Part shown: positions 1 to 64,000 of the stretch, piece by piece
How the letters are laid out: each line of letters begins with the position of its first letter
Position numbering within the stretch: the stretch's first letter is position 1
Sequence record: MT119360.1
DNA length: 64,000 nt
Reading direction: 5' to 3' (one strand)
Source: Enterococcus phage nattely
The notes under the pieces: model-generated
Databases searched by the model: none
Told to the model about the DNA's origin: nothing
Seen by the model: the letters and a program-made list of their open reading frames with translations, nothing else
Translations under genes and position numbers: made by a program

Positions 1-21
1 TATTTAATAGGAGGACACAAT

Positions 22-249
22 ATGTTAGAAAAAGCAAGAGAATTATTAAAATCTCTAAATGGATATATATATTATCCAGCTTTCGAAGAGCTAAAAGATT
101 TAGCTGATAAAGATAATAGAAAAACTTTTACACTTACCTGGACATTAGCTTATGATAACCCAGGTTGTGAAGTTTACACTATATCTTTAGCTTATATCGG
201 TGAAGATGGTAAAATAGAATTAGAAACGGCAGTTAGTTATTCAGTATAG
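22..249 (+). CDS. hypothetical protein
   Basis: ORF with AGGAGG-type RBS upstream; same orientation as the surrounding early operon. Confidence 0.5.
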   Translation: MLEKARELLKSLNGYIYYPAFEELKDLADKDNRKTFTLTWTLAYDNPGCEVYTISLAYIGEDGKIELETAVSYSV

Positions 250-261
250 GAGGGAATATAA

Positions 262-504
262 ATGGAACATGAAAAATTTTTAAAATTAGCAGCAGAAAAA
301 GTTGCAGAAATGATTGGTTGTAGTAAATATGAAGTGTTTTGCGTTTGGTCTTGTAAAACTCTAAAAAATAGTAAAGCTATTATGTCAGCAAAACCAAAAG
401 CTTCTCCACTTTTTGAAATTACAATGGATGGAACAAATGGAATCATTTATTTTGATTCTTACCGAAAAACTTCCCAACGAAAAATCTTCTTCAAACCAAA
501 ATAG
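262..504 (+). CDS. hypothetical protein
   Basis: ORF with GGAGG RBS. Confidence 0.5.
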   Translation: MEHEKFLKLAAEKVAEMIGCSKYEVFCVWSCKTLKNSKAIMSAKPKASPLFEITMDGTNGIIYFDSYRKTSQRKIFFKPK

Positions 505-516
505 GAGATAATTAAT

Positions 517-744
517 ATGAAATATAATGGAAAAGAACAATTTTACAGCAATAATATTTTTATATTATTAGTTGTTTTACTATTCATTTTCTTAGGTGTT
601 AACATTTATTTCGGCACCTTAATGATGCATTATCGTGATGAATATATGAATCAAAAGAATTATAACGATATGAGAGAAAGAGTTTGGAATGAAAAGAATC
701 ATAAAGAAAATGATATTGAAAATGTTCCAAAAAGTGTAGCTTAA
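517..744 (+). CDS. small membrane protein (one TM helix)
   Basis: hydrophobic stretch IFILLVVLLFIFLGVNIYF near N-terminus; RBS AGGAGA. Confidence 0.45.
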   Translation: MKYNGKEQFYSNNIFILLVVLLFIFLGVNIYFGTLMMHYRDEYMNQKNYNDMRERVWNEKNHKENDIENVPKSVA

Positions 745-772
745 AATAAATGGGTATTTTGTAAAAAAACTG

Positions 773-801
773 TTTACAAATGCCCATTTTTGGTATATAA
801 T
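773..801 (+). promoter_or_regulatory. sigma-A type promoter (TTTACA-17-TATAAT) overlapping the arm of an imperfect terminator hairpin
   Basis: TTTACA 773-778, 17 nt spacer, TATAAT 796-801; the -35 lies inside inverted repeat aaatgggtatttt...aaatgcccattt. Confidence 0.6.
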
Positions 802-837
802 AAATATATAAATAAATAAAAGAAAGTAGGAATTACA

Positions 838-1050
838 ATGAAAAAATTTGAAGATAATCCATTTAACTTTATCGAAGATGGAATTTTTATTGAGCCAATT
901 AAAAATCCATTTTCATGTGAAGCAGCATATGAAGAAGCTTGTTCTCACGTATTAGGTATTATTAAAGTAAATGAAGAAGTTGGTAATGATGTAACAGTTG
1001 AAAAACAAATGATGTCATGGTTAGACAAATTATCATATGAATATATTTAA
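838..1050 (+). CDS. hypothetical protein
   Basis: ORF after promoter; RBS AAGTAGGAA. Confidence 0.5.
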   Translation: MKKFEDNPFNFIEDGIFIEPIKNPFSCEAAYEEACSHVLGIIKVNEEVGNDVTVEKQMMSWLDKLSYEYI

Positions 1051-1064
1051 AGGAGGAAATTATA

Positions 1065-1439
1065 ATGGAATTTTTTGGTGGAGAAGAAGTAACACAAGAA
1101 CAACTTGAAGTATTTTTTAATAAACACAATATTGGAGAACCGGGTGACAAGGCAATTTACTGGAGAGCAAAAGGGCAAATTAAAGATTTTGATGAGCGAA
1201 TTGCAGAATATTTACTTCAAATTAATTTTTTAGAAAAAGAATATAGTGAAATGAAAAAACGAAAAATTGAACAAGAAAATGATGATAAAATTTCTAAAAT
1301 GGATTGTGAAGAAGAATGTAAACGTTTAAATAAACTAATTTATGCTTATAAAAAATTAGTTTATGTTACTTCTATGCTTAAAGATACTTATAAAAAAGAT
1401 TTAGACATTAGTTTACATTTAGACGATATATTGATATAA
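1065..1439 (+). CDS. hypothetical protein
   Basis: ORF with AGGAGG RBS. Confidence 0.5.
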   Translation: MEFFGGEEVTQEQLEVFFNKHNIGEPGDKAIYWRAKGQIKDFDERIAEYLLQINFLEKEYSEMKKRKIEQENDDKISKMDCEEECKRLNKLIYAYKKLVYVTSMLKDTYKKDLDISLHLDDILI

Positions 1440-1472
1440 TATAATTATAAAATTTTATAAGGAGTTGAGTAA

Positions 1473-1976
1473 ATGGCAAGATTGGTCAAATGTTATGGTG
1501 AAGCATGTGAAAGCATTGGAAAAAAATGGGAAAAAGACATGTTAGTAAAATATAAAAATAAAAATTATTGTCCACAATGTGCAGAAATTGAAAAGAAAAA
1601 TGATGATGACCGTCAGTTATTATATAATTTAATTTCTGAGTTGTATAAAATTCCATTTCCAAATGGGTTAATGCTTCGTCAAATTAAACAATTTAAAGAA
1701 CAACGAAAATATTCATATGAAAATATTCGTAAAGCATTATTATATGCAAATTATGTTCAACATGTAAATTTTAGTCCAAAATATGGGTTGGGAATAGTTC
1801 CATATGTAATTGACGAAGCAATTCGTTATCATGATGATCAAGTGAAAAAAGCCAAAGAAATGGAAGGCAAACAAGTGGTCACAACGAAGACAACGGTTCG
1901 TAAAAATTTTAACTCTTATGATAGAGATGAAAAAATGAAAAAGAAAATGATTGATTTGGAGGATATTGAATTATGA
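1473..1976 (+). CDS. zinc-ribbon protein, possible replication initiation or helicase-loading factor
   Basis: CxxC...CxxC pairs (CYGEAC, CPQC); stop overlaps the helicase start (ATGA), suggesting translational coupling. Confidence 0.35.
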   Translation: MARLVKCYGEACESIGKKWEKDMLVKYKNKNYCPQCAEIEKKNDDDRQLLYNLISELYKIPFPNGLMLRQIKQFKEQRKYSYENIRKALLYANYVQHVNFSPKYGLGIVPYVIDEAIRYHDDQVKKAKEMEGKQVVTTKTTVRKNFNSYDRDEKMKKKMIDLEDIEL

Positions 1977-3553
1977 GCACCATGGAGTTAACATTAAATC
2001 CGACAAGAGCGATTTATAATTTTTTTGGCTCTGTAATGAAATCACCGGAAATTTTGAAAGCACCTGAAATTATTTTAGGTGACCGTGATTTTGTTCAATC
2101 ATTTCATAAAATTGTTTATGCAGCATTGAATAACATTATTTTTAGTAATAGAGATAATATTAGTGATATTAGTCCAATTGATGTGGATAATTATCTTGCT
2201 AAGTATCCAAACTATTATCGAGTTTGGGAAGAAAATAATGGTGTTGAATATTTAAATAATGCAAAACAAGTTTCAAACACTCAAATTGCGACAAAAGACT
2301 ATGAAACAATTAAAAAATTTAGTTTATTAAGAAACTATGTTGAAAATGGTATTGATGTTTCAGATATTTATGAATATGATAGCAATGATTTAGGAGCATT
2401 AACAGAGAGTAATAAAGTATTAGAAAATACAAGTATCAACGAAATTATTGAACATTTCACACAAAAAGCAATTGAGATTCGAAATGAGTGGAATGTTGAT
2501 GATGGGAAAGTTAAAGATTTTAAAGCTGGTGATGACTTAGATGGACTTTTGGATCGTTTAGTTGAGAACCCAGATTTAGGTTTTCCATTTCAGAACTTAA
2601 TGTATAATACACTTTTTCGTGGAATGCGCAAAGAGAAATTTATGTTGAGATCGGGTGCAACGGGTACTGGTAAAACTAGACAAGCAATAAGAGATATGGT
2701 ATCAATTGCTTGTGATAAAATTTGGGTCACAGGATTAGGTTGGAAAAGTTTGGGTCCTTCATTTCCAGCATTGTTTATATCAACCGAAATTGAACAAGAA
2801 GAATTACAAACAATTATGTTAGCATATTTAACTGGAATTCCAGACTCTGATATTAAAAATGGTAACTATGATACGGCAACACGTAAGAGATTAGAAGAGG
2901 CAATTGAGATTTTGAAGAAAGCGCCTTTATTCATGACTTACATTGAGGACTTCTCAATCAGTGATATTGAAATGAAAATTGAAGAGTATATTGTCAAAGA
3001 AAACGTACAATATGTTGCATTTGACTATGTTCAAATGACGCCAAAATTGAGTAAAACAATGAATGATAATTTTGGAACAACTTTGCGTGAAGATCAAATT
3101 TTAGTTCATTTTTCGTCAGCATTAAAAGGTATTGCTGGTCGTTATGGAATTTTTCTTGAAAGTAGTACACAATTAAATAGAGGTAGTAAAGAAATCGAAA
3201 ATCGTGATGCATCTTCACTTCGTGGAGGTTTAGCGACAGCTGATAAGGTCGATTATGGTATTTTAACATTTAAAGTTTCTCAGAAAGAAAAAGATGGATT
3301 AAAACATATTTTGCAGCAAGGTTTTGGTGGAGATATTCAAAAAACACCGGATTTTTCACATTGGGTTTATAAAAATCGTGCTGGTTTAGACCATGTTGTA
3401 ATTTGGACAAAAATGAATTTGGGAACAATGCGTGAAGAAGTATTATTTGTAACTGATTATGATTTTAATTTAATTGAGATAAATGGAACTGAAATTGAAT
3501 TTGAAAGTGTTGATACAATGCCAGAAGAAATTGAAAATGTTCCAGTATTTTAG
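1973..3553 (+). CDS. DnaB-like replicative DNA helicase
   Basis: Walker A RSGATGTGKT in the C-terminal RecA-like domain after an N-terminal helical domain; 526 aa. Confidence 0.75.
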   Translation: MSTMELTLNPTRAIYNFFGSVMKSPEILKAPEIILGDRDFVQSFHKIVYAALNNIIFSNRDNISDISPIDVDNYLAKYPNYYRVWEENNGVEYLNNAKQVSNTQIATKDYETIKKFSLLRNYVENGIDVSDIYEYDSNDLGALTESNKVLENTSINEIIEHFTQKAIEIRNEWNVDDGKVKDFKAGDDLDGLLDRLVENPDLGFPFQNLMYNTLFRGMRKEKFMLRSGATGTGKTRQAIRDMVSIACDKIWVTGLGWKSLGPSFPALFISTEIEQEELQTIMLAYLTGIPDSDIKNGNYDTATRKRLEEAIEILKKAPLFMTYIEDFSISDIEMKIEEYIVKENVQYVAFDYVQMTPKLSKTMNDNFGTTLREDQILVHFSSALKGIAGRYGIFLESSTQLNRGSKEIENRDASSLRGGLATADKVDYGILTFKVSQKEKDGLKHILQQGFGGDIQKTPDFSHWVYKNRAGLDHVVIWTKMNLGTMREEVLFVTDYDFNLIEINGTEIEFESVDTMPEEIENVPVF

Positions 3554-3564
3554 AGGTGAAATAA

Positions 3565-4614
3565 GTGGACGCTAAAAAAGTTGTAGAAATGTTAAATGAT
3601 CGAGACATATTTGATCTTCTTGAGGAATTGGGTGGACAACCAATCGAAAGAGGAAATACAATTGATGCGTTGACAATTTGCCATGGTGGACATAAACATA
3701 AATTGACTTATTATAAAGAAAGTAAATCATTTCAATGTTGGACAAATTGCGGCCATATGTCAATTTTTGATATGGTCGCAAAAGTTATTGATGGTGAATT
3801 TATAGATGCTTTAAGATTTATAGTAAAAAAATATAATTTACATGATAATGATTATCAAATTGGTTTTACATTTGAAAAAGTAGAAGATCCTGGTAAAAAA
3901 TTATTAGAAAAAATGAAAGGAGTAGAAATGCCAACTTTCATGAAATTAAATTCTGATATTTTAAAAGATTTTTATCCATTTTATCACCAACTTTGGATAA
4001 ATGATGGAATTTCTATAGAATCAATGAAAAAATATAAAATTAAATATTCCATTGAGAATAATCAAATAATCATTCCACACTTTGATAAAAATGGAAATTT
4101 AATTGGAGTTCGAGCACGTAATTTGAATAAAAAAGAAATTGATGAAGGTAAAAAATATATGCCGATATTCCACGACGGAAAAGTTCTAAAACATATGACT
4201 GGAGCTAATTTGTATGGTCTTTATGAAAACAGAGAAAATATTGAAAAAGATAAAAAATTAATATTATTCGAATCAGAAAAAAGCGTTTTGCAATTAAATA
4301 GTATGTTGCCTGAGCATTCAATAGGTGTGTGTGTTTCTGGATCGTCATTAACACAATATCAACTTGAATTAATTAAGGAACTTAATATAGATGAAGTAAT
4401 TATTGGTGTTGATAAAGAATTCAGTGAAGTTGGAACTGAAAAAGAGAAATTGTATGCTGAAAAAATATTAAGAGTTTTTAAGAGAAAATTAGCACCATAT
4501 GTAAGAGTGTCAGTTTTATGGGATTTGGAAAACGACATTGAGGAAAAAGATAGTCCAACGGATAAAGGAAAAGAAATATTTTTAAAATTATTTAAAAATA
4601 GAATATATATTTAG
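3565..4614 (+). CDS. DNA primase (zinc-binding plus TOPRIM-like)
   Basis: GTG start with GAGGTG RBS; CHGGH...CWTNCGH zinc motif; acidic TOPRIM-like ESEKS / DxD region; directly downstream of the helicase. Confidence 0.6.
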   Translation: MDAKKVVEMLNDRDIFDLLEELGGQPIERGNTIDALTICHGGHKHKLTYYKESKSFQCWTNCGHMSIFDMVAKVIDGEFIDALRFIVKKYNLHDNDYQIGFTFEKVEDPGKKLLEKMKGVEMPTFMKLNSDILKDFYPFYHQLWINDGISIESMKKYKIKYSIENNQIIIPHFDKNGNLIGVRARNLNKKEIDEGKKYMPIFHDGKVLKHMTGANLYGLYENRENIEKDKKLILFESEKSVLQLNSMLPEHSIGVCVSGSSLTQYQLELIKELNIDEVIIGVDKEFSEVGTEKEKLYAEKILRVFKRKLAPYVRVSVLWDLENDIEEKDSPTDKGKEIFLKLFKNRIYI

Positions 4615-4624
4615 GAGAGATTTG

Positions 4625-6451
4625 ATGGAATTCACAGAGAAAAATTTGTTTAACCCAGGAAAAAATTCGTTTGTTAAGGATGTATTAGAACAAAATGGAG
4701 TTAATCCAGAAATGTTTTTAAATGGAAAAAATTATGAAGATGAAATCGTAAGTCGTCCAAATTTGTATTTTAACATGTTTAAAGCTGTAAATTTAGTTAA
4801 TAAACATGTGGCAACTAATTCTTCAATTGGAATTTTAGTTGATGATGATGCTGATGGAATGACTTCAGCTTCTGCCATGGCGCGCGTGTTATTTAAGATG
4901 GGTCACCATGGAGCTAAATTCATTTTACACGATGAGAAAGGACATGGACTCCATGGAGAAGTTGAAAAAATCATTGAACAGAAAATTGATTTTTTAATTG
5001 TGCCAGACGCGGGCTCAAATGATTTTGAAGATCAAAAATCTGTGTTAGAAGCTGGGATCGACTTATTAATTCTTGATCACCATGATATGGATAATGAAAG
5101 ACCAATTTTAGAATTGGAAGCATTATATGATGGTTATGTATTAGTAAATAATCAATTATCTTATAATATCAAAGGTGTTAATAAAAATTTAGTTGGTGCA
5201 GGAATGGTGTATAAATTTGCACAAGCCGCTGATGAAGAATTTGAAACAGATAAATTTTCGAAAGATATTGTTGATTTAGTTGCGGTTGGACAAATTGGAG
5301 ATTCTAGTGACGTGTCCGATCTTGAAGTTCAATTAATTGTGCGAGAAGGATTGGATAATTTAAAAAATCCACTATTAGTTGAAGCTTTAAAAAATCGTAT
5401 TGTAAAAGGTCAAAAAATTGCTCCAATTAATATGTCGTTTGACATTATTCCATATATTAATGCAGTTACGCGTGTTGGTAAAAAAGAAGAGAAAATTGAA
5501 TTAATAAAAGGATTAATTGGTTTTTGGCCAGCGGATGAAACTGTAATTATTCAAAAGAGAAGAAAAAATAAATTAACGAAAAAATTCGAAATTCGTGAAG
5601 AACCATGGACTCACTATGGAATCTTAATGGATAATTTAACAAAAATAAAAGCTCGTCAAAACAAAGAAATTGACAAAGTTCTCAAAAAAATTGAGGATCC
5701 TTATAATGAAAACATTGTAATAGCGGCCCTCAATGAAGATGAGATTGAATATCGGTCCATTACCGGTCTCATTGCTAACAAATTGGTTTCTCAATATAAT
5801 AAACCGGCTCTTGTATTAATTTCTGAAAATAATGGAACGAAATTTAGTGGTTCAGCTCGTGGACATGAAAAAACTGTTTCTTCATTTAGGCAATGGTGTT
5901 TAAACACAGAATTATTTGAATTAGCACAAGGTCACGACAATGCATTTGGTGTTATTATTGATGATTTAAAATTAGAAAAATTAATGGAGAATAGTGCTTT
6001 AGAAACTGTAGTAAATGAAGTGACATACGAAGTTAATAAAATCTATGAAAATGAAACAAACATTGAGGAAATTAAAATGATCAATGATAACGCATGGATT
6101 TTTGGTGGCTCCATGGCGGCACCCAAATTCGGATATAAAAACTTAGTGATTGGACGTAATTGTGTATCACAAAGAGGTTCTGTTGTAACATTCTTCGACC
6201 ATGGTCTAGAATTTATTATGTATAAACAACCAGCTGGTTTAGTTGATTCATTTTTAGAAAAAATGGGATTTGAACAAAAATTAGTTGTGAACCTTGTCGG
6301 ACACGCAAGTAGAAATGAATGGAATGGTAGAGTAAAAGAACAAGTTGTTTTAGATGATTTTGAAATGATGACATTAGCAGAAAGTGGAATTGAAGATAAG
6401 GCACCAACTTTCGATCCTAACTTTGATGACGATGGAAATTTAGTTTTTTAA
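4625..6451 (+). CDS. DHH-family phosphoesterase, RecJ-like ssDNA exonuclease
   Basis: DHH motifs DDDADGMTSA, LDHHD, GHDNAFG; ATG at 4625 preferred over the TTG at 4622. Confidence 0.65.
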   Translation: MEFTEKNLFNPGKNSFVKDVLEQNGVNPEMFLNGKNYEDEIVSRPNLYFNMFKAVNLVNKHVATNSSIGILVDDDADGMTSASAMARVLFKMGHHGAKFILHDEKGHGLHGEVEKIIEQKIDFLIVPDAGSNDFEDQKSVLEAGIDLLILDHHDMDNERPILELEALYDGYVLVNNQLSYNIKGVNKNLVGAGMVYKFAQAADEEFETDKFSKDIVDLVAVGQIGDSSDVSDLEVQLIVREGLDNLKNPLLVEALKNRIVKGQKIAPINMSFDIIPYINAVTRVGKKEEKIELIKGLIGFWPADETVIIQKRRKNKLTKKFEIREEPWTHYGILMDNLTKIKARQNKEIDKVLKKIEDPYNENIVIAALNEDEIEYRSITGLIANKLVSQYNKPALVLISENNGTKFSGSARGHEKTVSSFRQWCLNTELFELAQGHDNAFGVIIDDLKLEKLMENSALETVVNEVTYEVNKIYENETNIEEIKMINDNAWIFGGSMAAPKFGYKNLVIGRNCVSQRGSVVTFFDHGLEFIMYKQPAGLVDSFLEKMGFEQKLVVNLVGHASRNEWNGRVKEQVVLDDFEMMTLAESGIEDKAPTFDPNFDDDGNLVF

Positions 6452-6467
6452 TAAAAATGTGGAGAAT

Positions 6468-6520
6468 GTTGTTTACATTCTCCTTTTTTATGATATAATA
6501 TAAATATAAATAAAAAAAAA
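6468..6520 (+). promoter_or_regulatory. terminator hairpin fused to sigma-A promoter
   Basis: hairpin ggagaatgttgtttacattctcc plus T-run; TTTACA inside the hairpin; TATAAT downstream. Confidence 0.55.
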
Positions 6521-6546
6521 AAGAAAAAAGAAAGTAGGAATTTATT

Positions 6547-7155
6547 ATGGCAAAAGTAAAATATTCAAAATATGATGTATATTCATTCTTAGATGACAAA
6601 CAGGTTGAAATCACTGATAAAAAATTGAAACCAATTCAAGATGATATTAAAAAATTAAAAGAAAATTATTTAGTAGAAAAATTTCCAAAAGAACAAATTG
6701 AAAAAATTAAAGTAGCACTAATTAATTATGTAGAAGCAACGCGTGACGTTCAATTTGATTATTCAACATATGCATCAAAAGTATATGATTCGTCTTCAGT
6801 TCTTGTAAATTTATTCAATACAGCTAAAGGCAGCAACCGCGCATTAGAAGATCAAATTATGCTTGATATTACAAGCACAGTTGATTGGTCCGATTGTCCA
6901 GATTTAGAACAATTAAAAAGTGTTGAGCGAACGACTCGGAGCGAAATTCGTGAAGAATTTCAAAAATTAGAAGCGATGGTAAAAAGATGTAAAGATGGAG
7001 CACAAGCAGTTTTACAATTACAAAAATTAGGATTCGATACTTCATCAATTAAATCAACATCGGGCGACACGTCAGTATTGGTATTAAATTTAAATAATGA
7101 TTTACTAGGTTTGCCTGAAGAAAATTCTGAAGTCGTAGAAAATTCTCAATTTTAA
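6547..7155 (+). CDS. hypothetical protein
   Basis: ORF with RBS AAGTAGGAA. Confidence 0.5.
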   Translation: MAKVKYSKYDVYSFLDDKQVEITDKKLKPIQDDIKKLKENYLVEKFPKEQIEKIKVALINYVEATRDVQFDYSTYASKVYDSSSVLVNLFNTAKGSNRALEDQIMLDITSTVDWSDCPDLEQLKSVERTTRSEIREEFQKLEAMVKRCKDGAQAVLQLQKLGFDTSSIKSTSGDTSVLVLNLNNDLLGLPEENSEVVENSQF

Positions 7156-7168
7156 TGGAGGTTCTACA

Positions 7169-7555
7169 ATGATTGAAAATAATAAAATTGAAGATAGTAA
7201 AGTTGAGAAAATAGTAGATTTAATTGAATCATTATTAATTGTTAGTGAAATTAATGAAGAAACAGAAGTGTGGATTGAAACACTAACTCCTTCGCATGGA
7301 CAATGTCACTTACCGGTTACTGGTCTTTCCATGGACGGTGAAAATGATCTCTTCTTACTGTTGGATATTGATAAAGACCATGGAGTGAAAGTTCCACAAC
7401 TGCTTAAACATTTACAAAAATATATTGATGAGAATGAAGTAGAAGAATTATGGTATTGGAGTGGAATTAACGAACCTTTTACAGTTGATTCATATTATAT
7501 TATGGAAGATAACACTTTAGTTTTTAGTGATTATAATGGTGAACGTGATGAATAG
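7169..7555 (+). CDS. acidic hypothetical protein
   Basis: ORF with GGAGG RBS. Confidence 0.5.
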   Translation: MIENNKIEDSKVEKIVDLIESLLIVSEINEETEVWIETLTPSHGQCHLPVTGLSMDGENDLFLLLDIDKDHGVKVPQLLKHLQKYIDENEVEELWYWSGINEPFTVDSYYIMEDNTLVFSDYNGERDE

Positions 7556-8018
7556 AAGAATTGAAGGTCCATTAAAACATATTATTGATGATAAAAATAG
7601 GTATCTTGCACGAGATGTAAATTTTGTTCCAAAATTAAAAGATGAATTAATTAAGACATTTAGGCTGCTTTGTGATGGTGATGATAATGTTAGATTAGTT
7701 TATGATACTCATTTTAAACAATCATATATTTTTCATGCTCGAAAAGATGGAAATTTAATTTTTCCAATATTAGGTTTTTCTTTACAACAAAATGAAGATG
7801 AAATATGTGAAACCATTTTCGACCCATATAAAATGAGATATAACTATAACGTGTATATTATTGTTCATATTTTTGGTGAAGAAATATATCAATTGTCTAT
7901 TGACCAAATATCAGTTTTTCATGATGAAAAAGGTGAAGAAATACCTATAGAGATTAAATTTTTAAATGGTAACACAAGAGAATTTAGTCGTTACAACAAA
8001 CTATTAGATTTATTTTAA
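7548..8018 (+). CDS. hypothetical protein
   Basis: ORF; internal ATG at 7548 preferred over the track start 7527. Confidence 0.4.
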   Translation: MNRRIEGPLKHIIDDKNRYLARDVNFVPKLKDELIKTFRLLCDGDDNVRLVYDTHFKQSYIFHARKDGNLIFPILGFSLQQNEDEICETIFDPYKMRYNYNVYIIVHIFGEEIYQLSIDQISVFHDEKGEEIPIEIKFLNGNTREFSRYNKLLDLF

Positions 8019-8021
8019 AAA

Positions 8022-8080
8022 ATGAGACTTTGTAAAAAAACTATTTACAAAGTCTCATTTTTTATGTATAATAAATATAT
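8022..8080 (+). promoter_or_regulatory. terminator hairpin with embedded -35, then -10
   Basis: hairpin tgagactttgtaaaaaaactatttacaaagtctca plus T6; -35 TTTACA in the 3-prime arm; TATAAT in gtataataaatat. Confidence 0.6.
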
Positions 8081-8308
8081 AATAAATAAACGAATAGAGG
8101 TAAGAAAATGCTTAATGAACAATCACCTTTAACTGTAGAAGAAGAAGAAATTGAATTACAAATTCAATCAATAGAGATGATTATGGAAATTGAAGAAATA
8201 ATTGATAAAAATGGAAAAATTTATGGAAAAACTTTATAAAAACTGTTTACAAAACATAAAAGTTAATGTATAATAAATATATAATAAATAAACAAAAGAA
8301 AGTAGGAA

Positions 8309-8509
8309 ATGACAATGATGAAAAATTTAGAAAAATTCAGTTTAAACGCAGGAGATAAAGTATTAATTGATGGTGATGTATATTTAATCTTAGATAGAAA
8401 AATTACTCCATACAACATTGGAATGTATCAATTACAAGATCCAACTGATGAAAAACATAGATTTTGGCAAGCTGCTCAAATCACAGAACAAATTTCAACA
8501 AAATTATAA
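8309..8509 (+). CDS. hypothetical protein
   Basis: ORF after the promoter at about 8250 with RBS AAGTAGGAA. Confidence 0.5.
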   Translation: MTMMKNLEKFSLNAGDKVLIDGDVYLILDRKITPYNIGMYQLQDPTDEKHRFWQAAQITEQISTKL

Positions 8510-8681
8510 AAAAAAAGAAAGAGGTAAATAAAAATGAAAAAACAATACCAATCTAAAGAACAAGAAATTTTAAACCAAGCTAAAACAGTATCAAAATTAG
8601 AAAGCTTGAGTGCAAAAGAAAAAATTGCAGTATTAAAATTTTTAGAAAAGAAACATGTAAACATGGGAGGAAATTGGTAAC

Positions 8682-8882
8682 ATGAAAGAAAAATTAGAAT
8701 CAGGAATGGCAGTAATGGTTAATGTGGACGATGGTCAAACTTTAATCAAGGATAAAATTGGAATTATTACAGAAGTTTTTCCTCAAAAATATACAGCATT
8801 AACTGGTTTTCATTATGAAGTTTCACTTTTAAATTGTGGAACTGTTGTTAGATGTAATAAAAAAGAAATTAAGAAAATGTAG
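8682..8882 (+). CDS. hypothetical protein
   Basis: ORF with GGAGG RBS. Confidence 0.45.
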   Translation: MKEKLESGMAVMVNVDDGQTLIKDKIGIITEVFPQKYTALTGFHYEVSLLNCGTVVRCNKKEIKKM

Positions 8883-8953
8883 ACCGATAGGTTTACATTT
8901 TCACTATTTATTGATATAATATATTTATAAAATAAATTAAATTGGAGGTATTT

Positions 8954-9469
8954 ATGAATTTAGTTATTGAGGGTCCTAAAGCAAGTGGAAAAAGCACAAT
9001 TTCTCACCACTTTATTGAAAAATATTTAACGACATATGACCATATGAGCTCCGATAGCGATAACTCATTAAAAGGACATTTAAATTTATTAAAAGGCAAA
9101 AAAGGTGAATCATTAAATCATGTAATAGATCGTTTTTCAGTTGGGGAAATGATTTATCCTAATTTATATGGCCGTGAAGGAAAATTAAATTTAGATGAGT
9201 TTAATGTCACAATGAGTTCAGAAAACACATTATACGTTATTCTTTATTCTTCGTCTGATCAATTATTATTTGATCGAATTGAATGGAGAGGAAGAAACAC
9301 TGATGATGAAGATCATGATTTAGTGTCAAAATCAAATTTTGCATTTAAAATGATTGGTGAATCATTGAAATATCGTGAAAATGTATTATTATTTGATGTT
9401 GCAAAAGTAGGATTAAAAGAAATTATTAAAATAATTGAAGATAAATTGGAGGAGTTAAACAGATGTTAA
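8954..9469 (+). CDS. P-loop deoxynucleoside/deoxynucleotide kinase
   Basis: Walker A IEGPKASGKST; DRFSVGE resembles the dNK ERS/DR motif; ATG at 8954 with GGAGGT RBS. Confidence 0.5.
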   Translation: MNLVIEGPKASGKSTISHHFIEKYLTTYDHMSSDSDNSLKGHLNLLKGKKGESLNHVIDRFSVGEMIYPNLYGREGKLNLDEFNVTMSSENTLYVILYSSSDQLLFDRIEWRGRNTDDEDHDLVSKSNFAFKMIGESLKYRENVLLFDVAKVGLKEIIKIIEDKLEELNRC

Positions 9470-10308
9470 AATTTAAAAATGTAAATGATGCATGGATTCA
9501 TTTGGCAAAAAATGTCGTTTATAAAGGTGATGTTGTTGGAAATACAAAAGAATTAACAAATGTATCATTCCAAATTGAAAATCCATTAGATAACATTGTA
9601 AAAAGCCGTCACAATTTTTCATTAACATATTATTTAGGTGAAACTGTATGGTATGGTGCTGGTAAAGACGATGTTGAATTTATTAGTAAATTTGGCCGTA
9701 TTTGGAATCATTTAACAGATAATGGAATTTATAACAATAGTGCTTATGGTTATATCTTAAAAAATAAGCATGGTTTTGACCAAATCGAAAAAGCAATTGA
9801 ATTATTACGTGGAGATCAATATAGCCGACGAGCAGTGTTAAATATTAATATTCCACGGCGTGATGTTATTGAAACAAAAGATGAAATGTGCACAATTGCA
9901 TTACAGTTTTTAATTCGCGATGGAAAATTAAATATGACTGGAATTATGCGTTCAAATGATTTATGGACTGGTACTCCATATGATATTTTTTATTTCACAA
10001 CATTACAACGATATGTTGCATATAAATTAAATATTGATATGGGAACATATACGCATTTTGCAACTTCTTTACATTGTTATTTACGTGATGAAGAAAAATT
10101 AATTAAATCTTTTGAAAATGATGCAAATAATATTTATGCTGGTATCGATATTAATGGAATGCGTTTATTATTACAAGCTGAAGAATTATATTATACAACA
10201 CGTAAAGAAGAAAATGCAAAATTAGAATTAGTTAAATTATGTAAAGAACGTAATATTATTAAAGGAAAAGAAGTTGAAAAAACTATTGAAAAACTATCTG
10301 CTATTTAG
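9463..10308 (+). CDS. thymidylate-synthase-fold pyrimidine hydroxymethylase, best match to T4 gp42 dCMP hydroxymethylase
   Basis: SRRAVLNI / EMCTIALQFLIRDGKLN / MRSND block aligns to T4 gp42 DSRRGIMIY / FMCTNTVQYLIRDKKIN / MRSND; Asp in TPYDIF aligns with gp42 Asp179, where ThyA has Asn177. Confidence 0.7.
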   Translation: MLKFKNVNDAWIHLAKNVVYKGDVVGNTKELTNVSFQIENPLDNIVKSRHNFSLTYYLGETVWYGAGKDDVEFISKFGRIWNHLTDNGIYNNSAYGYILKNKHGFDQIEKAIELLRGDQYSRRAVLNINIPRRDVIETKDEMCTIALQFLIRDGKLNMTGIMRSNDLWTGTPYDIFYFTTLQRYVAYKLNIDMGTYTHFATSLHCYLRDEEKLIKSFENDANNIYAGIDINGMRLLLQAEELYYTTRKEENAKLELVKLCKERNIIKGKEVEKTIEKLSAI

Positions 10309-10336
10309 CAGATAGTTTGTATAAAGGAGAAGAGTT

Positions 10337-10753
10337 ATGAAAATTAAAATTAATATGTTTAGTGATGAAGAAATTTATCAACCAAAAAGAGCACATTATA
10401 ATGACGCAGGAGCCGATGTTCGCTCAACAGAAGAAATGTTAATTTGGCCAGGAGAAACTCGAAAAATTCCACTAGGTTTTGGATTAGAATTACCAGATGG
10501 ATATATGGGAGTTATGATGAGTCGTTCAGGATTAGCTTCAAAAGGATTAGTTTCACAAAATGCACCGGTTGATTCTGGATATAAAGGTCAAGTTCACGCA
10601 ATTATGACAAATGTATCAGATGAAGTTATTAAAATTGAAAAATATGATAGAATCGCACAATTAGTAATTATTCCAGTTATGGTTGCAGATTTTGTCACAG
10701 AAACAGGTAGTGAAAGAACCAGTGATGGTTTTGGAAGTACAGGTTTAAAATAG
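10337..10753 (+). CDS. dut: dUTP diphosphatase (trimeric dUTPase)
   Basis: motifs AGADV, MSRSGL, VDSGYKG, DGFGSTG in canonical order; 138 aa. Confidence 0.85.
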   Translation: MKIKINMFSDEEIYQPKRAHYNDAGADVRSTEEMLIWPGETRKIPLGFGLELPDGYMGVMMSRSGLASKGLVSQNAPVDSGYKGQVHAIMTNVSDEVIKIEKYDRIAQLVIIPVMVADFVTETGSERTSDGFGSTGLK

Positions 10754-10762
10754 GAGGATTAT

Positions 10763-11821
10763 ATGGAAATTTTATTATTGAATGTCGCAAATAACATTAC
10801 GGATTTTCGAACAGTATCAAGTGGGGAAACAGTTTATCTAAAACAAATGTTAGAACAGTTAGGCCATGGAGTTACAATTGCTTCAAATAAGAATGGTGAA
10901 TATGCGGTTGCATTTGAGGAAATTGAGGATATTAACAATTTTGACAAAGTAGTTGTTTTACCTGCTTCACTGAACTTTTTCGGTGGTGTAGAAAACCCGA
11001 CAATTATTAAAAATTATAAATTATTAGCAAAATATAATGGAACTATTAATATTTTGCAAACTGACGCACGTTTGCCATTTAAGCAGTTGTGGCCAGCAAT
11101 TGAGAAGCGGGGATGGGGATATAAAAAAGAAGAAGTTTGGATTAATGCCCCAATTAAAGTAATTGCACAATCAAAAAATTTAGATGAAGTTAAAACACAA
11201 TATGAAAAAGAAATTTTCAATAACATTGAGTTTACACATTTTCCAATTGAGCGTTATGCTGGCATTGTGGCGCTAATGAATCCAATTGATGAAGTCGAAG
11301 AAAAAGAACATGATTTAGTTTATTATGGTTCATTCCGTGGAGGCAATCGTGCTGCTAAAATGGCAGAATTTTTATGTGGAAACATTGTAGAAAAATTAGA
11401 TGTCCACGTATTTGGAACAATTCGAGAAAAACAATTAGCTAAAAGTAGCGATGGTCCATTTCCTTCGTTTGGTAAAAAGATGAAAATGAATGAAATTAGA
11501 CAAGAGGTTAGCAAAAGTTTCTCAACTTTAATTATTGGTGAAAAATTTTATAATAATGCAATGTTGACAGTGAGGGTTTGGGAAACATTAAGTAGCGACG
11601 CAGTAGTTCTCATTGACAACGATTTTGACTCTTACCATAATTTATTTCCTAATTCGCCATGGCGGTATGTTGAAAAAGAAGAAGATCTTATCGAAGTAGT
11701 AAAATCTCTTAAAGATGATGAAAATAAGAGAAAATTAGCGATTCAAGAGCAAAAAGAAGTGTTAGAAAAAATGATTGATTCTTCTCAATGGTTAAGAGAT
11801 TTTGAAAATATTTTAGCTTAA
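10763..11821 (+). CDS. bgt: DNA beta-glucosyltransferase (T4 BGT homolog, GT-B fold)
   Basis: full-length collinear similarity to T4 beta-glucosyltransferase: MEILLLNVANNITDFRTVSSGETVYL vs MKIAIINMGNNVINFKTVPSSETIYL, NFFGG, TDARLPFKQLWP vs TDIRLPFSQSWP, YGSFRGGNRAAKMAEFL vs YGGSFRSGQRESKMVEFL, LRVWETLSSDAVVLIDNDFD vs LRVWETMASDAVMLIDEEFD; 352 aa vs 351 aa. Confidence 0.85.
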   Translation: MEILLLNVANNITDFRTVSSGETVYLKQMLEQLGHGVTIASNKNGEYAVAFEEIEDINNFDKVVVLPASLNFFGGVENPTIIKNYKLLAKYNGTINILQTDARLPFKQLWPAIEKRGWGYKKEEVWINAPIKVIAQSKNLDEVKTQYEKEIFNNIEFTHFPIERYAGIVALMNPIDEVEEKEHDLVYYGSFRGGNRAAKMAEFLCGNIVEKLDVHVFGTIREKQLAKSSDGPFPSFGKKMKMNEIRQEVSKSFSTLIIGEKFYNNAMLTVRVWETLSSDAVVLIDNDFDSYHNLFPNSPWRYVEKEEDLIEVVKSLKDDENKRKLAIQEQKEVLEKMIDSSQWLRDFENILA

Positions 11822-11860
11822 CGGTTTACGTTAAGCTTTTTTTATGATATAATATAACTA
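11822..11860 (+). promoter_or_regulatory. terminator hairpin fused to promoter
   Basis: gcttaacggtttacgttaagc plus T7; TTTACG -35 in the loop; TATAAT. Confidence 0.55.
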
Positions 11861-11892
11861 TAAATAAATTAGAAAGAAATGGAGAGAAATTT

Positions 11893-12417
11893 ATGACGGT
11901 TCAGTTTAAAGCGAAAGGACATGAAGATAACATTATTCACTTATATTCAGATGGTGGTTGTCGGTCAACTGCTAAAAAAGGTGAAACTATAAAAGAAACA
12001 GATAAAAGTGCTTATGCATTCTTCTTAAAACAAGGTGGAAATGAAAAATTAGATGGGCAAGCAAGTTATGGTAAAACAAATAATAATCAAGAAATTATGG
12101 GATTATTAATGGGCTTACGCGCTATTAAACGCCCAGAATTTCCAGTTGTTGCATATTTAGATTCAGCTTATGTTGTTAACTGTTTACAAGCTGGCTGGTG
12201 GAAGAAGTGGAAAGCTAATGGATGGACGAAAAAAGGTGGATTAGCAAATGCTAAAGAATGGAAAGAATTAATTGAAGAATTAGAACGTTTTCCATTTTTT
12301 AGAATTGAAAAAGTTAAAGGACACAGTGGCTTTGCAGATTATAATGATTTAGTTGATAAACACTTAAATAAATTAATGGATGAATTACCTGAAATTGGAA
12401 AGGGAAATGTTTTATGA
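11893..12417 (+). CDS. rnh: ribonuclease H (RNase HI-like)
   Basis: YSDGGC N-terminal motif and C-terminal GHSGFADYNDLVDKH; 174 aa. Confidence 0.75.
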   Translation: MTVQFKAKGHEDNIIHLYSDGGCRSTAKKGETIKETDKSAYAFFLKQGGNEKLDGQASYGKTNNNQEIMGLLMGLRAIKRPEFPVVAYLDSAYVVNCLQAGWWKKWKANGWTKKGGLANAKEWKELIEELERFPFFRIEKVKGHSGFADYNDLVDKHLNKLMDELPEIGKGNVL

Positions 12418-13376
12418 TATATTATGGAGAGCCATATTTTGAACTATTTTCATATGAGGCGACTGATAAAGCAAGAAATGACACTTGTAAAATATTAAAC
12501 TCCATGGGGTATTCACCTTTAAAATTATCTTGTTTTTCAGACGTGAACATTGAGAAAGCTGATGAAGAATTAGCTAACATTGAGGAAAATGACATAATTC
12601 TCTTACAATATCCAACTTACAGTGGAGCAGATTATGAAAAGAGATTAATTGAAATTTCTCATAAGAAAAAAGCAAAAATCTGTGCAATTGTTCACGACTT
12701 AGAATCAATAAGATTCTATGGAAATGATAGTGACATTGAGATTTTGAATGGTTTCGATATTATATCTCTTCCCTCCATGGAGATGTATAAAAAACTCTTA
12801 AAACAAGGACTAAAAACAAAAGTAAAGATACAGTTAATTTGGGATTTTCTCGCCATGGATAATCAACAATGGTATGATACAAATTCGGACATTGTCTTTG
12901 CTGGAAATTTAACAATGGAAAAGAGTAAATGGATAATGGATGTAGATTTTCCTATGTTGGTGTATGGCGACAATATAAATAATTTAATTTTTAATGATGA
13001 TGTAAAATATTGTGGTAAAAAGAATGATTTGGAATTAGTAAAAGAAATTGGTGGACAAATTGGATTATTATGGGAAGAAGGATTATATAAAGATTATTTA
13101 AAATATAATTTATCGTTTAAGCCTTCTTTATATCTTGCAGCAAATTGTCCGATTATTGTTCCAGAAAAAACCCATATTGGAAATATTGTAAAAACATACA
13201 AAATAGGCGTAACTGTTAAAGATATTAAAAGACAAACAATGTTGGATGCTGTTATTAAATTAAAAGATAATTTAAACTTTTATCAAGAACGTGTTTCAAC
13301 ATTTGGAGAAACAATTAGAAATGGGCAAAATATGAAAACGTTAGTTGAAAGTATGGTGAGAGAAATTGAAAATTGA
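12414..13376 (+). CDS. putative GT-B glycosyltransferase (C-terminal GT4-like nucleotide-sugar binding region)
   Basis: DIVFAGNLTMEKSKW and LYLAANCPIIVPEKTHIGNIV resemble GT-B donor-binding motifs; start overlaps the rnh stop (ATGA). Confidence 0.4.
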   Translation: MIYYGEPYFELFSYEATDKARNDTCKILNSMGYSPLKLSCFSDVNIEKADEELANIEENDIILLQYPTYSGADYEKRLIEISHKKKAKICAIVHDLESIRFYGNDSDIEILNGFDIISLPSMEMYKKLLKQGLKTKVKIQLIWDFLAMDNQQWYDTNSDIVFAGNLTMEKSKWIMDVDFPMLVYGDNINNLIFNDDVKYCGKKNDLELVKEIGGQIGLLWEEGLYKDYLKYNLSFKPSLYLAANCPIIVPEKTHIGNIVKTYKIGVTVKDIKRQTMLDAVIKLKDNLNFYQERVSTFGETIRNGQNMKTLVESMVREIEN

Positions 13377-13623
13377 AATGTATGTTTTTGATAAAGTTGA
13401 GGTCGATTATGAAAATTTCACTAATACTGAATATGGAGAACAATGCAAAATTTATCGATTCTCGCTAGTTGGGTTAAATTCAGAAATAAAATCAAAAATT
13501 TATTCAATTAAATTTAGAAAATTATTAAAATATCAATGGTATGTTGATTTACAAATTTGGATTATGAAAATGAGAAAGAAAACATTTGTGCAAAATGTAT
13601 TAGGAAGGGAATACTATGGATGA
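13366..13623 (+). CDS. hypothetical protein
   Basis: ORF overlapping the upstream stop. Confidence 0.4.
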   Translation: MKIEMYVFDKVEVDYENFTNTEYGEQCKIYRFSLVGLNSEIKSKIYSIKFRKLLKYQWYVDLQIWIMKMRKKTFVQNVLGREYYG

Positions 13624-13807
13624 AAAAACTAGACTAATTAATAGGCAAGAAGAATTATCAGCACGATTAGAAGGTTTAAAATTTGCGGAAAAATGGATAA
13701 AAATTTTTGGACCTCTAAATGAAGATAATGTTCAAAAAGAAATTAAAACAACTATGGAGTTAATGGATGATAATTTAGCTAAATTGGAGGAAATTATATA
13801 TGGTTGA
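13616..13807 (+). CDS. hypothetical protein
   Basis: ORF, coupled to upstream gene. Confidence 0.4.
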   Translation: MDEKTRLINRQEELSARLEGLKFAEKWIKIFGPLNEDNVQKEIKTTMELMDDNLAKLEEIIYG

Positions 13808-13908
13808 AATATTAATTGATTTTTTATTGGTTTTTCCAGCGATAATTCTTATTATTTTATTTGCGGCTATCTTAGCAATTATTAGTGAAATTTAAAGGAG
13901 AATGAAAA

Positions 13909-14517
13909 ATGGCAAAATTTACATTTATGTATGGAACTATGAAAAGCGGAAAAAGTATGGAGTTAATTAAAACTTATACAAATTATTTAGTAAAAGATCA
14001 AAAACCATTGGTGTTAAAAAGTGCAATTGATACACGTGACTCCAATACAGTTGCTACACGACTAGGCTCTGCAATTACATGTCAGCTATTAGGACAAAAT
14101 CAAAATATTGCAGATTTTTTACAACAAGATGGTCGTAATAATCCTCCTGTTATTTTGATTGATGAAGCACAATTTTTAACAAAATCACAAGTTATCGAAT
14201 GTGGTGTTCTAGTTGATACGCAAAATATTGATGTAATATGCTTTGGTTTGAAAACTGATTTTACTAATCATTTATTCGAAGGAAGTAAAGCTTTAATTGA
14301 AGAAGCTGATAAATTAGTGGAAATTAAAACATTATGCGCTTTTTGTAATAAAAAAGCAACCCATAATTTATTAACTGAATTAAGAGAAGATGGTTATCGT
14401 TATGCTGTTGATTCAGAAAATGTTGATGGAAATATTGTGATTGGTGATGAAGACTTTTTCCAATGCTGCAGAAAACATTATTATTTTTATGGAACTCAAA
14501 CAAGGAAAGTGCAATAA
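13909..14517 (+). CDS. tdk: thymidine kinase
   Basis: P-loop YGTMKSGKS; C-terminal zinc cysteines CAFC...CCRKHY; 202 aa. Confidence 0.85.
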   Translation: MAKFTFMYGTMKSGKSMELIKTYTNYLVKDQKPLVLKSAIDTRDSNTVATRLGSAITCQLLGQNQNIADFLQQDGRNNPPVILIDEAQFLTKSQVIECGVLVDTQNIDVICFGLKTDFTNHLFEGSKALIEEADKLVEIKTLCAFCNKKATHNLLTELREDGYRYAVDSENVDGNIVIGDEDFFQCCRKHYYFYGTQTRKVQ

Positions 14518-14518
14518 T

Positions 14519-14761
14519 ATGAAAATAGAAAAAGATAAATTACAAAATATTGTTAAAAAATTAGAATATGAAGTTGAGTTTAATTCTCCAATTCCAGGAA
14601 TAATCAATAATGAAAATATTGTTATTGATTGGGAAGATATAATGGAAGATAGCGAAGAAGATTTATGTGAAATTTGTGGTTGTGAACATATTGATTCGTG
14701 GGAAGCAGGCGCATGTTGGTCTTCACACAACGATCCTGATTATGACCCATTCGACATTTAG
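14519..14761 (+). CDS. small Cys-rich acidic protein
   Basis: ATG immediately after the tdk stop; CEICGCEH...ACW cluster; the track ORF 14441-14761 extends spuriously into tdk. Confidence 0.45.
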   Translation: MKIEKDKLQNIVKKLEYEVEFNSPIPGIINNENIVIDWEDIMEDSEEDLCEICGCEHIDSWEAGACWSSHNDPDYDPFDI

Positions 14762-14770
14762 GAGGAATAT

Positions 14771-14987
14771 TATGAAAGCATTAGTGATGCAAGTGTTAGG
14801 ATTATTAGAAAGAATTGATGAAGATAATAAATATGTAATTTTTGATGAAATTGGTAGAATTGTCTCAGGAAATGAAAAATATCTATCTTTTAAAGTCGAT
14901 TATCATATTAATTTTCCCGATTATTATTCATTTGTTTATGTAGACGATGATGGTAACTTGAAACAAGAAACTGGAATAGTTTATTAA
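14771..14987 (+). CDS. hypothetical protein
   Basis: ATG with AGGAGG RBS at 14760. Confidence 0.5.
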
Positions 14988-15087
14988 AAAATGTAAAAAA
15001 ACTGTTTACAAACAGATCTGCTTAGTGTATAATATATTTATAGTTAATAAACAAACTAAAATATTTTAACAAGAAAGAGGTAGTATT

Positions 15088-15276
15088 ATGTTAGAAACAG
15101 TTGAAGAGATCGTAGAATATTTATGGAAAAAGGTTGATCAATACGAAAAAGAAATTGAAGTTATTAAAAAGAAAATTTCTGTTTCGGGTGAAAACGAAAA
15201 AGATTTAGCAAATCTAAAAGGTTATCGATGGATTTTAGCTGACACGATGGAATTAATTTCATCAATTAAAAAATAA
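15088..15276 (+). CDS. hypothetical protein
   Basis: ORF after the promoter at about 15000; RBS AAGAGG. Confidence 0.5.
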   Translation: MLETVEEIVEYLWKKVDQYEKEIEVIKKKISVSGENEKDLANLKGYRWILADTMELISSIKK

Positions 15277-15290
15277 TATTTTTAGAAAAA

Positions 15291-15325
15291 AGACTGTTTA
15301 CAAAACAGTCTTTTTTTGATATAAT
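15291..15325 (+). promoter_or_regulatory. terminator hairpin with -35 in its loop, then -10
   Basis: agactgtttacaaaacagtct hairpin 15291-15311, T7 run, TTTACA 15297-15302, 17 nt spacer, TATAAT 15320-15325. Confidence 0.65.
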
Positions 15326-15358
15326 ATAAATATAAATTAATAGAAATGAGGTAAATTA

Positions 15359-18300
15359 ATGAGTTGGTTTAGTATTCACAATCATTCGCATTTTAGTAAT
15401 TTTCGTTTAAGAGATGCAACCAATGCGCCACAAGATATTTTAAGAGTCGCAAATGAAAAGGGATTGAAAGGAATTGTATTATCAGATCACGAGACTATTG
15501 CGGGTGCACCTACATTTTTAGATAATGCTAAAAAAATGAAAGAAGAAGGTAAATTACCAGAAGATTTTGTTGCAGCAATTGGTAATGAAGCATATTTAAT
15601 TGATCGTAAATATGAGGAACCAATGAAAAACCAAGAAAAAGTTAGATATTTTCATTTTTTAATGGTAGCAAAAAATCAACGTGGTTTTGAATTTTTGAAA
15701 AAACAAACAGCTAAAGCATGGGAAAATAGCACATACTCAAGAGGTATGGAACGTGTTCCAACATTTAAAGATGATTTACAAGAATTAATGAAAGAATATA
15801 AAGGTGATGTAATTGCATCAACTGCGTGTATTGGTGGCGAACTTCCGCAATTAATCCTTAAGTTAGAAGAATTTCAAAAATCAGGTGATGCGTTACGTAT
15901 TGAAACAACAAAACGAGAGATACATTATTTCATTCAATTTTTAGTTGAAACTTTTGGCCACGATAATGTATTTTTTGAATTACAACCATCAAAACAAAAT
16001 GAACAATTGATTGTCAACAAATGGTTACCAAAAATTGCAAAAGCGTATAATATCAAATGTATCGTCACAACAGATGCTCACTATCTTACATTAGAACAGC
16101 AAGAATTTCATAAACAATATTTACAGGCATCTGAAGGTGAGCGTGAAGTTGAATCTTTTTATGCAACAACATATATTTTCTCATATGATGAATTATTGGA
16201 ATATTTCGATAAAGAATTATTAGATGAATTATGTGAAAACACATTGATTATTCGTGATATGGTTAATAATGAATTAAAATATAAACATGAGACAGTTATT
16301 CCACGATCACATATTCCACATTTTGAACAAGATGAAAATGTGATGCAAAAAATTGATGAGACAAAATATCCGAACATTTATAAGATGATGAGATCTTCGG
16401 TTATTGAAGATAGATATTATCATTTTAAAGTTATGAAAGGTTTTGTTGAAAAAGAACAAGAATTTAATGATGAAAATTTAAGTAGAATTGATTTAGAATA
16501 TAGTGAACTTCAAGCAATTAGTGAACAATTAAATCAACCGATGACGTCGTACTTTTTGGCAATGACAGAATTTGTTGATATTATGTGGGAATATTCATTA
16601 GTTGGGGTTGGACGTGGTTCTGCAGTATGTTATTATACAAATTATTTATTAGATATTGTTCAATTAAATCCAATTAAATATGATTTACCATATTGGAGAT
16701 TTTTATCTCGTGAATATGTTGGAGAATTTCCAGATATTGACGTTGATGCTCAAGGTAGTGAACGTGCAAATATTATTGAAGGTGTAAAAGAAAAATTTGG
16801 ACATGAAAATGTGTTAAATATTGGAACTTACACAACTGAGGGACCTCGAGCAGCATCATTAACCGCATGTCGTGCATTCGGTTTAGATCCGGATACAGCA
16901 CAAAATATCACAAATGCAATTCCGAGTGACAAGGGGTTCGCTTGGCCATTACAAGACGCATTTTTCGGAAATGAAAAAGAACACAGAAAACCAGATAAGC
17001 AATTTATTTATATGGTAAATGAATATCCAGGACTGCAGGAGTTAATGTTACAATCTCAAGGTTTAGTAAGTGGACGTGGACAACATGCTTCAGGTGTTGT
17101 TGTTTTTCCAGACGGATATACTTCTTTAAACACAATGATGAAGACAAGTAAAGGGTTGCCAATCACTCAGTGGGATGCACATACAACTGAGGTCGCTGGT
17201 GGAATTAAATATGACTTTTTATCAATTAATGCACTAGATAGAATTAGAGCCGCAATTGATATGTTGTTAAAAGATGGTAAAATTGAATGGCAAGGATCAT
17301 TACAAGAAACTTTCAATAAATATTTTCACCCGGACGTTTTAGATATGGAAAGTCAAGAAATGTTTGATATGCTATTTAATGGAGAAATTATTTCAGCTTT
17401 TCAGTTTGAAGCAAAAACAGGTAGACAAGCATTAGAAAAAATTAATGCGCGTACATTCGATCAATTAGTTGCTGCAAATTCATTAATGCGTTTATCTTCA
17501 GATGGAGAACAGCCAATTGATAAATACATTCGTTATAAAAATGATTTAAACGAATGGGAAAAAGATATGGACGAATATAATTTAACTGAAGATGAAAAAG
17601 CAGTTATGCACGAATTATTAGATAAAAAATTTGGTGTGTGTGAAGTTCAAGAATCAATTATGAAAATTGCAATGCATGAAAAAGTAGCAAAATATAATTT
17701 GAGAGAAGCAAAAGGATTACGTAAAGCTTCAGCGAAAAAAGACCCAACAATTCAAGTTAAACAAAAAGAATTATTCTTTAAAAAAGGTAGAGAAAATGGA
17801 ACTAGTGATAATTTATTAAATTATATTTGGAATGAATGTTATGTTCCAACATTTGGTTATTCATTTTCAGAACCTCACGTAGCAGCATATACAATGATTT
17901 TAATGATTGAAATGAATATTGCTTATAGATATGGGGTTCATTATTGGAAAGCAGCATGTTTGAATGTTGATGCGGGAATTATCGGAGAACTTGAAGCGGG
18001 GACAAAATACGGTAAAGTCGCAAAAGCATTATCAAATTTCCGAGAAGATGTTATTCCACCGTCAGTTAATAAAAGCGATATTGGTTTTACACCGGATCAA
18101 AATACAGGCAAAATTATGTATGGATTAAAACCAATTGTTGGTATGAATAGTAAATTAGCAAAACAAATTATTGAAGGTCGTCCATATAAAAATATGCAAC
18201 ATTTTATTGATCATAATGTTATAAATGGTGATTTAACAAATACAAAAATGGTAACATTAATTAAAAGTGGATTATTTGATGAATTATATCCAAATAGGAA

Positions 18301-19213
18301 ACAATTAATGGTAAATTTTGTTATGTATGTAGAACCATTTAAACAAAAATTGTCAACTTCAGTGATTCCAAAAATTGCACATTTAATTCCAGATAAATAT
18401 AAAGATGCAAAAGAAGCATATTTCTTTTTGAAAGAAATTAAAAGTAAAAAAGTTCATGATGAATATACGGAATATTTCTTTAATAATTTTAAAGAAGATT
18501 GTGATAAAAAAGTAACTAAAAAATATCCAGAATCATATACCTATAATGATAATGGGAATTTTATAATTGAAATTAAAGTTTTAGAAAAAGTTGTAAAAGA
18601 TAGAATGGAAAAATTAAAAGAATGGTTACAAACAGAAGACGCACTAAAAGCTGAAGCTTCACTAAGAAGAAGTGCATATTGGCAAAAATATTGTTTAGGA
18701 ACAATATCTCACTGGGAAATGGAATCAATCACATTCTATATTTCACAACATGAGTTAGAAGAATATCCAATTCATTCATTTTTCGAATTATCTAATTTCA
18801 ATGAATTACCGAGAGAGCCAGAAGTTGATGGTTGGAATAATGGACGTGGTGGTAAAAAATGGCCAAAATATAAAAGTCATGTAATTGCGGGAACGGTAAT
18901 TGACACACTTCCACAAAAAGGTATAGTTACTTTAATCACCAAAGACGGTGTTGTTGATGTTCGTGTTGGAAAAGGAAAATATCAATATTATAATAAAAAG
19001 ATCATGATTGGACAAGGTAAAGAACGTGTTAATATTGATGATACATGGTGGAAACGCGGAAATATGGTAGTTGTTGTTGGTTACCGTAGAGAAAATGATT
19101 TTTATGCTAATGCAAAAAATAGTGCATATCAACATTCAGTTATGTTAATTAAAGGACATGATGGAGAAAAAATATTTTTACAACAAGAAAAAAGAAAAGT
19201 TGAAGAAGATTAA
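15359..19213 (+). CDS. DNA polymerase III alpha-type replicative polymerase (DnaE/PolC family, N-terminal PHP domain)
   Basis: PHP motif HNHSHFS; 1284 aa, architecture of bacterial Pol III alpha. Confidence 0.8.
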   Translation: MSWFSIHNHSHFSNFRLRDATNAPQDILRVANEKGLKGIVLSDHETIAGAPTFLDNAKKMKEEGKLPEDFVAAIGNEAYLIDRKYEEPMKNQEKVRYFHFLMVAKNQRGFEFLKKQTAKAWENSTYSRGMERVPTFKDDLQELMKEYKGDVIASTACIGGELPQLILKLEEFQKSGDALRIETTKREIHYFIQFLVETFGHDNVFFELQPSKQNEQLIVNKWLPKIAKAYNIKCIVTTDAHYLTLEQQEFHKQYLQASEGEREVESFYATTYIFSYDELLEYFDKELLDELCENTLIIRDMVNNELKYKHETVIPRSHIPHFEQDENVMQKIDETKYPNIYKMMRSSVIEDRYYHFKVMKGFVEKEQEFNDENLSRIDLEYSELQAISEQLNQPMTSYFLAMTEFVDIMWEYSLVGVGRGSAVCYYTNYLLDIVQLNPIKYDLPYWRFLSREYVGEFPDIDVDAQGSERANIIEGVKEKFGHENVLNIGTYTTEGPRAASLTACRAFGLDPDTAQNITNAIPSDKGFAWPLQDAFFGNEKEHRKPDKQFIYMVNEYPGLQELMLQSQGLVSGRGQHASGVVVFPDGYTSLNTMMKTSKGLPITQWDAHTTEVAGGIKYDFLSINALDRIRAAIDMLLKDGKIEWQGSLQETFNKYFHPDVLDMESQEMFDMLFNGEIISAFQFEAKTGRQALEKINARTFDQLVAANSLMRLSSDGEQPIDKYIRYKNDLNEWEKDMDEYNLTEDEKAVMHELLDKKFGVCEVQESIMKIAMHEKVAKYNLREAKGLRKASAKKDPTIQVKQKELFFKKGRENGTSDNLLNYIWNECYVPTFGYSFSEPHVAAYTMILMIEMNIAYRYGVHYWKAACLNVDAGIIGELEAGTKYGKVAKALSNFREDVIPPSVNKSDIGFTPDQNTGKIMYGLKPIVGMNSKLAKQIIEGRPYKNMQHFIDHNVINGDLTNTKMVTLIKSGLFDELYPNRKQLMVNFVMYVEPFKQKLSTSVIPKIAHLIPDKYKDAKEAYFFLKEIKSKKVHDEYTEYFFNNFKEDCDKKVTKKYPESYTYNDNGNFIIEIKVLEKVVKDRMEKLKEWLQTEDALKAEASLRRSAYWQKYCLGTISHWEMESITFYISQHELEEYPIHSFFELSNFNELPREPEVDGWNNGRGGKKWPKYKSHVIAGTVIDTLPQKGIVTLITKDGVVDVRVGKGKYQYYNKKIMIGQGKERVNIDDTWWKRGNMVVVVGYRRENDFYANAKNSAYQHSVMLIKGHDGEKIFLQQEKRKVEED

Positions 19214-19282
19214 GAGAAGTGTTTACACTTCTCTTTCTTTTTGATATAATATAAATATAAAATTAATGAAAGAGGTTAGAAC

Positions 19283-19558
19283 ATGGATAAGAAAGAACAT
19301 GAGTTATTATCTAAACAATTGAGGGATAGCTATGAAGCGTACAATATTTCTCTAAATGATATTGTCCGTAAAGAAAGAGAAATTAATAAAATGGATTTAG
19401 AAATTAGTAGATTATCAGCTCAAATTGATGGAATAAAAGCAGAAAAACGCAAAGAAGAACAATTATTATTATTAGATAAAGCAGATAGTGAGCGTTATAA
19501 AGAACAATTAGAAAAAATTAAAGATAAAATTTTTGAAGGGATGTTAAATAATGGATGA
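19283..19558 (+). CDS. hypothetical coiled-coil protein
   Basis: ORF with AAGAGG RBS. Confidence 0.5.
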   Translation: MDKKEHELLSKQLRDSYEAYNISLNDIVRKEREINKMDLEISRLSAQIDGIKAEKRKEEQLLLLDKADSERYKEQLEKIKDKIFEGMLNNG

Positions 19559-19820
19559 TAAAAAAGTAGCATTAATATTATTTAAAGCAAAAAATCATTT
19601 ATCTAAAGACGAATTATTTGCTTTAGGATATTTATTTGGTCATGTTGATGGAGCAATTGGTGCAGCAAAATCTATTAATAATTTATCAACGGAAGATGCA
19701 CAAGAATTAGCAGACGACATTTTTGATTTAAAACGATTAGAAAGTGATTGGGATAAATTAGTTGAGAAATTAAATATTAAAGCACGAAGCTTTGAGGAAA
19801 TTGTCGTAATATTTAAATAA
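19551..19820 (+). CDS. hypothetical protein
   Basis: overlapping, coupled ORF. Confidence 0.5.
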   Translation: MDDKKVALILFKAKNHLSKDELFALGYLFGHVDGAIGAAKSINNLSTEDAQELADDIFDLKRLESDWDKLVEKLNIKARSFEEIVVIFK

Positions 19821-19821
19821 T

Positions 19822-19852
19822 AAAGAGGTGACTAGTTCACCTTTTTATTTTC
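19822..19852 (+). terminator. rho-independent terminator
   Basis: aggtgactagttcacct hairpin followed by ttttatttt. Confidence 0.6.
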
Positions 19853-19928
19853 TCAACTTAAAGTAAAAATTTGATAAAAAATGGGAGTGATGGTTTACAA
19901 ACACTTTTTCTCTTGATATAATATTAAT

Positions 19929-20050
19929 ATGCGCGATAAAGAGATACATGAATAAAAATAAACAACTCGGAAACTTCCTTGAAGTTGACGAAGGTGCAAC
20001 GTTCCGTTGCAACCTTACTTAGCGAAAATTATGCAAACTTTTTGCATTTT
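19929..20050 (+). ncRNA. candidate small non-coding RNA between a promoter and a terminator-like hairpin
   Basis: promoter TTTACA 19894-19899 / TATAAT 19917-19922; about 120 nt with no plausible ORF; internal hairpins gcaacg-ttc-cgttgc and atgcaaa-ctt-tttgcat plus T-run; next promoter begins at 20055. Confidence 0.3.
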
Positions 20051-20112
20051 ACTGTTTACATATTGCTCAAGATAGTATATAATAAATATATAATAAATAA
20101 ACAAAAGAAAGA

Positions 20113-20304
20113 GTGATTATAATGGAGTATAATGAACTATTAGACTTTGATGACATGTTAGACCTTGATGAACTATTAGACAGTGAAGAATTTAAAAAAG
20201 AAATGGATAATCTTAATCATGTCCCTCAAATGCAACCACAATCACACACAAGTAATACATTAGCAGATACTGGACGCTATCCAGATAAATATATAATCAA
20301 TTAG
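20113..20304 (+). CDS. acidic hypothetical protein
   Basis: ORF with RBS. Confidence 0.45.
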   Translation: MIIMEYNELLDFDDMLDLDELLDSEEFKKEMDNLNHVPQMQPQSHTSNTLADTGRYPDKYIIN

Positions 20305-20316
20305 GAGGAAACAACG

Positions 20317-20514
20317 ATGATGAAAAAACTAAACAATCTATCATATTTAGATGGTGTAGACATTTACAAATATCTCACTAAGACACATGGTAAGAAAAAT
20401 GTAGAACGCAAATTACGTAAACATACAACTGACATTTATTTATGTGGAAAATACTTTGACACGTATGATAATGAAGGAGAAGAACAAGGTTATAAATTAG
20501 TAGCAATAAATTAG
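20317..20514 (+). CDS. hypothetical protein
   Basis: ORF with GGAGG RBS. Confidence 0.45.
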   Translation: MMKKLNNLSYLDGVDIYKYLTKTHGKKNVERKLRKHTTDIYLCGKYFDTYDNEGEEQGYKLVAIN

Positions 20515-20527
20515 AGGAGGAACTTAT

Positions 20528-20836
20528 ATGTCATATTATGATTATATACACAAACAGGAAGAGATTGATCGAATGGTTGACCAACTACAATTATTAGATT
20601 TAACAATTGGTTGGTCGACTGATAATAAAGACTTAGGATACGCAACACTAATTATCGAATCAGGTGATTTTAGAATGTGCTTTAATGTCGACTATTTTGC
20701 TTATATGGGTAAAGATCTTAAAAGCACTGAAGATAGAACTAAAATCATTGATTATAGCATTAATAAATTTAAGAGAGCATATGTACAATATAAATATAAT
20801 TTAAAAGAAATAGGAGAGATCAATCATGTTATTTAG
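20528..20836 (+). CDS. hypothetical protein
   Basis: ORF with GAGGAGG RBS. Confidence 0.5.
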   Translation: MSYYDYIHKQEEIDRMVDQLQLLDLTIGWSTDNKDLGYATLIIESGDFRMCFNVDYFAYMGKDLKSTEDRTKIIDYSINKFKRAYVQYKYNLKEIGEINHVI

Positions 20837-21371
20837 AGAAAATGAAAGAGCACAAAGATTAAAAAATAATCACATTAATTTACAAGGTGCAATCCAAGAC
20901 GCAGGATATGATGCACAAAATATGTTTCCAGTAATGGTTCAGTTTAAAACTAATGATGGCCTTTGGAGTAAAAATGAATATTGTTATTTGTTTGACATTC
21001 AATGTGGAGTTAAAGTAATTTTAAGAGATGATATTGTTGTCGTTCAAGCAAAACGGCCTGGTAATTATGAAATTGCTCGTATTTCAAAAATTCCTGACGA
21101 TATTGTGAATAATAATAATTTAATGCAAAAATTTATTGACATCATCGAAGATGGTGAACATCCATTAAGAGTAGTTGTCACAAATATTCAGCATCATATT
21201 GATCAGTATGAAAAAACTGAGCGAGATAAAGCTGAAGCAGAAAAATTAAAAATGCAATTAGAAGAAGAATTTGAAAAAGCAAATAAGATTGCACTATATG
21301 AACAGCTTGCTGAAAATAATCCTAAATTTAAGGAAAAATTAGATCGTATTAAAGAACTTGGAGGACTATAA
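20826..21371 (+). CDS. hypothetical protein
   Basis: coupled ORF. Confidence 0.5.
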   Translation: MLFRENERAQRLKNNHINLQGAIQDAGYDAQNMFPVMVQFKTNDGLWSKNEYCYLFDIQCGVKVILRDDIVVVQAKRPGNYEIARISKIPDDIVNNNNLMQKFIDIIEDGEHPLRVVVTNIQHHIDQYEKTERDKAEAEKLKMQLEEEFEKANKIALYEQLAENNPKFKEKLDRIKELGGL

Positions 21372-21372
21372 T

Positions 21373-21660
21373 ATGAAATTTGAAAAAGGTAAATTATATA
21401 TTGTTCGTGAAGATGAAAATAACTATATTTTCAAAGTAAAGAAAGAGCCAAATCCAGGACATATTATCGCTGAAAATGCAGTACGTATTGACAAAGTTTT
21501 TGGACAAGAGCAAATTTTAGTATTTTTACATGATAATGAAATGCTAATGCAGCTTTTTAAAAATGGCGCAGAAGAAGTTACTGATGATTATGAAAAAGAA
21601 AAATATTATGATTTAATTAATGTGCATACACAAATGTATAACACAAATTTAGGAAGATAA
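21373..21660 (+). CDS. hypothetical protein
   Basis: ATG with GGAGGA RBS; the track start 21358 is less likely. Confidence 0.45.
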   Translation: MKFEKGKLYIVREDENNYIFKVKKEPNPGHIIAENAVRIDKVFGQEQILVFLHDNEMLMQLFKNGAEEVTDDYEKEKYYDLINVHTQMYNTNLGR

Positions 21661-21677
21661 TATAGGAGGAATTAAAA

Positions 21678-21956
21678 ATGGAGCAAAATAATAAAGAAGT
21701 AATAGAAGAATTACAGAAAATTATTAATAAATTATATAGTGAAGAAATTTATGCTATAGCTTTTTTACAAGGTGCGATTAGTGGATCACTACAATCAATT
21801 AAAATATTAGAAAATTTAACAGATGAACAATTAGAAATTACAAGAAATAATATTTTCACTGATGAATATTTTGAAAATAAATGGAAAGAACTTAGTGATA
21901 AATATCAACTTGAATTACGTCCTTTTTCTAAAATAGCTGAAATTATTGGTGAATAA
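21678..21956 (+). CDS. hypothetical protein
   Basis: ORF with AGGAGG RBS. Confidence 0.5.
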   Translation: MEQNNKEVIEELQKIINKLYSEEIYAIAFLQGAISGSLQSIKILENLTDEQLEITRNNIFTDEYFENKWKELSDKYQLELRPFSKIAEIIGE

Positions 21957-22019
21957 CTATTTACAGTTATATAAGTTTATGATATAATATAAACATAAAT
22001 AAAGAAAGAGAGTGATTAT

Positions 22020-22241
22020 ATGACATTTGATGAAGCATTTGCAACAGTTTCTAAAAATCGTAATGTATATATGGCATTACCAACGTGGAAAGATGATGTA
22101 AAAATTTTCTGTCAATTTCCAGATGAAAAAAGCAAAATGACACATAAATATTTATATGTGGATTCGCGTTTTGGTCGCGTACCATGGTTACCGACCCAAG
22201 TTGAATTATTTAGTGATAAATGGAAGGTGGCAGCAATCTAA
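22020..22241 (+). CDS. hypothetical protein
   Basis: ORF after the promoter at about 21965. Confidence 0.45.
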   Translation: MTFDEAFATVSKNRNVYMALPTWKDDVKIFCQFPDEKSKMTHKYLYVDSRFGRVPWLPTQVELFSDKWKVAAI

Positions 22242-22942
22242 TGGAAAGAAAATTTGAAAAAGTAAGTGGATATGAAGATGTAAATATCCCATTAAGAGCG
22301 ACTCGTTTTTCGGCCGGTTACGATTTTGAAGCGGCGGAAGATATTACAATTCCTTCGTTGGTGATTGGAATTGACCAATACACAGAAAATATCAAACGAA
22401 AAATTGATGCAACAGATGATGTATCTATCACTGAAGATCAATTTGAAAAACTTAATAATATTAATAGTGAATTTGAAGATAATTCAATTTACACTCAAGC
22501 TGATGAAAAAAATTATTTGGACGTATTAACAATTATGAATGATATTTTAGATGAAGATGTGGATGCTGATACTGTTTTAGACCATTTGAATCAATTTAAA
22601 AATACATTCAAACCAACTTTAGTTCCAACTGGTATTAAAGCAAAAATGCCAAGTGATGAAATGTTATTATTATATAATCGTTCTTCAAATCCATTAAAAC
22701 GTTTCTTGTTTTTAGCAAATGGTGTTGGAGTTATTGACAGTGATTATTATAATAATGAAGGAAATGAAGGTCACATTATGTTCCAATTTATTAATTTAGG
22801 TCCCACACCGATCACTATTAAAAAAGGTGAACGAATTGGCCAAGGAATTTTCCAAAAGTTCTTATTAACGACAGATGTTGAAATTACACAAGACGTTGAA
22901 CGAACTGGTGGTTTTGGTTCGACTAATAAGGAGGAACAATAA
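22241..22942 (+). CDS. dUTPase/dCTP-deaminase superfamily protein with a roughly 100-aa insertion; candidate dCTP/dUTP pyrophosphatase
   Basis: dUTPase motifs in order: SAGYDF (I), GVIDSDY (III), RTGGFGSTN (V), with a long acidic insert between I and III. Confidence 0.55.
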   Translation: MERKFEKVSGYEDVNIPLRATRFSAGYDFEAAEDITIPSLVIGIDQYTENIKRKIDATDDVSITEDQFEKLNNINSEFEDNSIYTQADEKNYLDVLTIMNDILDEDVDADTVLDHLNQFKNTFKPTLVPTGIKAKMPSDEMLLLYNRSSNPLKRFLFLANGVGVIDSDYYNNEGNEGHIMFQFINLGPTPITIKKGERIGQGIFQKFLLTTDVEITQDVERTGGFGSTNKEEQ

Positions 22943-23235
22943 TGGAACGTAAAGTTATTCATGTGTTTTATGACAAAAATCATACAACAGACTTAGCTGT
23001 CTTGAATGTTATTGAAGAAATTGAAAGCAAATTTGATTCAAAATTAAATTTAATTATTCAACCATTAGAAGTTGAGCAAGATATTGTTATGACAAATGCA
23101 TATGGTATTCCTTTATCTTTTGAAGGTGTTTATATTATTGTATTAGATAAAGATAATAATCAAGAGCAATGTATTCATGCAAAAACAAAAATTCAAGCTT
23201 TATCTAAATTGAAAGGAACGAGCGTTTATAAATGA
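22942..23235 (+). CDS. hypothetical protein
   Basis: coupled ORF. Confidence 0.45.
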   Translation: MERKVIHVFYDKNHTTDLAVLNVIEEIESKFDSKLNLIIQPLEVEQDIVMTNAYGIPLSFEGVYIIVLDKDNNQEQCIHAKTKIQALSKLKGTSVYK

Positions 23236-23858
23236 AATTGACTAAGCCAATATTTGTTCTTGCTGGAAAAACACTTTCTGGTAAGACAACATTATTAAAT
23301 TATTTAATTGATGAATGCCATATGAATAATCATAAAAAAGTAGAAAAAGTTGTAACAATCACGACACGCCCCAAACGCCCGGGCGAAATGGATGGCAAAG
23401 ATTATTACTTTATTACTAATGATCAATTTGATAAAATGGTAAAAGAAAATAAGATTATTGCTCCACGGGAATACCATGTTGCGACAGGAGAAGTGTGGAA
23501 ATATGGAATTGAAAAAGGTTTTGAAAATGAATATGAAATTCCAGTTGTTGTAACAGATGTTCAAGGAATTAAAGATTTGAAAAAAGAATTTGGAGCACAT
23601 AATGTAATTGTATTTTATAAAGAAATTTCAACTATTTTACAATTAAAAAGAGCGATGAGTCGCAAAGAAAATAGTCGTGACGAACAAATTCGTCGCATTA
23701 TCTCAGATGATGAAGATTTTAAACATATTTGGGAATGGGCAGATTATATTCTAGATGATGAAGAAAGTAATATGCCTGATGATGCTGGTTTTATGTTAAA
23801 TCAAGTGGATTATGAAATTGACCAATTCAATGATCCTGACCGTGACATTTATATCTAA
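23232..23858 (+). CDS. P-loop nucleotide kinase (candidate dNMP kinase)
   Basis: Walker A VLAGKTLSGKTTL; guanylate/dNMP-kinase-like size of 208 aa. Confidence 0.5.
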   Translation: MKLTKPIFVLAGKTLSGKTTLLNYLIDECHMNNHKKVEKVVTITTRPKRPGEMDGKDYYFITNDQFDKMVKENKIIAPREYHVATGEVWKYGIEKGFENEYEIPVVVTDVQGIKDLKKEFGAHNVIVFYKEISTILQLKRAMSRKENSRDEQIRRIISDDEDFKHIWEWADYILDDEESNMPDDAGFMLNQVDYEIDQFNDPDRDIYI

Positions 23859-24433
23859 TGTCAAAATCAATTAAGATAGTTCTGCCAATTCCACCTTCAG
23901 TTAATGGATATTTATACGCGAAGATGATTCGTGTAGGAGGAAGAATGATTGGTAGATTGGCAGAAACTATCGAGTCTAAAGAATATAAGGCTCATGTTAT
24001 TAATATTATTAAGAAAAGAATGAAGGAAGAGAATTGGGAAGCTCCAAAATCGGGTAAGTTCTTAAATGTTAAAGTTGATTATTTTTTCCCACGAAAAAGA
24101 ATGGACCCTTCAAATTATGTAAAAATTCCATATGATGCGTTTACAGCAGCAGGATTGTGGAATGATGATGATATGGCAAAGCCACAAACCGGAATGGTTA
24201 TAATTGATAAATTCGATCCACGAATGGAGTTTACAATTTACGAAAGTGAACAAATTGGAATTTTTCATTCTGAAAAAGATCGAAATAGATTTATTAATAA
24301 ATATAGCGAGCGAATGCCTAAAAGATCATTTGATGCACTGATGAAAAAACTAGATGAAGGGCGTTTAACTGAAAAAGTTTATTTAAATAAAAATATGAAA
24401 GTAGAGATAAAAAATGAATTTCTTAAAGCATAA
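23858..24433 (+). CDS. rusA: RusA-like Holliday junction resolvase
   Basis: LPIPPSVNGYLY matches the RusA signature LPxPPSxNxxW/Y; basic, with conserved acidic residues downstream. Confidence 0.6.
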   Translation: MSKSIKIVLPIPPSVNGYLYAKMIRVGGRMIGRLAETIESKEYKAHVINIIKKRMKEENWEAPKSGKFLNVKVDYFFPRKRMDPSNYVKIPYDAFTAAGLWNDDDMAKPQTGMVIIDKFDPRMEFTIYESEQIGIFHSEKDRNRFINKYSERMPKRSFDALMKKLDEGRLTEKVYLNKNMKVEIKNEFLKA

Positions 24434-24743
24434 CTTTAAAGAAGTTATATTATTTGCTCTTTTAGCTATGACTGCATCTCTGATTATTAAAAATAATAAT
24501 CTAGAGGTGTCAGTTAAAACTTTAAAAGATAAAAATGAAACATATCAAAACGTAATTAAAACAGTAAATGAAAATAAACGTTTTGTTTCAGATTCAAAAT
24601 ATGGCAATCCAAATTGGCAAGTAGTTGGACATGATTATTTTGATGGAAAATCAATGACAATTATAAAAGATAGTAAAAACAATACTGAATATATCGTTAT
24701 TGAAAATGGTAAAGCTTTAGGTGTAACACAGCGTATAAAATAG
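24414..24743 (+). CDS. membrane-anchored or secreted protein
   Basis: N-terminal hydrophobic segment VILFALLAMTASLII. Confidence 0.45.
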   Translation: MNFLKHNFKEVILFALLAMTASLIIKNNNLEVSVKTLKDKNETYQNVIKTVNENKRFVSDSKYGNPNWQVVGHDYFDGKSMTIIKDSKNNTEYIVIENGKALGVTQRIK

Positions 24744-24823
24744 TACCATTTTACTATCAAATATCTTTATGATATAATATAATTATAGAAGAGTTAGAAA
24801 TATATAGAAAGAAGGAAACTATA

Positions 24824-25372
24824 TTGAAAAAATTTTTATTAGGAATTTTATTAGTTTCAGGTTTAGTTATAGTTGGTTGTCAAAATAAATATGAAAATAA
24901 AGACAATAAAACTTCAGAATCAACAGTTGTTTCAACTACGAAAGAAACAACTAATAAAACTGAAGAAACAACGACAATCACCGAGGAAAATAGCGCTGAA
25001 CCATCGGTTACGAAAACTTCAAAACAGTTAGAGGAAAAACGTAAAGATGAAGCAAAACCTGATTATGAGGGAAAAATTGATAAAGAAACATATGATCAAT
25101 TATATCGATTAAATCAATATTTAACTTCATTTAAAGTTTATGTATCTGCTGGAGATATGGATTCATTAATTGCTGAAGCTGGCGTTTGGGACGATCAATT
25201 TTTAAAAGATCCTAAACTAAAAGATATTTATGCACAATTAGTAACTTTAACTGACGAAACAAATGAATTATATTTGAACAAACAATTAACACCAGAAAAA
25301 CAAAAAGAAGCTTTAGATAAAGTGGATAAAATGATTGAACAAGTTCGTGAGATGTCGAACGGTTCAATGTAA
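24824..25372 (+). CDS. lipoprotein (signal peptide plus lipobox), candidate superinfection-exclusion protein
   Basis: TTG start; MKKFLLGILLVSGLVIVGC with lipobox IVGC; Thr/Glu-rich linker after it. Confidence 0.55.
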   Translation: MKKFLLGILLVSGLVIVGCQNKYENKDNKTSESTVVSTTKETTNKTEETTTITEENSAEPSVTKTSKQLEEKRKDEAKPDYEGKIDKETYDQLYRLNQYLTSFKVYVSAGDMDSLIAEAGVWDDQFLKDPKLKDIYAQLVTLTDETNELYLNKQLTPEKQKEALDKVDKMIEQVREMSNGSM

Positions 25373-25394
25373 AAAAATAAAAAAAATATATAAA

Positions 25395-25429
25395 AGGCTG
25401 TTTACAAACAGCCTTTTTTGGTTTATAAT
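25395..25429 (+). promoter_or_regulatory. terminator hairpin with -35 in its loop, then -10
   Basis: aggctgtttacaaacagcct hairpin plus T6; TTTACA 25401-25406; TATAAT 25424-25429 (17 nt spacer). Confidence 0.65.
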
Positions 25430-25481
25430 ATATTTATAGTTAATTAATAAATAAATAAATAAACGAAATGAGGAATTTACA

Positions 25482-25673
25482 ATGACAATCAATCAATTTT
25501 TACAAATCACAGAACGCGGAATTAAAGTAGTTATCAATTTTGAAAATGGCGAAACTGCTTCATTTAATTATTTTAGTTCATTCGAAAAAAATGATGTATA
25601 CCAAGCAAACAAAGATAAAGAAATCGTGTTAGTCCAACCTGCTGCAGGAGCAATCTTTCTAACGGTTAAATAA
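25482..25673 (+). CDS. hypothetical protein
   Basis: ORF with GAGGAA RBS. Confidence 0.45.
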   Translation: MTINQFLQITERGIKVVINFENGETASFNYFSSFEKNDVYQANKDKEIVLVQPAAGAIFLTVK

Positions 25674-25775
25674 AAAAATAAATAAATTGTAAAAACTGTT
25701 TACAAATTACAAAAGTTAATGTATAATAAATATATAATAAATAAACAAATAAAAAACAGAAAGAGGAGATACAAA

Positions 25776-25925
25776 ATGACAAAAGAACAACAAATCAAAA
25801 TGACAGAAGAAATGCTAAAAGGTTTGAGAGATTCATTATTAGAAGCAAAAGATGAAACAACTAAACGAGGTATTCAATCATTGATTGATATGGCAGTTAA
25901 AAATATCGAAGAATTAAAAAAATAA
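25776..25925 (+). CDS. small hypothetical protein
   Basis: ATG with AGAGGAG RBS; track start 25719 is less likely. Confidence 0.4.
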   Translation: MTKEQQIKMTEEMLKGLRDSLLEAKDETTKRGIQSLIDMAVKNIEELKK

Positions 25926-26027
25926 TTTTAAAAAATATCATAAAGGCTGTTTACTTTTCAGCCTTTATGATATATAATAAATACATGATAAACAAACAAA
26001 ACAAAAAATAGAAAGTAGGAAATTAAA

Positions 26028-26375
26028 ATGACAAACTTATTAAACGAAAACGAAACTCTAGCAGTGAAAATCTTACGAGATAATTTACTTTATGATTATC
26101 AAGGATTAGTAAATGGAATTAATGATGGTGAAATTGAAATGCAAGAATGGTTAGATAATTTCGATTATAAAATTTTAATTCAATCAGCAGAACAAGAATT
26201 TAATAAAGCATACAAAAATGGATATTTAACAAACAATATGAATGGTACTACACTTGAAATTAAACATATTAATTTCTCTGGTAAAGATAAGAAAAAATTA
26301 ATTTTTGAAACCGCGGCTGCACTAGCATTTATCAAACTTGATAATAATTGGAAAATTGGAAATTTATTCTTCTAA
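26028..26375 (+). CDS. hypothetical protein
   Basis: ORF with AAGTAGGAA RBS. Confidence 0.5.
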   Translation: MTNLLNENETLAVKILRDNLLYDYQGLVNGINDGEIEMQEWLDNFDYKILIQSAEQEFNKAYKNGYLTNNMNGTTLEIKHINFSGKDKKKLIFETAAALAFIKLDNNWKIGNLFF

Positions 26376-26379
26376 AATG

Positions 26380-26421
26380 TTTACAATCTACTGTGGATAT
26401 GATATAATATATCCACAGTAG
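26380..26421 (+). promoter_or_regulatory. sigma-A promoter whose -10 box sits between a perfect 13-bp inverted repeat (candidate operator)
   Basis: TTTACA 26380-26385, TATAAT 26403-26408; IR ctactgtggatat 26388-26400 / atatccacagtag 26409-26421. Confidence 0.55.
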
Positions 26422-26452
26422 TAATTAATCAAAATGAATGGAGCGTATATTA

Positions 26453-27088
26453 ATGAACAAATTATTTTTATTAAACACAGAAAACGGTATTAAAAAAATT
26501 AGCATGTCGTACAACGATCTTTATGATCATTTTTTCAATATGATTCAAAATGAAACTTGGAAAATCACTAGAGTTTATTCTAATAGTATTGATAGAGATG
26601 AAGTAGAGCAGCAGTTCACAATCGAGTTATGGTACGCATTTGAAAATTATGATATTTCAACTGGTAACTGTATTTCAACATATATCTTCCACAGATTTAA
26701 AAAAGCAAAACGCGATTTATTATATCCTGTTCTGCAATCTAAACGCAATAAATGGAAAAATTCAAATGTTTCTTCATTAAATGTAAAATTAAGTGAAGAC
26801 GATAAATATGATTCTTCAAATAAAAAATTTGAAAATGATGAAACATATCAACAAATGGAGAGCAATGGCGCAGAAGCTTTATTAAATGATGAAGCATTGG
26901 TTGATTTAATTTTATCACATTTTAAAACTGATTCAGAATTAGATTTAATTAGAATTTTAATAGATAAGAAAAATTTTAGTGTTGTAAAATATGCAGAAAA
27001 ATATTCAATTTCACGCGTGGCGGCAAATAATCGAGTTAAAAAAATGAAAGAAAAAATGGCAGAAATTTTAATAAATGAATGGTTATAG
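26453..27088 (+). CDS. sigma-70 family (ECF-like) sigma factor, candidate late-gene sigma
   Basis: region-2-like EQQFTIELWYAFENYD...YIFHRFKKAKRDLL and region-4 HTH ELDLIRILIDKKNFSVVKYAEKYSISRVAANNRVKKMKEKMAE. Confidence 0.55.
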   Translation: MNKLFLLNTENGIKKISMSYNDLYDHFFNMIQNETWKITRVYSNSIDRDEVEQQFTIELWYAFENYDISTGNCISTYIFHRFKKAKRDLLYPVLQSKRNKWKNSNVSSLNVKLSEDDKYDSSNKKFENDETYQQMESNGAEALLNDEALVDLILSHFKTDSELDLIRILIDKKNFSVVKYAEKYSISRVAANNRVKKMKEKMAEILINEWL

Positions 27089-27103
27089 TGGAGGATAAGT
27101 AAT

Positions 27104-27316
27104 ATGAAATACAAATGGATAGAAAAAGGAACTCGCTTCAACAATAAAGATTATTTGTTTTCAATAGAGGAATCTGACTATTACAACGCCGTTTTAGTTA
27201 CGTGTCAGTATGGCTCTTATGTAACGCAAGCATTAGTAGAACCATCACAAGAAGCTTATTGGTCTGAAACTTTAGACGAGATGAAAGAATTATTATATAA
27301 TAAAAATTATAATTAA
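27104..27316 (+). CDS. hypothetical protein
   Basis: ORF with GGAGGA RBS. Confidence 0.45.
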   Translation: MKYKWIEKGTRFNNKDYLFSIEESDYYNAVLVTCQYGSYVTQALVEPSQEAYWSETLDEMKELLYNKNYN

Positions 27317-27329
27317 AAGAGGGATAAAT

Positions 27330-27491
27330 ATGACAGTAGAAGAATTATACAATAAATTAGGCGAAATGCTAAAATCAGAAGAAGTTTACAATCATTCACG
27401 TGTTTGGATTGATCGCGGAACAAACACTTATGATACACTTGAAAGAGCGACGTCTGATATCGATAATGATTTAATATTAATAGTAGATTAA
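27330..27491 (+). CDS. small protein, paralog family member 1
   Basis: 53 aa, below the ORF-track cutoff; MTVEELYNKLGEMLK; RBS AAGAGGGA. Confidence 0.45.
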   Translation: MTVEELYNKLGEMLKSEEVYNHSRVWIDRGTNTYDTLERATSDIDNDLILIVD

Positions 27492-27513
27492 AAAAATAAA
27501 AGAGGGAAAATAA

Positions 27514-27711
27514 ATGACTGTAGATGAATTATATAAAAAATTAGGTGAAATATTAGAAAAAGGTGAAGTGAGAGAAAGTTCGCCAGTTTGGTTTATTGGT
27601 GGTGATGATGAATTAGTGTCTGTTGAAAATTTAGAAATTGATAATGATGGAGATATAATTTTAACTATGTGGACTAAAGAAGGACTATATAAAAGTAAAA
27701 GAATGGTATAA
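27514..27711 (+). CDS. small protein, paralog family member 2
   Basis: MTVDELYKKLGEILEK; same RBS context as member 1. Confidence 0.5.
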   Translation: MTVDELYKKLGEILEKGEVRESSPVWFIGGDDELVSVENLEIDNDGDIILTMWTKEGLYKSKRMV

Positions 27712-27723
27712 GGAGAGAATGAA

Positions 27724-27933
27724 ATGATCTTAAAAAGCTTTTTAATCACAGTTTGCATATTTTTATTTGTTGGTTTAATTATTGGTTTAGTTGAAGGATA
27801 TGATAGATTGCAAAGATATATTAAATGGCGTTGGAATTTTGATATTGGGCCCTGGTTTTTATTTTTAATAATTTTCTTAGGATTTTGGTTCTTAATATAT
27901 GGAATTGTTCAAAGTGGCGGGTTTACATTTTAG
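27724..27933 (+). CDS. small membrane protein (two TM helices)
   Basis: two hydrophobic helices. Confidence 0.45.
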   Translation: MILKSFLITVCIFLFVGLIIGLVEGYDRLQRYIKWRWNFDIGPWFLFLIIFLGFWFLIYGIVQSGGFTF

Positions 27934-27982
27934 TCCTTATATGATATAATATAAAAAAGATATAAAGAAAGAGGTAATATAA

Positions 27983-28144
27983 ATGAAAGCAATGGATTTG
28001 TATCGTAAGCTAGACAAACTAATTAAAGATAAAAAAATTGATGAATTAAGTAATGTATATTTTCTTGACACTCCGGGAATATACGCAGAAATGGAAAAAG
28101 TAAAAGTTGATGAAGATAAAGATTTGATTTTGGAGGAATTTTAG
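27983..28144 (+). CDS. small protein, paralog family member 3
   Basis: MKAMDLYRKLDKLIK...DEDKDLILEEF, related to members 1 and 2; below the ORF-track cutoff. Confidence 0.4.
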   Translation: MKAMDLYRKLDKLIKDKKIDELSNVYFLDTPGIYAEMEKVKVDEDKDLILEEF

Positions 28145-30073
28145 ATGGCTGATAAAATTAAAAAATTAGATGATCGCGCACAAGCTAGGGAAAAACTGAG
28201 CATATGGTATGGCTCACGTGATAATTTTTATCACGGTGTAAAGGAGCTTATTGCAAACGCTGCAGATGAACTTAGAAATCACTCTAGTGAACCTGGTAAA
28301 ATCGAAGTTACTTTATCCAATAATAATAAAAGAATTATGGTTAGTGATAATGGTAGAGGCATTCGTATTGGTGGCGAAACAGACGGTGAAAAAAATTATG
28401 ACTTATTATTCCGTACACTATTTGCAGGAACAAAATATGATGTTACCGAAAATGTGACAACCGGAACTAATGGAGTTGGAACAACCGTATTAAATTATAC
28501 TTCAAAATTATTTGCTGTTATGTCACATTATGATAACAAAGTTCATAAAGTACGTTTCATTAATGGTGGAGAACTAGATGGTGAATATATGGAAAAAGAT
28601 ATGAGTGAAATTGAAAATGCTCACGGTTCAACTTTTGTTGTTGAACTTGACGAAACAATTTACACACATACTCAATTTGACCCTAATCATATCAAAGAAA
28701 TTGTCAAACATTTTGCTGTGGCTTCACCAGGTATCGAATATCGTTTTGTTCATGATGAAACAGTTACAAAATTTAAATATGAAGGTATTCGCGATCGTTT
28801 TGATGAATTAATTGGAACAACTACAACGTCAGGTATTTTCACACTGGGCGAAGTAGAAAATACTAGTGAGGTTCCACAAATTGACGGGGAGGTAGTAGTT
28901 GAAAAAAACAAATATAATATTGTATTAACAACCTCACCGGACACGCATCAAGAATCATATTTGAATATGACATGGTTAGAAGAAGGTGGCGCAATTAATG
29001 ACGGGGTTTTAGATGGTGTTCGTTTATATATGAATAAATATTGTCGAGCTAAAAAATTATTCCCTAAAAAAGTGACTGCTTTTAATAAAGAAGACATTGA
29101 AAATTCACTATCGTTTATCACTGTGGTTGAATCAAACATTGTTGAATTTAGTAACCAAACAAAATTAAGTACAAATAAGAAAAAATATAAAGATGAAGTA
29201 AAAGTATATATTGAAAATTTATTAACAGCAATGGAAGCACAACAGCCGAAAGAATTCAATAAATTTGTTGATCATTTGTTAACTGTCCAAAAGGCAAATG
29301 GCGCAAACGATCGTGCTCGTCAAAAATTGAAAAAACAATTGACGGAAAAAGTGACTGGAATTGGCAATAAGATTGAAAAATTAATTGATTGTGAAATTCA
29401 TGGATTAGATGCGGAACTATTTTTAACAGAAGGTGATTCAGCGAATGGATCGATTGTTGATAGTCGGGATGATCATTTTCAAGCTGCATTTCCATTGCGT
29501 GGCAAAGTGTTAAATGTTTTACGCGCTTCACCTGAAGATATTTTCAAAAATAAAGAAATTGTAAATATGATCAAAATTATTGGAACTGGAATTCAATTTG
29601 GTAAAAAAGATGATTTTGATATTGATAACTTACGTTTTGGAAAAATTATTATTACAACAGACGCAGATGCAGATGGTGGACATATTATGTCACTATTAGT
29701 TGCATTTATTTATCGGTTTATGAAACCATTATTGGAAAAAGGACATGTGTACGTTGCACAAACACCATTATATGAATTGAAATTTAGTGATGATTCAGTA
29801 GTTTACTTTTTAACTGAAGATGAAAAAAATAAAAATATTGGCAAATATGAAGGTCAAAAATATACTATTAATCGTCTAAAAGGATTAGGTGAAGTTGATG
29901 CTGAAACAATGGAAGCAACAACTATGAATCCAAAAACCCGTAATCTTATTCAATTAACAACAGAAAAAGCAGAAGATTTTCTAATGATTGATAAATGGAT
30001 GAACGATGATGTTGAACCCAGAAAAGAAATGATTAATAATCAACTTGCAAATTATGTTCACGACATTGATTAG
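28145..30073 (+). CDS. type II DNA topoisomerase ATPase/TOPRIM subunit (GyrB/ParE-like, T4 gp39-like)
   Basis: GHKL ATPase N-terminus; TOPRIM EGDSANGS and DADADGGHI motifs. Confidence 0.8.
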   Translation: MADKIKKLDDRAQAREKLSIWYGSRDNFYHGVKELIANAADELRNHSSEPGKIEVTLSNNNKRIMVSDNGRGIRIGGETDGEKNYDLLFRTLFAGTKYDVTENVTTGTNGVGTTVLNYTSKLFAVMSHYDNKVHKVRFINGGELDGEYMEKDMSEIENAHGSTFVVELDETIYTHTQFDPNHIKEIVKHFAVASPGIEYRFVHDETVTKFKYEGIRDRFDELIGTTTTSGIFTLGEVENTSEVPQIDGEVVVEKNKYNIVLTTSPDTHQESYLNMTWLEEGGAINDGVLDGVRLYMNKYCRAKKLFPKKVTAFNKEDIENSLSFITVVESNIVEFSNQTKLSTNKKKYKDEVKVYIENLLTAMEAQQPKEFNKFVDHLLTVQKANGANDRARQKLKKQLTEKVTGIGNKIEKLIDCEIHGLDAELFLTEGDSANGSIVDSRDDHFQAAFPLRGKVLNVLRASPEDIFKNKEIVNMIKIIGTGIQFGKKDDFDIDNLRFGKIIITTDADADGGHIMSLLVAFIYRFMKPLLEKGHVYVAQTPLYELKFSDDSVVYFLTEDEKNKNIGKYEGQKYTINRLKGLGEVDAETMEATTMNPKTRNLIQLTTEKAEDFLMIDKWMNDDVEPRKEMINNQLANYVHDID

Positions 30074-30157
30074 AATTTTGGGAAAAGTAGTTTACTTTTC
30101 CCCATTTTCTTGATATAATATAAACATAGATATTAATAGAAATGAGGAATATAAATT

Positions 30158-30370
30158 ATGTTGGACGTTTTAAATTATCAATCTAGATTAGCTATGATTA
30201 AACAACAAATGAATGCTAATATGGATATTATTATTTTTTTAAGTTGTAAACAAACATTGGAAAAAGAAGAAATTGATGAGCTACAAAGTAGATTAAAAGC
30301 ACATTATAGTTTGGCTCATAAATTTCAAGCTATTGTTGAAAAACGTATTAAAATGGAGGAAGATAAATGA
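30158..30370 (+). CDS. hypothetical protein inserted between the topoisomerase subunit genes
   Basis: ORF with its own promoter cassette at about 30090. Confidence 0.45.
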   Translation: MLDVLNYQSRLAMIKQQMNANMDIIIFLSCKQTLEKEEIDELQSRLKAHYSLAHKFQAIVEKRIKMEEDK

Positions 30371-32355
30371 TTAATAAAGTTGGTTTAGGCGAACAATTAA
30401 ACGATGCAATGATGGGAATGAGTGCATACACTATTTTACAACGTGCAATCCCTGATTTTCGTGATGGTTTTAAACCAGTAAATAGACGTATTATTACATC
30501 AATGCTTTTAAATAAGACTTTTAATTTCACCAAAAGTGCAACAGTTGAAGGCCGCGTAATGCAATTGCATCCACATGGAGGATCATATGGTTCAATCGTT
30601 GGATTAGTTCAAAAAGATCGAAATAGTCTTCCATTTTTAACTGGAAAAGGAAGTTGGGGTCAATATACATCAAGTGACCAACAACCAGCTGCTGCTCGAT
30701 ACACTGAAGTAAAATTAGGTAAAAACGCACTTGAAGTAACAAAAGAGTTAAAAGAAAAAAGTGTTGATTATGTACCAAATTATGATGGCACAATTAATGT
30801 CCCCGAAGTTTTACCTGTGACATATCCATCAATTTTAACTCAATCACAAAGTGGTATCGCAAATGGTTTTGCAACTTCTATTTTATCATATAATATTCAT
30901 GAATTATATGATATGATTGATGATATTTTAATGTTACGTGGAAGGACAAAACCAATTTATCCAGATTTTCCAACAGGTGCAACGATCATAAAAGATGATG
31001 AGGAAGCACTTAATGTAATTAGAACTGGGCGTGGTTCATTTACAATGAGAGCAAAAATTGAAATTGATAATAATAAATTAATTGTAACTGAAATTCCTTA
31101 TGGTGTAAAACGTGAACAAATCATTAAAAAAATTATTGAGTTGAATAAACGTGGAACACTAAAAGAAGTTACAGATGTTCGTGATGGTACGTCATTTAAA
31201 GGTATGAAAATTGTAATTACAGCTAAGAAAAATACAGATATGAAAGAATTAATTGTAAAACTGTATAAGCTTACTCCACTTCAAGCGAAAGTTAGTGCTA
31301 ATATGAACGTATTAATTGATGGTAGATTAGAAGTTTTAGGAGTAGAAGAATTATTATTAAATTGGATTAAATGGCGTGTATCTGTAATTAAACGTGGATT
31401 AAATAATAAATTAACAAACATGAAAAAAGATTTACACATTTTAGAAGGTTTGCGTAAAATTGCTTCAGTTGATGAAGTTATTCGTATCGTTCGTTTCGAA
31501 GATGATGATAAAGTTGATCAATTGTTAATGGAAGCATTTAATTTAACAGAAGAACAAGCAGAATATATCGGTAAAATGACATTACGCTCATTAAATGAAA
31601 AACGTATCCAAAATAGATTAAAAGATATTGAAGATTTGGAAAGTAGAATTAAAGATTTAGAAGAAACAATTGATAATGATGGATTATTAAAAGTTATTTT
31701 GCAACGTCGTATGATGGAAACAATGAAAGAAATTGATGCTCCAAAACGTAAAACTGAAATTATCACAATTGATGAAGAAAAAGAAAAAGAAGTTCATAAG
31801 ATTGTAAAAGTAAAAGAAGTAGATAATGCTAAATATTTTGTGTGCTTCACCAAAAATGGATGGTTATTAAAAGGTAAAAATAAAAATGATATGGAATCAC
31901 AATTAATTTTAGGTGATGAAATTGTTCAATATTGGGAAGTACAAAATGATAAAAATATTGTTCTATTTATGAAAGATAAATCAGTTAGAAACATTAAAGT
32001 AAAACAAATTAAAGATAAAGAATTTGTTGGAAATGATGCTTTATTTGCTGAATGTAATGTTGATGAAAGTGCATTAGTTTTATTAGTCTTTGATGAAGGA
32101 CATATCGTAAAAATTCCAATTGATGCATTTGTGAAAAATCGTCAAATTATGGAAAAAGGATATTTTGATGGTGAAAACTTAATTTACGTAAAACAATTAA
32201 ATGGTGAAAAATTAATCAATATTTTCATTGGTGATAAACAAAAACCAAAAACAATTGAAGTTGAAACTATCAATATTAAAAAGAACCGTTTAGCGCGTGG
32301 TCAAAAACTATTTAATAATAAAAAATTAGAAAAAGTGAATGTCACTCTGGGTTAA
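30367..32355 (+). CDS. type II DNA topoisomerase DNA-cleavage subunit (GyrA/ParC-like)
   Basis: RDGFKPVNRRII (GyrA DGLKPVHRRIL); catalytic tyrosine context AARYTEVKL. Confidence 0.8.
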   Translation: MINKVGLGEQLNDAMMGMSAYTILQRAIPDFRDGFKPVNRRIITSMLLNKTFNFTKSATVEGRVMQLHPHGGSYGSIVGLVQKDRNSLPFLTGKGSWGQYTSSDQQPAAARYTEVKLGKNALEVTKELKEKSVDYVPNYDGTINVPEVLPVTYPSILTQSQSGIANGFATSILSYNIHELYDMIDDILMLRGRTKPIYPDFPTGATIIKDDEEALNVIRTGRGSFTMRAKIEIDNNKLIVTEIPYGVKREQIIKKIIELNKRGTLKEVTDVRDGTSFKGMKIVITAKKNTDMKELIVKLYKLTPLQAKVSANMNVLIDGRLEVLGVEELLLNWIKWRVSVIKRGLNNKLTNMKKDLHILEGLRKIASVDEVIRIVRFEDDDKVDQLLMEAFNLTEEQAEYIGKMTLRSLNEKRIQNRLKDIEDLESRIKDLEETIDNDGLLKVILQRRMMETMKEIDAPKRKTEIITIDEEKEKEVHKIVKVKEVDNAKYFVCFTKNGWLLKGKNKNDMESQLILGDEIVQYWEVQNDKNIVLFMKDKSVRNIKVKQIKDKEFVGNDALFAECNVDESALVLLVFDEGHIVKIPIDAFVKNRQIMEKGYFDGENLIYVKQLNGEKLINIFIGDKQKPKTIEVETINIKKNRLARGQKLFNNKKLEKVNVTLG

Positions 32356-32462
32356 CCAGGGTGCTCGTTCATTTTATAGTAATATAATTAATTGAATGAA
32401 TTAATTAAGCATCATGTATAATTGTTAAAATTGACAACATTATGATATAATTATTATAAGAA

Positions 32463-32479
32463 GATGATCAATGATCATC
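32463..32479 (+). promoter_or_regulatory. perfect palindrome GATGATCA-A-TGATCATC between promoter and RBS (candidate operator)
   Basis: 8-bp arms, seen directly in the sequence. Confidence 0.3.
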
Positions 32480-32506
32480 AAAAAGGAAGAATGGAGATAG
32501 ATATTT

Positions 32507-32667
32507 ATGGATAAAAATATCGAACCAAAAAGAGAAGTATTAGAAAATGGCGACATCAAAGTAAATGTTGGTGATAATCAAATTTTAGTTACTCATGTTT
32601 CCGATGAAATTCCTGTTGATCAAATTGTGACAACTCAAACGACTAAAAATCATAATAGTGTTAATTA
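32507..32667 (+). CDS. small hypothetical protein
   Basis: ATG with AGGAAGAATGGAG RBS; 53 aa. Confidence 0.35.
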
Positions 32668-32733
32668 GAAGAAAAATAGTGTATAATAATAATATAGCCT
32701 TTGGGCTAACAAATATATTTGGAGAGTGATATC

Positions 32734-32922
32734 ATGGTTCAAGTAGCAAAAGTAGCATATACTGGTGAAGAACAAGATTTACCATTAGATGTAACGGAGA
32801 AAAATTTATTCGCCGGCGCTGTAACAAAATCAACAGTTAAAGAAGCTATTGATGAAGCAGCAGCTTTGGATAAAAAAGAATTACACCCAACGACAACAAC
32901 TACGACGACAGTTGGTGGTTAA
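32734..32922 (+). CDS. small protein ending in poly-Thr-VGG (same tail motif as the tail tube and capsid extension)
   Basis: ...KKELHPTTTTTTTVGG stop; GGAGAG RBS before ATG 32734 (track starts at TTG 32719); followed by the terminator ggaccgaagtcc plus T-run at about 32930. Confidence 0.55.
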   Translation: MVQVAKVAYTGEEQDLPLDVTEKNLFAGAVTKSTVKEAIDEAAALDKKELHPTTTTTTTVGG

Positions 32923-33076
32923 TTTAAAAGATAGGACTTCGGTCCTATTTTTTTTACATTAATATTACTAAAATTACATTGGTGAAATACTGTTTACTTC
33001 TATTAGTTAACATGATATAATATACCTATAATCAATTAATGATTATAAAAAAATATAGAAAAGAGAGTGAATTATT

Positions 33077-33784
33077 TTGCTAAAAGGAACTATCACGAAA
33101 GGTACAATTTTATTATTAGCTACTGTTGGTTTATCCGGATTCGCATACCAATCGAACCAGGAGAATATTAAAGAACAACAGGAGAAGCAGCAAAAACTTG
33201 AAAAGGAATTCTTCGAATATCAGGCAAAACAAGATAAGAAAATGATCATTCGCAATCAAAAGCAAAAAGCTCAATTGGCGAAAATGTCTGTTGATTTTAA
33301 AAAGAAAATTGCAGAAGAAAAGAAAAAAATTGCCGAACAAAAACAAGCAGAATACGAAGCGACTTTAACTAGACAAGCTGAAGAAAAGCGGAAACAAGAA
33401 GAAGAATTTGCGGCTTGGCAAGCAGAAATTGCTCATCAAGAAAAAATTAAAAAAGAACAAGAAGCAGCAGCTCAAGCAGCTCAAATTGCACAACAAGAAC
33501 AACAAGTTCAACAACAGGTTCAACAAACACAAATTCAGCAACAACAAGAACAAGCTCCTGCACAATCGAGTGATGCAAAAAGTCAAATTGCTATGATTGA
33601 AAGCACGAATAATTACAATGCGACTAATGGAAAATATATTGGTAAATATCAACTAGATGCAGCGTATTTAAATGGAGATCATTCTCCGGCAAATCAAGAA
33701 GCGACAGCAGACCGTTACGTGGCGGAACGTTATGGATCATGGGAAGCAGCCCTGGCATTCCATCAAGCAAATGGTTGGTACTAA
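33077..33784 (+). CDS. secreted or membrane-anchored IsaA/SceD-like transglycosylase-domain protein with Q/E/K-rich coiled-coil spacer
   Basis: TTG start; N-terminal signal/TM GTILLLATVGLSGFA; C-terminal NYNATNGKYIGKYQLDAAYLNG...GSWEAALAFHQANGWY matches the transglycosylase-like GKYQF...W...GW motif. Confidence 0.55.
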   Translation: MLKGTITKGTILLLATVGLSGFAYQSNQENIKEQQEKQQKLEKEFFEYQAKQDKKMIIRNQKQKAQLAKMSVDFKKKIAEEKKKIAEQKQAEYEATLTRQAEEKRKQEEEFAAWQAEIAHQEKIKKEQEAAAQAAQIAQQEQQVQQQVQQTQIQQQQEQAPAQSSDAKSQIAMIESTNNYNATNGKYIGKYQLDAAYLNGDHSPANQEATADRYVAERYGSWEAALAFHQANGWY

Positions 33785-33912
33785 ATAAAAAATAAATTTT
33801 ATTTAAAATAATTGTACTTTGTGAGCAAAAACTGTTTACAGAGTACAATTTCTAATGTATAATAAATATATAATAAATAAACAAATAAAAAATAAAGAAA
33901 AGAGGAAATGAA

Positions 33913-34131
33913 ATGATTGAAACAACTCTATTTATGACAGGTAAAGAAAATGAAGAACAGTTAGCAGATTTTAACAAAAAGAGAGCGTTAGCATTGAACT
34001 TAATGGGATATGTTATTATTAAAACACCGGAGTTCAACAAAATGCTTATCAGAAAAGGTTTAGAATTAACATCGGATAAAATGATTGAGTTTATAAATGA
34101 ATATAAATTAGACTTAATTGAAGTAGCTTAA
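33913..34131 (+). CDS. hypothetical protein
   Basis: ORF after the promoter cassette at about 33830. Confidence 0.45.
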   Translation: MIETTLFMTGKENEEQLADFNKKRALALNLMGYVIIKTPEFNKMLIRKGLELTSDKMIEFINEYKLDLIEVA

Positions 34132-34199
34132 AATAAAAAAATGTACACCTATATAAAAATATAGGTGTACATAAATAAAAATGAAAAGAGGAAAATAAG

Positions 34200-34610
34200 A
34201 TGGAATACACAATAAAAGACATTAAAGAAGGCATGAAATTAATTTGTACAAATGACGGTGATTGGACATTTTGGACGAAAGATAAAATATATGTTGTTAA
34301 AAAGACAGATAGTGGAACATTATATATTAAAAATGATGATGGTAAAATGCGTTTCGTAACTAATATAGTAACATATTTAAATAATAAAGGTGATAGACGC
34401 GTAGTTAGTTTAGAAGTTATGGACACAGAAGAAAATAAAATTATAAATAAAGAAGAAGAAAACATTAAAAAATTAGAAGTTAAATGTTTTACAAGTTTAG
34501 AAAATTTAAATGATTTTTTAGATTCTTTAAAACCAGGTGAAAAAATTATTTCACATGCTATAGGGCAATTTAATTTTCATTATATTATTTATGAAAAAAT
34601 AGTTGGTTAA
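34200..34610 (+). CDS. hypothetical protein
   Basis: ORF with AAGAGGAA RBS. Confidence 0.5.
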   Translation: MEYTIKDIKEGMKLICTNDGDWTFWTKDKIYVVKKTDSGTLYIKNDDGKMRFVTNIVTYLNNKGDRRVVSLEVMDTEENKIINKEEENIKKLEVKCFTSLENLNDFLDSLKPGEKIISHAIGQFNFHYIIYEKIVG

Positions 34611-34693
34611 AATAAAAAAAAACTATTTACAATATCTTTATTATATGATATAATTATTTATGTAAAACAAATAATAAATCGGAGGAATTTAAA

Positions 34694-34906
34694 ATGACAT
34701 TAGAAAAATTATTAGAAGTAATGGAATATGGTAAAAGAGTAATGATCACTATTGGAGAAACAGGTGCCACTTCAGCTTGGATGCATAATGAACGTTCAAA
34801 AATGATTTTAAACTATAAAGAAAATAAAGACCGTAATGTATTATCATTTACACCGTCTACAAACGGTATTGAAATTGTTTTAGAAGGTGATAAAGATGAA
34901 AATTAA
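34694..34906 (+). CDS. hypothetical protein
   Basis: ORF with GGAGGAA RBS. Confidence 0.45.
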   Translation: MTLEKLLEVMEYGKRVMITIGETGATSAWMHNERSKMILNYKENKDRNVLSFTPSTNGIEIVLEGDKDEN

Positions 34907-35300
34907 TAAATATTTCTTAAGTAGTGATAACCCAGCAGAATATGCTGATGAATTACGTTCATTAAATAAGACAATGAAAGACGTAAGATTTGAAGATAAC
35001 TTCAATTACCGTCATCCTTATGTTTTAATTGAAGTTAAAGATGACAAAAAGAAAAAGAATAATAATAAAAAAATTAAATATTTTGTTATTCTTCCAGGAC
35101 TTCCTAATTCTAAAAAATATTTAATTAAAGATCAATCTTCAGGCAATATCGAATTCGGCTCTAAAAATGGTATTATGGAAAATTTAAATAAAGGCCAAGT
35201 TCTTTTCACAATTGATGAAATTAATTTAATCGATCCATTATATTTAAACTTTAGAAAAATTGCATTTAATTTTAAAGGAGAAGAAATTGATTATGACTAA
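34887..35300 (+). CDS. hypothetical protein
   Basis: coupled ORF. Confidence 0.45.
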   Translation: MIKMKINKYFLSSDNPAEYADELRSLNKTMKDVRFEDNFNYRHPYVLIEVKDDKKKKNNNKKIKYFVILPGLPNSKKYLIKDQSSGNIEFGSKNGIMENLNKGQVLFTIDEINLIDPLYLNFRKIAFNFKGEEIDYD

Positions 35301-35499
35301 AAAAGATAAGTTAGAAAACACTATAATGATGTGTATTGATTTGGATACGGGGCAATATTTTAAAAGAGAAAATACAGAAATTAAAACTGGTGTTGTTGAA
35401 GATCTTATTATTGATTTAGAAAAAATGACTAGTCAAATGATCGATTTATGTAGACAATTGTGTGAAGAAGAGGAGCTAAAAAATGAAGGATTGGATTAA
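35293..35499 (+). CDS. hypothetical protein
   Basis: ATG at 35293 with AAAGGAGAAG RBS, preferred over track start 35260. Confidence 0.4.
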   Translation: MTKKDKLENTIMMCIDLDTGQYFKRENTEIKTGVVEDLIIDLEKMTSQMIDLCRQLCEEEELKNEGLD

Positions 35500-35719
35500 A
35501 GCTATATTTTTAGGAGTATTTCAAGTTATGTTATTTATAATTGTGCCAACAATATTCCTAGGATTAATGGCAGGTTTTATGTATTTATTTATTATTTATG
35601 CCCTTATTCCAATTAAAGAATATATGCCCACAATTCTATTGTCCATTTTATCAATAGCTGTTTTCATTATTGTTCTATTATCTGTAGTTGATGCACATGA
35701 TAGAATGAAAAATAACTAA
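35483..35719 (+). CDS. small membrane protein (two TM helices)
   Basis: hydrophobic helices IFLGVFQVMLFIIVPTIFLGLMAGFMYLFIIYALI and ILLSILSIAVFIIVLLSV. Confidence 0.5.
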   Translation: MKDWIKAIFLGVFQVMLFIIVPTIFLGLMAGFMYLFIIYALIPIKEYMPTILLSILSIAVFIIVLLSVVDAHDRMKNN

Positions 35720-35918
35720 AAAATAATAAAAAAATGAGCATTTACTGTTTACAAATGCTCATTTTTGGTTTATAATATATTTATAGTTAATTAATAAATA
35801 TTCTTCCATAAAGAAAAAAACTTTTAAAAATATTTTAAAAAACTATTTACAAATTACAAGTAATAATGTATAATAAATATATAATAAATAAACAAATAAA
35901 AGAAAAGAGGAAATTAAA

Positions 35919-36128
35919 ATGACTAAACAAACTATGGAAAACAAAATCAATGAATTAAGAAAAGAAGCTGGATTAATGTACGGTGACTTAGATAAAGCAT
36001 TAGCTGAAGGAAACTATGATTTATATGAAGAACTTGGTGATATTATGAGCGCTAAATATGAAGAAGCTCGTCAATTGATTATTGAATTTAACGAAACATT
36101 TGGAGAAACTCCAAACTTACTTTTCTAA
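35919..36128 (+). CDS. hypothetical protein
   Basis: ORF after tandem promoter cassettes at 35745 and 35845. Confidence 0.5.
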   Translation: MTKQTMENKINELRKEAGLMYGDLDKALAEGNYDLYEELGDIMSAKYEEARQLIIEFNETFGETPNLLF

Positions 36129-36160
36129 TAAAAAATATAAAATGAAATGAGGAATATAAA

Positions 36161-36367
36161 ATGCAAGAAAATTACAAATACGCAGTGAACATCTTAAATG
36201 CAAAACACGAAAGTGATAGAGAATGGTTACAAAAATTATTTGATGAATCAATTCCTAAAACAAAAACTATTTTTGAATTTGATACAGAAGAAGAAGCTGA
36301 TGAGTTTGAAAAGAAATTAAATAAAGATGGACATAAAACTTTTAGAAATAGAATCATTCATTTTTAA
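36161..36367 (+). CDS. hypothetical protein
   Basis: ORF with GAGGAA RBS. Confidence 0.45.
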   Translation: MQENYKYAVNILNAKHESDREWLQKLFDESIPKTKTIFEFDTEEEADEFEKKLNKDGHKTFRNRIIHF

Positions 36368-36372
36368 AAATA

Positions 36373-36415
36373 TTTACAAAATGTTCTCACTATGATATAA
36401 TATTATCATAGTGAG
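36373..36415 (+). promoter_or_regulatory. sigma-A promoter with the -10 box between a 10-bp inverted repeat (candidate operator)
   Basis: TTTACA 36373-36378, TATAAT 36396-36401; IR ctcactatga 36386-36395 / tcatagtgag 36406-36415. Confidence 0.5.
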
Positions 36416-36450
36416 ATATAAATAAAAAAAAAAGAAAAGAGGAACATATA

Positions 36451-36612
36451 ATGAATAAATTAATTTTAGTAGTGGGATTATTAGTAGCTTGGTTTTTTGT
36501 AGTAACAAACGTTACATTATCTTCTCAATTTTTACAAACGCTTATGGTTGGAACTTTAACAGTTTTTATTGGTATTTTAGAAATTGGAGTTTTAGTTGGA
36601 GGTAAAAAATAA
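36451..36612 (+). CDS. small membrane protein
   Basis: 53 aa, two hydrophobic helices; AAGAGGAA RBS; below the ORF-track cutoff. Confidence 0.4.
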   Translation: MNKLILVVGLLVAWFFVVTNVTLSSQFLQTLMVGTLTVFIGILEIGVLVGGKK

Positions 36613-37172
36613 TGGAAAAATTTACATGTTTTAATTATAATCCTACTAAAGCCCGAATTGGTGATTGTGTATTAAGAGCTATTACCGCGTTTGAATATGT
36701 TGAAAGAAAATTAAAAAATGTTGAACAAATTTCTAGTGAAGAATTATATGAAAAAGTGAAATTAGGAATTACAAGTTATGGAGATTATACATTACAACGT
36801 TATTTTGAAAAATATTTGAGTGAACATGGTTATGTTAGAGTAGAAGCATTTAATTATATTGATAATATTAGAATAAGAACAGAAAATCAGTTAGCTATGT
36901 TTTGTAAAAATTTTAATGTTATGGCTTTAGCACTTTCAAATACGCATATGGCTTATGTCGACCCGATTTTAGGAGTTGTCGATACATGGGATAGCAGAAG
37001 AAAAAGATTGGAATATTTTTATATAAAAGAGGAAGATGTTGAAAGATTAGAATTAAAATTAACGGAAGATGTAGATGGAAATACTAATATTAAACGTGTA
37101 AGTACAAAAGAAAATACTATTGGTTATAATAAGATTAATGGTAAATCTCCAATACAAATGGGATTAAAATAA
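36612..37172 (+). CDS. hypothetical protein
   Basis: last plus-strand ORF before the convergent terminator. Confidence 0.5.
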   Translation: MEKFTCFNYNPTKARIGDCVLRAITAFEYVERKLKNVEQISSEELYEKVKLGITSYGDYTLQRYFEKYLSEHGYVRVEAFNYIDNIRIRTENQLAMFCKNFNVMALALSNTHMAYVDPILGVVDTWDSRRKRLEYFYIKEEDVERLELKLTEDVDGNTNIKRVSTKENTIGYNKINGKSPIQMGLK

Positions 37173-37216
37173 AAAAAATAGGAGCCAATCGGTTAAGATT
37201 GACTCCTATTTTTATT
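37171..37216. terminator. bidirectional rho-independent terminator between the convergent early and late blocks
   Basis: aggagccaatcggttaagattgactcct hairpin flanked by an A-run upstream and a T-run downstream. Confidence 0.65.
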
Positions 37217-38192
37217 ATATCCCAAATGCTTCAAAGAGAATTTCTTCACTTCTGTCCATTAGGTAAGATTCAGTAGTTGATACATCCTCATGATGAGCGA
37301 TTAATTTTAATACTTTTAAATCTAATTGGTCTTTGCCTAATTCTTTTAACACATGATGAGTTCCGTTAGAATAATTATCTAATGATGAATGGCGGAAACA
37401 GTGTGGATTAATATCTACAACTTCTCCAGTTTTCAATTCTAAAACTTTTCTGAAATATAGACAAAAATTATATAATGATTCATATGATCTTGCTCTAATA
37501 TTTTCGCCTTTTCCAGCAACCCATAAAGAGTCAATATTATCATTTCCGCGTTGATCAAACCATAATTTTGCTATTTCTCTAGTGCGATCAAAATATAAAA
37601 GTTGGAATTTTTTACCACGTTTACCAATAACTTCATTAGTCATTTTCGATTCTAAGAAATTTTGTTTTTTAACTTGTAGAATTTCATTACGACGAGCAGC
37701 ACTATCATATGATAAAGATAAATATAAAGCCATTTCATATTTTTCTTCTTCTAATAAATGTTCTAAAATAATATCAATTTGCTCATCAGTTAGAAAAACA
37801 ATATCTCTAACTTTTTCACCTTGAATTCCTTTAATTGCACGCATAACATTTTTATCATAATCATATTCATCTTCATCATCTTCAGCAAAAGCTAATAAAT
37901 TTCGAATTGAACTTTGAAAACGATTAATTCTAGCTGCGCTCGTGCCCATTTCTTGCATTGATAAGAAAAATGTTCGAAACATGCGTTTCTTAAGGTCTAA
38001 TATTGATTTATTTCCTGCATTTTGAGCTATCCAACAGAAAAAGCCTTTAATGTCGGCAGTATATTGGTAAATAGTTTTTTCAGCTCGACCTTTACTTTTA
38101 AGTTCTAAAATATAATCTTCTAATAACATTTTGTTTTCCGCATTAACTTCTTCCCATATTTTTTCATCAAATAAATTATTGCGTTTTGCCAT
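37215..38192 (-). CDS. tyrosine recombinase (XerC/D-like integrase-family)
   Basis: C-terminal catalytic region HCFRHSS...LIAHHEDVSTTESYL with the R..H..R/H..Y arrangement; 325 aa. Confidence 0.7.
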   Translation of the reverse strand: MAKRNNLFDEKIWEEVNAENKMLLEDYILELKSKGRAEKTIYQYTADIKGFFCWIAQNAGNKSILDLKKRMFRTFFLSMQEMGTSAARINRFQSSIRNLLAFAEDDEDEYDYDKNVMRAIKGIQGEKVRDIVFLTDEQIDIILEHLLEEEKYEMALYLSLSYDSAARRNEILQVKKQNFLESKMTNEVIGKRGKKFQLLYFDRTREIAKLWFDQRGNDNIDSLWVAGKGENIRARSYESLYNFCLYFRKVLELKTGEVVDINPHCFRHSSLDNYSNGTHHVLKELGKDQLDLKVLKLIAHHEDVSTTESYLMDRSEEILFEAFGI

Positions 38193-38259
38193 ATCAATTT
38201 CTCCATTCTTTATTAAATATATGTAAAAAGGAGAGCGTTAACTCTCCTTAATTTTACAA

Positions 38260-39402
38260 TTAAAATCCCCATCCCCAGGTATTAGCTGGATTATTATCGT
38301 TAGGGCCAATTGCTACATAGCTACGTCCACCACCATAGTTAATATATGTTAACCATACATAACCATTAGCAACAACGTAACCATCATATGTGAACGACAT
38401 TCCTGCATTATAGTAGTCTAATGCTGGGCTGTTTGGATCGACATCACCAGAAACTGGTAATTGGATAGATGTTGTGAAAGTTCCGTAAGCAGGATAAATA
38501 GTTGCAGTATTTTGACTTGGCACTGCTGGTTTATTTGGGTTCCAAATTTCAGCGATGTCGCCATCATTTGCATATCCTAATAATTTACCACTGTTACGAA
38601 TTTCATACAAGTTTTTACGTCCATCTAACTTCTTAGTGATTGTTCCAACTTGTGTCCATAATGTATCTGCATTGATGTGTTGGCCAATTGGTGCATCTGG
38701 GTTTTTGTAGATTGTTGTGAAACGAACGTTGTCTCCGACTTTATATCGAGGTTTATTCGGTTTAGCAGGTTGATCAGGTTTGTTTGGCACATTAGCTGTA
38801 GAATCACTAGAAACTCCATTTGCCAAATCTTGTGCTAATTGTGCTTTACTAATACCCATTTCAGCTAAATATCCATAAGGATCTTGGTGATCGCCCCAAA
38901 TATTGTCAGAAACCCATTTATGTGTTTTAATACCATTTCCAGGTTGGTCCAACGTCAATGGAATACCAAAATAATTAGCGGCATCACGAGCTAAAGAGAT
39001 ATATGCTTTATAGTTCTTTTTAAATAAAGCAGGATCATGGGTGTGTTGTAATTCAATTTGAACTGGAGCATATGGATTGGCATTACCCGCTCCCCAACTT
39101 ACGATTCCCCATTGACCAACACGATAATCAATTCCACCATCACCGATGATGTCTGTTGTATATGCGTTAAACCAATTTCTTTTCATGTAAGTCGCTTCAT
39201 TTCGGCCAGTTGCTGTCTCATTTGCTGTTTCGTGTAAAATGATATAGTTTGGTGAAGCTGCATATCCGGCGCCCTCACCTGGAGCTAAATTAAATTCATT
39301 GTTAATGGTATAATCTGCAGCTTCAGCTTTATCTACTGCTCCAAAACCTAATCCAATCATTAAAGTTCCAGCAATTGCCATAAATAATTTACTTGCTTTC
39401 AT
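38260..39402 (-). CDS. endolysin: N-acetylmuramoyl-L-alanine amidase (Amidase_2/PGRP-like) with cleavable signal peptide and C-terminal SH3b-like wall-binding repeats
   Basis: signal peptide MKASKLFMAIAGTLMIGLGFGAVDKAEA; catalytic region YIILHETANE; C-terminal Trp/Tyr-rich repeats; immediately downstream of holin-like genes. Confidence 0.65.
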   Translation of the reverse strand: MKASKLFMAIAGTLMIGLGFGAVDKAEAADYTINNEFNLAPGEGAGYAASPNYIILHETANETATGRNEATYMKRNWFNAYTTDIIGDGGIDYRVGQWGIVSWGAGNANPYAPVQIELQHTHDPALFKKNYKAYISLARDAANYFGIPLTLDQPGNGIKTHKWVSDNIWGDHQDPYGYLAEMGISKAQLAQDLANGVSSDSTANVPNKPDQPAKPNKPRYKVGDNVRFTTIYKNPDAPIGQHINADTLWTQVGTITKKLDGRKNLYEIRNSGKLLGYANDGDIAEIWNPNKPAVPSQNTATIYPAYGTFTTSIQLPVSGDVDPNSPALDYYNAGMSFTYDGYVVANGYVWLTYINYGGGRSYVAIGPNDNNPANTWGWGF

Positions 39403-39482
39403 TTCATTACCTCTTTCGAATAATATTTATTTATAATAACATTTATCCCAAATGTTCTTGGCCAAACACTTGGGAAAAATGA

Positions 39483-39848
39483 TTATTTATCTTTCTTTTT
39501 ATTACTTTCGTTTAATTGTCCGTCATCTAAAAGATCTTCAATATTATCCCAATCTTTAATTTTACCACTTAAAATTGCTGCCACAATTTTAATTAAATCT
39601 TTACCTCCAGCTGCAATCAAACCAGCTAAAAAACCGTCATAAACACCGATTGCAATGGAGTTACCTGTGATCCATGTTGCGAAAATACCAATTACTACAC
39701 CAGTTGTCACGGCAATAATCGGTAATAATCTATTGTCGATTTTCTCAACATTTTTAAACAAGTATGTCACTAAAAATACTCCAGCACCAATCATTAAAAT
39801 ATAATTATTGTGCAGAGCTGCTGTTGCATTTGCGATCATTTCTAACAT
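39483..39848 (-). CDS. holin (three TM helices, charged C-terminus)
   Basis: 121 aa, three hydrophobic helices, KKKDK tail. Confidence 0.6.
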   Translation of the reverse strand: MLEMIANATAALHNNYILMIGAGVFLVTYLFKNVEKIDNRLLPIIAVTTGVVIGIFATWITGNSIAIGVYDGFLAGLIAAGGKDLIKIVAAILSGKIKDWDNIEDLLDDGQLNESNKKKDK

Positions 39849-39862
39849 ACAAAATTCCTCCT

Positions 39863-40207
39863 TTATAATTTACTTTCTACTAACTTAGTCAATCGTTCAA
39901 TTTCTTCATCTTTCTCATCTAACAACTCATACATCTCTTTTTCTTTTTTTTCTAACTTCTCCAATAAATCTTGAGATTGGTCTAATTGAAGTCGTAACTT
40001 TTCGGCTAATTCTTCTAGGCGAGAGATTTCTTTATCCTTATCCGCGTTTTGGGCTTTCAGTTCGCTAATAATAGCTCTAATTTCAGTTGTGTAAATTCCA
40101 ACTGTATCAGATTTGCTTTTTCTAGCGACACCGAGATAAGTCATATAACCGCCGAATACAGCGGTTATAAGACCAATAAACACCTCATTTGTCCATAGTT
40201 CTTTCAT
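39863..40207 (-). CDS. membrane-anchored coiled-coil protein (lysis-associated)
   Basis: N-terminal TM helix plus a long coiled coil. Confidence 0.4.
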   Translation of the reverse strand: MKELWTNEVFIGLITAVFGGYMTYLGVARKSKSDTVGIYTTEIRAIISELKAQNADKDKEISRLEELAEKLRLQLDQSQDLLEKLEKKEKEMYELLDEKDEEIERLTKLVESKL

Positions 40208-40583
40208 AAAGCCATCTATCTCCTTTGTACCTTATAGCGAAAATAAGGATAAAAAATAGCGTATATAATAATATCCATGTAATATTTTGATAACCATTCA
40301 TGGCTCTTATTGCATACACTGTTCCAAGGGAGAAATACAATGAACCTAAGGCAACGACAGAGAATTGCTGAAGTGAGATACGCTTGGCCAAGAAAGCATA
40401 TCCCATTATTAAAGCAAAACCAACAATCACAGCTCCAGTAACATTGTCATCAATCCATTGAAAACTTTTCGGCCATTTATCTAATCCATATCTAGCTAAA
40501 TAATCATCATTGATGATTTGAAATACACCGATTATAAAGGTTGAAATAGTCAGAGTAAAAGCCATTGACCTTTTCATGATCAT
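40185..40583 (-). CDS. four-TM membrane protein (holin-like)
   Basis: 132 aa, four hydrophobic helices. Confidence 0.45.
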   Translation of the reverse strand: MIMKRSMAFTLTISTFIIGVFQIINDDYLARYGLDKWPKSFQWIDDNVTGAVIVGFALIMGYAFLAKRISLQQFSVVALGSLYFSLGTVYAIRAMNGYQNITWILLYTLFFILIFAIRYKGDRWLYERTMDK

Positions 40584-40629
40584 ACATATCGGCTCCTTTT
40601 TAAATATTTGACCTTACGGTCATTTTATA

Positions 40630-42201
40630 TTAAGGAAGTTCATCATATGAACCATCCGCATTTCGTTTAGTAATATAAACCGTTCCACCGTCAAGAGAGC
40701 CAGCTGAAGGGAACGGGTCTTTTGTGAAAAATGTAGCTTGTAAATAATGGTTTCCATTTTTATTACTTGCCCAACGAACATCATTATTACTTTGTTCCAC
40801 AATTCCGGCATATTGGATAAGAGCTGTATTGTGAAAAGAATATTGAGTAGTATTCACAGGAATATTGTAAATTGTACCAGCCATATCAAAGAATGGTCTA
40901 AACCCAACTGGGAACCAATAAAACTTCGGCATACTATTTTCAAATTTAGTATTGTCTTTTACGTTTACACGCCAGTTAGCGACAATAGTGTTACCTTGTC
41001 TAAATAACTCCACTTTAGACTCAGCATCGTTTATTGCATCTTTTGCTTTTTGTTCCCATTGCGTGGTATCAAGCGATGATCTACGATACCGATAAAGAAT
41101 CGCTTCATCTTCATTTAAAATAATTTTATCATTGTTTGTGATTATTCCAGTAAAGTTTAATGGAGTACTAACATTTATTTTTGATGTTCCCGCTTTTGGA
41201 ATAGCACCAACTTGATCTGCTGTAACGCCATGTGGATTATTTTTATCATTTTTATGTGTTTGCAACTCATTTTTTACTGGTAAAATTTCAGCAGTAACTT
41301 CATCTCTTGTTGGATAATTTGATAAATCGGGTGACTGGATTTTCCATGCAGTCCATTGATTACCATAAAATGAACGAGTATAAATTTGTCCAGAGCTATG
41401 AGTGAAACGTTGAATAATTAATGAAGTTTGATTAAATACCTCTAAAGTACCGGATGAATAATCTGCCATAGGGCGATTTACACCTGTTGCTTTATTCACT
41501 TGATAAAAACCAGACTCTTTAATAGTATTCCAGTCTTCACTTGAGATTTGACCTTTAATCAACATTACTTCATCTTTCATTGCGGCACCATTATTTTCTA
41601 GTGCCGCCATTCTTTTTTCAAAATCACTAATCGTGCTTTGGATTGTATCTAATCTTCCATTTAAAGTATCAACTCTAAGTGCTTCAGCGTCAATCTTTTT
41701 CGCTAATTCATCAATGTGTTGTTTACTTAATTCATCATAATCATTTAATGCTTTTTTGTAAGCATCATTTAATTTATCAATCAATTTATTGTATTCTGTT
41801 ATAATTGTTTCTGCTTCTTTTGCAGTTATGTCTGCAACTTCTAAGACAGAAATTTGGAAATTTGAAGTCGTGCTTCTTTGTCTTGATTCAGTTTCTGTGA
41901 TTGAAAAATAAGCTCTTTCATAATCTCCAGGAACTCCAAAAGCCATATTTGGAAAAATATAATCAAATTTACCATTTTTATCATCACGATTTACAACACC
42001 TTCTGTGTCCATCACGACTGTAGCATTTCCGTTTGTCATTCCTTCAAATGTGATTATATATCCAGTTAAATCAATTGGCTCATCATTTAAGGTGAGATAG
42101 ACGGTAACTTTTTGAACGCTACCGTCACCAACTCTCCCGTAAATGATAGGCGTTAATCTTGGCTGTTTAGATAAATCAAAATTCATTTCTCTATTTGCCA
42201 T
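40630..42201 (-). CDS. receptor-binding / baseplate protein, paralog 2
   Basis: the first ~150 aa are paralogous to the adjacent 642-aa protein (IYGRVGDG...ITFEGMTNGN...YERAYFS); divergent C-terminus. Confidence 0.55.
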   Translation of the reverse strand: MANREMNFDLSKQPRLTPIIYGRVGDGSVQKVTVYLTLNDEPIDLTGYIITFEGMTNGNATVVMDTEGVVNRDDKNGKFDYIFPNMAFGVPGDYERAYFSITETESRQRSTTSNFQISVLEVADITAKEAETIITEYNKLIDKLNDAYKKALNDYDELSKQHIDELAKKIDAEALRVDTLNGRLDTIQSTISDFEKRMAALENNGAAMKDEVMLIKGQISSEDWNTIKESGFYQVNKATGVNRPMADYSSGTLEVFNQTSLIIQRFTHSSGQIYTRSFYGNQWTAWKIQSPDLSNYPTRDEVTAEILPVKNELQTHKNDKNNPHGVTADQVGAIPKAGTSKINVSTPLNFTGIITNNDKIILNEDEAILYRYRRSSLDTTQWEQKAKDAINDAESKVELFRQGNTIVANWRVNVKDNTKFENSMPKFYWFPVGFRPFFDMAGTIYNIPVNTTQYSFHNTALIQYAGIVEQSNNDVRWASNKNGNHYLQATFFTKDPFPSAGSLDGGTVYITKRNADGSYDELP

Positions 42202-42219
42202 TTACCTATCACTCCTAAT

Positions 42220-44148
42220 CTAATTTAAACATTTAACATGTACATCTCGTAAATCAGCTTGTAATAATGTTTTACCCGATTCCAAATCAACAGACATAGC
42301 CATTGATTCACCAGCTTTCATCGAAATAATTTTAGCAAAAGCTGTAAAATTTTTCCATTGTAACGTACCACCGGCTTGTCCATTAGTTGATGCAACGTGC
42401 GTCGCAGCACCTGTTGTCTCACCTTGGTCTGTGTTTACCCTTAAGTGCCAATAAGCATATCTAGATGTGTTACTATCATAAAGACCTTGAGCGCGAATAG
42501 TTCCTTCAATATAAAAGGTTACATCTCGTTTTGCGGTAAAATAAAGTCTAGATAGTTCAAATGGGTTATCGTCCATTGGTATACCATCAACTTGTTCTCT
42601 TGTATATGCTAAGCTTCCCCATCCTAAACGGCTTTTATCTCTAATAGGGTTTACCATATTACCTGTATCGAACCAACCTTCCCAACGAACCTTTTTATTT
42701 TTTAAAGATTCAATTTCATTGTCTCTTAATTTTAGTTCGCTATCCATCATTGCTTTAGAAACTAATTCTGCCCAATCTCTCCACACAGCTGGAGAACCAG
42801 CACGTGTTCTAATGAAACGTTTTCCACCTGATGTATACTCTTGTGTAACCGTCGCATTATCTGCTAAAACAACTAATGTTCCATATAATCCACCAGGTGG
42901 TTTATTTGCTCCACTAGCGTTATAAACAGTATAAACTCCAGTTGAAGTTAATGTGTCCCAATCTTGAACATTTACAACAGTGTCTTTAAACTCTAAAATT
43001 CCATATCTATGTTCAGTAATAATTCGCTCAAATGGAGTTTTTGATCCACCATTAAGAATTACGCGTGAATATCTGTCTCTTTTAGAAACACTTGTTGTAT
43101 ATACAAATTGTTGTCTGTAAGTTCCGGCTCTTGACTCACTGTTTTCAACGATATAATTATAACTTCCAACAATGTCTGCTGGTAAATCACTATTATCCGT
43201 TAATGCGTCCATTTGTGATTTAGTGATATAAAAAGTTTTTCCACTATAATCAGATAGAGCACTTAATGAAGTGACACCACTTGGTAATGGTTGAGCATTA
43301 TAAGTTTGTTCAATCTTATTTTCCAAATCTGTTTTAGCGTTATTTAAATTTGTTTGCACACCATTAATTTTTGTATCTAAAACAGTGTCTTTTTGATCAA
43401 CTTCTGTTTTAGTATAATAATTATTTTTTAAATAATCAAACGTAGGCATTACATCATTAATCGAAATTTGTTGTCCTTCAATGGTGACTGTTGTTTTACC
43501 TTGCATAAAAAATACAACATCTTCCATTTTTAACAGTCCATCATTAATTAGCTCTTGCAATCTTTTTTCTAATTCTGTCACTCGAGCTTCTGCAACTTCA
43601 TAATTTTGATTTAAAATATCGATTTTATTTTGAAGTTCTTGTACTTGTTGAGTTAACCATTGTTTATATTCTTCAACATCATTGGTTAAATCTTCTTGTG
43701 CCTCGATAAAAATCTTGTTCAATTCATCAACTAATTTTTCATATTCTGTAATAACGGTATGTGCTTCTTCAACCGTGATATCAGCATTTTCAAAAACTTG
43801 TATGTTGAAATTGTTCGAACTTTCATGTTTTTCATCTAATGCAAAAGAGAAATATGCTCTTTCATATTTTCCACTATTTGCAAATGCTGGTAGAGGGAAA
43901 GTATATTGGAAGAAACCTCCTTTTGCATTTACAATTTTAACATTTTCAGAATCTGCAATAAATGTTCTGTTACCGCTAGTATTTCCTTCGAATTTGATTG
44001 TCCATCCTGTAATATCGAACGGTTCACCATTATTTGTGACGTAAACGTCGACAGTTTGAACTAAACCGTCGGCGACACGCCCGTAAATAGTTGGCACCAA
44101 ATCAGGAGTCTTTGTAATATCTAATCGCAAAACTTTATTATTTGCCAT
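42220..44148 (-). CDS. receptor-binding / baseplate protein, paralog 1
   Basis: N-terminal anchor TIYGRVADG...IKFEGNTSGN...YERAYFSF; coiled-coil neck; C-terminal beta-rich domain. Confidence 0.55.
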   Translation of the reverse strand: MANNKVLRLDITKTPDLVPTIYGRVADGLVQTVDVYVTNNGEPFDITGWTIKFEGNTSGNRTFIADSENVKIVNAKGGFFQYTFPLPAFANSGKYERAYFSFALDEKHESSNNFNIQVFENADITVEEAHTVITEYEKLVDELNKIFIEAQEDLTNDVEEYKQWLTQQVQELQNKIDILNQNYEVAEARVTELEKRLQELINDGLLKMEDVVFFMQGKTTVTIEGQQISINDVMPTFDYLKNNYYTKTEVDQKDTVLDTKINGVQTNLNNAKTDLENKIEQTYNAQPLPSGVTSLSALSDYSGKTFYITKSQMDALTDNSDLPADIVGSYNYIVENSESRAGTYRQQFVYTTSVSKRDRYSRVILNGGSKTPFERIITEHRYGILEFKDTVVNVQDWDTLTSTGVYTVYNASGANKPPGGLYGTLVVLADNATVTQEYTSGGKRFIRTRAGSPAVWRDWAELVSKAMMDSELKLRDNEIESLKNKKVRWEGWFDTGNMVNPIRDKSRLGWGSLAYTREQVDGIPMDDNPFELSRLYFTAKRDVTFYIEGTIRAQGLYDSNTSRYAYWHLRVNTDQGETTGAATHVASTNGQAGGTLQWKNFTAFAKIISMKAGESMAMSVDLESGKTLLQADLRDVHVKCLN

Positions 44149-44161
44149 TATTATCCTCCTT

Positions 44162-46756
44162 TTAATATGTTATTCCCAACGTATTTGGTATCATATTTTC
44201 ATTATCTATTCTTTTTCGCTCTTCAATTTTCTCATAAGCTGAATTAATTTCAGACATTTCTTGGGTATCAAAGTTAGTTTCGTCATTCATTCTATCTTGT
44301 GCAGCTCCAAAATCTTCATCCAATCTAACGTGTTGAAAATTTAATCTATGAGCTACTAAGTTCCAACGAATTAAAACCCCACTTTTTTCAGCTTGAATGA
44401 TAAAATGATCAACATCCTCATGAATAACGGCACATTTCACCATTTCAGTTGGTGTTAAAAATACCATATATCTCGATGTGACAATTGTTTCCGCAAAAAT
44501 TGGATCAATATCAATTCTAACTTTTCCATCTTCACCAGTTACTGCTTCACCATAATCAGCAAAATATGATTCTGGTGTTTCATATGCATTCAATAAGCGA
44601 TCGCCATAGTTATCCGTACGAACTGTTGCATTTTTTGTACCCGAAACTGTGAAAGTTTTCGCACGCATACTTATATAATTATCGGCAGATAAACTAGCAT
44701 AAGAAGTTCCAGCTGACGCATTTCCAGATGATAAACTTAATTGTGCATTATTTATAAACGATCCATTTTTTTTAACGCCTGTTTGGATTGCAGAATAATA
44801 TTTATTCATTGAAAAAGAATTTATCATGTTTGTCCCAGTTCCATTTGAATCCCATTTTTCACCCATATGTGATATTGTAATCATTGGCGAATTTTTAGAT
44901 GCTGTCATTTCAAATTGTTGATATGCATATTTTGAATAATCTGTGACACTAGGATTTGAACCAGTTGAATGGGCTATAAGTCTAACAGTTCCATAGCCGT
45001 TCGTTCCAGTTGTCGACGCCATTTCCGCGGCTAGCACCGCGATACCTGGTGTGAATCTAAAGTATGATTCTGGCGTATGATACCAGTCATCATCTACACC
45101 AAAATAAATTGAATCTTTCTTTAACGGACGAATTGCAATTGTATTATCATTTGATCCATCTCTTACTTTACCTGGCATAATTTGGAAAAATTCTTGTCCG
45201 GACTTGTTATCTGTCCAAGTTATTTTACCATCTTCAATCACTGAGGTAAAGTTTACTCCTATGGTAGACATTCTACCACCTTCAATTGACGAACCCTTAA
45301 TTGTAACACCCATAATGTCAATTGCTTTCAAAGTACCAGTGTTAATTAAATCGGCAACAATTTGTCCGTCTTTTGTCATACCAACTGTCCATGGACCTCC
45401 ACGACCCGTTGATGAATATGCTAAACCTGCTTCAGACCAACGCCACATTTTTCTTGCTAAATTTAAGTTTTCATTATCAGTGATATAAATTTCTTGTGGA
45501 TCTGACAATGATGGATAAATTACAACTTTACCTTTTCCTGGATTATTTAAAACATCATTAAAATTATCAATGTCTTCTTGCATTCCCATCCAATCATTGT
45601 TTGCACCATTAATATAATCATCTAATTTTTTATCAACTTCATCCACTTTATCAGTGATAACATCGCCTAAATTTGTACGTGCATCTCCTAATTCAACAGA
45701 TTCAAATCTTTCTAAATCTGGACGATAAACTGTTTTAATAATTTGCGCCTCGGTGCTAATTTTTAAATCTTTAAAATAAACGTGAATATAATCACATAAA
45801 TCTACAGAATCAATGTACTTTTTAGTTCCACCCATTGCGTTACTAGATAAGTCGACAAAAGAAGCTTTAATACTAACTTTTGGAACACCAATTTTATTAC
45901 TGATCACATATTGTTGAGCCATTGTTAATAATTCAGCTTTATTTTTAGGATTACGTTGAGAAAAATCAACTGCTTCAATACGCCTTTCACGATAATTGTT
46001 AACATATTCTCCGTCAACAAAATTGCCATCAACAGTTATAATTTTTTCTTCGTCAGATCCTTCTTCTTTTATTTTTGCCCATGGATAAATCGTCGTAAAT
46101 GTATTTTCAATACTTTCTTCTTGGTTAATATCAGTTAAATTTTTACCATATGCAACGACAACTTTAGTGTGTTCACCTGCTTCATTAGGTAAACTAATAA
46201 CATTGTTGTCAAATACATATTCACCACCAAATTTATCTAATATTGAACCAGCAGTTCCACCAAAAGCATCCATAGTTGATGGAAAAACAAATGGATCAGT
46301 TAAATCCATTTCTAATTCAGTATCTCTTAAAACGCTTTTAACTGTAAAGTCCATTTTTGGCTCTGAATTTTCTAATAAGAAACGCATTAAATCATTTACG
46401 TTTCCTTTTTTCTTTGTACCTTTTTTAAGAACAGAACGTAAAAGTTGGTATCTATAATGTTCAGCATAAACTGAAACGATCCCGTCCATCGGTTTTGTCA
46501 CTTTTTGAATTTCAAAACGTTGTGCTAGAGTATTTTGTTTAATACCTGCGTCTGCAACTACCCAATTTCCTTTTTCAATTTTATCGAAAAGTGGTGAAAA
46601 CATTGGGTATCTAAATTCTAATGTATATTCACCGTTACGAGCCCGAGTAACTTTGGGCTCAATAACGTTCGTTAGTGGACCATAGCCTAAGCTATTCCAC
46701 TTAGTTTCGTTTTTATCATGTAATATAAGCGTGCTCATACGGCTAACGTCCTCCAA
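44162..46756 (-). CDS. tail-associated protein Tal (prophage tail endopeptidase family N-terminus)
   Basis: 864 aa; N-terminus typical of siphovirus Tal; directly downstream of Dit. Confidence 0.6.
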   Translation of the reverse strand: MEDVSRMSTLILHDKNETKWNSLGYGPLTNVIEPKVTRARNGEYTLEFRYPMFSPLFDKIEKGNWVVADAGIKQNTLAQRFEIQKVTKPMDGIVSVYAEHYRYQLLRSVLKKGTKKKGNVNDLMRFLLENSEPKMDFTVKSVLRDTELEMDLTDPFVFPSTMDAFGGTAGSILDKFGGEYVFDNNVISLPNEAGEHTKVVVAYGKNLTDINQEESIENTFTTIYPWAKIKEEGSDEEKIITVDGNFVDGEYVNNYRERRIEAVDFSQRNPKNKAELLTMAQQYVISNKIGVPKVSIKASFVDLSSNAMGGTKKYIDSVDLCDYIHVYFKDLKISTEAQIIKTVYRPDLERFESVELGDARTNLGDVITDKVDEVDKKLDDYINGANNDWMGMQEDIDNFNDVLNNPGKGKVVIYPSLSDPQEIYITDNENLNLARKMWRWSEAGLAYSSTGRGGPWTVGMTKDGQIVADLINTGTLKAIDIMGVTIKGSSIEGGRMSTIGVNFTSVIEDGKITWTDNKSGQEFFQIMPGKVRDGSNDNTIAIRPLKKDSIYFGVDDDWYHTPESYFRFTPGIAVLAAEMASTTGTNGYGTVRLIAHSTGSNPSVTDYSKYAYQQFEMTASKNSPMITISHMGEKWDSNGTGTNMINSFSMNKYYSAIQTGVKKNGSFINNAQLSLSSGNASAGTSYASLSADNYISMRAKTFTVSGTKNATVRTDNYGDRLLNAYETPESYFADYGEAVTGEDGKVRIDIDPIFAETIVTSRYMVFLTPTEMVKCAVIHEDVDHFIIQAEKSGVLIRWNLVAHRLNFQHVRLDEDFGAAQDRMNDETNFDTQEMSEINSAYEKIEERKRIDNENMIPNTLGITY

Positions 46757-47529
46757 TTCGGTGTGATTTTTACATTTGTCATTCCATCGTAATTAATTTC
46801 ATTTCTTCCTGGGTCTAACGTAAATGGCGAATATGATTCATTTGTGATTAAAACATCAGATGAAACATTTACCATTGTGTCCTTATTATAAGCAATACCG
46901 TCTTCACTATCTATGATGAAAGTTCCAGTTCCTGCACTTGATACATCAAATGTAAATTGCCTACCATTGATATAAAAATGTGCATCAACTAAAGATCCAG
47001 GTGGAATTGTGAACTCAACAATTGGTAATGAACTAAATTCTTCGGGGTTTGTAATTACTTGGCCACTTCTAATTGGTCTTTCATCCAAACCATTAATCCT
47101 GAAAATAAACGGTTGCATTTTGAATTTAATTGTAAAATCAACCCACAATCCATTAACATTTTCATCCAATGCTTGAGCTCCTCCATAAGGAAAACCTTTA
47201 TAAAAATATTCATCATATGCGCTAAATAGCACTGGAGAATATTCTTGTTCCGAATATAACCAAGCTACAACTTCGCGCATCGATTGAGCAATATGCTTTT
47301 CATTGTCTTTGAATAGACGAACAGGGAAGTTCTTGTCTATATCAGCATATTTTTGCCGATTCATAACAACATCCCTGTTTAAACCGTCTACATCTGTGAC
47401 ATTAAATAAGGGCTCAGGAACAACTAATTCCATATTTTTCAATATGCGCATTCCCATTTCATTGGATTTTCTACCTTTATATTGAAAATATGGAAAATTA
47501 GATAAATCATATTGATTTTTTCCTGCCAT
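46735..47529 (-). CDS. distal tail protein (Dit)
   Basis: 264 aa between TMP and Tal, the conserved siphovirus synteny position. Confidence 0.55.
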   Translation of the reverse strand: MAGKNQYDLSNFPYFQYKGRKSNEMGMRILKNMELVVPEPLFNVTDVDGLNRDVVMNRQKYADIDKNFPVRLFKDNEKHIAQSMREVVAWLYSEQEYSPVLFSAYDEYFYKGFPYGGAQALDENVNGLWVDFTIKFKMQPFIFRINGLDERPIRSGQVITNPEEFSSLPIVEFTIPPGSLVDAHFYINGRQFTFDVSSAGTGTFIIDSEDGIAYNKDTMVNVSSDVLITNESYSPFTLDPGRNEINYDGMTNVKITPNWRTLAV

Positions 47530-50500
47530 TATCCTAAGTCACCTCTTTCTTGTCTGTTAATTTCTTCAGCTAATTTTTCACCAAAAGTTTGAACGTCCAT
47601 ATCGTTGTAGATATAAACATTATCGACAGCAACTGTTACAGCTCTTGTTCCAACTGCATTTTGTGTCGCAACTTGTGGAGTTGCTGTTGCTATACTTCTA
47701 CCTTTGTTACTAATTGAGCCAAAAGTATTCATTGTGCTATTAACACCATTACCAATCGCAGAAGACGCTTTTTGAATTGCGTTAATGCTGCTAGCGATCA
47801 TTCCACCAAATCCATTTGTAGCTTTCATAGTTGCTGCTTCATAAGGATTAGTATCATGTGTTATACTAATTGTTCCTTCGCTCTTGAATGGATTAAATTT
47901 ATCGATAATGTGTCCAGCTCTATCCCAAGCAGACTGAATCTTATTAACAATACTATCAAATACTCGTGAAACAGTGTTCCATAAAGATTCGAAAGTACCT
48001 TTAATAGATTCGATTGTACCACTTAACGAACTAATAACACCTCTAATACCACCAATTGCTCCATCAATAATGCCTCTAATACCGTTCCAAACATTTGAAG
48101 TTACATTTCGAATACCATTCCAAATATTTTCAACAGTGTTTTTCACACCATTAAAAACGTTCGAAGCTGTATTTTTAATGCCGTTCCAAATTCCAGAAAG
48201 TGTGTTTTTAATACCGTTCCAAATATTAGAAGATACATTTTTAACGTTGTTCCAAATGTTAGAAATTGTTTGCGAAATACTGTTAAATATATTTGAAGCT
48301 GCATTTTTAATACTTTCCCAAATAGGTTGTAACGTATTTTTAATTGCATTCCAAACATTTGAACTAACTTCTTTTATTTTGTTCCACGCATCTGTGATAA
48401 CTTTTTTAACATTATTGAAAACATCGGACGCTGTTTTCTTAATTGAGTTCCAAATGTTGCTCAAAGTTGCTTTTAATCCATTCCAAATCTCTTCGGTCCG
48501 CGATTTTGTTGACTCCCATAATCCGGAAAAGAACTCTTTAATCGGTTCCCAAATGGCTTTAGCAGTTTCTTTAATTGTGTTCCAAACAGTTGATAGAACA
48601 TAACCAATATCAGTCCATGCTTGATTCCATTTTTCTGTTATTGTATCCCAAATATTTCCTAAGAATTCTTTAATTGGTGTCCAAATTTCATTAACTTTTT
48701 CTTTAAATCCGTCCCAGACAGCACCAACAGTCTCTTTGATTGTATTCCAAACATTTGTCCATGTTTCTACAATACCATCCCAGACCTTCATTACAGTCTC
48801 ACCAATAGCGTCCCAAATTTTCTCGGCCGCCGCTTTTAGTCCTTCCCATAAGAGAATGATTGCCGTAATAGCGACTTGAAGTGGTAAAGTGATAATTTGC
48901 CATAATGCATTCCAAATTTTATGGATTGTTTCTTTAAAACCTTCCCAAAAATCTGCAGCTTTATCTTTAAAACCTTCCCAGATTCCTGTTACTTTTTCAA
49001 TTACTCCATTCCATAAATTAGAAAACCATTCACTAAAACCGTCCCAAACCTTCTTGATCGGCTCAGTCATTTTACCCCAAACTTCTGCCGCTTTTTCTTT
49101 GATTTTTTCCCAAGATTTTACTAAACCTTCAGAAATTTCAGACCATTTTTTACTGAACCAATCTCCCAGTCCGTCCCAGGCTTTTTTGATCGCCTCTCCG
49201 GCTTGTTCGAATTTTTCTCCAGCCCAGTCTTTAATTTTATCCCATGTTTGGCCTAACCATTTTGTGAATTTATCCCATGTTTTTTGCACCCATTTAACAG
49301 TATCGTCCCAATTTAAAATTGCTACAATAACTGCACCAACTGCCGTGACGATGCCGGCTATAATTGCAATTAATGGTGCTAATCCAATCCCTAGCGCTGT
49401 TGCTGCCATACTTAATGCTCCAAATACGGCGACGGCACCGGCAATCAAGGCGGCTAAAGGGGCAATAACTGTGATTGCAATACCAATAGATGTTATAAAT
49501 TTCTTCATACCTGGACTTAATTTATCAAAACGATCTCCAAGAGATTTTAAATTTTTTACGAGTGGTAGTAAAGCTTCAGCTAAAGCCTCGCCAATCGGTG
49601 CAAGACTAGTTTTCATGTCATTAAAAGAACCTTTAAGTTCGTCAATACTTGAAACTGAATCTTTTTTCATTTTTTCAGCTGCGCCACCGGTGTCTTCAAA
49701 CATTGTTTTAACACCTTCTCCGCTAAGAGCGGTTTGACTAAGTGCTTCTAATACGCCAACACCAGCATCTTCACCCATTGTTCCGAAAATCTGACTTGCT
49801 TTTGCTAATTTATTTGTTTTTCCTTCGGTGGCCATAATTTCTCCACCTAAAACACGGAATAAATCTAACACTGAAGATGATCCATCTTTATAGGATTGGA
49901 ATGCTTTTTGTGAAGTTTGGTCCATATTTTCCATTGCTTTTTCTAATGTTCCATCACTTGCACGAATTTGAAATTCTTTCATAAGGTCATTCATTTTGTC
50001 CAAATTATATCCGCCAGCATCTAAACCAGCTTTTAGAATTTGGAACATATCTTCAGCGGAAACACCCATGTCGTGGAACAATGGTGCGTATTCAGCTAAG
50101 TTATCGCCTAACTCATGGGTTTTATCCATACCATTTTGAGCACCGACAGTGATCATGTCCATTGCCTCTTCTGCAGTTAACCCATAACTTACCATTAATG
50201 CATTTGCACCACGCATGGTTTCGTCCATATCCATGCCAAATACTTTTTCTAACGATGCTGCTTGACCAGTAATTTTTTCTAAGTCTTGGTTATTTAATCC
50301 TTGTAAATTTGATTTAACAATCCGAATTGCTTCAGTTGCCTCTTCCATTGAAGGAGAAAAACCATCTCTAGCTAAATTACGCGCGATTTCTTGTAATTTT
50401 TTTGCTTCTTCGCTAGTTAACCCAAATGCGGCTTGTAATTTTCTTTGACTACCTTCAACTTGGCCTTGTGCTTCTAAAGCTGCTCCACCAAGTTCTTTCA

Positions 50501-51347
50501 ATTTATCCGCCATTTGACCGATTTTATCCGCAATTTCAAGTCCAACTAAAGCTTTCCCAGCTTTAGCTAATCCTTCCATTGAGCTACTTGCACTACTTGA
50601 AGGTTTTTCTAATCCATCCATAGCATTTGCGGTTTCTTTAATCGTTCCTGCAGTGCCGTTCATTTCTGCTTGTAATGCGTTAATTTTATTTTTTAATTCA
50701 GTAGCTGCATTGCTTGATTTACCACTTGCTTGAACTTCTTCAGCATAAGCGCGTTGTAATTTTTGCAATTTTTCATATTGTGCTCCGTAAATATTTTTCA
50801 GAGCATTCATTTTGTTTCCTAATGTATCATTATTGTTACCAAATAATTTTACTTCAGAATTTGCTTTTGATAATTCAGATTTATAACTAGCGATTTTTTG
50901 ATCAATTTGTGCTAAATTAGTCGCTAAATCTCTAGTGCCATTACCCGCTTTATCAGCTGCTCCACCAAATTGTTGTAATTCAACTGATGTTTTATTAAGT
51001 TCACCTTTATTACGAGCAATTTGTGCAGCCAACTGATTCATTTGTTTTTCTAAAAACATTGCTTGTTTAGAAGATTGTCCACTGGCTTTAACCTCTTTTT
51101 CATAGGCTACTTTCAGTGTTTCCATTTGATCTTCTTGTTTATCAATGGTTTTAGTTAAAGCATCATGTTTTGCTTGTAATGTTTCTTGTGATTTTCCGTA
51201 AGCTTTTAATTCAGCGTCGGTTTTCTTCACTTCTGATTGGAAGACTGTTAACTCTGAACGAGTTTTCTTAATGTCGGCTGCCAATTCTGAAGAGGACATA
51301 CCGACTTTAATATCTAAACGTCTTTCATCCGCCATGAGTTTAACCAC
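47529..51347 (-). CDS. tape measure protein
   Basis: 1272 aa; coiled-coil N-terminus; TM-like hydrophobic stretch; roughly 30 tandem 11-aa W-x-x-I-K repeats. Confidence 0.8.
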   Translation of the reverse strand: MVKLMADERRLDIKVGMSSSELAADIKKTRSELTVFQSEVKKTDAELKAYGKSQETLQAKHDALTKTIDKQEDQMETLKVAYEKEVKASGQSSKQAMFLEKQMNQLAAQIARNKGELNKTSVELQQFGGAADKAGNGTRDLATNLAQIDQKIASYKSELSKANSEVKLFGNNNDTLGNKMNALKNIYGAQYEKLQKLQRAYAEEVQASGKSSNAATELKNKINALQAEMNGTAGTIKETANAMDGLEKPSSSASSSMEGLAKAGKALVGLEIADKIGQMADKLKELGGAALEAQGQVEGSQRKLQAAFGLTSEEAKKLQEIARNLARDGFSPSMEEATEAIRIVKSNLQGLNNQDLEKITGQAASLEKVFGMDMDETMRGANALMVSYGLTAEEAMDMITVGAQNGMDKTHELGDNLAEYAPLFHDMGVSAEDMFQILKAGLDAGGYNLDKMNDLMKEFQIRASDGTLEKAMENMDQTSQKAFQSYKDGSSSVLDLFRVLGGEIMATEGKTNKLAKASQIFGTMGEDAGVGVLEALSQTALSGEGVKTMFEDTGGAAEKMKKDSVSSIDELKGSFNDMKTSLAPIGEALAEALLPLVKNLKSLGDRFDKLSPGMKKFITSIGIAITVIAPLAALIAGAVAVFGALSMAATALGIGLAPLIAIIAGIVTAVGAVIVAILNWDDTVKWVQKTWDKFTKWLGQTWDKIKDWAGEKFEQAGEAIKKAWDGLGDWFSKKWSEISEGLVKSWEKIKEKAAEVWGKMTEPIKKVWDGFSEWFSNLWNGVIEKVTGIWEGFKDKAADFWEGFKETIHKIWNALWQIITLPLQVAITAIILLWEGLKAAAEKIWDAIGETVMKVWDGIVETWTNVWNTIKETVGAVWDGFKEKVNEIWTPIKEFLGNIWDTITEKWNQAWTDIGYVLSTVWNTIKETAKAIWEPIKEFFSGLWESTKSRTEEIWNGLKATLSNIWNSIKKTASDVFNNVKKVITDAWNKIKEVSSNVWNAIKNTLQPIWESIKNAASNIFNSISQTISNIWNNVKNVSSNIWNGIKNTLSGIWNGIKNTASNVFNGVKNTVENIWNGIRNVTSNVWNGIRGIIDGAIGGIRGVISSLSGTIESIKGTFESLWNTVSRVFDSIVNKIQSAWDRAGHIIDKFNPFKSEGTISITHDTNPYEAATMKATNGFGGMIASSINAIQKASSAIGNGVNSTMNTFGSISNKGRSIATATPQVATQNAVGTRAVTVAVDNVYIYNDMDVQTFGEKLAEEINRQERGDLG

Positions 51348-51362
51348 CTACCTTTGCTTTAA

Positions 51363-51614
51363 TTAAAAGAAACTTACTTTATCGATTGGTACTAAACCAA
51401 CTGCTTCGGCTTTTCCTTTAGCCAATTTTTTCTTACGTCTTTTAGCTGCTTTTTCGTCTTGCATTGCAACATGAACTTCAGCTAGGTCATTTATTTTCTC
51501 CATAGAGCTATCCCAGAATTCTTCTTCTGTTAACCCGATAACTTTTCGTCCTATATAATATAATTGAGACCAATCAAAAGTTACGGGCTCAGCTGGGTGT
51601 ATTTGTCTTTCCAT
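51363..51614 (-). CDS. tail assembly chaperone, T-like downstream ORF
   Basis: overlaps the upstream chaperone ORF in the +1 frame, directly upstream of TMP. Confidence 0.5.
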   Translation of the reverse strand: MERQIHPAEPVTFDWSQLYYIGRKVIGLTEEEFWDSSMEKINDLAEVHVAMQDEKAAKRRKKKLAKGKAEAVGLVPIDKVSFF

Positions 51615-51921
51615 CAGCTCCTAACAAATCTGTTAGTGCCTCTGATAAGCGTTCTAAATCGTCAATGCCGATAATATCTCCAACTTGTTCAGTTGTGAAA
51701 TTTTTTCCAGGGTTACCAGCATTTAGTGCTGCAGTTGCAATCGCGATCATAGATTCAATTTGTCCGTCTTGAATTTCTTCTAATGCTTTATTAATATCTC
51801 CATATTGTTTTTCTAAAAAATATAATGCGTTTAAGTTAAATTTTAATGTTAAAGTTTGGTCGATTCCTGAAAGATAAATTGATTTTCCTTCATTTTTTAA
51901 ATTGTGTGCTGAGACTACCAT
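51589..51921 (-). CDS. tail assembly chaperone (gpG-like)
   Basis: 110-aa acidic protein between tail tube and TMP. Confidence 0.55.
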   Translation of the reverse strand: MVVSAHNLKNEGKSIYLSGIDQTLTLKFNLNALYFLEKQYGDINKALEEIQDGQIESMIAIATAALNAGNPGKNFTTEQVGDIIGIDDLERLSEALTDLLGADGKTNTPS

Positions 51922-51956
51922 GTTTTATTTCTCCTTTTTCGATTTTATTTAATATC

Positions 51957-51973
51957 TATATTATATATAAGTA
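51957..51973 (-). promoter_or_regulatory. candidate late-promoter motif (minus strand ACTTATATATAATATA)
   Basis: plus-strand 17-mer tatattatatataagta is identical to the one at 62792-62808 upstream of the late operon start. Confidence 0.4.
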
Positions 51974-51999
51974 AGTGAGCACTTTTTTATAAGAATATA

Positions 52000-52035
52000 A
52001 AAAAAAATTAAGGAGAATCGAAAAAGATTCTCCTT
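52000..52035 (-). terminator. rho-independent terminator after the tail tube gene
   Basis: minus strand aaggagaatctttttcgattctcctt hairpin followed by a T8 run. Confidence 0.6.
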
Positions 52036-52043
52036 AAAATTAA

Positions 52044-52685
52044 TTAACCACCAATTGTAGTGGTAGTTGTTGTCGTAGTTGCTTTAGTGGTTGTTGTAGT
52101 TGTCACAGGATCAGTTGTAGTTGCTCCGTAAACTTTCTCGAACCATGCTTTAATAACTTCTTTATCAGCACCTGGTGCATCCTCGTTAACTGAAGCTCTC
52201 CAATCACCATTGAACACAGTTGGTAAAAATGTACCAGTGATAGTTGTAGTTTGGAATGTGATAGAATCTTCCTTAGTTTGGTAAGAATCTTCACCAACAC
52301 CAAATGAACCTTTGTATAATACTACATATTTGTAAGTTCCATTTGATTTTAAAGAACGAAACGCTAATGCAACACGTGGCGCAACTTTGTTTACGTTATC
52401 ATGAACAACGCCTTTTTCGTCAATTTCGATACCCATTAAACGAGCAACGATTTCGTCCTTAATGTCTGCTGTTTCTAATTCAACTTCAATTGAGCTAATT
52501 GTTTGATTAGAAATTAAAGCAATATCGTCCGCATAGAATGCGTCATCAGATGTTGACGGTGAAATTGAAGCACTAACAGCAGGAGCGATCTTAAACGGTG
52601 CTCCATATGCTAAATTCCCTTTTTCGTCATTTTTTAATTCGAATGCATATAAGTCACTCAAACCAATACGTACTGTATCTTCCAT
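52044..52685 (-). CDS. major tail (tube) protein with C-terminal poly-Thr tail ending in IGG
   Basis: 213 aa in the tail-tube position; C-terminus ...GATTTDPVTTTTTTKATTTTTTTTIGG stop. Confidence 0.65.
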   Translation of the reverse strand: MEDTVRIGLSDLYAFELKNDEKGNLAYGAPFKIAPAVSASISPSTSDDAFYADDIALISNQTISSIEVELETADIKDEIVARLMGIEIDEKGVVHDNVNKVAPRVALAFRSLKSNGTYKYVVLYKGSFGVGEDSYQTKEDSITFQTTTITGTFLPTVFNGDWRASVNEDAPGADKEVIKAWFEKVYGATTTDPVTTTTTTKATTTTTTTTIGG

Positions 52686-52710
52686 GTTTGTAACCTGCCT
52701 TTATAATATT

Positions 52711-53088
52711 TTACTCGTGAAACGAGTTGAAGTAATAATTTTTATTGTAATATAAAACTCTATGATAATCATATGGTTGCTGAGTTTCAGCGTATTCTTC
52801 ACCATTTCGATAATCAAAATTGTTTTCTTCTAGAACTTTCCTGATTGTGTGTTCCGCGCTTGTAAATGATGCGCCATTTCTAGCGATAATATCGATTTTT
52901 AATCGATAAGTGACTTGAGCTATCTTGTTCTCAGCCCGTCCAGAAACGTCGTCTTGATAAGGTAGATAAACTGCATAAACAGGCTCATCACCATCCCCAA
53001 TATAATATCCTTTACCTGTGGGAAATGGCAAATCTTTAAAAATATTATGCAATTCTTTATGAATACTGAATTCTGTAGTTTTGTCCAT
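52711..53088 (-). CDS. head-tail connector / tail completion protein
   Basis: position and size (125 aa) in the connector cluster. Confidence 0.4.
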   Translation of the reverse strand: MDKTTEFSIHKELHNIFKDLPFPTGKGYYIGDGDEPVYAVYLPYQDDVSGRAENKIAQVTYRLKIDIIARNGASFTSAEHTIRKVLEENNFDYRNGEEYAETQQPYDYHRVLYYNKNYYFNSFHE

Positions 53089-53091
53089 TTG

Positions 53092-53562
53092 TTATAACCC
53101 CATTGCGGCAAATACTATATCTGAGATAACTTTCGTCGCTTGATCTTGTCCCTTCTCATATGCTGGTTGCATATAAGGTTTTCCAGCGACATAACCAACA
53201 GTTTTGCCTGATTTTGTAACGATAAAGTGACCACCTTCTAAAATGTGACCCCAATAAACTCCATTTCGATATTTACCTCGTCCTAAGTAAGTACCAACTG
53301 AGACATACGGTTGTCCTGTCTCATCCATTTTAACCGGTGAAATATCAATTGCGTCTCTTAAGTGTTTACTGCTATTTCGATTTGAGTATGGCACTCCTGA
53401 AATTGCAAGTTTCTTAAAAACTTTTGCTCCTTCTTTAAGTGCCTTTTTCGCAGATTTTTCACCTTTGTCTCCCATTGTCATTAATTCTTTAAATAATTCT
53501 TCGAAACCTTCAGCTTTTACATAGAAATTTCCATTAGCCATTTTGATCACCTGTAGAAGCAA
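53092..53562 (-). CDS. head-tail connector protein (HK97 gp10-like)
   Basis: position and size (156 aa). Confidence 0.4.
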   Translation of the reverse strand: MLLQVIKMANGNFYVKAEGFEELFKELMTMGDKGEKSAKKALKEGAKVFKKLAISGVPYSNRNSSKHLRDAIDISPVKMDETGQPYVSVGTYLGRGKYRNGVYWGHILEGGHFIVTKSGKTVGYVAGKPYMQPAYEKGQDQATKVISDIVFAAMGL

Positions 53563-53914
53563 TATTTCCTCTACTGTTCTCAGTTGATGCAGTTAAAATA
53601 AGATATTCATTTCTAAAGTTTGGATTAAAAATTCCATTGATTTGATATTCTTTTTTATTATAACGGACCAACATAGCTTTCGTAATTCCTTCACGATAAT
53701 AAATTTTAAAAGTTACTCGTTCAACTGTTACTGTTTCTTTTCCATCATTAATTTCAACAGGCTCTTCTGAATTTTTAATTTGTGCCCAAGGTTTTGCGAA
53801 AGGTACGAATACTTGTTGTTGAAAACCTTCATCATCAGTTACCCACTTAATATTCCCAAGTTCGATTCTTCGATCTAATAATCCACTTTGTGTCATAAGT
53901 AATAACCTCCGCAA
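53534..53914 (-). CDS. head closure protein
   Basis: position and size (126 aa). Confidence 0.4.
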   Translation of the reverse strand: MRRLLLMTQSGLLDRRIELGNIKWVTDDEGFQQQVFVPFAKPWAQIKNSEEPVEINDGKETVTVERVTFKIYYREGITKAMLVRYNKKEYQINGIFNPNFRNEYLILTASTENSRGNIASTGDQNG

Positions 53915-54330
53915 CCTTGATTATTAAAACCAGAATCTGCTAAAGATACTTGCCAATTACGATGCATATCTAAAATTCCTTCAAAAACATAAGGCAATTC
54001 TTGTTTTGAAATATCTTCAGTCAAAACTCCACGATTTTTATACCAATGTTCAGAAATTGCTAATGTTGCAATCGTAATTTCTGACGGAATATCTCCATCA
54101 ACCCACTCATTGAATTTCCATCCAAGATAGGTTTGTACAAATGATTTTGCAGCAGCTAAAATGGTTCCAATAAACCTGTCGTTTTCCGCATCTTCAAAAT
54201 CGATTCTCATATAATTTTTTAAGTCATCGACTGTTAAATCTTGAGGCGATGTTGTAGCTACCAAAACTTCTAACTCATTTTTTTCACTATTCTCCATTTT
54301 TTTACCACCTCCGCTAATATAAAAATACAA
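53893..54330 (-). CDS. head-tail adaptor (gp6-like)
   Basis: position and size (145 aa). Confidence 0.4.
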   Translation of the reverse strand: MYFYISGGGKKMENSEKNELEVLVATTSPQDLTVDDLKNYMRIDFEDAENDRFIGTILAAAKSFVQTYLGWKFNEWVDGDIPSEITIATLAISEHWYKNRGVLTEDISKQELPYVFEGILDMHRNWQVSLADSGFNNQGCGGYYL

Positions 54331-54453
54331 TTTTATTCAATTATTATATGTTTATATTAGCGGATGAGATGACCAGTCTCATCAGCTAACGTTAATGGAT
54401 ATAAGGAAAAATCTCAGCCACAATAAAGTAAGCCTCGATTGTAAAATTTTGTA

Positions 54454-55341
54454 TTATTTTTTAACTTTTTTAATCGCTTGGACGTACTTATATGAGCAAA
54501 AATCTTTAGAAATATGTGAAAAATCATCAAAAAATGGCGTATTTTTAACATATTTTCCTTTAAAAAATAGCTCTTTTCTGTCCTCAGTGACTCCTGCGTT
54601 ATGAAAAATCTTATATTTTTCCCAATTTTCGATTGGATCTGTTGCCCAATTGAAGATAAAATCATCAGAAGTTAACGGTTTATAGTTAAATAGAACCATA
54701 TTCCAGCACTGAGACCACATTTCAGCGGTCCAAGTTTGTAAATTTGTATCAATTGTTGCAAAATAACGCCAGAGTGTATTAGAATCGTGATAAACTTTTT
54801 CCCAGAACTCTTTTTTTGGCTTATTTACTAAAACTTGTGCTCCTAGGTGCAGTCCTAGGTGTTCGTTCAACTGATCTTCTGATATTCCTATAATGTCTAA
54901 CATTTTATTTGCAATCTGAGGACCATTTTCGCAACCTTTTATATAATCTAAAGAAAGATAACCAGAACAATCTGAACCGATCCATTCATTATCTTTTAAT
55001 TGAGGAATATTTGGTATTTCTCTGAAGATAACGTCAGAATCAATATAAAGAAATTGTTCTTTTTCCATTTCTGGATTCTCTTCTAAAAATTTCCACCATA
55101 AATATGGTCGAATAGAAGGGATATATCCTTTATATTCTCTATTATCTTCATATCGATAAATAGAAATGTGAGGATATTTTTGTTTTAACCTTTCAGAAAT
55201 TGAAGGGTCAAAACTAGCAAATAATACATAAATATCTTTAATATTATGCTCTAATAAATTTGTGATTGCAACTTCTAATTCCCATTCGAAACGAACTATT
55301 TCTGGTTGGGCAAATAATACTTTCATTTTTCTAGTTCTCAC
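54454..55341 (-). CDS. GT-A fold glycosyltransferase (DxD motif) inside the structural module
   Basis: 295 aa; YIDSDVIF DxD motif after an N-terminal Rossmann-like region. Confidence 0.55.
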   Translation of the reverse strand: MRTRKMKVLFAQPEIVRFEWELEVAITNLLEHNIKDIYVLFASFDPSISERLKQKYPHISIYRYEDNREYKGYIPSIRPYLWWKFLEENPEMEKEQFLYIDSDVIFREIPNIPQLKDNEWIGSDCSGYLSLDYIKGCENGPQIANKMLDIIGISEDQLNEHLGLHLGAQVLVNKPKKEFWEKVYHDSNTLWRYFATIDTNLQTWTAEMWSQCWNMVLFNYKPLTSDDFIFNWATDPIENWEKYKIFHNAGVTEDRKELFFKGKYVKNTPFFDDFSHISKDFCSYKYVQAIKKVKK

Positions 55342-55449
55342 CTTTCAATTTCTAATTTTTATATATGTAAATTGAAGATGGACGAATTAGCATCCACCTT
55401 CAATAGTGAAAAATTTATGTTTCATACTCAACCTACCAGGACGCCAACA

Positions 55450-55589
55450 CTACCCGCCGGGGGTGACGGTGGTAGTTGTTGTAGTCGTTGGTTTAACCGT
55501 TGTCGTCGTCGTAGTTGTTGAAGTCGACGTCGTTGTTGTGGTTGTCGGTTTGACAGTAGTTGTCGTTGTTGTAGTAGGCTGAGGTGTTA
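55450..55589 (-). CDS. putative -1 frameshift C-terminal extension of the major capsid protein (poly-Thr ending in PGG)
   Basis: the -1 frame after capsid stop TAA (55587-55589) encodes VTPQPTTTTTTVKPTTTTTTSTSTTTTTTVKPTTTTTTTVTPGG with stop at 55450-55452; that frame has no start codon and opens 9 codons before the capsid stop; slippery A-AAG at the stop. Confidence 0.45.
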
Positions 55590-56789
55590 CTTTGCTGTTG
55601 CCACTACTAAAGCGTTAGGATTGTAAACTTCTCCATCCATGTAAGTGTCTAAGATAGATAATTGTCCACCAGCTAAAGCTTGTGTTGTATCTTGTGTTAC
55701 GTTAATCAAGTTCATACCTTTTTTGATCAACATACCATAACCAGCTTGGAAGTTACCAAATACAATTTTATCTGCATTTTCGCCAGTTAAAACATCAGAT
55801 ACGTGTACTGGGCATCCAAATAGAGAATAGCCAGGTTTACCGTCAACTAATCCACGGAAGATTAAGAATGTTCCGTCACCGTCTTTTAATTGCATAACTT
55901 TGTTGAACATTGGACGGCTCATTACCCACATAGAACCTTCTAAATATCCTGGGTTTAAAGTACCATAAATGTTCAATAAGTCTGGCACGTCGATGGCTTT
56001 AGCGACATCAAGAGTTAAAACATTTTTATCGCCAATAACTGGACGGAATGCTTCGTCTTCGTTTTCGCCATCTTTAGGTCCAACTAAGATTCCACGTTCA
56101 ATTGTTTTAGCAACAGAACGAGCTAAGCGACCTTGAGCATAACTAACAATATCAACACCAGAATCGTTGATCAATTGTTGAGTTAATTGAATTGCTGCAC
56201 CAACACGTTTTTGGTTAAGTGTTACTGCTTTCAATTTAGGTTGTAATTTGTTTGCGTCTACAGTTTCACCGATGAAACCTTCGTCAAAGTTACCGTCTTC
56301 ACGAGCGATTTTCAAATTACCAGTTACAGATGTGAATTTACGAGCTGCTTCGAACACAGGTGAAGTTTCGCCTAATAATTCAACAATTTCATTGTGAATT
56401 TGTGTAGGTACTAAAAATTCTCCTAATGGATTTGCGTTGTTCGCAGTTGTATTTTCACTATTTGAGTAAGTAATGTCACGCAATTCTTCCCCTTCGCGAC
56501 GACGTAAAAATTGTTCCATGCCGCGTAATTCGACTTCTTTTGTAATTTCTTTTTCCATCTTTGTTTCTCCTCCGATTGTTTCGACATCTGCATCAGCTAA
56601 TGAACGAACTTCTTTAATTTGTTTGATAGACGCATCTAAATCTGCGACTTCGCTTTTAATTTCTGAAATACGACTTAATTCACTTTCGTCAAAAGCACGA
56701 GTTTCTGCTTCAACTTTATCAGCAACTTCGCTCATTTCTTGAACTAATGCGTTGCGTTTTTCCAACATTGCTTTTAAATTAATTTCCAT
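55587..56789 (-). CDS. major capsid protein (HK97 fold) with N-terminal coiled-coil delta/scaffold-like domain
   Basis: 400 aa directly after the prohead protease gene; N-terminal coiled coil. Confidence 0.75.
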   Translation of the reverse strand: MEINLKAMLEKRNALVQEMSEVADKVEAETRAFDESELSRISEIKSEVADLDASIKQIKEVRSLADADVETIGGETKMEKEITKEVELRGMEQFLRRREGEELRDITYSNSENTTANNANPLGEFLVPTQIHNEIVELLGETSPVFEAARKFTSVTGNLKIAREDGNFDEGFIGETVDANKLQPKLKAVTLNQKRVGAAIQLTQQLINDSGVDIVSYAQGRLARSVAKTIERGILVGPKDGENEDEAFRPVIGDKNVLTLDVAKAIDVPDLLNIYGTLNPGYLEGSMWVMSRPMFNKVMQLKDGDGTFLIFRGLVDGKPGYSLFGCPVHVSDVLTGENADKIVFGNFQAGYGMLIKKGMNLINVTQDTTQALAGGQLSILDTYMDGEVYNPNALVVATAK

Positions 56790-57957
56790 TCTCTGGAACC
56801 TCCATAATTTTATTATTTTCTAACCAAGCTCTAACTTCTGCTTGTACATCAGGCTTTTTCGTGGTTGTTGTCGTTGTTTCTGGTTCAGCTGCTGTTTCCG
56901 CTTTACCTTCTTCAACTTTCGTTTCGGCAACTGGTGTTTCTTCCGCTTTTTGTTCAGTTTCGTCAACACGAGTTTCTTCACTCGGTTCTTCAACTTTAGC
57001 CTCAGCTTTAGGCTCACCATTTTCGTCCTCAACAACGGCTTTTGTACCGTCTTCAGTTTTTTCAACTTTAGCTTTTTCTTCAGTAACAGGTTCTTCAACC
57101 TTTTCTTCAGTTACTTTTTCTTCAACAGTTGGTGTTGGTTCAGTTGGTTGGGCTGGAGTTGCAGCAGCTGCTGTAGGGTCCATTGGTGGAACTTGTGCAC
57201 TTGCAACTTGTGAAACTTGTTCCATTACCTGTTTCGCCATTTCCAATCCATCAAATGCGGACTTATCTACAATTTCTTGTAATAATTTATTTGTGTCTGC
57301 TTGATTCATTGCTAAAGTTGAAATAGCATCATACAACATTTTTGGTGTTACTTCCATATTGTCTGTATTCAAACCATTTCCTCCTATAAGAGCTCTAAAC
57401 TCCAGATCATTCGGAATTTCAACGTCAGCTACTTCCATACCGCGTGCCTCCAATAAAGTAGTTGGATATGCGGGAGTTTTTAGTGCTGAAACTTCAAATA
57501 GTTCAATTTCACTAATAGTTCGAAGTGGCATTCCGTCTGCAGCTAAAGACCAATCTTCATTTAATACTTTCATACCAAAAGAAAGACCTTTAATAATTCC
57601 ATCTTTTACTAATACATATAAGTCTCGTCCGTAACTTGTTGGAGACACAGTTGCTTCAAAATAAAGACCAACTTCGTCTTCTTCCAATTTTAACGAGCCA
57701 TTTGCAGTAGATGCTAAAATCTTTTTAGTATCATGATCGGCAAGTAAATCGATACTTTCTTTCAAGCGTTTTGCTTTTGCAATTGCATTTCTGAAAGTTC
57801 CTGGAGCAATTACTTCTCTCCATTTTTTCTTACCTTCTTTGCCAAGGATGTGACTTGATGCGTCAGTTGCTACATATCCTTGCAATTTCATTTCTTTCGA
57901 CTCTTCATCAACATCATTGATGTTCAAATCAAGAGCACGAACTTCAATTCCATCCAC
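56779..57957 (-). CDS. prohead protease (HK97 S78-type) fused to E/K/T-rich scaffold-like C-terminus
   Basis: N-terminal protease domain with GYVATDASSH...FGMKVLNEDW...EVSALKTPAYP; C-terminal low-complexity acidic region with a TTTTTT run. Confidence 0.65.
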   Translation of the reverse strand: MDGIEVRALDLNINDVDEESKEMKLQGYVATDASSHILGKEGKKKWREVIAPGTFRNAIAKAKRLKESIDLLADHDTKKILASTANGSLKLEEDEVGLYFEATVSPTSYGRDLYVLVKDGIIKGLSFGMKVLNEDWSLAADGMPLRTISEIELFEVSALKTPAYPTTLLEARGMEVADVEIPNDLEFRALIGGNGLNTDNMEVTPKMLYDAISTLAMNQADTNKLLQEIVDKSAFDGLEMAKQVMEQVSQVASAQVPPMDPTAAAATPAQPTEPTPTVEEKVTEEKVEEPVTEEKAKVEKTEDGTKAVVEDENGEPKAEAKVEEPSEETRVDETEQKAEETPVAETKVEEGKAETAAEPETTTTTTKKPDVQAEVRAWLENNKIMEVPENGN

Positions 57958-57984
57958 TATTTATCACTCTCCTCTGTATTATAT

Positions 57985-59265
57985 TTATTCCAATTGTTGT
58001 TGTTCTTGTTCAGCTTTTTGTGTTGCTTTACTCTGCATTGTATTCGGAATAATGAACTCATCATTTTCAGGACGATATAGAACAGAACCAAGTGACATCT
58101 TGAAGAAGTCAGGTTGATTTGTTTTGTTACGGTCAATTTCAGCACGAGCTTCGTAGAAACTAATTAAATTTCCATCAAATGCTGCAGCAACCGCTTCAGT
58201 TTTTTCTTTCATTGTTAGTTGAACTAACTTAGAAGTGTCCATTTTAAATTGTAGTCCATCAGCTTTTTCTGATTCCAATAACAATTCTTTGTTAACTGCA
58301 TTTTCAATAGCTGACACAATTGGGTTTATACATTGTTGTAAGAAAGCGATATTTCCCTGTTCACCAGAGCCGTATTTATTAGCTTCGGTATTAATCAAAA
58401 ATTCCGGAATATTTAACATTTGTGCAATAGCTTTATTTAAATATTGGCGCAATTCTTTCATTTGTAACTTTTGCGGATCAAGTGAAACAGGATTATATTG
58501 CAATCCTTCTTCTAAGATAATTGTTTTACCCGCATTTTCAGAACCGGCATATAAGTTTGAGAAAGAATTTTTTAAGTTAGCGAAAGCTTTTTCACTTAAT
58601 TTTTTCTCAGTTTGTAAAACTGCAATTGGTGCAGCACCATTTTTCATTACCGCTTTTGAAAATTGTTGTTCCGCTAAAGCTAGCCGAAGTAAATCTTCAT
58701 ACTGTCTTAAAATACCTTTACCAGTAAGGCCGTCTTTAGAATCACGTAAAATAGTTAGTAATTGATAACCATCAAATTCTTTTGTTCCACCAAAGTCGTT
58801 ATAAATTGTTTTTGCGAACTTTTTATAAACGTCAATTGAATAAACTTGAACTGTAATTTTCTTACTCTCCAAGAGATAAAGAGCTTTAATTGTATTTAAA
58901 TTTCTTTCAATCACAGAATTTGAAACGCCATATAATAAGTAGTCTCTCGCCATAGCTCTTTTATAAGTATAAGCGTCCATCATATCATTTGGCTGTTTGT
59001 TTAACAATACTAATCTAGGATCGTCGTCTTTTCTTGTGACGTCTCCTGACTCGGGATCTTTTTTGACTAGTGAAAATGGAAGTTGACCAATTGAAGATGC
59101 AATCATATCTACTGCTGCCGCGATAGCTGGAATAGATAAAGCGTCTTCTTCTGAGATAGATGTTGATCCACCAAAAAAAGATTCTAATGCCGTTTGACCG
59201 TATGTTACCGAACCATTAGACACTGGCATATTATTATCTTTTTTGAAAAAATCAAATAGTCCCAT
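57985..59265 (-). CDS. portal protein (HK97-family)
   Basis: 426 aa between terL and the protease. Confidence 0.75.
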   Translation of the reverse strand: MGLFDFFKKDNNMPVSNGSVTYGQTALESFFGGSTSISEEDALSIPAIAAAVDMIASSIGQLPFSLVKKDPESGDVTRKDDDPRLVLLNKQPNDMMDAYTYKRAMARDYLLYGVSNSVIERNLNTIKALYLLESKKITVQVYSIDVYKKFAKTIYNDFGGTKEFDGYQLLTILRDSKDGLTGKGILRQYEDLLRLALAEQQFSKAVMKNGAAPIAVLQTEKKLSEKAFANLKNSFSNLYAGSENAGKTIILEEGLQYNPVSLDPQKLQMKELRQYLNKAIAQMLNIPEFLINTEANKYGSGEQGNIAFLQQCINPIVSAIENAVNKELLLESEKADGLQFKMDTSKLVQLTMKEKTEAVAAAFDGNLISFYEARAEIDRNKTNQPDFFKMSLGSVLYRPENDEFIIPNTMQSKATQKAEQEQQQLE

Positions 59266-59281
59266 CTTTTAATCTCCTTCC

Positions 59282-60988
59282 TTATAAAATATAAACACCT
59301 CTAGATTCGTAAGAAGATGATCCTTCTTCGATTTCAGTGTTCCATAATGCGATTGCATCAATTGTTGCTGCTAACATATCGATCTTACCGGTCGATTTTT
59401 TCTTATTTACATAACTATTTAAGTTATTATCGAAAACTTCTCTAGCATTTGCAACATTTCGTTCAAAAAGAATATTAGGTTCGTATCCAACTTTTTGTTG
59501 AAGAACATATTCTTTTAATAATTTTGTCGGTGCATGTAAGGTGTTTGAATGTTGTTTCACTTCAATAACGTCATATCCACCTTCTTCATTCCATCTATTC
59601 ACAGACGAAATTGCATTCCATTTATCATATCCGATACCAAGAATGTTAACTCCATATTCCTTTTCCAATTTTAAAACAAAATCTTCAACGAATCTATAAG
59701 AGATAATTCGATCACCACAAGCAAAAGCATATCCATTTTCAATCATCATTTGATAATCGATTTTTTCTATTTTGCTTTTTTGATCTACACCCGAGGCTGG
59801 AATAAATGCCCAACTTTTTAGAATGAACTTATCTTCATAATGGTCGTAATGTACCATTGCAACAGAAGTATTATCTCCACTTTGAGCTAAATCGACTCCA
59901 ATATAAACGTCTTTTCCATACCAATCATACGCACCATCGAGTCTGTTTTTACGCAAATCTTCAGTTCTAATATATACTTCACTATCGTCACCATCGACGA
60001 AAATGTTCATATGTTTAGTCTTGAAGTTCTTTTGTGCGGACGGCATTTCAATAGCTTTTTTCCTTTGTTGGAAAAGATATTCTTTATTGTCTTCAATATC
60101 GATCGCTAAAGGATTAGCTTTTAAAAGTTCATCATCGTCAGTCCATTTTTTACTATCATCAGGACGATAAAGCATAGCGAATAATTTTTCGTCTTCAATA
60201 TCTCCGTGAATAACTTTAGTTGCATAATCTACTTCTTCAGTCATTGGATTATTTAAAGATTCGTAAGCAGTTGAAATTAAAATACCTGTACGATTTACCA
60301 TGTTCATTTGTGAAGATTTCATTGCATCAATAGGATAACGAGTTCTTAATGCTCCAACTTCATCGGCAACGAACACATTCGCTTTACGACCATCCATACG
60401 GTTTTCTGACGTCGCTAATGGAACAAATTTACTTTTAGTTAATTTACACCTTACTTCACCACGAACAATTTGGAAATGTTTGTTAATGAGTGGGCTTTTT
60501 TCAATTTGTTGTTCCATTTCTTTCTTAACGATTGATGATAATTCTCTATCCGGAGCTACAGAATAAAATTCAGAATATTCTGGCTCTATCAAAAGAAGCA
60601 AGATAAACAGAAGAGCGACTAAAAATGTTTTACCACTTTTACGACCAATCAATAATACTGATTGTTCATATCTTCGTTTTTCAGGCTCATCCTTATATTT
60701 CCAACATAAAACGTTCATAATAAAGAACCACTGGAAGGGAGCTAATGAATCCTTAACTGGTTGTCCTTGTCTAATTCCAGAAGCCATGTTAATTAATCCA
60801 GTTAACATTGTGATTTTTTTAGCAAGATTATAATCAAAGAAGAATTTGAAATTTTCGTCTTCTTCTTTTGTAAGATCTTCTAAAAATGTTTCACAAATTA
60901 TTTTAATATCTTTATTAGTTGGAAATTTATTTTCCGTAACATCGATGGCATACTTATATGACGGATGGTCTTTAAATGATTCATCCAT
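59282..60988 (-). CDS. terL: terminase large subunit
   Basis: Walker A LIGRKSGKT; 568 aa; C-terminal nuclease-type acidic residues. Confidence 0.85.
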   Translation of the reverse strand: MDESFKDHPSYKYAIDVTENKFPTNKDIKIICETFLEDLTKEEDENFKFFFDYNLAKKITMLTGLINMASGIRQGQPVKDSLAPFQWFFIMNVLCWKYKDEPEKRRYEQSVLLIGRKSGKTFLVALLFILLLLIEPEYSEFYSVAPDRELSSIVKKEMEQQIEKSPLINKHFQIVRGEVRCKLTKSKFVPLATSENRMDGRKANVFVADEVGALRTRYPIDAMKSSQMNMVNRTGILISTAYESLNNPMTEEVDYATKVIHGDIEDEKLFAMLYRPDDSKKWTDDDELLKANPLAIDIEDNKEYLFQQRKKAIEMPSAQKNFKTKHMNIFVDGDDSEVYIRTEDLRKNRLDGAYDWYGKDVYIGVDLAQSGDNTSVAMVHYDHYEDKFILKSWAFIPASGVDQKSKIEKIDYQMMIENGYAFACGDRIISYRFVEDFVLKLEKEYGVNILGIGYDKWNAISSVNRWNEEGGYDVIEVKQHSNTLHAPTKLLKEYVLQQKVGYEPNILFERNVANAREVFDNNLNSYVNKKKSTGKIDMLAATIDAIALWNTEIEEGSSSYESRGVYIL

Positions 60989-61026
60989 AAGTAAACCTCC
61001 AATTAGATAGCTTTTATTAAGCCAAA

Positions 61027-61098
61027 CAGGTCGTAGAAGATTCGAACTCCTATCACTTGGGTTGGAGCCAAGTATGTTACCAATTACACCAACAACCT
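61027..61098 (-). tRNA. tRNA-Trp (anticodon CCA)
   Basis: folds by hand: acceptor AGGTTGT/ACGACCT (7 bp incl. G-U), U8, D-stem GTGT/ACAT, D-loop with GG and A14/A21, anticodon stem CTTGG/CCAAG with loop CTCCAAC (U33, CCA, A37), T-stem AGGAG/CTTCT, T-loop TTCGAAT, discriminator G; no encoded CCA. Confidence 0.6.
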
Positions 61099-61299
61099 AT
61101 GTGAAACTAAAAAGTTTCACTAAAAAAGAAAAAAAAGGAAGTTATGACTAGAAAAGTAGAAAGTAGAAAGGTGTTCAGAGAACACAATGATAGCCAATCG
61201 GAATCGCACCGATTCAAAAAGGCTTGTCAACCTTAATGTCTACTAAGAAGCTACCGCATTTAATGTTCCACCTTTAATGGCAGCGGGACGCCAATTTTA

Positions 61300-61569
61300 T
61301 TAAATTAATTTACGAATTGTTTTTCCATTATCATTCAATAACCAAGCTTGAGAAATTTTGCTTCCTTCAAGATAAACTTGATTACTAACAATTTCACCAT
61401 CAATTTTTTCTAATGTAACCATTCTGTCGTCTTCTTTTAATTTTAATTTATAACCATTTTCAGTTGCAAATGCTCCATAAACTCCATCAAGATAATCAAC
61501 GACTAACTTCATTTTCTTACTTGAATCTTCACTTGAAATATCGATACAACGATCAATTTGTAATAACAT
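61300..61569 (-). CDS. hypothetical protein between terS and terL
   Basis: 89-aa ORF with GGAGAG RBS. Confidence 0.45.
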   Translation of the reverse strand: MLLQIDRCIDISSEDSSKKMKLVVDYLDGVYGAFATENGYKLKLKEDDRMVTLEKIDGEIVSNQVYLEGSKISQAWLLNDNGKTIRKLI

Positions 61570-61712
61570 ATAAAATCTCTCCTATCTTTCTGTCTAATTA
61601 ATAATATGTTATATATTATGTAGGCAGACTAACAAAAAACCTAAAACATTAGTCTGAGTTTTTTAAAGGTATCCAGTTTTAAAATCGAAATATAATGTGA
61701 CCGTTTCGGTCT

Positions 61713-62210
61713 CTATGATTTCAATGCGGCTAACAGCGGATCTTCTTCCTCTTCTTTTGCCTCAACTTTAAGTTGGCTTAAACTAGCCCTTGCTGAAGGA
61801 GATAATCCAAGTTGTCCACACAAAGCTCTATATTGTGTTAAATATGCTAATTTCGTTTTTACCATTGGATGTTCTTTTGGAATTGTATTTCCAAACTTAT
61901 CATAAGAATCATATTTGATTCCTTCACGAGCTAAAATTTCATCAGCTTGTTTCATTTTTGAAAGACAATCGGCCGTTTGCGATAATAACGGCACGTCTAA
62001 ATTAGACAAAAATCCTGATTCGCTGAATTCATTAATTAGAAATTGATAATATTCTTGGGCATAATCGTCTATATCGTCTGGAACAATCCACACTAAATCG
62101 TCATTTCCTGCCATTTCTTTTTCAACTTCTGCTCGTTCGTTTAAATCTTCTTTTGTTTCACTTTTACCAGCTTTAACTGTTGCTGGTTTTCTTGGTCTTG
62201 CCATATTCAT
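61713..62210 (-). CDS. terS: terminase small subunit (P27 family)
   Basis: N-terminal MNMARPRKPATVK typical of P27-family TerS; adjacent to HNH and terL. Confidence 0.7.
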   Translation of the reverse strand: MNMARPRKPATVKAGKSETKEDLNERAEVEKEMAGNDDLVWIVPDDIDDYAQEYYQFLINEFSESGFLSNLDVPLLSQTADCLSKMKQADEILAREGIKYDSYDKFGNTIPKEHPMVKTKLAYLTQYRALCGQLGLSPSARASLSQLKVEAKEEEEDPLLAALKS

Positions 62211-62216
62211 TCCTCC

Positions 62217-62633
62217 TTATAAATTAAACGAATCGTCAACTGGTGGCTCCCAATCAAAATCGATACCATTTAATCCTAGTTGAATATTGCAAGTCTTACA
62301 TAAAGTTATAATATTATCTTCTTCAAATGTTAATTCCGGATAATAAATACGTGGCTTAATGTGGTGAACTTGTAATTGATCACCATTAATAATGTTGTAT
62401 TTAATATAGCAACGTTGGCAAATATGATTATCTCTTGCAATAATTCTTAATCTTAATTTTCTCCATCTTCGAGATTCTAATGGTTTTAAAGTTTCAATAT
62501 TTTTTCTTCTGTATTCTCGACGTCGAGCATTTGACTCTTGTCTTGCTTTTTCTTTTCCAGGACAATTATGTTTAGAATCTGCTATTTTGCCGCAATATCG
62601 ACAGATCGTTTTTCTCTCCGGCATTTTCAGCAA
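62217..62633 (-). CDS. HNH endonuclease (packaging-associated)
   Basis: CRYCGK...C...HHIKPR...CKTCN zinc/HNH motif, immediately upstream of terS. Confidence 0.75.
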   Translation of the reverse strand: MLKMPERKTICRYCGKIADSKHNCPGKEKARQESNARRREYRRKNIETLKPLESRRWRKLRLRIIARDNHICQRCYIKYNIINGDQLQVHHIKPRIYYPELTFEEDNIITLCKTCNIQLGLNGIDFDWEPPVDDSFNL

Positions 62634-62760
62634 TCAACTCCCATTCTAAATCTAAATTGTCGTCATGGATGTTAATTTCAAATCCACAATTTGGACATTC
62701 ACTAACATTAAAATAATCTATTTTTGACCAACAATTTGGACATTCAATTAAATTTTCCAT
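62572..62760 (-). CDS. small zinc-ribbon protein
   Basis: CPNCWSK...CPNCGF double CxxC; first gene of the late block. Confidence 0.4.
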   Translation of the reverse strand: MENLIECPNCWSKIDYFNVSECPNCGFEINIHDDNLDLEWELIAENAGEKNDLSILRQNSRF

Positions 62761-62791
62761 AGCTAACTCCTAAAGTTAACTCTTTATCTCT

Positions 62792-62808
62792 TATATTATA
62801 TATAAGTA
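62792..62808 (-). promoter_or_regulatory. candidate late-promoter motif (minus strand ACTTATATATAATATA) at the start of the structural block
   Basis: 17-mer identical to 51957-51973; lies in a divergent control region. Confidence 0.4.
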
Positions 62809-62832
62809 TTACACATGTTTTTTATATATTTT

Positions 62833-62865
62833 TTCAAAAAATGTTTACTTTTTTCATGAAACATG
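62833..62865 (+). promoter_or_regulatory. sigma-A promoter for rightward early genes (TTTACT-17-TATAAT) with palindromic spacer
   Basis: gtttacttttttcatgaaacatgatataat; spacer contains tcatgaaacatga. Confidence 0.55.
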
Positions 62866-62905
62866 ATATAATTTAATTATACTAAAAGAAGTGAGGTTGT
62901 TTAGA

Positions 62906-63061
62906 TGGAAGAAAAGATTTTTATCGTGTATGTAAAAACAATTAATGGCAGTGATAATTTGATGCCAATATCAGCGATATCAGAAGAAGAAGCAACACAA
63001 AAAGCTCTTAAAAGTAGTTTAGTTTCTGAAGTAATTGGAGTTGATAAAAATGGTAAGTAGA
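62906..63061 (+). CDS. small hypothetical protein
   Basis: 51 aa with GAGGTTG RBS after the promoter. Confidence 0.4.
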
Positions 63062-63913
63062 ATGGGTAAAAATAAAGTGAAAATTACGACAAGACGAGTC
63101 GCAATTACGGAAGATGTTCCACTTGGAAGATATGTTAAAATCAAAAGCAACGGTTATATTTTTGTTAATAGTTTAAACAAAGCAACTATTTTTGATAATA
63201 TCGATCGAGCAAAACAAGCTATGGAAAAATATAATATTGAAGATTTTGGTTTAAATTTTGCTCCAATTGTTGTAGATAATTCTAAACATGGAAAAGGAAT
63301 TAAAACTGCTTCAAGAAATATTATGAAAAATATTAGAGAAATTGCAGTTGTTGATGATCTTACAAAAGAATATGTTGAATCACTTATTTTTGGAAAGAGC
63401 TTTTCTTATTTTTCACTTGATTCAAAATATATTTTATCTCACCAAAAAGAATTGAAAGATGAAGTGCTAAATAAAATTGGCAAGCTAATTGAATTCCATA
63501 ATCATTGCGATAAATATTATGTTGTTTCAATTCTTCCAAATAAAACTTCAAAAGAAATGATCGCAAAAGAATGTAAAGGTTGCGCAATTTGTGATGTGAT
63601 TCAAGATTTAGCTTCATTTTTAGATGTTCCCGAAATGAGCAAAATTTATAAAGTTTCGACAATGCAAGATACAGATCGTCATAAAAAATATGATATGGAT
63701 AATTTGGAAGATTTAGCTGAAATGTATTTCGATTTTGTTACTCTTCGCAATAGTGGATATTCACCGAAAAATATCGCAAAAATGTATGGCATTTCTTACG
63801 AACAACATTGTGAAAATTATGATCGACTTCTTGAAAGTGAGTTCCATGAAATTGTTGGTCGCAAAAATCGAGGCATTGAAAAAGTCGAACGACGAACAAG
63901 GATAGATATTTAA
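63035..63913 (+). CDS. Cys-cluster protein with C-terminal sigma-region-4-like HTH (candidate transcription regulator)
   Basis: HNHCDKY...CKGCAICD; HTH LRNSGYSPKNIAKMYGISYEQ. Confidence 0.45.
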   Translation: MELIKMVSRMGKNKVKITTRRVAITEDVPLGRYVKIKSNGYIFVNSLNKATIFDNIDRAKQAMEKYNIEDFGLNFAPIVVDNSKHGKGIKTASRNIMKNIREIAVVDDLTKEYVESLIFGKSFSYFSLDSKYILSHQKELKDEVLNKIGKLIEFHNHCDKYYVVSILPNKTSKEMIAKECKGCAICDVIQDLASFLDVPEMSKIYKVSTMQDTDRHKKYDMDNLEDLAEMYFDFVTLRNSGYSPKNIAKMYGISYEQHCENYDRLLESEFHEIVGRKNRGIEKVERRTRIDI

Positions 63914-64000
63914 TTTTTTATTAAATTTTTAATTTTTATATTATATAACGCCACACACCGGTTACCCTTAATAAACGTTTTGGTACCTGGTGTGTTGTCT

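Follow-up and report, generated by a model that had tools for sequence, protein, structure and literature searches.

A T4-type DNA beta-glucosyltransferase homolog and its hydroxymethylase-type neighbour in a VPE25-group Enterococcus siphophage

Glucosylation in phages T2 and T6 is a two-step process, in which a beta-glucosyl-HMC-alpha-glucosyltransferase leads to gentiobiosyl-5hmC. The DNA beta-glucosyltransferase (BGT) of phage T4 belongs to CAZy family GT63. Its catalytic base is Asp100, according to the titles of PDB entry 1nzd (D100A) and of Lariviere 2003. A b-gt product approximately 40% identical to T4 BGT has been reported from the Enterococcus phages VPE25 and VFW (Duerkop et al. 2016, mBio, PMC4999554). 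The cytosines of these two phages are bisulfite-resistant, and their DNA is left uncut by EcoRI and MspI and is digested, albeit incompletely, by PvuRts1I (PMC4999554). VPE25 and VFW carry a cytosine modification, and glycosylated 5hmC is consistent with the restriction pattern. Our full-text literature searches found no enzyme assay, mass spectrometry or later DNA chemistry for the VPE25 group.

Here we analyse a window of 64,000 nucleotides from Enterococcus phage nattely (MT119360.1). It is 92-98% identical at the nucleotide level to the VPE25/VFW/vipetofem/vB_EfaS_140 group, and its best match among the records searched, none of which is identical to it, is vB_EfaS_140 (98.3% over 5.7 kb). 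The features under discussion are collected in Table 1.

Table 1. Coordinates of genes and putative expression signals in the window
Feature	Position	Strand	Remarks
Weak terminator-like hairpin	8873-8902		Precedes the promoter-like site at 8892..8920
Promoter-like site, TTTACA-17-TATAAT with TG	8892..8920	+	Consensus match only; putative start of unit
P-loop nucleotide-kinase-like protein, 171 aa from ATG	8954..9469	+	Candidate hydroxymethyl-dCMP/dNMP kinase
Thymidylate-synthase (TS)-family protein, 281 aa	9463..10308	+	Predicted dCMP 5-hydroxymethylase (5hmdCMP synthase); two genes upstream of BGT
Trimeric dUTPase-family protein, 138 aa	10337..10753	+	Pfam dUTPase, E=9.5e-23
Shine-Dalgarno AGGAGG	10752..10757	+	5 nt before BGT ATG; read from sequence
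BGT homolog, 352 aa	10763..11821	+	Uninterrupted ATG-to-stop ORF
Intrinsic-terminator-like hairpin	11815..11844	+	9-bp stem 11815-11837, then seven T 11838-11844
Promoter-like site, TTTACG-17-TATAAT with TG	11825..11853	+	Consensus match only; next unit (RNase H, Gtf3-like)
Gtf3/WbbI-like glycosyltransferase, 320 aa	12414..13376	+	Downstream of BGT; start overlaps RNase H stop
Second dUTPase-family protein, 240 aa, extended N-terminal part	22220..22942	+	Pfam/NCBIfam dUTPase, residues ~130-236
Guanylate-kinase-family protein, 208 aa	23232..23858	+	Pfam Guanylate_kin, E=1e-19

A full-length homolog of T4 BGT

BLASTP aligned the ORF product with T4 NP_049658 at 142/343 identities (41%, E=1e-83), and a phmmer search of the PDB placed its residues 1-347 on residues 1-345 of T4 BGT (E=8.3e-74). 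Pfam PF09198 (T4-Gluco-transf) was matched with 207 bits (cutoff 27; E=2e-61), over profile positions 1-166 of 167, and PHROG 7922 'beta-glucosyltransferase' covered residues 1-349 (E=2e-98); the curated family threshold was passed at full length. The initial annotation, made from the letters alone, had claimed similarity to T4 BGT that was full-length, collinear from the N-terminus onward and accompanied by nearly identical length, and it had proposed BLASTP as a check. These alignments, the fold described below and the lengths of 352 aa and 351 aa for the window protein and T4 BGT, respectively, bear the claim out, and the T4 sequence on which that annotation relied proved essentially right. 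As for the motifs quoted there, NFFGG and TDxRLPF are present within SLNFFGG (N71-G75) and QTDARLPF (D101), as is VRVWETLSSDAVVLID, whose T4 counterpart is LRVWETMASDAVMLID. The motif given as YGGSFRxGxR is present with one Gly replaced by Tyr: T4 has YGGSFRSGQR, and the window protein has YYGSFRGGNR.

The two-domain GT-B fold of our AF2 model (pLDDT 93.4, pTM 0.89) superposes on the crystal structures of T4 BGT, with Foldseek TM scores of 0.93-0.94 and an rmsd of 1.8 A relative to 1nzd/1qkj. The next-best structural family was T4 alpha-glucosyltransferase (AGT), at TM 0.57-0.60, and WaaG, PimA and Gtf3 were among the weaker neighbours.

The catalytic Asp and the other residues that we checked are shared with T4 BGT (gene b-gt, NP_049658; PDB 1bgt, 1qkj, 1nzd). 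Asp101 aligns with T4 D100 and is invariant in 36 homologs. Likewise identical are T4 E22, N70-G74, S189, R191, R195, Y261, R269 and E272 (E22, N71-G75, S190, R192, R196, Y263, R271 and E274 in the window protein); in the alignment of the 36 homologs, each of these is either invariant or conserved to 90% or more. G188 and M240 of T4, presumed to contact the donor, have identical counterparts as well. With reference to the Morera/Lariviere structures, we take S189, R191, R195, R269, E272, Y261, the NFFGG loop and E22 of the T4 enzyme to be UDP-glucose-binding.

The gene is under purifying selection, with an omega (dN/dS) of 0.023 relative to its VPE25 ortholog (dS=0.39). By its sequence, predicted fold, key residues and gene position, the ORF is an intact, full-length homolog of T4 DNA beta-glucosyltransferase. 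Very probably, it encodes a functional enzyme of the T4 family; its carrier is a lytic siphophage of Enterococcus in the VPE25/vipetofem group.

The hydroxymethylase-type gene and the predicted unit

A predicted source of 5hmC for BGT is encoded in the window within the same predicted unit, namely a TS-family gene bearing the signature of a T4 gp42-type 5-hydroxymethyl-dCMP synthase. Its product is matched by Pfam PF00303 (E=7e-21) and falls below all six NCBIfam thymidylate-synthase cutoffs (best 89.8 bits vs 174.55). The best PDB match is the CMP hydroxymethylase MilA (E=9e-26), as against ~1e-12 for true thymidylate synthases. Asp140, Cys143, Asp166 and Asp174 correspond to T4 gp42 Asp145, Cys148, Asp171 and Asp179, and the Asp residues also align with those of MilA. 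The E. coli ThyA sequence used for comparison was checked at positions 143, 146, 169 and 177. Relative to ThyA, the window protein has Asp at the Asn177 position, retains Asp169 and, as do T4 gp42 and MilA, is acidic where ThyA has Leu143; this last equivalence hangs on gap placement, since alignment A2 and the comparison with MilA show it clearly and alignment A1 is ambiguous. A catalytic Cys, an acidic residue at Leu143 and, for cytosine specificity, Asp at Asn177 characterize 5hmdCMP synthases, and Asn at the Asp169 position marks 5hodCMP synthases (PMC13326640). We rejected assignment of the gene as an ordinary thymidylate synthase (ThyA) on the NCBIfam cutoffs and the Asp at position 177, and as a 5-hydroxycytosine synthase on the Asp still present at position 169.

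Because the TS homolog carries the 5hmdCMP-synthase signature, its sequence points to a T4-style route in which hydroxymethylation would take place on the nucleotide, before replication, and not to the 5mC-hydroxylation sketched in the 2016 paper (PMC4999554). What our analysis adds, modestly, is this route via a TS homolog in the same predicted unit as BGT, along with the four-gene unit itself, the Gtf3-like transferase downstream and the sugar genes of Denvervirus treated below. In five phage backgrounds other than the window's own group, a BGT homolog adjoins or lies close to a TS-family gene: T4 (L002), the T4-like contig L007, the VPE25-like L004/L005, the unrelated contig L008 and Lactobacillus phage ATCCB. 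The BGT homolog of ATCCB, 30% identical, adjoins a UDP-galactopyranose mutase gene.

The predicted unit comprises four genes, in the order nucleotide kinase, TS family, dUTPase family and BGT, and the last of these belongs to a block of early genes for DNA metabolism, where its neighbours are the genes for the hydroxymethylase, dUTPase and RNase H. The ribosome-binding site of the BGT homolog is strong, and its Shine-Dalgarno sequence overlaps the dUTPase stop codon TAG (10751-10753). At the other end, the terminator-like hairpin overlaps the BGT stop codon and closes the predicted unit; it folds as RNA at -12.1 kcal/mol (z=-4.5), with 0/200 shuffles as stable, and is identical in sequence in VPE25. 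At the same position L004 and L005 have differing inverted repeats, as read by eye from the aligned sequences. Promoter-like sites in the region number 50 against 46.8 expected from shuffling, which is not above chance.

A role of the kinase-like protein upstream in phosphorylating hydroxymethyl-dCMP or another dNMP is suggested by weak sequence matches. The protein has the Walker A motif GPKASGKST, a weak match to PHROG 761 'thymidylate kinase' (E=9.5e-7) and 40% identity (E=5e-33) to a kinase encoded beside TS-like and BGT genes on contig L008; the PDB sequence search gave no match and NCBIfam only one at the P-loop level. An upstream TTG at 8942 would make the product 175 aa. The guanylate-kinase-family protein, which scores below the NCBIfam guanylate kinase cutoff, may, by its family, serve instead as the dNMP kinase. 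The first dUTPase-family protein is a dUTPase, exceeding the NCBIfam dUTP diphosphatase cutoff (106.6 bits; cutoff 103), and it is a matter of speculation that it handles dCTP or that the second such protein is a pool-sanitising enzyme of the DNA-modification pathway. As equivalents of the T4 gp56 dCTPase both were rejected, having no gp56 similarity, and ten unannotated early ORFs, scanned with Pfam, yielded no dCTPase, whether of the MazG type or another.

Proposed pathway and alternative readings

We propose that the TS homolog would convert dCMP to 5-hydroxymethyl-dCMP, which phage or host kinases, the two kinase-family proteins of Table 1 being the phage candidates, would raise to the triphosphate. 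The phage PolIII-alpha-type replicase would then incorporate the 5hm-nucleotide in place of dCMP, dCTP presumably being excluded. After replication, BGT would flip out each 5hmC, Asp101 (T4 Asp100) would act as general base on the hydroxymethyl oxygen, and direct displacement from the probable donor, UDP-glucose, would yield 5hmC carrying glucose in what is presumably a beta linkage. The beta-glucosyl-5hmC would guard the phage DNA from host restriction enzymes. UDP-glucose is the simplest available donor, since the window contains no gene for sugar-nucleotide synthesis, whereas phage Planchet has one.

The Gtf3-like transferase encoded downstream may then attach a second sugar. Over its whole GT domain this protein is homologous to Gtf3/GtfC-type glucosyltransferases (reference structures PDB 3qkw, 9hu9 and 4w6q), matching 3qkw through query residues 20-310 with E=8.5e-20 and 9hu9 with E=1.7e-19. 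NCBIfam models of WbbI-type beta-1,6-galactofuranosyltransferases matched at E=1e-37 with scores that fell far short of their cutoffs, and the Pfam search gave no match. Planchet keeps an ortholog with 48% identity, and omega relative to VPE25 is 0.057. A serine-rich adhesin context is absent around the gene, which lies in the phage DNA-metabolism block. The protein is a candidate for attaching a further sugar to glucosyl-5hmC, with DNA-linked glucose as its putative acceptor; the presence of another glycosyltransferase gene close to b-gt makes such sugar-on-sugar extension plausible.

Might the enzyme act on 5hmC with a donor other than UDP-glucose, such as UDP-galactose or UDP-GlcNAc, and leave a different hexose in the DNA? 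We consider this unlikely, although its identity to T4 BGT is just 41%, a distance at which donor specificity can shift, although the mutase gene beside the ATCCB homolog hints at variable donor chemistry in the family, and although the published restriction tests do not reveal which sugar is present (PMC4999554). The T4 positions presumed to contact the donor are identical here and most are invariant or nearly so across the family, and the missing sugar-nucleotide synthesis gene, again unlike Planchet, argues in the same direction. That the acceptor is a hydroxylated pyrimidine other than 5hmC is very improbable, whether 5-hydroxymethyluracil or 5-hydroxycytosine, the latter a recent discovery in RB69/DLP3-type phages. 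The Asp at the Asn177 position of the TS homolog indicates cytosine specificity, the Asp169 position has not changed to the Asn of 5hodCMP synthases, and the acidic residue at Leu143 is that of T4 gp42 and MilA; moreover, VPE25 cytosines resist bisulfite and the DNA is cut by PvuRts1I, which depends on 5hmC/ghmC (PMC4999554). In favour of another acceptor are the capacity of TS homologs to make 5hmdUMP or 5hodCMP (PMC13326640) and the GenBank records of relatives, which label the neighbour only 'thymidylate synthase'.

It is hardly credible, finally, that the BGT homolog glycosylates a target other than DNA, for instance a protein or a cell-wall polymer of the host, or that it is a non-functional remnant. 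GT-B enzymes as a class do have many acceptors, and WaaG, PimA and Gtf3 do appear among the weaker structural neighbours, yet T4 BGT is by far the closest (TM 0.93, compared with at most 0.6 for the others), the gene resides among early DNA-metabolism genes, and the DNA of the sister phages VPE25 and VFW is modified (PMC4999554). The intact ORF and its low omega speak against a remnant. Beta-glucosylation of 5hmC in DNA is our preferred reading.

Distribution and comparison with known systems

BGT matches were found in 123 of 50,697 phage records, nearly all of them T4-like; the exceptions among the matches listed are 7 Enterococcus records, Lactobacillus phage ATCCB and one uncultured phage. 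The earlier statement on the rarity of BGT homologs beyond the T-even-like phages is therefore broadly true. The rarity and novelty that it implied for the window's own gene do not hold: GenBank records of VPE25, VFW and vB_EfaS_140 already label the gene 'b-gt beta glucosyl transferase', and the homology and the DNA-modification experiments were published in 2016 (PMC4999554). The find was thus already known, the gene and its likely role have been public since that year, and the homolog itself adds nothing new.

In the sister genus Denvervirus other sugar genes occupy the BGT slot. A 406-aa glycosyltransferase of Planchet was considered as a diverged BGT and rejected (BLASTP E=0.065); the paper on Planchet does not take up DNA modification. 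We put forward, as a tentative idea rather open to doubt, that the four genes of the predicted unit (kinase, hydroxymethylase, dUTPase family, BGT) form a portable cassette, running from promoter to terminator, which has passed among phage lineages that are unrelated, with its glycosyltransferase slot exchanged between sister genera, and that the Gtf3/WbbI-like enzyme would extend beta-glucosyl-5hmC to give disaccharide-modified cytosine. If so, BGT would be part of a portable kit instead of a T-even peculiarity, and the disaccharide on cytosine would be of a kind not yet described chemically in a phage of Gram-positive bacteria. The Gtf3-like second transferase is relevant to which sugar or sugars the DNA carries, as is the exchange at this slot in the sister genus. 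Glucosylated 5hmC blocks most restriction enzymes, yet it exposes phage DNA to modification-dependent ones; DNA glucosylation is hence relevant to Enterococcus phage therapy, for which VPE25-like phages are candidates.

The nearest relatives carry the same gene: b-gt of the Andrewesvirinae phages VPE25, VFW, vipetofem, vB_EfKM29 and vB_EfaS_140. At the protein level, identity to the listed orthologs of vB_EfaS_140, VPE25 and vipetofem is 98.0-99.7%, and to the annotated b-gt products of VPE25, VFW and vB_EfaS_140 it is 98.6-99.7%, with 98.6% for the VPE25/VFW phages of the published DNA experiments. The VPE25-group gene order of kinase, TS-like, dUTPase, b-gt, RNase H, sugar-transferase and thymidine kinase is the same in the window, the glycosyltransferase on the RNase H side being labelled 'nucleotide sugar synthetase-like' in the records of that group. 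The TS-like alleles of the window and VPE25 are 78.6% identical in nucleotides, compared with ~93% for the neighbouring genes.

In T4 the hydroxymethylase gene 42 lies immediately upstream of b-gt, and a hydroxymethylase-type gene is also close to b-gt in the window. The viruses themselves differ, the window's being an ~86 kb siphophage of a Gram-positive host with a PolIII-alpha/DnaB replisome and not a T4-like myovirus. T4 gp42 is only 26-30% identical to the window's predicted hydroxymethylase, which is closer to MilA, and T4 has a gp56-type dCTPase and an alpha-glucosyltransferase, neither type of which was found here. In many T4-like genomes the BGT-matched region also carries an annotated beta-glucosyl-HMC-alpha-glucosyltransferase gene. 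The second enzyme of the window differs from the T2/T6 type in being Gtf3/WbbI-like, without any T-even match in the phage-collection search; the likeness to the T2/T6 system is that here, too, a second glycosyltransferase gene lies near b-gt.

Likeness to T4 beta-glucosyltransferase and predicted chemistry

The initial annotation proposed that the window encodes a full-length, collinear homolog of T4 DNA beta-glucosyltransferase (BGT), and this was borne out. In BLASTP, the protein aligned significantly with the T4 enzyme (NP_049658, from NC_000866), with 142 of 343 residues identical (41%), 63% positives and E=1e-83. A sequence search of the entire PDB returned only T4 BGT, either as the wild-type enzyme (1bgt and similar entries; E=8.3e-74) or as the D100A mutant (1nzd), the alignment running through residues 1-347 against T4 1-345. 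The protein also matched Pfam PF09198, 'Bacteriophage T4 beta-glucosyltransferase' (E=2e-61, 207 bits; gathering cutoff 27), and, over residues 1-349, PHROG 7922, 'beta-glucosyltransferase' (E=2e-98); its C-terminal part gave a weaker Pfam match to Glyco_trans_1_2. The motifs NFFGG (residues 71-75), TDxRLPF (here TDARLPF, which holds Asp101) and VRVWETLSSDAVVLID were found as claimed, while the expected YGGSFRxGxR is present in modified form, T4 YGGSFRSGQR reading YYGSFRGGNR. At the sequence level, the likeness to the T4 enzyme is thus confirmed to be far beyond chance, and both the original observation and its interpretation are correct.

In a global alignment, T4 residues E22, N70-F-F-G-G74, T99-D100, R102-L-P-F105, G188-S189-F-R191, R195, K237, M240, Y261, R269 and E272 all face identical residues in BGT. 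Apart from Asp100, these residues serve in UDP-glucose binding in the T4 BGT structures. That Asp100 is the catalytic base of the T4 enzyme is indicated by a structure of the D100A mutant (1nzd) and by the title of a paper from Lariviere et al. Across an alignment of 36 homologs with identity down to 25%, N71-G75, D101, G189, R192, K239, Y263, R271 and E274 (BGT numbering) were invariant, and E22, S190 and R196 were at least 90% conserved. The AlphaFold2 model built from this alignment (mean pLDDT 93.4) found its best PDB matches in T4 BGT entries (TM 0.93-0.94, rmsd 1.8 A); the matches to further GT-B enzymes, among them T4 alpha-glucosyltransferase, stayed at TM <=0.6 with ~12% identity. Comparison with the ortholog from Enterococcus phage VPE25 gave dS=0.39, dN=0.009 and omega=0.023; BGT is therefore under strong purifying selection.

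Given its conserved residues, fold, purifying selection and Shine-Dalgarno sequence, BGT most likely follows the T4 mechanism. By the chemistry that we infer from homology, 5hmC would be flipped out of duplex DNA, Asp101 would deprotonate the hydroxymethyl oxygen, and this oxygen would attack C1 of UDP-alpha-glucose, displacing UDP with inversion to yield beta-glucosyl-5hmC.

Neighbouring genes and the proposed source of the hydroxymethylated base

The thymidylate-synthase-family (TS-like) protein encoded nearby fell under all NCBIfam thymidylate-synthase cutoffs. Its closest solved structure is MilA, a CMP 5-hydroxymethylase (E=9e-26); among PDB sequences, true thymidylate synthases scored ~1e-12 and T4 dCMP hydroxymethylase (gp42) 4e-8. 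Residues Cys143, Asp174, Asp166 and Asp140 align with gp42 Cys148, Asp179, Asp171 and Asp145. Relative to E. coli ThyA, whose sequence was confirmed at the four key positions only, the protein has Asp at the Asn177 position and keeps Asp at the Asp169 position. In the scheme of Lee et al. 2026 (PMC13326640), specificity for dCMP comes from Asp at position 177, hydroxymethylases (MilA and T4-like enzymes) are recognised by an acidic residue at 143, and the recently discovered 5-hydroxy-dCMP synthases by Asn at 169. By these criteria, the TS-like protein bears the 5hmdCMP-synthase signature, and the 5hoC-synthase signature is ruled out by Asp rather than Asn at the 169 position. For phages VPE25 and VFW, Duerkop et al. 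2016 (mBio, PMC4999554) sketched a route in which 5mC is formed and then hydroxylated; a TS homolog is absent from their text, where 'thymidylate' has 0 occurrences. The residues of the TS-like protein point to a T4-style, nucleotide-level route, in which 5hm-dCMP would be made before replication.

The TS-like gene shares only 78.6% nucleotide and 75% amino-acid identity with its VPE25 allele (L001:6564-7409), against ~93% nucleotide identity for the genes on either side (kinase, dUTPase, BGT, RNase H, Gtf3-like). This looks like mosaic or allelic replacement of the TS-like gene alone; its key residues are unchanged between the alleles.

The promoter-like site and the hairpin at the BGT stop codon suggest that the kinase, predicted hydroxymethylase, dUTPase and BGT genes form one transcription unit. 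Promoter-like consensus matches showed no enrichment over shuffles. The hairpin folds at -12.1 kcal/mol (z=-4.5) and has the same sequence in VPE25; two VPE25-like metagenomic contigs (L004, L005) carry differing inverted repeats at the aligned position, as read from sequence with no folding computed. Neither dUTPase-family protein resembled T4 gp56 dCTPase, and ten unannotated early ORFs held no other dCTPase candidate. The second dUTPase-family protein has a long acidic stretch before its dUTPase part, which ordinary dUTPases lack.

Features of the window and of the corresponding slot in Enterococcus phage Planchet (OX422066.1)
Feature	Position	Strand	Remarks
Promoter-like site	8892-8920	+	consensus match only
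P-loop kinase-like protein	8954-9469	+	weak thymidylate-kinase-like matches; upstream of TS-like
TS-like gene	9463-10308	+	thymidylate synthase family, Pfam E=7e-21
Trimeric dUTPase-family gene 1	10337-10753	+	Pfam, NCBIfam
Shine-Dalgarno AGGAGG	5 nt ahead of BGT ATG	+	sequence
BGT ORF	10763-11821	+	352 aa, ATG to stop without interruption (six-frame ORF list)
Terminator-like hairpin and T-run	11815-11844	+	overlaps BGT stop codon
Gtf3-like glycosyltransferase	12414-13376	+	320 aa; start 4 nt ahead of RNase H stop codon
Trimeric dUTPase-family gene 2	22220-22942	+	240 aa; Pfam/NCBIfam dUTPase models on residues ~130-236
Guanylate-kinase-family gene	23232-23858	+	profile matches (Pfam, NCBIfam)
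325-aa ORF	37215-38192	-	position of VPE25 integrase-family recombinase gene
Planchet HAD phosphatase	within 6955-10152
Planchet sugar-1-phosphate nucleotidyltransferase/kinase-like fusion	within 6955-10152		543 aa
Planchet glycosyltransferase	within 6955-10152		406 aa; unrelated to BGT

Near 38 kb, the 325-aa ORF lies at the boundary where GC skew and coding strand both flip, early and replication genes on the plus strand being followed by lysis and structural genes on the minus strand. An integrase-family ORF was noted in VPE25-group phages, which appear obligately lytic (Duerkop et al., PMC4999554).

A second glycosyltransferase

The Gtf3-like protein had no Pfam match. It resembled the streptococcal Gtf3 structures 3qkw (E=8.5e-20) and 9hu9 (E=1.7e-19), also matched GtfC (4w6q), and hit NCBIfam beta-1,6-galactofuranosyltransferase models far under their cutoffs. 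Gtf3 and WbbI transfer a sugar onto an already attached sugar. With an omega of 0.057 against VPE25, the gene is under purifying selection, and extension of glucosyl-5hmC by this candidate enzyme is plausible. The idea was raised before by Duerkop et al. (PMC4999554), who described WbbI as adding a sugar to an attached sugar and the second, 'nucleotide sugar synthetase-like' ORF as a possible further modifier of glycosylated DNA. Planchet keeps a 48% identical ortholog after RNase H, and distant homologs lie within replication modules of Lactobacillus Herelleviridae phages; the gene is absent from L004 and L005. In the nearest relative, vB_EfaS_140 (CAJCJZ010000002.1, 49072-50032), the match falls into two pieces under several annotated features, which suggests a frameshift or split gene; the window copy is an intact ORF.

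Comparison with known phage systems

A search of 5.8 billion proteins yielded 41 clusters of BGT homologs, the T4-like ones at about 40-47% identity and metagenomic ones in a graded series from 70% down to 51%. Two of the latter, on the ~80 kb contigs L004 and L005, show VPE25-like synteny (DnaB, primase, RecJ, TS-like, dUTPase, BGT, RNase H, PolIII alpha). These contigs also have, at L004 7091-7408 and L005 179-628 and 15738-16820, a Tad2-like gene between TS-like and dUTPase, an Acb2/Tad1-like gene and, close to the replication module, a gene of glycoside hydrolase family 15; none of the three occurs at the corresponding places in the window. A 47% homolog sits on another backbone (AAA_24, DUF669, D5 primase, SNF2) in a contig of an unrelated phage, L008, within a block of kinase, TS-like, BGT and dUTPase genes whose kinase is 40% identical to that of the window. 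A 46% homolog on a T4-like contig, L007, is flanked by gp42-like and uvsX genes. In Lactobacillus phage ATCCB (MK504445.1, 5167-8222), TS-like, a 30% BGT homolog and UDP-galactopyranose mutase are consecutive, and this adjacency hints that some BGT-family members may use or feed a galactofuranose donor. Because a TS-family gene adjoined or lay near BGT in all cases examined, a hydroxymethyl-pyrimidine as the probable BGT acceptor has good comparative support.

In Planchet, of the sister genus Denvervirus, three other genes replace BGT between dUTPase and RNase H, which suggests that the shared hydroxymethyl base carries another sugar there; the Planchet paper is silent on this. Since the slot content differs in Denvervirus, the glycosylation genes appear to behave like a cassette that can be exchanged.

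When 8900-14600 was compared by megablast with 50,697 phage records, the only matches were Enterococcus phages: vB_EfaS_140 (98.3% nucleotide identity, 100% of the query covered) and vB_EfKM29, VFW, VPE25 and vipetofem (92-93%), in whose records the matched gene is annotated 'b-gt beta glucosyl transferase'. Among orthologs with identity listed (vB_EfaS_140, VPE25, vipetofem), the protein is 98.0-99.7% identical. The VPE25 record shares the window's gene order: hypothetical (kinase-like), 'thymidylate synthase', dUTPase, b-gt, RNase HI, 'nucleotide sugar synthetase-like protein', later thymidine kinase and then DNA polymerase III alpha. Duerkop et al. 2016 (PMC4999554) put the identity of this gene's product to T4 BGT at ~40%. 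Cytosines of VPE25 and VFW resist bisulfite conversion, and their DNA withstands EcoRI and MspI but is cut, incompletely, by PvuRts1I (Duerkop et al. 2016, PMC4999554). BGT is real but already known: it is the annotated, published b-gt of the VPE25-group Enterococcus phages.

Follow-up and report, generated by a model that had tools for sequence, protein, structure and literature searches.

A SigN-family sigma factor gene and two candidate late promoters sharing a bipartite element in Enterococcus phage nattely

The window analyzed here is a stretch of 64,000 nucleotides from Enterococcus phage nattely (sequence record MT119360.1). It is AT-rich (GC about 27-37%); its genes lie on the plus strand between 1 and about 37,200 and on the minus strand between 37,215 and 62,760. 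The stretch 26000-30000 shares 97.7% identity with Enterococcus phage vipetofem (genus Vipetofemvirus, Andrewesvirinae), whereas identity is about 89% with VPE25, VFW and vB_EfKM29 and about 76% with phage 9183 (Denvervirus). Window position x corresponds to vipetofem coordinate ~64122-x, and about 21 kb of the phage lies beyond the window.

The plus-strand open reading frame at 26453..27088 encodes a protein of 211 aa in which a sigma region 2-like segment and a region 4 helix-turn-helix (HTH) had been noticed earlier, and HMM searches, a family profile and Foldseek all agreed with that reading. An alternative upstream ATG at 26438 would give 216 aa; the 211-aa start is the one used in all annotated orthologs. 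When the single sequence was searched, the best NCBIfam hit was TIGR02937 (sigma70-ECF; E=1e-6, residues 29-210), which missed the curated threshold (28.3 bits vs. a cutoff of 42.9), and Pfam Sigma70_r2 (PF04542) was matched with E=0.0098, under its gathering score; FliA/WhiG and C-terminal HTH models matched as well. A profile of 10 close homologs recovered FliA region 2 from the PDB (E=3e-5). An exhaustive profile search yielded 124 sigma-family representatives, and a profile built from 61 members and searched against the PDB matched SigA region 2 (E=1e-15), region 4 of SigA as a second colinear stretch (i-Evalue 0.02), FliA (E=4e-12), SigB region 4, and the ECF sigma factor SigW over its full length (PDB 5wur, E=2e-9). 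Sigma70_r2 was found individually in 43 of these 61 members and PF07638 in only 4, and comparison of homologs identified STY at residues 75-77 as a conserved FSTY...-type motif. In the AF2 model (pLDDT 73.6), two helical domains, sigma2 at about residues 1-100 and sigma4 at 146-210 (a helical bundle), flank a disordered linker at 101-145 with pLDDT below 50, and there is no folded sigma3. All of the top 50 Foldseek matches in the PDB were sigma factors (prob 0.66-1.00, E=1e-3 to 9e-2). Judged by these comparisons of sequence and predicted structure, together with the synteny described below, the assignment as a sigma-70-type factor is sound. It is not new, because the orthologs in phage 9183 (53% identical) and Geobacillus phage GR1 are already annotated as "sigma-70 family RNA polymerase sigma factor" and that of phage Planchet as "ECF RNA polymerase sigma factor". 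The orthologs in vipetofem, VPE25 and vB_EfKM29 are labelled "hypothetical protein", and Burton et al. 2019 had already pointed out a SigN homolog in VPE25 (PMC6751061).

The description of this protein as ECF-like stands in part. Like ECF (group 4) sigma factors, it appears to consist of sigma2 and sigma4 with no folded sigma3, and the full-length match to SigW is in keeping with this. However, its TIGR02937 score lies below the cutoff, the flanking open reading frames are small (53-115 aa), unannotated and include no evident anti-sigma gene, and ECF promoters have a -10 of the AAC/CGT type whereas the candidate promoters in the window have a TATAAT-like -10. By homology the protein is better called a SigN-family sigma factor than a canonical ECF factor, and SigN itself was placed by Burton et al. 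as a possible separate sigma subclass (PMC6751061).

In a tblastn search against plasmids, the sole match was the "sigma factor" of the pBS32-type Bacillus subtilis plasmid, SigN (also called ZpdN, from pBS32 of strain NCIB 3610), with 29% identity over 95% coverage (E=3e-18), and each genome, pBS32 included, gave one single hit of this kind. The two proteins share a length of about 200 aa and the sigma2 plus sigma4 arrangement; in regions 2.3/2.4 they differ (RFKKAKRDLLY against KLRKGVRNATY). The GR1 sigma factor, 61% identical to SigN and 29% identical to the window protein, bridges the two. The gene order guanylate kinase-RusA-sigma-...-topoisomerase (subunits) is common to the window, 9183, GR1 and pBS32. 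Moreover, pBS32 is syntenic with the phage throughout, with replication genes on one strand and a late operon on the opposite strand (the minus strand in the window) in the order Zn-ribbon, HNH, terS, tRNA, terL, portal ... lysin, integrase; GR1 has the same layout. The window sigma factor is thus, by sequence and position, the ortholog of SigN from the plasmid-prophage pBS32. SigN is a biochemically proven sigma factor, established by in vitro transcription, with a regulon of about 19 mapped promoters and the consensus ATTTACGTTTT-N7/8-CCAGATATAAAT; the promoter type is TTTACG/CAGATATAA, or TTTACG-N16-TATAA(A/T) (PMC6751061). Its targets are gyrase, nucleotide-synthesis, exonuclease and DNA Pol III genes and sigN itself, and the prophage structural region is largely devoid of SigN promoters (PMC6751061). 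The promoter of the pBS32 structural operon, PzpbK, was described as "pBS32 dependent but SigN insensitive" (PMC6751061). In GR1, our genome scan gave more than 20 occurrences of the SigN consensus, all on the early (plus) strand and none on the late strand.

The plus-strand genes of the window are preceded by predicted promoter cassettes of the form (G)TTTAC(A/T/G)-N16/17-(TGA)TATAAT-ATAAATATAAA, of which the sequence scan found 26 between 773 and 36401. Their -35 elements start at 773, 1412, 6472, 8044, 8246, 8892, 11825, 15005, 15297, 19222, 19894, 20055, 21960, 24750, 25401, 25699, 25950, 26380, 27922, 30091, 32993, 33835, 34626, 35748, 35846 and 36373. A further early-type promoter, TTTACT-N17-TGA-TATAAT at 62844..62872 on the plus strand, serves as candidate promoter for the genes from 63035 and brings the total to 27 in the window, 26 of them within 1-37,200. 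In these 27 cassettes TTTAC is invariant and GA mostly precedes TATAAT. The rest of vipetofem has 13 more, and 9183 has about 27. A promoter of the TTGAC[AT] type was found nowhere in the window. The -35 of a cassette often lies inside the loop of the preceding terminator hairpin. The cassettes precede Pol III, topoisomerase, nucleotide-metabolism and sigma genes, as SigN promoters do in pBS32 and GR1, and their common form, (G)TTTACA-N17-TGATATAAT, shares TTTAC in the -35 and GATATAA in the -10 with the SigN consensus while the spacer and flanks differ: window promoters have TTTACA, a 17-nt spacer and a TG extension, all SigA-compatible, whereas those of pBS32 have TTTACGTTT, a 16-nt spacer and CCAGA. 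Because of the 17-nt spacer and the TG extension, host SigA should also read the cassettes. As positional counterparts of the SigN-dependent promoters of pBS32 and GR1, the cassettes are more likely targets of the phage sigma factor than the late sites described below.

The sigma gene lies behind a predicted promoter of this same class, as sigN lies behind one of the replication-arm class. It occupies 26380..26421 on the plus strand, with the -35 TTTACA at 26380-26385, a 17-nt spacer and TGA-TATAAT with the -10 at 26403-26408, and the two arms of a 13-nt inverted repeat, at 26388-26400 and 26409-26421, flank the -10. The promoter is identical in VPE25; the palindrome is missing in 9183. In contrast to pBS32, the window phage looks strictly lytic and has no LexA-type control, this private palindrome bracketing the -10 instead.

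On the minus strand, the earlier note had reported a 17-nt motif at the start of the HNH-terminase block and again just past the tail tube terminator, ahead of the chaperone gene. Both placements proved correct: the 17-mer TACTTATATATAATATA has exactly two copies in the window, at 62808-62792 and 51973-51957. Each copy is preceded by TATAAAAAA (box 1) across a non-conserved 9-nt gap, giving a bipartite element of 35 nt in which, at each site, 17 nt separate the end of box 1 from a perfect TATAAT. The combination TATAAAAAA-N9-TACTTATATATAATATA occurs only at the start of the packaging/head module and just past the tail tube terminator. The upstream candidate promoter, P_L1 (62792..62826, minus strand), is composed of box 1 at 62826-62818 and the 17-mer at 62808-62792 with TATAAT at 62800-62795. 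It is placed 31 nt upstream of the first late open reading frame (62572..62760, minus strand), which by its sequence and ortholog annotations encodes a zinc-ribbon-like protein of 62 aa with CxxC...CxxC, followed on the same strand by HNH (62633-62217), terS (62210-61713), tRNA-Trp and terL; the plus-strand early-type promoter at 62844..62872 stands back-to-back with it. The second, P_L2 (51957..51991, minus strand), has box 1 at 51991-51983 and the 17-mer at 51973-51957 with TATAAT at 51965-51960. It lies 35 nt upstream of an open reading frame of 110 aa (51589..51921, minus strand) in the position annotated as tail assembly chaperone in 9183, with the tape measure gene (51347-47529, minus strand) downstream. 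Directly upstream of P_L2, after the major tail (tail tube) gene, is an intrinsic terminator with a 12-bp stem and a T-run (52008..52037, minus strand). As had been stated earlier, neither late site has a TTTACA -35; both also lack the TG extension present at the early cassettes. These sites are very probably late promoters, judging from their sequence and placement. They appear to keep a phage-type -10 (TATAAT with an A/T-rich start region), the clade-specific box 1 taking the place of the TTTAC -35.

A looser variant of the motif had also been proposed near 61597-61615. The sequence in question, ACATAATATATAACAT at 61606..61621 on the minus strand (61621-61606, upstream of the open reading frame 61569-61300), lacks the upstream box, can be aligned only with an indel and has no statistical support, and we rejected it as a third copy. 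A separate candidate, a "class B" promoter consisting of a terminator followed by TTTACATATAT (38227 and 55371), was likewise dropped as not enriched (3 vs. 5.7 expected). The terminator plus TTTACATATAT pattern does recur in 9183.

Could the 17-mer lack any regulatory role and be a chance repeat of TA-rich, low-complexity DNA or a leftover of duplication? Its significance depends on location. Shuffled versions of the whole window contain about 13 repeated 16-mers, so that an exact repeat of 16 nt is unremarkable, and matches to the 17-mer show no enrichment across the whole window when up to 3 mismatches are allowed (7 seen vs. 4.8 expected). However, when the comparison is confined to late-strand intergenic DNA (1.5 kb), an exact word of at least 17 nt was shared in just 3 of 2000 dinucleotide shuffles, and the chance expectation for the bipartite pattern with 3 mismatches permitted is 0.58 matches. 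Both copies, moreover, fall in intergenic DNA on the coding strand, at 31-35 nt from a start codon, and are accompanied by box 1 at a fixed spacing; four diverged clades have each kept a version of their own, in two copies, at these two positions. An origin by chance or as a relic is therefore very improbable.

Among the relatives, the late element is identical to that of the window at both sites in VPE25. Phage 9183 carries TATAAAAAAAT-N6-ACAWTGGCTATATATTATAGAGA in exactly two copies genome-wide, and the IMG/VR contig L014 has the same form at the same two positions in its locus. Two other metagenomic sequences have different versions at both positions, ATCTATRA...ACCTATATATAT in L051, a member of the clade of a 79.6-kb contig, and GTGTCAC...TATGTAATATATACTATAG in L052; the box 1 sequence of L051 is ATCTATGA. 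In 9183 and L051, TATATT or TATTAT replaces TATAAT at one or both sites. GR1 has TTCGTACA-N7-CCATWTATRTATATTAWTWATTAGAGAG at the head of the operon and once internally, and this late motif differs from the SigN consensus. The internal copy (63498, minus strand) has a stop codon on one side and on the other a terminator hairpin, of which its own TAGAGAG forms part; it may not work, and we did not retain it as a promoter. The -10 half is thus similar in all relatives, while the box at the -35 position is clade-specific and common to both copies within a genome, a pattern characteristic of promoters recognised by a specificity factor that the phage encodes and that co-evolves with them. Published RNA-seq of VPE25 shows that the minus-strand genes orf_105-130 all rise together from 10 to 40 min (PMC7064774, Table S2A), and that the sigma ortholog (orf_79) is highest at 10 min (PMC7064774). 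These z-scores are row-normalised, come from two replicates and were too noisy for dividing the plus-strand cassettes into early and middle classes; only the contrast between the early plus strand and the late minus strand is clear.

The gene for a second potential regulator lies upstream of the window, about 7 kb from position 1. Vipetofem gp028, a protein of 345 aa, is annotated as "sigma factor" (PHROG 5767) and has homologs in 9183 (62%), GR1 (34%) and pBS32 (35%; WP_009968632, at 45549-46583). Its VPE25 ortholog, orf_22, is early and highest at 10 min (PMC7064774). A profile of gp028-like proteins detected only a C-terminal GerE/LuxR-type HTH (E=0.0035), and the N-terminal 270 residues have no recognisable fold by AF2 and Foldseek. 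Searched as a single sequence, gp028 gave no Pfam hit and no PDB hit, and Foldseek returned no significant match for its AF2 model (pLDDT 72). The sigma label is therefore unsupported, only the GerE-type HTH having been found, and we treat gp028 as a putative regulator. From its sequence and distribution it is a plausible candidate for a SigN-independent, plasmid-dependent activator of the late operon; a role at the late box itself is our guess. The presence or absence of sigma and gp028 in IMG/VR relatives was set aside as evidence, because the seed-based detection is incomplete and missed the pBS32-like gp028 homolog.

Co-variation of the sigma4 recognition helix with box 1 was compared across four clades. 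The window and 9183 combine SRVAANNR with TATAAAAAA, the clade of the 79.6-kb contig combines SRMGANKR with ATCTATRA, and GR1, whose helix is the same in pBS32 SigN, combines TRQAANQR with TTCGTACA. TTTACA is retained as the early -35 of the SRMGANKR clade. However, the HTH helix of the gp028-like protein varies in exactly the same clade pattern (LYQTxIPRI, LRQTIVKNI, IVRT-MEII). Since both helices shift with box 1, the test is not discriminating and we do not take co-variation as proof that sigma and box 1 are paired; the gp028-like protein is just as good a candidate for reading the late box.

The possible explanations differ in the factor that they assign to the late box. The earlier note had pointed to the phage sigma factor as the reader of the late motif. 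On this model the protein would be a late sigma, whose sigma2 would read the extended -10 TACTTATATATAAT and whose sigma4 would read box 1 TATAAAAAA, so that RNA polymerase (RNAP) would leave the early strand and turn to the structural and lysis genes. Several observations fit: the late sites lack the TTTAC -35 and TG extension of every early cassette, box 1 stands exactly 17 nt from TATAAT, VPE25 expresses its sigma early and its minus-strand genes late, the sigma4 helix variants of the four clades follow those of box 1 while the early -35 is constant, and the early cassettes look sufficient for host SigA alone, which would leave the phage sigma free for another job. Phage sigma factors such as SPO1 gp28/gp34 and T4 gp55, moreover, typically drive later gene classes. 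Against this, the pBS32 structural-operon promoter is SigN insensitive and the SigN regulon is that of the replication arm (PMC6751061), and GR1, with a sigma close to SigN, has the SigN consensus on the early strand only and another motif at its late sites. This pattern implies that some other factor already reads the late promoters of the lineage, and the enterococcal branch must then be assumed to have given its sigma a new job. The gp028-like HTH tracks box 1 just as well, and the sigma4 helix is only 2-3 conservative changes from that of SigN, yet TATAAAAAA is unlike TTTACGTTT. On these comparisons and on the pBS32 data, the sole experimental results for an ortholog, a pairing of the phage sigma with the late motif is unsupported and less likely than its alternative, and we regard a late sigma of this kind as doubtful. 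Alternatively, host SigA might read the late TATAAT, aided by an activator at box 1 or merely by template amplification, with the phage sigma serving mainly for host shut-off or for boosting early genes. TATAAT is perfect at both late sites, SigN is intrinsically toxic and beats SigA in competition for core RNAP (Burton et al. 2023, PMC10601692), and a conserved GerE-type HTH protein is present; Burton et al. suggested that a rise in plasmid copy number alone might explain higher prophage gene expression (PMC6751061). However, a phage sigma that displaces SigA would inhibit SigA-dependent late transcription just when it is needed, the late sites would be very weak on their own because they have neither a TG extension nor a -35 match, and 9183 and L051 have TATATT or TATTAT in place of TATAAT at one or both sites. 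Late transcription by SigA is in our judgment unlikely.

The explanation we prefer, tentatively and at somewhat less than even confidence, is that the sigma factor serves the TTTAC/GATATAA cassettes and that late box 1 is read by another phage factor. Like SigN, the phage sigma would bind core RNAP in competition with host SigA and transcribe the TTTAC.../GATATAA-type cassettes of the replication, nucleotide-metabolism and topoisomerase genes as well as its own gene; in the lytic lineage, the 17-nt spacer and TG would let host SigA start the cassettes. Late box 1 would be read by the other factor, possibly acting together with the phage sigma, and the leading candidate is gp028 / orf_22 / WP_009968632. 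Parsimony favours such a non-sigma reader, because the late promoters of GR1 and pBS32 are not of the SigN type and the SigN regulon lies on the opposite strand. Some observations count against this preferred explanation. The plus-strand cassettes are near-perfect SigA promoters (17-nt spacer, TGnTATAAT) and may need no phage sigma; the sigma4 helix moves in step with box 1 while the early -35 is unchanged, as the late-sigma model predicts; and pBS32 is a defective element of another host, with a SigN that is just 29% identical. A further possibility, also improbable in our estimation, is a late switch by two factors, in which the SigN-type sigma would read the -10 and displace SigA while the gp028-like protein would replace -35 recognition at P_L1 and P_L2. 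This switch would resemble sigma appropriation and would operate throughout the lineage, from lytic enterococcal phages such as VPE25 to Bacillus plasmid-prophages such as pBS32. If true, it would account for the parallel changes of both proteins with box 1, and the unnamed activator of PzpbK ("pBS32-dependent, SigN-insensitive") would be identified.

Phage-encoded sigma-70 relatives that are made early, redirect host core RNAP to phage promoters and compete with the host primary sigma are well known from SPO1 (gp28, gp33/34) and T4 (gp55), and they read promoters very unlike those of the host. To our knowledge these have no specific sequence relationship to the window sigma, and its candidate targets, unlike SPO1 and T4 phage-sigma promoters, keep a host-like -10. 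The T4 middle promoters, which depend on MotA/AsiA sigma appropriation, resemble P_L1 and P_L2 in having a standard -10 and a factor-specific box in the -35 position. GerE/LuxR-type class II activators are a further point of comparison, a conserved phage protein with a sigma4-like (GerE) HTH being present here. However, there is no homology to MotA or AsiA, and that the gp028-like protein might bind box 1 is no more than a hypothesis.

Finally, the relationship to pBS32 bears on how this family of sigma factors may be studied. pBS32 is a defective plasmid-prophage; its SigN kills the host, and phage particles have not been seen. The same sigma in the same slot occurs in productive, genetically tractable lytic phages, including VPE25, a model enterococcal phage of therapeutic interest. 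The role of a SigN-type sigma in a real infection, whether host shut-off, the driving of replication genes or a late switch, is now directly testable, and so is the activator of the SigN-insensitive structural operon; the two-copy late element, with its clade-specific variants of box 1, is ready-made for swaps. Meanwhile, the "hypothetical protein" entries in vipetofem, VPE25, VFW and their relatives can become sigma factor.

The early promoters of the plus strand are scattered terminator-promoter cassettes of approximately 60 nt (773-36401; for example 25390-25415, 15285-15312 and 19212-19235), in which the upstream terminator hairpin contains the -35 TTTACA, either in its loop or in its 3' arm. 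The sequence 3' of the -10 element sorts these cassettes into three near-identical families (TATAAT-ATAAATATAAAT, TATAAT-AAATATATAATAAATAAAC and TATAAT-ATATTTATAGTTAAT), which suggests that the dispersed cassettes were spread by duplication or recombination. Two plus-strand promoters carry, in addition, private inverted repeats, each bracketing the -10 of a single promoter. The repeat CTACTGTGGATAT/ATATCCACAGTAG lies on the sigma gene's own promoter (26388-26421); it is present with the same sequence in phage VPE25 and is not present in phage 9183. The other, CTCACTATGATA/TATCATAGTGAG, belongs to the promoter at 36373 (36373-36420) and recurs in another clade (retrieved locus L049, 545-600), there on the sigma-gene promoter. 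These repeats look like repressor operators.

Certain late genes have an inverted repeat of 7-5-7 layout (ATAAAAT-N5-ATTTT(T)AT) 10-20 nt 5' of the ribosome-binding site, as at 54336-54319 in the window and at approximately 29100 (minus strand) in locus L005. The repeat is conserved from the enterococcal phages to GR1, a Geobacillus phage, and to pBS32, the B. subtilis plasmid-prophage, with further sites in loci L018, L039 and L053; it could be the site of a dimeric regulator or else a small hairpin in the 5' UTR. The sequence TTTACATATAT stands immediately 3' of a terminator hairpin in two late intergenic regions (38227-38217 and 55371-55361, minus strand); sites resembling this pattern were also found in 9183, and the pattern showed no statistical enrichment. 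The late operon also contains a tRNA-Trp (anticodon CCA; 61026-61099, minus strand) between terS and terL, a position at which relatives carry one or two tRNAs.

In a more distant relative, the 97.6-kb contig L029, whose portal shows 39% identity, the perfect 18-bp palindrome TTGAATATTAATATTCAA occupies two intergenic sites (3317 and 13544, plus strand), one on either side of the portal gene. The copies are approximately 10.2 kb apart, a spacing that matches the distance between the window's two candidate late promoters, and the palindrome resembles a late control site of the operator type.

Outside the window, a conserved 345-aa protein of phage vipetofem (NC_055834 70537-71574, minus strand; L006 7038-8075) is labeled 'sigma factor' (PHROG 5767), and its sole detectable domain is a C-terminal GerE/LuxR-type HTH. 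Homologs occur in 9183, GR1 and pBS32, and the VPE25 counterpart, orf_22, is an early transcript.

Finally, synteny of the whole window with pBS32 (L012, L013) and GR1 (L008, L009) unites the lytic enterococcal phages, a Geobacillus phage and a B. subtilis plasmid in one lineage. TerL homologs of approximately 65% identity are also present on Bacillus and Priestia records of 84-97 kb. Thus pBS32 looks like an entire plasmid-prophage of this type of phage.

What the first reader, a model, noticed from the sequence alone, without database searches (positions are those of the whole stretch)
32734..32922. Orphan early-region small protein with the same poly-Thr-VGG tail
A 62-aa protein (...KKELHPTTTTTTTVGG) lies after the topoisomerase genes, about 20 kb from the structural genes, and carries the identical terminal motif. 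It could be a decoration protein, a competitive substrate or decoy for the structural-module glycosyltransferase, or a carrier. Three unrelated proteins sharing Thr(n)-hydrophobic-GG points to a dedicated recognition system.
Basis: seen in the sequence. Interest (0 to 1): 0.6.

Follow-up and report, generated by a model that had tools for sequence, protein, structure and literature searches.

The report
Small phage protein with poly-threonine glyco-tag
A real, heavily expressed 62-residue protein of an Enterococcus phage carries the same C-terminal poly-threonine tail as the phage's capsid and tail-tube proteins, and that tail always accompanies a phage sugar-transferase gene, so the protein is probably a third target of a virion-sugar-coating system not yet described in phages of Gram-positive gut and dairy bacteria.

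Summary
The ORF is real: 32734..32922 (+), 62 aa, with its own promoter-like site, RBS and terminator. It is conserved in all ten database records of Andrewesvirinae Enterococcus phages.

It evolves as a protein. dN/dS is 0.27, and the Pro-Thr7 codons show 5 synonymous and 0 non-synonymous changes.

Published VPE25 data show the ortholog (orf_87, SCO93467.1) is the 4th most abundant phage transcript at 20 min. It gives 31-46 spectral counts at 40 min.

The terminal GG is not conserved. Orthologs end AAGV, AQG or VGQ; only the Thr run followed by 2-4 residues that include a Gly is kept.

The 295-aa gene at 54454..55341 models as a retaining-type GT-A glycosyltransferase with an invariant DxD. 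In 80 of 80 viral loci carrying a homolog, the neighbouring capsid and/or tail-tube gene ends in poly-Thr plus 1-6 residues. Two phages without the gene have no such tails.

The protein is therefore best read as a third client of a poly-Thr-tag O-glycosylation system. This is inferred; no glycan has been shown.

It was not detected in input virions (0/0/0 counts, against 47-117 for the capsid protein). That argues against an abundant decoration protein, and its role remains open.

Verdict: new variant of a known kind.

The parts
32677..32690 (+). Promoter-like site TAGTGTATAATAAT (TATAAT at 32682..32687 preceded by TG). It is identical in all six close relatives.
   Evidence: The related motif TAATGTATAATAAA occurs four times elsewhere on the + strand. 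Function is inferred, not shown.
32695..32708 (+). 5-bp hairpin TAGCC-TTTG-GGCTA between the promoter and the RBS. It may stabilise the 5' end of the transcript or act as an operator.
   Evidence: In the VPE25 group the only change is in the loop (TTTT); the stem is unchanged. Function is not tested.
32721..32726 (+). Ribosome-binding site GGAGAG, 7 nt upstream of the ATG.
   Evidence: read directly from the sequence. It supports the ATG at 32734 over the upstream TTG at 32719.
32734..32922 (+). Coding sequence of the 62-aa protein, stop codon included. Residues 1-25 are the most conserved (MVQV..VA...EQ..PL.V...NL). Residues 32-49 are a predicted helix. The C-terminus is P52-T7-VGG.
   Evidence: dN/dS is 0.27 against VPE25. 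The ortholog SCO93467.1 is detected as RNA and protein.
32890..32919 (+). Poly-Thr tag: Thr53-Thr59 (32890..32910) followed by Val-Gly-Gly (32911..32919). This is the predicted O-glycosylation acceptor.
   Evidence: The Thr codons are mixed (ACG/ACA/ACT). Against VPE25 the P+T7 stretch shows 5 synonymous and 0 non-synonymous differences.
32931..32956 (+). Intrinsic terminator: stem ATAGGAC / GTCCTAT, loop TTCG, then a run of T ending at 32956.
   Evidence: The stem is invariant in six phages. Together with the promoter it makes the gene a monocistronic unit.
54454..55341 (-). Predicted retaining-type GT-A glycosyltransferase (PHROG 4417, no Pfam family), the presumed enzyme acting on the poly-Thr tags.
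   Evidence: pLDDT 95.8. Best structural matches are WbbM, LgtC, UGGT, GT6 enzymes and glycogenin. D101 and D103 are invariant.
55587..56789 (-). Major capsid protein gene (HK97 type), ending ...ATAK-stop with the codons GCA AAG TAA.
   Evidence: Pfam Phage_capsid, 9e-42.
55450..55614 (-). -1-frame extension ORF overlapping the end of the capsid gene. It would add VTPQP-T7-VKP-T6-STS-T7-VKP-T7-VTPGG. The likely slip site is A_AAG at 55590..55593, directly before the stop codon.
   Evidence: The -1 ORF stays open and Thr-rich in VPE25, vipetofem, EfaS_140 and Planchet. Planchet has the canonical heptamer C_CCA_AAA there. Frameshifting itself is inferred.
52044..52685 (-). Major tail (tube) protein with an in-frame C-terminal tag ...TTTDPVTTTTTTKATTTTTTTTIGG (tag at about 52047..52121).
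   Evidence: Phage_TTP_1; phrog_88.

Best explanation
The ORF encodes a genuine, abundant protein made in the middle-to-late phase of infection. Its C-terminal Pro-Thr7-xxx tail is the same portable tag that this phage, and hundreds of other phages of Firmicutes, place on the C-termini of the major capsid and tail-tube proteins. That tag always accompanies a phage-encoded GT-A glycosyltransferase (PHROG 4417).

The most likely mechanism is that the transferase O-glycosylates the threonine run of all three proteins in the infected cell, which makes the 62-aa protein a third client of the system. Its conserved N-terminal 25 residues are predicted to be disordered when the protein is alone. They most likely dock the glycosylated tail onto a partner.

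The only available proteomic data argue that the partner is not a high-copy site on the mature virion. The protein is more likely a non-virion or low-copy accessory: an assembly-phase factor, a tag-bearing competitor, or a released glycoprotein.

Shown: the gene and its tail, conservation and purifying selection, RNA and protein expression of the ortholog, the GT-A fold, and the association between the transferase and the tail. Inferred: that the tail is glycosylated, that this transferase does it, and what the glycoprotein is for.
For: - The gene is real and selected as a protein: (dN/dS 0.27; P+T7 shows 5 synonymous and 0 non-synonymous changes).
- The family is confined to Andrewesvirinae Enterococcus phages, all of which carry the transferase and the tagged tail-tube and capsid genes.
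- In the complete VPE25 genome the only C-terminal poly-Thr tails are on the small protein, the capsid -1 extension and the tail-tube protein.
- The transferase has a GT-A fold with an invariant DxD.
- In 80 of 80 viral loci with a transferase homolog, an ORF ending in Thr5-9 plus 1-6 residues lies immediately upstream of it and/or about 2.3 kb downstream. These occur on at least five unrelated capsid and tail-tube C-terminal contexts, and there are almost no other tailed ORFs in those 20-kb loci.
- The transferase-less phages phiFL3A and phiFL4A have no Thr-run ORFs, while phiFL1A, which has the transferase, has two.
- Other phages carrying the transferase also have extra clients: Lactococcus phage 1706 orf3 and Planchet PLANC_26.
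- The ending of the small protein's tail follows that of the tail-tube protein in each lineage: VGG/IGG, AAGV/AAGK, STVGQ/STTRQ. Within-phage concordance of endings is a general trend: 18 of 43 loci against a permuted mean of 5.5.
- Expression of the VPE25 ortholog. The z-score profile matches the capsid and tail-tube genes (PMC7064774 Table S2A). TPM is 13,320 / 25,490 / 84,036 / 17,034 at 0/10/20/40 min, 4th highest at 20 min, while the neighbouring topoisomerase genes are at 280-540 (PMC11100838). PSMs are 0,0,0 / 7,14,5 / 16,13,46 / 33,32,31,46.
- Precedent: mycobacteriophages glycosylate capsid and tail-tube subunits with their own transferases (citing Freeman et al. 2023).
Against: - No glycan has been observed on any of these proteins. 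The link between transferase and tail is correlative.
- Poly-Thr C-terminal tails also occur in viral contigs without this transferase family. Only 7 of 120 randomly drawn Thr8-coding loci had it within the stored flank.
- The structure model of the small protein is poor (pLDDT 53, four-sequence alignment), so the 'docking peptide' idea is weak.
- The transcript is already 1.3% of phage TPM at 0 min and its promoter looks like the phage's early promoters. It is not a pure late gene.
- The virion argument rests on spectral counts from whole infected-cell pellets at '0 min', not on purified virions.
- The phage encodes other glycosyltransferases (a T4 beta-glucosyltransferase homolog) that could be involved instead.
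Confidence: 0.55

Rival explanations
1. It is a virion decoration or accessory protein. The N-terminal peptide binds the capsid or tail surface and displays an extra glycosylated Thr tail, which increases glycan density because only frameshifted capsid subunits carry a tag.
For: It carries the same tag as the two surface-exposed structural proteins. Its expression peaks with the structural genes at a comparable transcript level. The conserved N-terminus is disordered alone, as expected for a segment that folds on binding. Small decoration proteins are known, for example the 64-aa SPP1 gp12 (my own knowledge). Planchet PLANC_26, encoded beside the tail-fibre genes, also carries a tag.
Against: It was not detected at 0 min in three replicates, where input-virion proteins were seen: capsid 47/117/75, tail tube 31/30/37, tape measure 5/4/7, portal 2/3/2 PSMs. 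Under equal PSM per residue, P(all zero) is 4e-6 for 180 copies per virion, 0.016 for 60 and 0.44 for 12. It is also encoded 19 kb from the head and tail module. The test is indirect, and low-copy presence is not excluded.
Confidence: 0.2
2. It is a soluble tag-bearing decoy or regulator that never enters the virion. It would compete for the transferase and so tune how heavily the capsid and tail are glycosylated. Alternatively it would saturate a host factor, such as a protease or a defence sensor, that recognises the poly-Thr tail of the tail-tube protein.
For: It is abundant in cells but absent from input virions. Its tail ending mimics the tail-tube ending in each lineage. Its abundance (NSAF-like 0.57) resembles that of non-virion assembly factors: protease 0.64, tail chaperone 0.54. 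The transferase itself is scarce (about 10 PSMs), so competition is plausible.
Against: There is no precedent and no direct evidence. A competitor for one's own modification enzyme is an odd design. Most phages carrying the transferase (temperate phages, Staphylococcus Sextaecvirus SA2) have no such protein. No host sensor of such tails is known.
Confidence: 0.2
3. The Thr7 tail is not a glycosylation site. It would be a flexible hydrophilic linker or a low-complexity remnant, spread between genes by recombination, and the small protein would have an unrelated function.
For: At the DNA level the tail ends of the small gene and the tail-tube gene are nearly identical (ACA GTT GGT GGT TAA against ACA ATT GGT GGT TAA), which is compatible with gene conversion. 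Poly-Thr runs occur without this transferase elsewhere. The prohead protease has an internal Thr6 run.
Against: The Thr run is held by purifying selection with scrambled synonymous codons. It is kept from Vipetofemvirus to Denvervirus while the middle of the protein diverges. The transferase-tail co-occurrence is 80 of 80 across unrelated structural proteins. A linker at the extreme C-terminus links nothing.
Confidence: 0.12
4. It is a ubiquitin-like or ThiS/MoaD-like small modifier, or a RiPP-type precursor, whose C-terminal Gly-Gly is the reactive or processed end.
For: It is 62 aa and ends in GG in this phage. A weak phmmer match links transferase residues 233-279 to ubiquitin (E 0.33 for mono-ubiquitin). 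A 9183 annotation mentions PqqD homology for the transferase homolog.
Against: GG is absent from most orthologs, which end AAGV, AQG or VGQ. No beta-grasp is predicted; the model is a disordered N-terminus plus one helix. No E1-like, protease or RRE gene is adjacent. The ubiquitin match is at chance level, and the transferase models confidently as a GT-A enzyme.
Confidence: 0.02

Closest known systems
Virion glycosylation of mycobacteriophages (Che8, Corndog, Myrna; Freeman et al. 2023, Cell Host Microbe 31:1216, as summarised in PMC12363180 and PMC11256854)
   Same: Phage-encoded glycosyltransferases modify the major capsid and tail-tube subunits in the infected cell, giving a sugar-coated virion. 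Here too the transferase is phage-encoded, and the tagged proteins are the capsid and tail-tube proteins.
   Different: The host phylum differs (Firmicutes, not Actinobacteria). The system has a single GT-A enzyme of an unannotated family (PHROG 4417, no Pfam) embedded between the capsid and tail genes. The acceptor is a short, recognisable C-terminal poly-Thr tag. In this phage subfamily the capsid tag is reached by a -1 frameshift. There is a third, small, non-structural-module client, which to my knowledge has not been reported for the mycobacteriophage systems. Glycosylation is not demonstrated here.
Small capsid decoration proteins (SPP1 gp12, lambda gpD, T4 Soc) - from my own knowledge
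   Same: They are small, made late in large amounts, and add a surface feature to the virion.
   Different: Those are encoded in the head module and are stoichiometric virion components. This protein is encoded among replication genes and was not seen in input virions.
C-terminally extended capsid variants made by programmed frameshifting (T7 gene 10A/10B; Lactobacillus phage A2 gp5A/5B at C_CCA_AAA; B. subtilis cdd at CGA_AAG) - from my own knowledge
   Same: This applies to the capsid tag, not to the 62-aa protein. A -1 slip on a Lys codon next to the stop codon adds a C-terminal extension to a fraction of the subunits. Planchet has the same heptamer as phage A2.
   Different: Here the extension is a poly-Thr tag array linked to a transferase. 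Frameshifting has not been shown experimentally.
Ser/Thr-rich O-glycosylated regions of bacterial surface proteins (SRRP adhesins with GtfA/GtfB; C-terminal Ser glycosylation of Pseudomonas 1244 pilin) and mucin-type domains - from my own knowledge
   Same: Runs of hydroxy-amino acids, or a C-terminal residue, serve as acceptors for a dedicated cytoplasmic transferase.
   Different: The enzyme families differ: GtfA/B are GT-B enzymes and TfpO is an oligosaccharyltransferase. The repeats are much longer, and the substrates are cellular rather than viral.

Membership tests
Phage virion-protein glycosylation system (transferase plus tagged structural proteins) | A phage-encoded glycosyltransferase is present | tested here: met
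   AF2 model with pLDDT 95.8. Foldseek gives probability 1.0 and TM about 0.5 to GT-A retaining transferases. The alignment of 73 homologs has an invariant D101-x-D103. Enzyme activity is not tested.
Phage virion-protein glycosylation system (transferase plus tagged structural proteins) | The capsid and tail-tube subunits carry the acceptor region | tested here: met
   The tail-tube protein has an in-frame tail and the capsid a -1-frame tail. The same arrangement is seen in 80 of 80 loci with a transferase homolog.
Phage virion-protein glycosylation system (transferase plus tagged structural proteins) | The 62-aa protein carries the same acceptor region | tested here: met
   P-T7-VGG here. The Thr run is conserved in all orthologs with 5 synonymous and 0 non-synonymous changes.
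Phage virion-protein glycosylation system (transferase plus tagged structural proteins) | A glycan is covalently attached to the acceptor | not testable with these tools
   This needs mass spectrometry or glycostaining. The published VPE25 proteomics searched unmodified, annotated proteins only.
Capsid or tail decoration protein | High-level late expression | tested here: met
   For the VPE25 ortholog, TPM is 84,036 at 20 min (rank 4) and there are 31-46 PSMs at 40 min.
Capsid or tail decoration protein | Present in mature virions at many copies | tested here: not met
   0/0/0 PSMs at 0 min, where the input-virion capsid, tail-tube, tape-measure and portal proteins are detected. P(all zero) is at most 0.016 for 60 or more copies. 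The test is indirect, using cell pellets rather than purified virions.
Capsid or tail decoration protein | Encoded in the structural module | tested here: not met
   The gene lies after the topoisomerase genes, on the opposite strand and 19 kb from the tail-tube gene.
Ubiquitin-like / ThiS-MoaD small modifier | Conserved C-terminal Gly-Gly | tested here: not met
   Orthologs end AAGV, AQG or VGQ.
Ubiquitin-like / ThiS-MoaD small modifier | Beta-grasp fold | tested here: inconclusive
   The model shows a disordered N-terminus plus one helix, but pLDDT is only 53.
RiPP precursor (for example a glycocin) | Leader plus core peptide with an adjacent dedicated modification enzyme or RRE | tested here: not met
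   The neighbours are a 53-aa ORF and a membrane-anchored transglycosylase-like protein. The transferase is 21 kb away and its main partners are structural proteins. The protein has no Cys residues.

The most novel reading that the evidence does not exclude
The C-terminal poly-Thr run is a portable, autonomous 'glyco-tag' read by a single small GT-A enzyme. Phages of Firmicutes use it to sugar-coat their capsids and tails. Andrewesvirinae phages additionally make an abundant soluble tag-bearing protein that never enters the virion. That protein would act as a decoy or regulator, either tuning the transferase or saturating a host factor that recognises the tagged tail-tube protein. This would be a new kind of phage regulatory or counter-defence protein, and a ready-made two-component protein-glycosylation tool.
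Probability: 0.2. Interest if true: 0.8.

Novelty: new variant of a known kind. Interest (0 to 1): 0.62.

Why it matters
Phage-encoded glycosylation of virions is so far documented for mycobacteriophages, where it shields particles from antibodies. The evidence here suggests a comparable but mechanistically simpler system: one GT-A enzyme and a short C-terminal poly-Thr tag.

The system is widespread in phages of Enterococcus, Lactococcus, Lactobacillus, Staphylococcus, Listeria and Clostridium. At least 591 viral contigs and 75 isolate genomes carry the transferase. They include the E. faecalis model and therapy-candidate phage VPE25 and dairy phages.

If the system is real, it bears on phage immunogenicity, stability in the gut, adsorption, and the interpretation of virion proteomics, because tagged peptides and the frameshifted capsid form would be missed.

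The 62-aa protein is the most puzzling part. It is a highly expressed client that seems not to be in the virion. It is easy to test, since VPE25 can be manipulated genetically, and the tag-plus-enzyme pair could serve as a minimal glyco-tagging tool.

Tried and rejected
- Homology of the small protein. Pfam, PHROGs and NCBIfam gave nothing. The word-seeded search and the exhaustive HMMER search of 1.84 billion representatives found only three close clusters. tblastn against phage records found only Andrewesvirinae. A PDB profile search gave only weak hits to designed pentapeptide-repeat proteins (E about 1e-3), judged compositional. There is no paralog in the window.
- Structure of the small protein. 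The AF2 model from four sequences had pLDDT 53, too poor for a fold search.
- Ubiquitin-like or GG-modifier idea. Rejected because GG is not conserved. The transferase's phmmer hits to ubiquitin are at chance level for single ubiquitin.
- The 'PqqD' and 'lpxB motif' annotations of transferase homologs (lpxB E 0.18). Not supported, because the fold is GT-A.
- Reverse association, from poly-Thr tail to transferase. A scan for Thr8-coding DNA in viral contigs was noisy. It found mostly internal runs and spurious ORFs, and only 7 of 120 loci held the transferase. The tail is therefore not exclusive to this transferase family.
- Context of the metagenomic relative P0003. Its contig is only 622 bp.
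- Literature. No paper in the held library describes poly-Thr tails or virion glycosylation in phages of Firmicutes. The Freeman 2023 paper is not held. No virion proteome was found for vB_EfaS_140 or Planchet.

Full report
**1. The observation**

The window is about 64 kb of an Enterococcus siphophage of the subfamily Andrewesvirinae. It is 95% identical to vB_EfaS_140 and about 90% identical to VPE25, VFW, vipetofem and vB_EfKM29.

An ATG ORF lies at 32734..32922 on the + strand. It encodes 62 residues, MVQVAKVAYTGEEQDLPLDVTEKNLFAGAVTKSTVKEAIDEAAALDKKELHPTTTTTTTVGG. The following signals surround it:
- a GGAGAG ribosome-binding site 7 nt upstream of the ATG;
- a TG-TATAAT promoter-like site at 32680..32687;
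- a 5-bp hairpin in the leader;
- a clean intrinsic terminator at 32931..32956.

All of these signals are invariant or nearly so in six phages. The gene sits directly after the two topoisomerase genes and about 19 kb from the tail-tube gene.

Two other products in the window end in a Thr run followed by GG. One is the major tail protein, 52044..52685 on the - strand, ending ...T6-KA-T8-IGG. The other is a -1-frame ORF, 55450..55614 on the - strand, which overlaps the end of the capsid gene and ends ...T7-VTPGG. A Thr7 run is expected 4e-5 times in a proteome of this size and composition.

**2. What part of the motif is conserved**

The small protein has orthologs in every Andrewesvirinae record: six Vipetofemvirus-like and four Denvervirus records. 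It also has two metagenomic clusters. No other homologs were found in an exhaustive HMMER scan of 1.84 billion representative proteins.

The tails of the small protein, by lineage, are:
- LHP-T7-VGG in this window, EfaS_140 and cluster P0001;
- ERP-T7-AAGV in the VPE25 group;
- LHP-T7-AQG in cluster P0003;
- LHP-T5-S-T-VGQ in Planchet, 9183 and TJE4.

The tail-tube tails of relatives end IGG, AAGK, TAGK or STTRQ. The capsid -1 tails end TPGG, ATPGE, VAEG or LAEG.

The terminal GG is thus a peculiarity of this lineage. The conserved feature is Pro, then a Thr run, then 2-4 residues that include a Gly.

Against VPE25 the first 49 codons give dN/dS of 0.27. The Pro-Thr7 stretch has five synonymous and no non-synonymous differences. 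The run is therefore selected as protein, not as a DNA repeat.

The N-terminal 25 residues are the most conserved part. AF2 predicts them to be disordered when the protein is alone, followed by one helix at residues 32-49. The model confidence is low (pLDDT 53).

**3. The enzyme**

The 295-aa product of 54454..55341 (- strand) has no Pfam or NCBIfam family and belongs to PHROG 4417, annotated 'unknown function'. It has more than 100 clusters of homologs. In an alignment of 73 of them, D101 and D103 (the motif DSD) are invariant.

The AF2 model is excellent (pLDDT 95.8). Foldseek matches it, with probability 1.0, to retaining GT-A glycosyltransferases: WbbM, LgtC (GT8), UGGT (GT24), alpha-1,3-GalT and the ABO transferases (GT6), and glycogenin. 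Activity is not tested.

**4. Co-occurrence of enzyme and tail**

A scan of IMG/VR with the transferase alignment found at least 591 relatives. The best 80 loci were kept, each with up to 10 kb of flank on either side.

In all 80 loci an ORF ending in Thr5-9 plus 1-6 residues lies immediately upstream of the transferase and/or about 2.3 kb downstream. These are the capsid and tail-tube positions. The endings include SHA, SHG, SHV, QA, QG, SK, KK, KKV and EG. The tails sit on at least five unrelated C-terminal contexts. Essentially no other tailed ORFs occur in these 20-kb loci.

Seventy-five isolate genomes carry the transferase. They include phiFL1 and phiFL2, Lactobacillus casei phages, Lactococcus bIL285 and 1706, Clostridium phiCTP1, Staphylococcus Sextaecvirus and Lactobacillus plantarum myoviruses.

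Whole-genome scans gave the following:
- phiFL1A, which has the transferase, has tails on the capsid and tail-tube proteins;
- phiFL3A and phiFL4A, which lack the transferase, have no Thr-run ORF at all;
- Staphylococcus phage SA2 has the tail on the tail-tube protein, next to which its transferase lies;
- Lactococcus phage 1706 has three tagged proteins: orf3, the protease-capsid fusion and the tail-tube protein.

Planchet has a fourth tagged protein, PLANC_26, beside its tail-fibre genes. Extra clients therefore exist in other phages.

Within a phage the residues after the Thr run tend to match between the capsid and tail-tube proteins: 18 of 43 non-redundant loci, against a permuted mean of 5.5 and a maximum of 12. 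These loci are not phylogenetically independent. The small protein follows the same trend relative to the tail-tube protein in each lineage.

The reverse relation is weaker. Among 120 viral loci drawn by a Thr8-coding pattern, most runs were internal, and only 7 loci had this transferase in the stored flank. Poly-Thr is not exclusive to this enzyme family.

**5. Expression of the VPE25 ortholog (orf_87, SCO93467.1)**

In the RNA-seq of Chatterjee et al. (PMC7064774, Table S2A) its z-scores at 10/20/40 min are -1.24, -1.21 / 0.31, 0.30 / 1.14, 0.71. This is the same profile as the capsid gene (orf_123) and the tail-tube gene (orf_117). It is unlike the adjacent topoisomerase gene.

In the re-analysis in PMC11100838 its TPM is 13,320 / 25,490 / 84,036 / 17,034 at 0/10/20/40 min. 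At 20 min it ranks fourth among phage transcripts. The three above it are the tail-tube gene (100,590), SCO93499 (98,842) and the capsid gene (90,555). Its neighbours are at 280-1,300.

The protein is detected by LC-MS/MS. PSMs are 0,0,0 at 0 min; 7,14,5 at 10 min; 16,13,46 at 20 min; and 33,32,31,46 at 40 min. Per residue, this is about the abundance of the prohead protease or the tail chaperone, and roughly 40% of the tail-tube protein.

**6. Is it in the virion?**

The '0 min' samples are cell pellets taken right after adding phage at a multiplicity of infection of 10. They contain input-virion proteins in roughly virion proportions: capsid 47/117/75, tail tube 31/30/37, tape measure 5/4/7 and portal 2/3/2 PSMs. 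The small protein gives 0/0/0.

Assuming equal PSM yield per residue and 535 capsid subunits per virion, the probability of three zeros is:
- 8e-17 for one copy per capsid subunit (535 copies);
- 4e-6 for 180 copies;
- 0.016 for 60 copies;
- 0.44 for 12 copies.

This argues against an abundant decoration protein. It does not exclude a low-copy component. The evidence is indirect, because the virions were not purified.

**7. Interpretation**

The best-supported reading is that the 62-aa protein is a third client of a poly-Thr-tag O-glycosylation system run by the GT-A enzyme. It is made in large amounts while virions are assembled.

The following are inferred, not shown:
- that the tails are glycosylated at all;
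- that this enzyme does it, rather than the phage's other transferases, for example the T4 beta-glucosyltransferase homolog at 10763..11821, which more likely modifies DNA;
- what the glycoprotein does.

Four rivals were weighed:
- a virion decoration protein, disfavoured by point 6;
- a soluble decoy or regulator, compatible with the data but without precedent;
- a tail with no glycosylation role, disfavoured by the selection on the run and by the 80 of 80 association;
- a GG-dependent modifier or RiPP precursor, rejected because GG is not conserved.

**8. Comparison with what is known**

Phage-encoded glycosylation of capsid and tail-tube subunits is established for mycobacteriophages Che8, Corndog and Myrna (Freeman et al. 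2023, as summarised in PMC12363180 and PMC11256854).

The present system resembles it in logic. It differs in four respects:
- the host phylum;
- the enzyme family;
- the short C-terminal poly-Thr tag, which on the capsid of this subfamily is reached by a -1 frameshift;
- a small client encoded outside the structural module.

I found no description of it in the held literature. Subscription journals are largely missing from that library.

My verdict is 'new variant of a known kind', with moderately high interest. That interest comes mainly from the breadth of the inferred system and from the unexplained, abundant and apparently non-virion client.

Noticed in passing
window 55450..55620 (- strand): The major capsid gene ends GCA AAG TAA. 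A conserved -1-frame ORF continues from there for about 45 residues of poly-Thr repeats. The -1 ORF is open and Thr-rich in VPE25, vipetofem, EfaS_140 and Planchet, and Planchet has the canonical slippery heptamer C_CCA_AAA at the same place. This is probably a programmed -1 frameshift that gives a minority of tagged capsid subunits. It is not annotated in any of the records; vipetofem even annotates a reverse-strand ORF there.
   Followed up: partly
window 54454..55341 (-); loci L013-L092: The PHROG 4417 protein of 'unknown function' is a confidently modelled GT-A glycosyltransferase. It is present in at least 591 viral contigs and 75 isolate phage genomes of Firmicutes. In all 80 loci examined it lies beside capsid and/or tail-tube genes that end in poly-Thr plus 1-6 residues.
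   Followed up: yes
window 9463..10308, 10763..11821, 12414..13376 (+): A thymidylate-synthase-like gene (possibly a pyrimidine hydroxymethylase), a strong T4 beta-glucosyltransferase homolog (Pfam 2e-61) and a further sugar-enzyme-like gene suggest that this phage has glucosylated hydroxymethyl-pyrimidine DNA.
   Followed up: partly
window 56779..57957 (-): The prohead protease/scaffold protein has an internal Thr6 run (…AEPETTTTTTKKP…) 26-31 residues from its C-terminus. Staphylococcus phage SA2's protease has even longer internal Thr runs. Whether these are also glycosylated or are just linkers is unknown.
   Followed up: no
window 32507..32668 (+): The 53-aa ORF just upstream has its own promoter-like site. 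Its VPE25 ortholog (SCO93466.1) reaches 12,828 TPM at 20 min with late kinetics, yet it has no row in the phage proteomics table.
   Followed up: partly
window 33077..33784 (+): The downstream gene encodes a protein with an N-terminal membrane anchor, a Gln/Glu/Lys-rich coiled region and a C-terminal transglycosylase-like ('aggregation promoting factor') domain. Its role (lysis accessory or superinfection exclusion) is unknown.
   Followed up: no
window 8264, 25717, 33853, 35864 (+): The 14-mer TAATGTATAATAAA occurs four times exactly on the + strand, mostly just upstream of small genes in the early region. It is probably the phage's early promoter -10 element. The small gene's TAGTGTATAATAAT is a close variant.
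   Followed up: partly
NC_010576.1 964..1368 (L096); OX422066.1 28069..28488 (L010): Lactococcus phage 1706 orf3 (annotated holin, ending …TTTTTTTVKEPE) and Planchet PLANC_26 (ending …TTTTTTTDVEPITTTTTLKGDE) are further poly-Thr-tailed proteins, other than capsid or tail-tube proteins, in phages that carry the transferase.
   Followed up: partly
L105 4640..7264; L200 10803..12711: Some unrelated viral contigs have two or three neighbouring ORFs that end exactly in runs of 7-17 Thr, with no PHROG 4417 transferase in the stored flank. They may represent an analogous tag system with a different enzyme.
   Followed up: no
window 54457..55341 (-), residues 233-279: phmmer against PDB sequences gives weak matches of this stretch of the transferase to ubiquitin (E 0.33 for mono-ubiquitin; lower E-values only for poly-ubiquitin chains). 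This was judged to be chance.
   Followed up: partly
window 37215..38192 (-): A tyrosine site-specific recombinase gene sits next to the endolysin gene in what is regarded as a strictly lytic phage group. Its VPE25 ortholog (SCO93485.1) is expressed at 10-35 PSMs.
   Followed up: no
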